IMG/VR virus record: IMGVR_UViG_2693429518_000007
Reading direction: 5' to 3' (one strand)
DNA length: 4,419 nucleotides
From: a virus
Taxonomy: Duplodnaviria; Heunggongvirae; Uroviricota; Caudoviricetes
This document shows, in pieces, positions 1 through 4,419 of this stretch. The notes below the pieces were generated by a model. The model saw only the letters and a list, made by a program, of their open reading frames with translations, had not been told where the DNA came from and did not search any database. Both the position numbers and the translations under genes were made by a program. Each line of letters starts with the position of its first letter. Positions within the stretch are counted from its first letter, which is position 1.

Positions 1-140
1 TCCGCGAAATGGCGCGGCGGTAAGTATGGCTGGGGTTTCCTCCATTGCTCCAGAAAATGCACCGGGTTGTCAGGTTGACCATACGCTTAAGTGACAACCC
101 CGCTACAACGCCCTCTGTTATCAATTTTCTGGTGACATTT

Positions 141-183
141 GGCGGTATCAGTTTTACTCCGTGACTGCTCTGCCGCCCTTTTT
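141..183 (+). terminator. Possible intrinsic terminator: GC-rich imperfect stem (GGCGG ... GCCGCC) followed by a TTTTT run
   Basis: GGCGG at 141-145 and GCCGCC at 172-178, immediately followed by TTTTT at 179-183. The stem is long-looped and imperfect, so this is weak. It sits about 50 nt after a frame-2 stop at 92-94. Confidence 0.2.
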
Positions 184-276
184 AAAGTGAATTTTGTGAT
201 GCGGTGAATGCGGCTAAGCGCACGCGGAACAGTTAAAACCAAAAACAGTGTTATGGGTGGATTCTCTGTATCCGGC

Positions 277-297
277 GTTAATTGTTAACTGGTTAAC
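277..297. repeat. Three tandem GTTAAY hexamers (GTTAAT-T-GTTAAC-TG-GTTAAC), each nearly or fully palindromic
   Basis: Read directly: GTTAAT at 277-282, GTTAAC at 284-289, GTTAAC at 292-297, about 55 bp upstream of the ATG at 353. An adjacent CCTGG-aggca-CCAGG inverted repeat lies at 303-317. Confidence 0.3.
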
Positions 298-352
298 GTC
301 ACCTGGAGGCACCAGGCACTGCATCACAAAATTCATTGTTGAGGACGCGATA

Positions 353-541
353 ATGGAAACGTTATTACCAAACGTTAATACGTCTGAAGGTTGTTTTGAT
401 ATTGGTGTTCTGCTCAGTAATAAAGCGTTTACTGAGGATGCCATTAATATGCGGAAATATGAGCCTTATCTGCTCAATGATAATTCCATACTTTCCCGAA
501 TTGCTCTTCTTGAACTTGGTATTTTCGGAGAACAGCAGTGA
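353..541 (+). CDS. Hypothetical small acidic protein, 62 aa (METLLPNVNTSEG...)
   Basis: ATG at 353 is preceded by GAGGA at 341-345 (7-nt spacer), so I prefer it over the track's 248 start. The stop overlaps the next start (GTGA). The region is visibly AT-rich. I recognise no family. Confidence 0.5.
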   Translation: METLLPNVNTSEGCFDIGVLLSNKAFTEDAINMRKYEPYLLNDNSILSRIALLELGIFGEQQ

Positions 542-726
542 CCTCAGCATTTGCACTGGTGATGACCGTTTTTCTTATAACGGGTGAGCCGCAGAATGTA
601 ATTACCGGAATTTATGACAGTAAGTCATCCTGCATTCAGGTAAGGGACGAACAAAAAATCCCCGGTGAATGCCTCCCGTTAAAAAAAGTGTCGCTGAACC
701 TGAATAACGAAATACCGGCTGGATAA
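538..726 (+). CDS. Hypothetical small protein, 62 aa, with hydrophobic N-terminal segment (SAFALVMTVFLITG) and two Cys
   Basis: GTG start at 538 is preceded by GGAG at 527-530 (7-nt spacer) and overlaps the upstream stop by 4 nt (GTGA), consistent with translational coupling. Same strand and context as the large gene downstream. Confidence 0.5.
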   Translation: MTSAFALVMTVFLITGEPQNVITGIYDSKSSCIQVRDEQKIPGECLPLKKVSLNLNNEIPAG

Positions 727-818
727 CCCTCCAGCCATATTAACGCCATACCAACGGATTAAAAATACCAGCAATGGCAGGAATTTGTTCATCCTTAAAA
801 TGGTTATGAGGTTTATCA

Positions 819-3236
819 ATGAACGCTGATAAAGAAGAAATTGCACTATATTACGAAGCCAAAAATGACAAAGTCAGAAAACGCCTTGGGATTAAAGGTG
901 GTTTTTACTGGCGCACAGCAAAAAAATTATCGGTTGCAATATCACGCGGTGTTGCTGCAATGGACGATGCCGGATTTGACGAAGAGGATTTTAAAAAACC
1001 CATCCGCGTCCATTTACCCGTTGTGAATGACCTTCCACCGGAAGGTGTGTTTGATACTGAATTCTGCAACCGATACGAAAAAGGCGGAGAAGATGGTATC
1101 ACAATGATACTTATCGCGCCCTCTGTTCCGGACAAACCAGCCAGTACTGACAATACCAACGTCAACGGCGAAGACATGGCTAAGATTGAGGAGAATATGC
1201 TTCTTCCGGTTTCAGGTCAGATTCTGCCTGTTCGCTGGCTGGCGCAACACAACAGCGAAAAACCGGTCACGCACGTTTCACTGGACAAACTGCGCGCATT
1301 ACATAACGCACAGGATGAAAAACTTCCCGCCGTTACCGCGCTGGCCATCTCAAATAAAGCAGTGCAACTCGAACCGCTGGAGATTCGGGATTTGTACAAA
1401 CTGGTGCGAGACACTGACAAAGTTTTCCCCGCCCCCGTAAATTCGGACCTGGGACTGATGACCTCTTTTATCGAAGCATACCTGGGCGCTGACTACACCG
1501 ATCGCGGTCTGCTTACAAAAGAGTGGATGAAAGGAAATAGTGTTTCACGCATCAGCCGCACGCCATCCGGCGCTAACGCTGGCGGCGGCATTCTTACCGA
1601 TCGCGGCGAAGGTTTTGTCCACGATGATGCGTCAGTGGCGCGTGACGTAGCCACTGGCGTACTGGCCCGTTCAATGGACGTGGATATTTATAACCTTCAT
1701 CCCGCACACGCTAAACGCATTGAGGAAATTATCGCTGAAAATAAACCGCCATTTACTGTGTTTTTCAGCAAATTCATCACCATGCCGGGCCACAAGGATT
1801 ACTCCCGCGCCATCGTGGTTGCGTCCGTGAAAGAAGCACCAATTGGTATAGAGGCTACTCCCCACCGTGTCACCGAATACCTGAATAAGGTGCTGACTGA
1901 AACCGATCATGCCACCCCTGATCCGGAAATCGTGGATATTGCCTGTGGCCGCTCCTCTGCCCCGATGCCGCAGCGTGTAACAAAAGAAGGAAAACAGGAT
2001 GATGAAGAAAAACCGCAGCCATCTGGCGCAATGGCAGATGAACAGGCAACGACTGAAGCAGTGGAACCGGATACAACTGAACATAATCAGGACACGCAGT
2101 CGATGGATGCTCAGCCACAGATAAATTCTGTTGATGCGAAATATCAGAAACTGCGTGCAGAACTCCATGAAGCCAAGAAAAACATTCCACCCAAAAATCC
2201 TGTCGATGCAGATAAATTACTGGCTGCTTCTCGCGGAGAATTTGTTGAAGGGATTAGCGACCCGAATGATCCAAAATGGGTGAAGGGGATCCAGAGTCGC
2301 GATGATGATGACCAGAATCAGGATAAAGCGGAACAAAACAGCCCAAATGCGTTACAAAACGAGCCAAAAACAAAACAACCAGAACCAGTAGTGCAACAAG
2401 AACCAGAAAAAGTTTGCACCACATGTGGTCAGACCGGTGGCGGCAACTGTCCTGACTGTAGTGCGGTGATGGGGAACGCAACCTACCAGGAAACATTCGA
2501 TGAAGAGAATCAGGCTGAAGCTCAGAAAAATGATCCGGAGGAAATGGAAGGCACTGAACATCTGCACAAGGAGAACACTGGCAGCGATCAGTATCACGCC
2601 AGCGATAATAAAACTGGCGAAACAGCAAATCCCTTAATTAAAGTGAACGGTCATCATGAAATCTCATCCACCAGCAGGTTGTGGCACCATCTGATGATTG
2701 ACCTTGAAGCAATGGGAAAAAATCCTGATGCGCCAATAAACGCTATAGCCGGTAAGTTTTTTGATCCGGCAACCGGAGATATGGGGCCAGAATTCAGCAA
2801 AACTATCGATCTGGAAACCGCAGGCGGGGTCATCGATCGGGACACCATTAAGTGGTGGCTGAAACAGTCACGCGAAGCACAATCCTCCATTCTGACCGAT
2901 GAAATCCCGTTGGATGATGCACTGCTGCAATTACGGGAATTTATCGACGAAAACTCCGGTGAATTTTTTGTTCAGGTCTGGGGTAACGGTGCAACTTTCG
3001 ACAACGTGATTTTACGCCGTTCATATGAACGGCAGGGGATCCCCTGCCCGTGGCGTTACACCAATGATCGCGATGTAAGAACGATGGTTGCTCTGGGACT
3101 GGTGATGGATTTCGACGCAAGAACGACTATTCCATTCGAAGGTGAACGCCATAACGCCCTGCACGATGCGCGTTACCAGGCAAAATACGTTTCAGCCATC
3201 TGGCAAAAACTGATCCCGAGTCAGGCTGATTTTTAA
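819..3236 (+). CDS. Prophage exonuclease, 805 aa: RecE (exodeoxyribonuclease VIII)-like N-terminal and central region, acidic low-complexity linker, CxxC-x7-CxxC zinc ribbon, and a C-terminal DEDDh-type 3'-5' exonuclease domain (Rv2179c-like)
   Basis: Uninterrupted 2418-nt ORF. ATG at 819 is preceded by GAGG at 808-811 (7-nt spacer). C-terminal motifs read directly: D628-L-E630 (MIDLEAMG), D728 in [11 protein letters not shown]778-x4-D783 ([10 protein letters not shown]). Zinc ribbon C533/C536/C544/C547 at nt 2415..2459. N-terminal resemblance to Rac RecE is from memory only. Confidence 0.9.
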
Positions 3237-3250
3237 TGTTCAACCCGGAT

Positions 3251-3278
3251 CGCCGCTAACGGCATATAGTTAGCGGCG
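3251..3278 (+). other. Perfect 10-bp inverted repeat (CGCCGCTAAC / GTTAGCGGCG) with an 8-nt loop, forming a stable hairpin in the exonuclease-xis intergenic region
   Basis: Read directly; arms are exact reverse complements. In RNA the stem can extend about 3 further pairs with G-U wobbles (3248-3250 with 3279-3281). No U-tract follows, so it is not a canonical intrinsic terminator. Confidence 0.45.
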
Positions 3279-3294
3279 GTTGTGAGATATAGCT

Positions 3295-3498
3295 ATGAGC
3301 AGCATATTTTTAACCGAAAATGAATTGCAAACGTTAACGGGCTGCAAATATGCAAGCCACCAGCGCAACTGGTTAATAAAAAATGGGCTTCCGTTCTATA
3401 CCAATCGTAGTGGAAAACCGATCGTCAGTCGGGAACTGTTTACCTGTATAAAAACTTTACCACCACGTGAGGCTGAACCTGATTTCGGTGCGATCTAA
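3295..3498 (+). CDS. xis: Excisionase-like protein (DUF4224-type small DNA-binding protein), 67 aa
   Basis: Small ORF immediately upstream of the integrase, with its stop overlapping the integrase start (TAATG), as in lambda xis-int. The sequence (LTENELQTLTGCKYASHQRNWLIKNGLPFY) matches my recollection of prophage excisionase-like proteins; not verified by search. Confidence 0.7.
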   Translation: MSSIFLTENELQTLTGCKYASHQRNWLIKNGLPFYTNRSGKPIVSRELFTCIKTLPPREAEPDFGAI

Positions 3499-4317
3499 TG
3501 GGAAGACGAAGGAAAAATCCCGAACACGAAAAATTACCGCCAAAGGTATACCCCAATAAATATAGTTATGTATGGAAACCGACATCCAGAGAATCTGTAA
3601 CCTTAACTGCAATCGAGGATGGTTTAGCCGCATTATGGAAAAAGTATGAAGAAACGGTTAACCATCGCGATCGCGCAATGACATTTGGGCGTTTGTGGGA
3701 AAAATTTCTCGCCAGCGCCTATTACAGCGAGCTTAGTCCTAGAACTCAAAAAGATTATCTGCAACATCAAAAAAAGTTGCTGGCCGTATTCGGTAAGGTG
3801 CTGGCCGATTCTGTAAAACCAGAGCACATCAGACGATACATGGACAAAAGAGGCGAGCAGAGTAAAACGCAGGCAAACCATGAAAAAAGCAGTATGTCGC
3901 GCGTTTATAGTTGGGGGTATGAACGAGGGTATGTAAAGGCTAATCCTTGTGCCGGTGTAAGTAAATTCAAGGCAAAAAACCGAGAGCGCTATGTGACTGA
4001 CAAAGAATACCAGGCCGTATTAAGCGTGGCTCCTGTGCCTGTTTTTATCGCGATGGAAATTGCATATCTGTGCGCAGCAAGGATTTCCGATGTGTTATCT
4101 CTGAAATGGGAACAGATCGGAAACGATGGGATCTTTATCCAGCAAGGTAAAACAGGAAAGAAACAGATAAAAGCCTGGAGCCCCCGCCTGCAATCAGTTA
4201 TAGAAAAAGCCAAACAACTCCCCAAGTCGGCCTATGTAATCAGCAATCAGTACGGCAACCGTTACATGTATAAAGGATTTAATGAAATGTGGGTTGAGGC
4301 AAGAAATTTAGCAGGAC
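3498..4317 (+). pseudogene. int: Lambda-family tyrosine integrase, 3'-truncated by IS insertion: about 273 native codons, then 9 IS-derived codons (LNRPGNPGD) and a stop at 4346
   Basis: N-terminus MGRRRKNPEHEKLPPKVY resembles lambda Int. Box I arginine in AARISDV (R195) and a QQGKTGKK motif (K218) are present. The downstream HxxR, His and catalytic Tyr region is missing because the reading frame runs into IS sequence at about 4318. Confidence 0.85.
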
Positions 4318-4419
4318 TGAACCGCCCCGGGAATCCTGGAGACTAAACTCCCTGAGAAAGAGGTAAACAGGATGACTAAAAATACACGTTTTTCCCCCGA
4401 GGTCCGTCAACGGGCAGTT
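4318..4419 (+). mobile_element. Left end of an IS629/IS3411/IS1203-like IS3-family insertion sequence (terminal inverted repeat plus start of orfA), continuing beyond the window
   Basis: The sequence from TGAACCGCCCCGGGAATCCTGGAGAC onward matches my recollection of the IS629 left terminus, with the typical IS3-family 5'-TG end. OrfA start MTKNTRFSPEVRQRAV follows at 4372. Exact boundary is placed from memory. Confidence 0.85.
4372..4419 (+). CDS. IS3-family transposase OrfA (helix-turn-helix subunit), N-terminal 16 codons only; partial at window edge
   Basis: ATG at 4372 is preceded by AGAGG (7-nt spacer). The translation MTKNTRFSPEVRQRAV is the N-terminus I recall for IS629/IS3411 OrfA. Confidence 0.8.
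   Translation, partial: MTKNTRFSPEVRQRAV

Follow-up and report, generated by a model that had tools for sequence, protein, structure and literature searches.

A RecE-like N-terminal module joined to a predicted DEDDh 3′-5′ exonuclease domain in the early-left operon of a lambdoid prophage

What kind of nuclease is encoded by a gene that begins like recE of the E. coli K-12 Rac prophage but ends differently? The question is raised by a stretch of 4,419 nt (the window in the following) from a virus of the Caudoviricetes (IMG/VR record IMGVR_UViG_2693429518_000007), in which a long open reading frame, with a GAGG Shine-Dalgarno sequence 7 nt 5′ of its ATG, encodes a protein of 805 amino acids. 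The protein is RefSeq WP_000990641.1, there simply called “exonuclease”, and identical proteins are encoded on 175 contigs. A first, sequence-only reading had taken it for a RecE-like protein whose nuclease module was swapped for a DEDDh exonuclease domain. The gene is a three-part mosaic of an N-module, a shared acidic linker with a Cys4 motif, and a nuclease, with these features:

819..3236, + strand, stop codon counted: CDS of the 805-aa chimeric exonuclease, ATG start (ORF call)
819..2018, + strand: RecE-N module, aa 1-400, non-catalytic (Pfam, NCBIfam, BLASTP)
2019..2639, + strand: acidic linker, aa 401-607 (BLASTP and alignments)
2415..2459, + strand: zinc-ribbon-like Cys4 motif inside the linker, C533-x2-C536-x7-C544-x2-C547
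2640..2690, + strand: junction segment, aa 608-624, unlike K-12 RecE and unlike free-standing exonucleases
2685..3203, + strand: predicted DEDDh 3′-5′ exonuclease domain, aa 623-795 (PF16473, the family with T4 DexA and Rv2179c)
2700..2708, + strand: Exo I, D628-x-E630, aligned with DexA D7/E9
3000..3002, + strand: Exo II, D728 (in GNGATFD), aligned with DexA D119
3150..3167, + strand: Exo III, H778-x4-D783, invariant in homologues

The likeness to Rac RecE, which had been proposed for the first ~600 residues, holds for residues 58-607, which are 73% identical to residues 50-591 of K-12 RecE (BLASTP), but not for residues 1-57; these are unlike K-12 RecE and fit instead the NCBIfam exoVIII equivalog profile NF007259 and the RecE-like protein of phage POCJ13. 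Beyond residue 607, BLASTP found nothing significantly similar to K-12 RecE, and similarity to K-12 recE at the DNA level (82.3%, window positions 1151-2638) ends at the same codon. NF007259 aligns with residues 1-607 of the chimera over positions 1-602 of its 877, the resulting score of 1036.2 bits being below the curated cut-off of 1269. Within the N-module, the Pfam family PF06630 (Exonuc_VIII) matches residues 56-187 (nt 984-1379) with an E-value of 1.8e-24 and 87.1 bits (cut-off 25), and dN/dS over residues 58-400 is 0.36 (versus L014). An AF2 model of RecE-N was poor (pLDDT 56) except for residues ~10-100, and a fold search with it gave no meaningful match. According to a 2023 review, the function of the N-terminal ~560-600 residues of RecE is unexplained, except for a boost to linear-linear recombination; to speak of RecE-N as a “targeting module” is a guess.

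The linker region is rich in acidic residues, D and E making up 21% of residues 381-607, and its dN/dS is 0.30-0.53. Part of it (nt 2205-2638, aa 463-607) is common to K-12 recE and to a second type of DEDDh gene, with a YdfE-like N-terminus (YdfE-N type, see below), and both joints of the mosaic sit at the ends of this shared segment. The Cys4 motif is also present in K-12 RecE, in the RecE-N protein of POCJ13 and in the mEp460-type protein; it might bind metal. The conservation of the linker could be caused by recent recombination instead of function, and the linker may itself supply the homology by which prophages reassort their N-modules and nuclease modules.

For the C-terminal part, the expectation of a nuclease other than that of RecE was borne out. 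PF16473 (Rv2179c-like) matches over its full profile (positions 1-177 of 177; E-value 1.1e-60, 204.8 bits, cut-off 27), and a Pfam scan of all 805 residues returned no PD-(D/E)XK family, neither PF12684 nor any other; K-12 RecE carries PF12684 at residues 615-850, so that the nuclease module of RecE is indeed replaced. D628, E630, D728, H778 and D783 lie exactly where the sequence-only reading had placed the DEDDh motifs, and all are invariant both in an alignment of seven divergent phage homologues and in one of 25 sequences. Towards DnaQ, Exo I aligns only weakly with D12/E14; when the DEDDh alignment was compared with E. coli DnaQ by hhalign, the Exo I motif alone was paired, at low probability, the profile being too shallow. 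The predicted structure is more telling, and here, too, the anticipated resemblance to DEDDh folds, DnaQ domains included, was found. The AF2 model of residues 608-805 (pLDDT 86.9, pTM 0.84; pLDDT below 50 in the first nine residues) has T4 DexA (8KEL) as its best Foldseek match among the 50 listed (E-value 9e-10, TM 0.70), followed by RNase T, DnaQ domains, Orn and Cap18; for DexA, RNase T, DnaQ domains and Orn the Foldseek probability is 1.00 with TM values of 0.65-0.71, and no PD-(D/E)XK fold is among these 50 matches. T4 DexA is also the only sequence match in the PDB (E-value 2e-4 for the sequence by itself, 3e-17 when a profile is used), Rv2179c not being recovered there even with a profile at E-values up to 1. 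The dN/dS of the domain is 0.10-0.11 at a dS of ~0.7; it is under purifying selection. A 3′-to-5′ polarity would be expected from family membership.

T4 DexA (8KEL/8KEN) thus offers itself for comparison. It is likewise a member of PF16473, and it differs from the chimera in being a free-standing protein of 227 residues with extra loops, without RecE-N or linker, and of ~24% identity. Its E. coli homologue EcD (of the proposed “HREX” defense) is of the DexA family with conserved catalytic residues (PMC12153337), and is probably short and free-standing, as its numbering (A78 corresponding to DexA D90) implies a domain start near residue 1; unlike EcD, the chimera keeps an Asp (D700) at the D90 position, and it lacks a Trp at the position of DexA W152. 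Neither prophages nor RecE fusions are mentioned in the EcD paper (PMC12153337). Rv2179c of M. tuberculosis, the name-giver of PF16473, is so remote that neither the PDB sequence searches nor the best 50 Foldseek matches contain it.

The gene, which belongs to an E. coli prophage, lies in a row of genes on the same strand:

127-178 (DicF sRNA), 353-541 (dicB) and 538-726 (DUF1482/ydfD-like gene), + strand: upstream context
3295..4346, + strand: downstream context, comprising a DUF4224 gene (3295-3498) and a tyrosine integrase gene (from 3498)

The DUF4224 gene has the position at which an excisionase is annotated in related prophages. The integrase gene is interrupted at ~4318 by the end of an IS3-family element, which means that the prophage in the window is damaged; a SIR2-family gene and hokD belong to the same prophage. 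In the Qin prophage of K-12, the dicB early-left operon is repressed in the lysogen. A scan for promoters and terminators around the gene gave no signal above chance, and an internal start at M626, which would yield a free-standing nuclease, was rejected for its unconvincing Shine-Dalgarno sequence. No recT adjoins the gene, as DUF4224 and int are its next neighbors, and no gene for a single-strand annealing protein (SSAP) is among those annotated in the 12 kb of prophage that precede it; a role in recombination would therefore require either a partner acting in trans or no partner at all. Since recT is found beside the gene neither here nor in any of 80 related viral loci (which were drawn from a scan of viral contigs and represent close, fused relatives only, both for the recT and for the N-module census), the gene is not half of a canonical RecE/RecT pair.

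The fusion is real, but the view of a one-off nuclease swap has to be modified, as it is one combination within a modular system. RecE-N is met with a PD-(D/E)XK domain and recT, with a DEDDh domain without recT, and alone. The first arrangement is that of Rac, Gifsy-2 and a Klebsiella phage, in all three of which recT follows immediately. K-12 Rac RecE and the chimera have in common the PF06630 region together with the acidic linker and its Cys4 motif, and each gene precedes xis and int in an early-left operon of lambdoid type; RecE, however, ends in its PDDEXK-like domain and is followed by recT, whereas the chimera ends in a DEDDh domain, is not followed by recT, and is expected to have the opposite nuclease polarity. 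RecE-N alone is represented by a protein of the Stx phages POCJ13 and 75/02, which is 59% identical to the chimera over residues 1-595, the first 57 residues and the Cys4 motif included, but has 682 residues and no nuclease domain; downstream of its gene come a small ORF, recT and the gene of a separate YqaJ-type nuclease. Among 62 long RecE-N representatives scanned with Pfam, 19 carry a PDDEXK domain, 10 a DEDDh domain and three a RecT domain. In some of the DEDDh fusions, which form deeply divergent clusters, identity in the N-module is just 25-40%, and therefore the RecE-N/DEDDh combination is either old or recurrent.

The same linker-DEDDh unit is also joined to an N-module of the YdfE-N type, which is unrelated to RecE-N. 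This fusion is known from phage mEp460 and is present in many E. coli prophages, where the order is dicB, DUF1482, exonuclease, xis, int; its DNA is 81-93% identical to the window from position 2205 on, and amino acid identity in the domain is 87-97%, while the N-terminal ~460 residues have no counterpart in the chimera and no match to PF06630. A third form is the free-standing Rv2179c-like exonuclease (in Flotzy, PY54 gp51, Tbat2_3 and E. coli P0137), which is 50-58% identical over residues 625-805, has all catalytic residues and is likewise encoded in an early operon (in Flotzy, its gene immediately precedes a small ORF and int); these proteins, of 182-190 residues, lack an N-module, mostly carry a Trp where DexA has W152, and in several cases adjoin genes for an SSAP (Rad52-like or Erf) and SSB, the P0137 copy being followed by Abc2. 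The fusion is very common in E. coli, where more than half of the complete genomes (3058 of 5426) contain the linker-DEDDh junction, and ORF length is normal in about 76 of the 80 viral loci. To judge from these sequences, RecE-N is an autonomous module, and RecE-N, linker and alternative nucleases are reassorted, the swap being one combination and not a unique event.

The best explanation for the chimera, and one that appears rather probable, is that of a modular nuclease encoded in the early-left operon of a Qin/DicB-type lambdoid prophage, with DNA 3′ ends as substrate; a 3′-to-5′ DNA-end exonuclease is the most likely activity. The DEDDh domain would remove nucleotides in the 3′-to-5′ direction by two-metal-ion catalysis, its physiological substrate presumably being DNA 3′ ends, and after induction of the prophage 3′ tails might be trimmed or degraded on linear DNA or on intermediates of recombination or replication. 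RecE-N and linker may deliver the nuclease to DNA ends, or regulate it there, as they would for RecE, whatever the polarity of the nuclease attached. The 3′ overhangs needed by RecT could not be produced by such an enzyme, which would thus not be a recombineering exonuclease. DNA is the more likely substrate because DexA, which belongs to the same family PF16473, is a DNA exonuclease and because the free-standing homologues are encoded in the context of recombination modules. DNA degradation in vitro has been shown for both DexA and EcD (PMC12153337), and the PDB entry of T4 DexA is deposited as “Exodeoxyribonuclease”. In E. coli, the gene of a free-standing homologue (55% identical) lies in the order cIII, kil, Rad52-like SSAP, SSB, an unannotated ORF (called in one of four loci), exonuclease, and the anti-RecBCD gene abc2; the order is erf, ssb, exonuclease in phage Tbat2_3, and Cas4 exonuclease, hypothetical gene, exonuclease, DNA polymerase in phage RcPutin.

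Other functions have been considered. An anti-phage (superinfection-exclusion) nuclease of the prophage, which would selectively destroy incoming foreign nucleic acid, be it hypermodified T-even DNA as reported for EcD or the genomes of RNA phages as reported for the ISG20-like “TONDO” exonucleases with their likewise variable auxiliary domains, is an unlikely alternative. EcD degrades T4 DNA in vitro and, expressed from a plasmid, protects E. coli from T4 (PMC12153337), and a preprint (PMC13344964) describes prophage DEDDh exonucleases, with auxiliary domains of unassigned function, that protect against MS2 and Q-beta; the presence of the gene in more than half of the complete E. coli genomes, the SIR2-family gene and hokD in the same prophage, and Cap18 among the structural matches would all be in keeping with defense. 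The gene is, however, placed inside the dicB early-left operon without a promoter-like signal above chance before it, and T748 occupies the position of DexA W152, which is required for recognition of 5hmC (PMC12153337). At this position, retrieved proteins of more than 450 residues (fused) have T in 96 and Y in 78 cases, and those of less than 260 residues (free-standing) W in 39. D700, which in the sequence alignment corresponds to the tetramerization residue D90 of DexA (Ala in EcD), also appears to be kept, which again speaks against an EcD-like function; D764 aligns with DexA D169, in a part of the alignment that is of low confidence. PADLOC gave no significant match (23 residues of an “Exonuclease” effector model, E-value 0.028, 12.2 bits), and the TONDO set, found with an ISG20 query and below 500 residues in length, belongs to a different DEDDh branch (PMC13344964). 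A 3′-5′ exoribonuclease that, like Rv2179c or RNase T, would trim or degrade RNA (host or phage transcripts, tRNA 3′ ends, or sRNAs, for instance DicF, which is encoded nearby) is less likely still. It is suggested by the name that NCBI gives to many copies, by the founding member of PF16473, Rv2179c, which is described as an RNase-T-like exoribonuclease (PMC8628891; also the Pfam family description), by RNase T and oligoribonuclease just below DexA in the fold search, by weak matches of close homologues to PF00929 (RNase_T), and by DicF ~640 nt upstream on the same strand. Yet the closest relative that is both solved and characterized is a DNA exonuclease, Rv2179c is not among the results of the PDB sequence search, the matching RNase T structures are DNA complexes, the free-standing homologues lie among SSAP, SSB, anti-RecBCD and DNA-polymerase genes, and a dsDNA exonuclease has the same kind of N-module and linker.

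Two further readings were weighed. That the gene is a decaying chimera or pseudogene, born from illegitimate recombination in a cryptic prophage and without selected function, might be thought from the interrupted integrase gene and from the related K-12 gene ydfE, an IS2-truncated pseudogene; but a nuclease domain with a dN/dS of ~0.1 at a dS of ~0.7 and five invariant catalytic residues, ORFs that are intact in nearly all viral loci, the YdfE-N-type fusion at the same operon position in the complete deposited genome of phage mEp460, and the same architecture in deeply divergent clusters make this very improbable, and the data on selection and distribution effectively refute it. The remaining reading, a canonical RecE-type 5′-3′ dsDNA exonuclease whose PD-(D/E)XK domain has diverged past recognition, has on its side the name “exodeoxyribonuclease VIII” given by some submitters. 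It is refuted, its probability being practically nil, by the lack of a PDDEXK match in Pfam, where K-12, Gifsy-2 and Klebsiella RecE give one each, by a score under the NCBIfam equivalog cut-off, by the predicted DEDDh fold and by the absence of recT.

Next to the preferred reading as an early-left-operon DNA exonuclease stands a wider proposal, which is rather doubtful: RecE-N and the Cys4 linker may form a portable module for DNA-end targeting or host-factor docking that is used with nucleases of either polarity or alone, the DEDDh version being a stand-alone enzyme for resection or degradation of 3′ ends. If so, this version might take off non-homologous 3′ tails and so complete recombination of the SSAP type or, alternatively, be an anti-recombination or anti-phage factor, and the natural module swaps would make the function of the N-terminal two-thirds of RecE directly testable. 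Independent of this proposal, the natural combinations separate the function of RecE-N from nuclease polarity and from RecT and suggest simple swap experiments.

A paper on a RecE-N/DEDDh fusion was not found in literature searches. The domain pair is already annotated in databases, both modules and the mosaic evolution of lambdoid phages are well known, and the system as such is not novel in kind. The names “exoribonuclease”, which derives from that of the Pfam family, and “exodeoxyribonuclease VIII” are probably misleading for these genes. The findings are of relevance for genome annotation, for the choice of parts in recombineering and for work on exonuclease-based phage defense, the more general observation being a DexA-family exonuclease in a prophage early operon of most E. 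coli genomes. K-12 itself retains a trace: its YdfE corresponds to the first 256 residues of the mEp460-type protein (96% identity) and is cut by IS2. A descent of YdfE from the N-terminal part of the 805-aa chimera was rejected, BLASTP finding no similarity between them; the ydfE pseudogene is the remnant of a YdfE-N-type DEDDh fusion.

The exonuclease gene is built from reassorting modules, and its 805-aa product is a three-part mosaic, not the result of a single swap of nuclease modules; the swap proposed in the sequence-only reading holds in that a DEDDh domain occupies the place of the PDDEXK-like PF12684, which is C-terminal in the RecE proteins of K-12, Gifsy-2, and a Klebsiella phage. 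The features concerned are the following:

127-178, plus strand: DicF antisense sRNA gene, full-length (Rfam RF00039, 77 bits vs a gathering score of 48)
248-541: DicB ORF, 97 aa, GTG start in the ORF list; RefSeq DicB is the last 62 aa (353-541)
819-3236, plus strand: exonuclease ORF, 805 codons
3498-4346: tyrosine integrase ORF, interrupted; IS3-family end at 4316-4419

The ATG of the exonuclease ORF is preceded by GAGG 7 nt upstream. The Pfam scan matched PF06630 (Exonuc_VIII) at aa 56-187 (E 1.8e-24) and, as had been expected of the C-terminal region, PF16473 (Rv2179c-like 3′-5′ exonuclease) at aa 623-795 over all 177 profile positions (E 1.1e-60), and no PD-(D/E)XK family. Residues 58-607 are 73% identical to residues 50-591 of K-12 RecE, to which nothing after aa 607 aligns; DNA similarity to K-12 recE (82.3%) spans window 1151-2638 and ends at codon 607. 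The NCBIfam equivalog for exodeoxyribonuclease VIII covers aa 1-607 only, against positions 1-602 of its 877-position profile, and the protein falls below its cut-off (1036 vs 1269 bits). The resemblance to RecE proposed for the N-terminal ~600 residues therefore holds for aa 58-607 but not for the first 57, which find no match in K-12 RecE and match other RecE-like proteins; this is the sole correction to an observation that is otherwise confirmed.

The catalytic residues D628, E630, D728, H778, and D783 lie exactly where they had been placed, and none of them varies in the alignments, which hold 7 and 25 homologues. The AlphaFold2 model built for aa 608-805 (25 sequences; mean pLDDT 86.9, pTM 0.84) bears out the proposed DEDD fold: its top PDB match by Foldseek is T4 DexA (8KEL/8KEN, E 9e-10, TM about 0.70), followed by RNase T, DnaQ domains, Cap18, and oligoribonuclease, and no PD-(D/E)XK structure is among the 50 matches listed. 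The reading as a canonical RecE, to which such a C-terminus would belong, is effectively excluded. DexA is also the only sequence match in the PDB (E 2e-4 with a single sequence, 3e-17 with a profile); its D7, E9, and D119 are the residues to which Exo I and Exo II of the window protein align. As DexA residues 4-174 score 79 bits on PF16473, the exoribonuclease-named family includes a classical DNA exonuclease. For RecE-N (the non-catalytic N-module, aa 1-400), the predicted structure was of poor quality, and searching for similar folds with it was uninformative.

DNA similarity to genes of the mEp460 (YdfE-N) type starts at window 2205 and similarity to recE stops at 2638, so that nt 2205-2638 (aa 463-607) are common to all three gene types. 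This segment is acidic linker with C533-x2-C536-x7-C544-x2-C547, and we infer that homologous recombination within it reshuffles N-modules and nuclease modules; reshuffling of the same kind occurs at other lambdoid phage module boundaries. What the mEp460-type protein (823 aa) has in common with the window protein is only aa about 460-805; N-terminally it is unrelated and lacks a PF06630 match; judged by these alignments, the linker-DEDDh unit is joined to two different N-modules. The K-12 pseudogene ydfE (L013:4079-4999), cut by IS2 (IS2E), corresponds to the first 256 aa of the mEp460-type protein (L003:4126-6594) at 96% identity, which accounts for a K-12 gene fragment that otherwise lacks annotation; taking ydfE for a remnant of a window-type protein is wrong. 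RecE-N itself is an autonomous module, because Stx phage POCJ13 encodes it in a 682-aa protein (59% identity to aa 1-595) without a nuclease domain; in this locus (L010:4501-8310) a 99-aa ORF, recT, and a free-standing YqaJ-type nuclease follow, and the RecE architecture appears split into separate genes. The POCJ13 protein ends in a hydrophobic tail. In some representatives, among them P0361 (703 aa) and P0460, the RecE-N region is directly fused to a RecT domain; in P0361 RecE-N comprises aa 50-391, while aa 520-703 make up the RecT part and share 97% identity with K-12 RecT, and the fusion looks like an in-frame joining of recE to recT by deletion of the nuclease domain.

E. coli O55:H7 chromosomes match the window over 1-4320 only, with 100% identity, and there the locus is a lambdoid prophage adjoining tRNA-Ser and mtfA. 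Its order, DicF, dicB, DUF1482 (ydfD-like), exonuclease, DUF4224 gene, and integrase, is that of the left arm of K-12 Qin, and the order dicB, DUF1482, exonuclease, excisionase or DUF4224 gene, and int recurs at the potC, ompW, and yccA sites and in phage mEp460. While recT directly follows recE in Rac, Gifsy-2, and the Klebsiella phage, the annotation of the prophage part of the examined region shows neither recT nor another annealase.

The identical protein occurs on 175 contigs and a 93%-identical variant on at least 1000, all with PF06630 plus PF16473; these copies are named "exonuclease", "3′-5′ exoribonuclease", or "exodeoxyribonuclease VIII". The linker-DEDDh junction, counted with a 600-nt probe at ≥80% coverage and including both N-module types, is present in 3058 of 5426 complete E. 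coli genomes. In 80 viral loci that encode a close DEDDh domain, the N-module is RecE-N in 27, YdfE-N in 52, and another in one; none carries RecT or a RecE-type PDDEXK domain, and in about 76 the ORF is of normal length. RecE-N forms a small family, with 179 clusters at 50% identity among 1.84 billion proteins; a Pfam scan of 62 long representatives gave PDDEXK in 19, PF16473 in 10, and directly fused RecT in 3, and a BLAST census of all representatives of ≥450 aa gave 17 PDDEXK, 13 DEDDh, and 2 RecT. Since N-module identity is only 25-40% in some DEDDh fusions (nuclease domain 50-58%), the combination is old or arose more than once. The DEDDh domain, with homologues in 689 phage records, is most often free-standing (182-190 aa); in Salmonella P0130, P0131, and P0133 (proteins of 400-527 aa) it is fused to DUF551 (PF04448) and DUF550 (PF04447), which makes it a promiscuous fusion partner among lambdoid prophages. 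Its dN/dS is 0.10-0.11 in comparisons with three diverged copies (dS about 0.66-0.70), whereas RecE-N aa 58-400 have 0.36 (against L014) and the linker has 0.30-0.53. These ratios indicate a gene kept by selection, not a decaying chimera, and a pseudogene is effectively excluded.

The protein has a full DEDDh catalytic set, its DEDD fold is predicted with confidence, and it joins this domain to RecE-N and linker without an annealase partner; it would be suited to two-metal 3′-to-5′ exonucleolysis, and we consider it fairly probable that the gene encodes such an enzyme with DNA as the likelier substrate. DNA is favored because DexA is the nearest characterized relative and both DexA and its E. 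coli homolog EcD degrade DNA in vitro (PMC12153337), because N-module and linker belong to a dsDNA exonuclease, RecE, which in its full-length form reportedly improves linear-linear recombination (PMC11611040), and because free-standing homologues sit in recombination or replication modules. E. coli prophages (L098-L101, 3322-5859) have cIII, kil, a Rad52-like SSAP, SSB, an unannotated ORF (159 aa, no Pfam match, called in one of four loci, L098), exonuclease, and Abc2, a P22-type anti-RecBCD protein; SSAP-SSB-exonuclease-Abc2 is a recombination module with a DexA-like, putative 3′-5′ exonuclease as a component. The order is erf, ssb, exonuclease in phage Tbat2_3 and Cas4 nuclease, hypothetical gene, exonuclease, DNA polymerase in phage RcPutin. 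The 3′ tails needed by RecT or Red-beta cannot come from a 3′-to-5′ enzyme. It could plausibly trim non-homologous 3′ tails from annealed intermediates or degrade linear DNA, the latter paralleling the two roles of DexA, which are to scavenge host DNA and to process ends during intron homing.

An RNase role, for which mainly the family name and the structural likeness to RNase T and Orn speak, is quite improbable. A part in defence, by analogy to EcD of the proposed "HREX" system or to ISG20-like "TONDO" exonucleases with auxiliary domains, is rather unlikely: the gene sits in the early-left operon, which in the K-12 Qin lysogen is repressed, a promoter scan gave no signal above chance for it, and PADLOC gives no significant match. 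Further, the Trp of DexA tied to 5hmC recognition (W152; PMC12153337) is T748 by alignment, and D700, aligned with the DexA tetramerisation residue D90, is kept. The Trp position holds T or Y in 174 of 184 retrieved proteins >450 aa and W in 39 of 46 <260 aa.

Databases with Pfam annotation already list the pairing of PF06630 with PF16473, and NCBI's pipeline gives it names; a literature search found no paper discussing the fusion, and the DexA/EcD paper (PMC12153337) mentions neither prophages nor RecE fusions. The gene is an uncharacterized variant of kinds already known and does not make a system of a new kind. It is chiefly of value as a natural experiment on the N-terminal region of RecE and as a correction to names such as "exoribonuclease" and "exodeoxyribonuclease VIII", which are probably misleading.

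In Salmonella prophages (L102-L105, 3743-5570) the free-standing exonuclease, unlike in E. coli, follows a DndB-like (PF14072) gene and lies directly 5′ of a DUF1233 gene (excisionase position) and int. In the window the DicF gene lies 5′ of dicB, an arrangement shared with K-12 Qin. Pfam matches DicB to aa 36-97 of the 97-aa ORF, exactly the RefSeq-annotated residues. The integrase has 282 aa vs 341 in O55:H7 CB9615; as an IS3-family element interrupts it, the source-strain prophage is probably excision-defective. The final ~100 nt of the window are the end of this multi-copy element, of which an E. coli genome has copies at up to 50 sites. Located 5′ of the window region in the O55:H7 prophage (L001:6299-7785), a SIR2-family gene and hokD stand between replication and late-regulation genes and are candidate defence or toxin cargo.

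Follow-up and report, generated by a model that had tools for sequence, protein, structure and literature searches.

An IS629 element interrupts the integrase gene of a lambdoid prophage in O55:H7-type Escherichia coli

Introduction

Insertions of IS629 into prophages, and prophages that do not excise and have a disrupted int gene, are already well described in the O55/O157 lineage of Escherichia coli. Sub-types of IS629 have been described by Rump et al., and 62% of the IS629 copies in O157 genomes were found to be located in prophages (PMC3271280). The closest described cases are the prophages Sp3, Sp11 and Sp12 of O157 Sakai, in which Int is disrupted; they were predicted to be nonexcisable and were not among the prophages yielding circular forms (Asadulghani et al. 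2009, PMC2669165).

Here, we analyzed a stretch of viral DNA of 4419 bp, referred to below as the window, which is the entire contig CYAH01000074.1 of the E. coli draft assembly GCA_001284785.1 and stops inside an insertion sequence (IS). The locus resembles Sp3, Sp11 and Sp12 in that the prophage is likewise lambdoid, belongs to the O55/O157 lineage and has lost a functional int; the loss of excision is predicted in both cases and was in Sakai also observed. It differs in the prophage concerned (the presumed serU-type equivalent of Sp14), in the integrase allele and in the strain. Our main reading, to which we assign a probability of about 0.9, is that IS629 transposed into codon 274 of the int gene of a lambdoid prophage in O55:H7-type E. 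coli, leaving a catalytically dead product.

Results

The window and its parent prophage

The window is the early-left arm of a lambdoid prophage, with all of its genes on the + strand (Table 1). The stop codon of the DUF4224 open reading frame (ORF) and the start codon of int, as read from the sequence, share one base (TAATG), and this overlap, together with the match to phrog_1266, suggests that the ORF encodes the Xis of the prophage. Farther upstream, the DicF gene precedes dicB, as in the dic operon of the Qin prophage. The exonuclease has an N-terminal ExoVIII/RecE region (PF06630, aa 56-187) and a C-terminal Rv2179c-like 3'-5' exoribonuclease domain (PF16473, aa 623-795), set apart by a long acidic, low-complexity stretch with a Cys-rich 15-residue motif.

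Table 1. Features of the 4419-bp window. L002, L006, L007 and L009 are loci with full copies of the IS used for comparison.
Feature	Position	Strand	Remarks
DicF antisense sRNA gene	127-178	+	Rfam RF00039, 77 bits against a gathering score of 48; full-length
dicB	353-541	+	
DUF1482 gene	538-726	+	
ExoVIII/Rv2179c-type exonuclease gene, 805 aa	819-3236	+	
Putative excisionase gene, DUF4224, 67 aa, intact	3295-3498	+	Pfam PF13986, 56 bits; PHROG phrog_1266 'excisionase', E = 7e-21
Native 5' part of tyrosine integrase gene, codons 1-273 and first base of codon 274	3498-4317	+	100% identical to intact O55:H7 int
Hybrid truncated ORF, 282 aa	3498-4346	+	Deposited as CTT57734.1, 'site-specific recombinase'
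Left end of IS629, first 102 of 1310 bp; contig ends here	4318-4419	+	102/102 identical to full copies L002, L006, L007 and L009
IS629 left inverted repeat (IRL), TGAACCGCCCCGGGAATCCTGGAGA	4318-4342	+	Inverted-repeat pair 2501-2525 / 3786-3810 in L002
Shine-Dalgarno-like AAGAGG, 8 nt upstream of orfA ATG	4358-4363	+	Putative; read from the sequence
IS629 orfA, first 16 codons (MTKNTRFSPEVRQRAV)	4372-4419	+	Start of L002 CDS 2555-3768, 'IS3 family transposase, programmed frameshift'

From position 1 to 4317, the window was 100% identical, with no mismatch, to complete genomes of E. coli O55:H7 (USDA5905, CB9615, RM12579, DEC5B/D and TB182A). In these relatives, an intact int adjoins tRNA-Ser/mtfA at the end of a lambdoid prophage of ~47 kb, with the structural genes of the prophage upstream of int. 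The prophage carries sodC and an EspF-repeat effector gene besides the ExoVIII-type recombination gene; in USDA5905, a tail-tip gene of the prophage contains an internal stop. From its cargo and its site, this prophage is presumably Sp14/CP-933U-like and located at serU. The int carried by O157:H7 genomes, which have the Sp14/CP-933U-type prophage, is ~89.5% identical in DNA, and the coverage of the window by these genomes stays below 80%. Among other serU-type integrases, those of the Escherichia phages vB_EcoM-606R7 and vB_EcoS-689R5 matched at 95% and that of the Salmonella phage ST64B at 57%.

The junction and the hybrid ORF

The first mismatch against the O55:H7 strain USDA5905 fell at position 4318, and a three-way alignment placed the switch point between C4317 and T4318, where the IS begins with its canonical TG. 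Codon 274 combines C from int with TG from the IS into a Leu codon, and NRPGNPGD follows. The ORF consists of 273 native residues, nine IS-derived codons (LNRPGNPGD) and the stop codon TAA at 4344-4346. An earlier note, made from the letters of the DNA, had the integrase frame crossing into the IS at about codon 274, reading nine IS codons and stopping; this proved exact, the product sharing 273 residues with the 341-aa Int of the O55:H7 relatives.

A second, independent assembly, a Logan contig of the sequencing run ERR134540 that was seen in seven samples, yielded this junction and its 282-residue product again. None of the 5,426 complete E. coli genomes searched (0 of 5,426) covered the junction, and an exact-pattern scan of the GTDB genome representatives for it was empty. 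The literature searched gave no hit for either the run accession ERR134540 or the IRL string.

Identity of the insertion sequence

An IS3-family element with the left end seen in the window was found at thousands of places in E. coli. Its full copies are 1310 bp long and have 25-nt terminal inverted repeats and an orfA/orfB pair with a programmed -1 frameshift; against their left ends, positions 4318-4419 showed 0/102 mismatches (E = 2e-45). The segment is thus an IS terminus, as the earlier note had supposed. To call an element IS629, we asked that its DNA match a named reference at about 95% or better, a criterion here applied to the window's 102 nt (8% of the element). These 102 nt were identical (102/102) to the copy annotated as IS629 in JQ347801 (phage JLK-2012 of the O55:H7 strain DEC5E), and they open with a TG-starting terminal inverted repeat of ~25 nt that matches the IS629 IRL. 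By this sequence identity, the inserted element is IS629 (IS3 family).

The JLK-2012 copy differed from the reference copy in L002 at 5 of 1310 positions. This variant is also found on chromosomes and plasmids of O145, O26, O103 and O111 enterohemorrhagic E. coli (EHEC), where the window's 102 nt are again identical. The variant of O157 Sakai, in contrast, differs from it at 58/1310 positions over the full length. Its copy in AP000422 (VT2-Sakai), 95.6% identical, is annotated as IS629 with a 25-nt IRL and IRR and is called IS1203v in phage Stx2 II; it was identical to the window at 96/102 positions, and the window IRL differed at 1/25 positions from its annotated 25-nt "inverted repeat from left end of IS629". 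With 6/102 differences against zero for the variant of O55:H7 DEC5E and non-O157 EHEC, the Sakai-type IS629/IS1203v variant was rejected as the source of the insertion. We also considered IS1203, IS3411 and other IS3-family elements; the DEC5E / non-O157 EHEC variant of IS629 was identical over all 102 nt.

The orfA reading frame begins 25 nt past the new int stop and is read in another frame than int. With the orfA ATG at 4372 on the int strand, the IS is oriented as int, which is the orientation that the earlier note had given it.

Catalytic residues lost from the integrase

We mapped the catalytic residues by a phmmer alignment of the intact 341-aa allele of the O55:H7 relatives to lambda Int (PDB 1z1b). 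The two proteins have the same domain order as seen in the lambda Int structures (PDB 1z1b, 1p7d and 1ae9), and the catalytic Arg, the Lys hairpin, the H-x-x-(R/K) motif, the second His and the Tyr align. Upstream of the break, and kept in the window allele, are R195 (R212 in lambda Int) and the Lys hairpin GKTGKK at residues 217-222 (SKTGVK in lambda Int). Downstream of it, and absent, are H285 and K288 of the FHDLK motif (H308 and R311 of FHELR), H308 of the GHK motif (H333, likewise in GHK) and Y317, which stands nine residues past H308 as Y342 stands nine past H333 in lambda Int. The break after residue 273 takes away four of the six catalytic positions, the nucleophile Y317 included.

Accordingly placed C-terminal losses had been claimed by the earlier note, which listed the second Arg, the His residues and the nucleophilic Tyr in the missing segment and would have been refuted by a Tyr encoded upstream of 4318. 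The His residues and the Tyr were correctly placed, Y317 aligning downstream of codon 273. The residue that it called the second Arg is a Lys (K288) in this family; lambda Int has Arg311 there, and the window allele ends before that motif. K288 is probably compatible with activity, because close relatives sit in deposited temperate phage genomes. A Lys at the position of lambda R311 appeared as HDLK in 48/48 of the homologue fragments covering the motif, among them fragments from Salmonella and Klebsiella. In the intact int, the FHDLK motif (residues 284-288) is encoded at 7347-7361 of the comparison locus L001.

The intact O55:H7 allele has the full catalytic set of the tyrosine recombinase / lambda Int family and scored 44.1 bits against the PF00589 profile (cut-off 27.1). 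The window allele scored 39.4 bits, aligning to positions 23-124 of the 172 in the profile only, and its catalytic set is incomplete; judged by these residues, it is a pseudogene of the family. Owing to the loss of H285, K288, H308 and Y317, its product is catalytically dead, with no DNA cleavage or rejoining and no strand exchange. The truncated protein, in which the N-terminal region, the core-binding region and the first catalytic Arg are all retained, may still bind DNA.

Origin of the junction

The most likely event is a simple insertion with duplication of the target GAC, and we consider it quite probable. In such an event, IS629 (1310 bp) would transpose into codon 274 of the prophage int and duplicate the 3 bp GAC (4315-4317), leaving the 3' remnant of int beyond the IS; translation would then run nine codons into the left inverted repeat of the IS and stop. 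The predicted right junction is CCGGGGCGGTTCA-GAC-AGATATCTGGGATCGCC / GAC-AGATATCTGGGATC, followed by tRNA-Ser and mtfA. This judgment draws on the 3-bp duplications at other copies of the window's IS variant, AGC in L002, GAC in cif (L007) and TAC in JLK-2012; the VT2-Sakai copy of IS629 has a duplication of 4 bp.

We looked for the right junction in several ways. A protein search with the 68-aa C terminus of Int gave no 100% match and only fragments of other alleles at 93% or lower; 10 guessed chimeric peptides joining the right end of the IS to Int, with duplications of 2, 3 and 4 bp and several contig-start offsets, were all absent from the protein collection; and exact-pattern scans of the GTDB genome representatives and of JGI metagenomes were empty. 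These negatives are weak: the strain is missing from the collections searched, and the guesses hung on where contigs end and how genes were called.

The left flanks were similar at three of seven IS629 copies, reading tttagcaggac in the window (4304-4317), tttgaggac in cif (L007 1597-1610, where GAC is the duplicated triplet) and ttttagaggc in ydfR (L006 1598-1612) immediately before the element. The likeness may reflect a target preference of IS629; the sample, at seven copies, is small.

Possible read-through into the transposase gene

Transcripts passing through xis-int may run on into IS629 orfA. Between xis-int and orfA on the + strand, we found a single weak terminator-like site, inside int (4024-4038), and the count was no higher than in shuffled sequences; as no terminator-like site beyond chance separates the genes, read-through of xis-int transcripts into orfA is possible as far as the sequence goes. 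The early-left operon should be silent in a repressed lysogen. Control of read-through by RNA structure, blocking or gating it, was considered and rejected. The predicted fold of 4290-4419 was no more stable than those of shuffled sequences (z = +1.27), and the only pairing of interest, between AUCCUG in the IRL (4331-4336) and CAGGAU over the orfA start codon (4369-4374), is a weak stem of 6 bp, too weak to argue from. Both arms of this stem are certain to be present only in transcripts entering from outside the IS.

Discussion

Alternative explanations

Two other accounts of the junction were weighed against a simple insertion. As the window is a whole 4419-bp draft contig ending in a multicopy repeat, the joint could have been an assembly artifact at the end of a short-read contig; however, the Logan assembly of ERR134540 has the same junction and product across its seven samples, and the sequence changes over precisely where the IS starts with TG, so that we reject the artifact as hardly credible. 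The joint could also have arisen by an IS629-mediated rearrangement, whether deletion of adjacent DNA, inversion or recombination of one IS629 copy with another; the 3' end of int, attL and perhaps flanking host DNA would then have been deleted or moved. IS629 is described as generating deletions in O157 (Background text, PMC3271280), not all copies are pristine insertions (the one in ydfR, L006, lacks a clean duplication, with AGGC against AGGT), and no search route found the right junction. These searches were weak tests, however, and most of the copies compared have clean 3-bp duplications, and we regard a rearrangement as unlikely. The integrase is equally dead whether the IS was inserted simply or the region was rearranged.

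Without a functional Int, the prophage would no longer excise by itself, and we infer that it is unable to do so on its own. The integrase could nevertheless be truncated and the prophage not locked, if an integrase acted in trans or if precise excision of IS629 restored int. The upstream excisionase gene is intact, and an IS-excision enhancer is known from EHEC and could promote precise excision of IS629. The specificity of tyrosine integrases for their own att and arm sites speaks against an integrase acting in trans. Moreover, each of the seven O55:H7 complete genomes listed has one copy of int, and the median across 332 genomes was 1 place per genome, so complementation by a near-identical integrase is not expected. 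Complementation between prophages is documented in O157 Sakai, yet the Sakai prophages with a disrupted int gave no circles (PMC2669165). On balance, we find mobility by either route improbable. More specifically, the insertion could act as a conditional switch, with release of the prophage confined to stress. On SOS induction, antiterminated early-left transcription could raise the expression of the IS629 transposase, which together with the IS-excision enhancer could drive precise excision of the IS and restore int. We give this scheme very little credence. A prophage that is unable to excise on its own thus stays our preferred reading, and the loss of int may not be what immobilizes it, given the defects already present in the USDA5905 relative, where the internal stop in the tail-tip gene points to another possible cause.

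Significance and a related insertion

The locus represents ordinary prophage decay and no new biology; each partner of the junction matches a known sequence at 100%. What is new is confined to the insertion site, which none of the 5,426 complete E. coli genomes searched contains. In annotation, the 282-aa CTT57734.1 is the product of a pseudogene. The prophage has probably become fixed in this lineage; in relatives, it carries the EspF-repeat effector gene. The junction, common to at least seven sequencing runs, could serve as a lineage marker.

An IS629 copy also abuts the int gene of an Stx1a phage, phiSTEC801-Stx1a (L010, PQ600365.1), where it occupies 2501-3810 and has 30 differences in 1310 bp. 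The int CDS annotated in that phage (3743-4768) runs on the opposite strand and takes in the final 68 nt of the IS, and the 3' end of the gene may be IS-derived.
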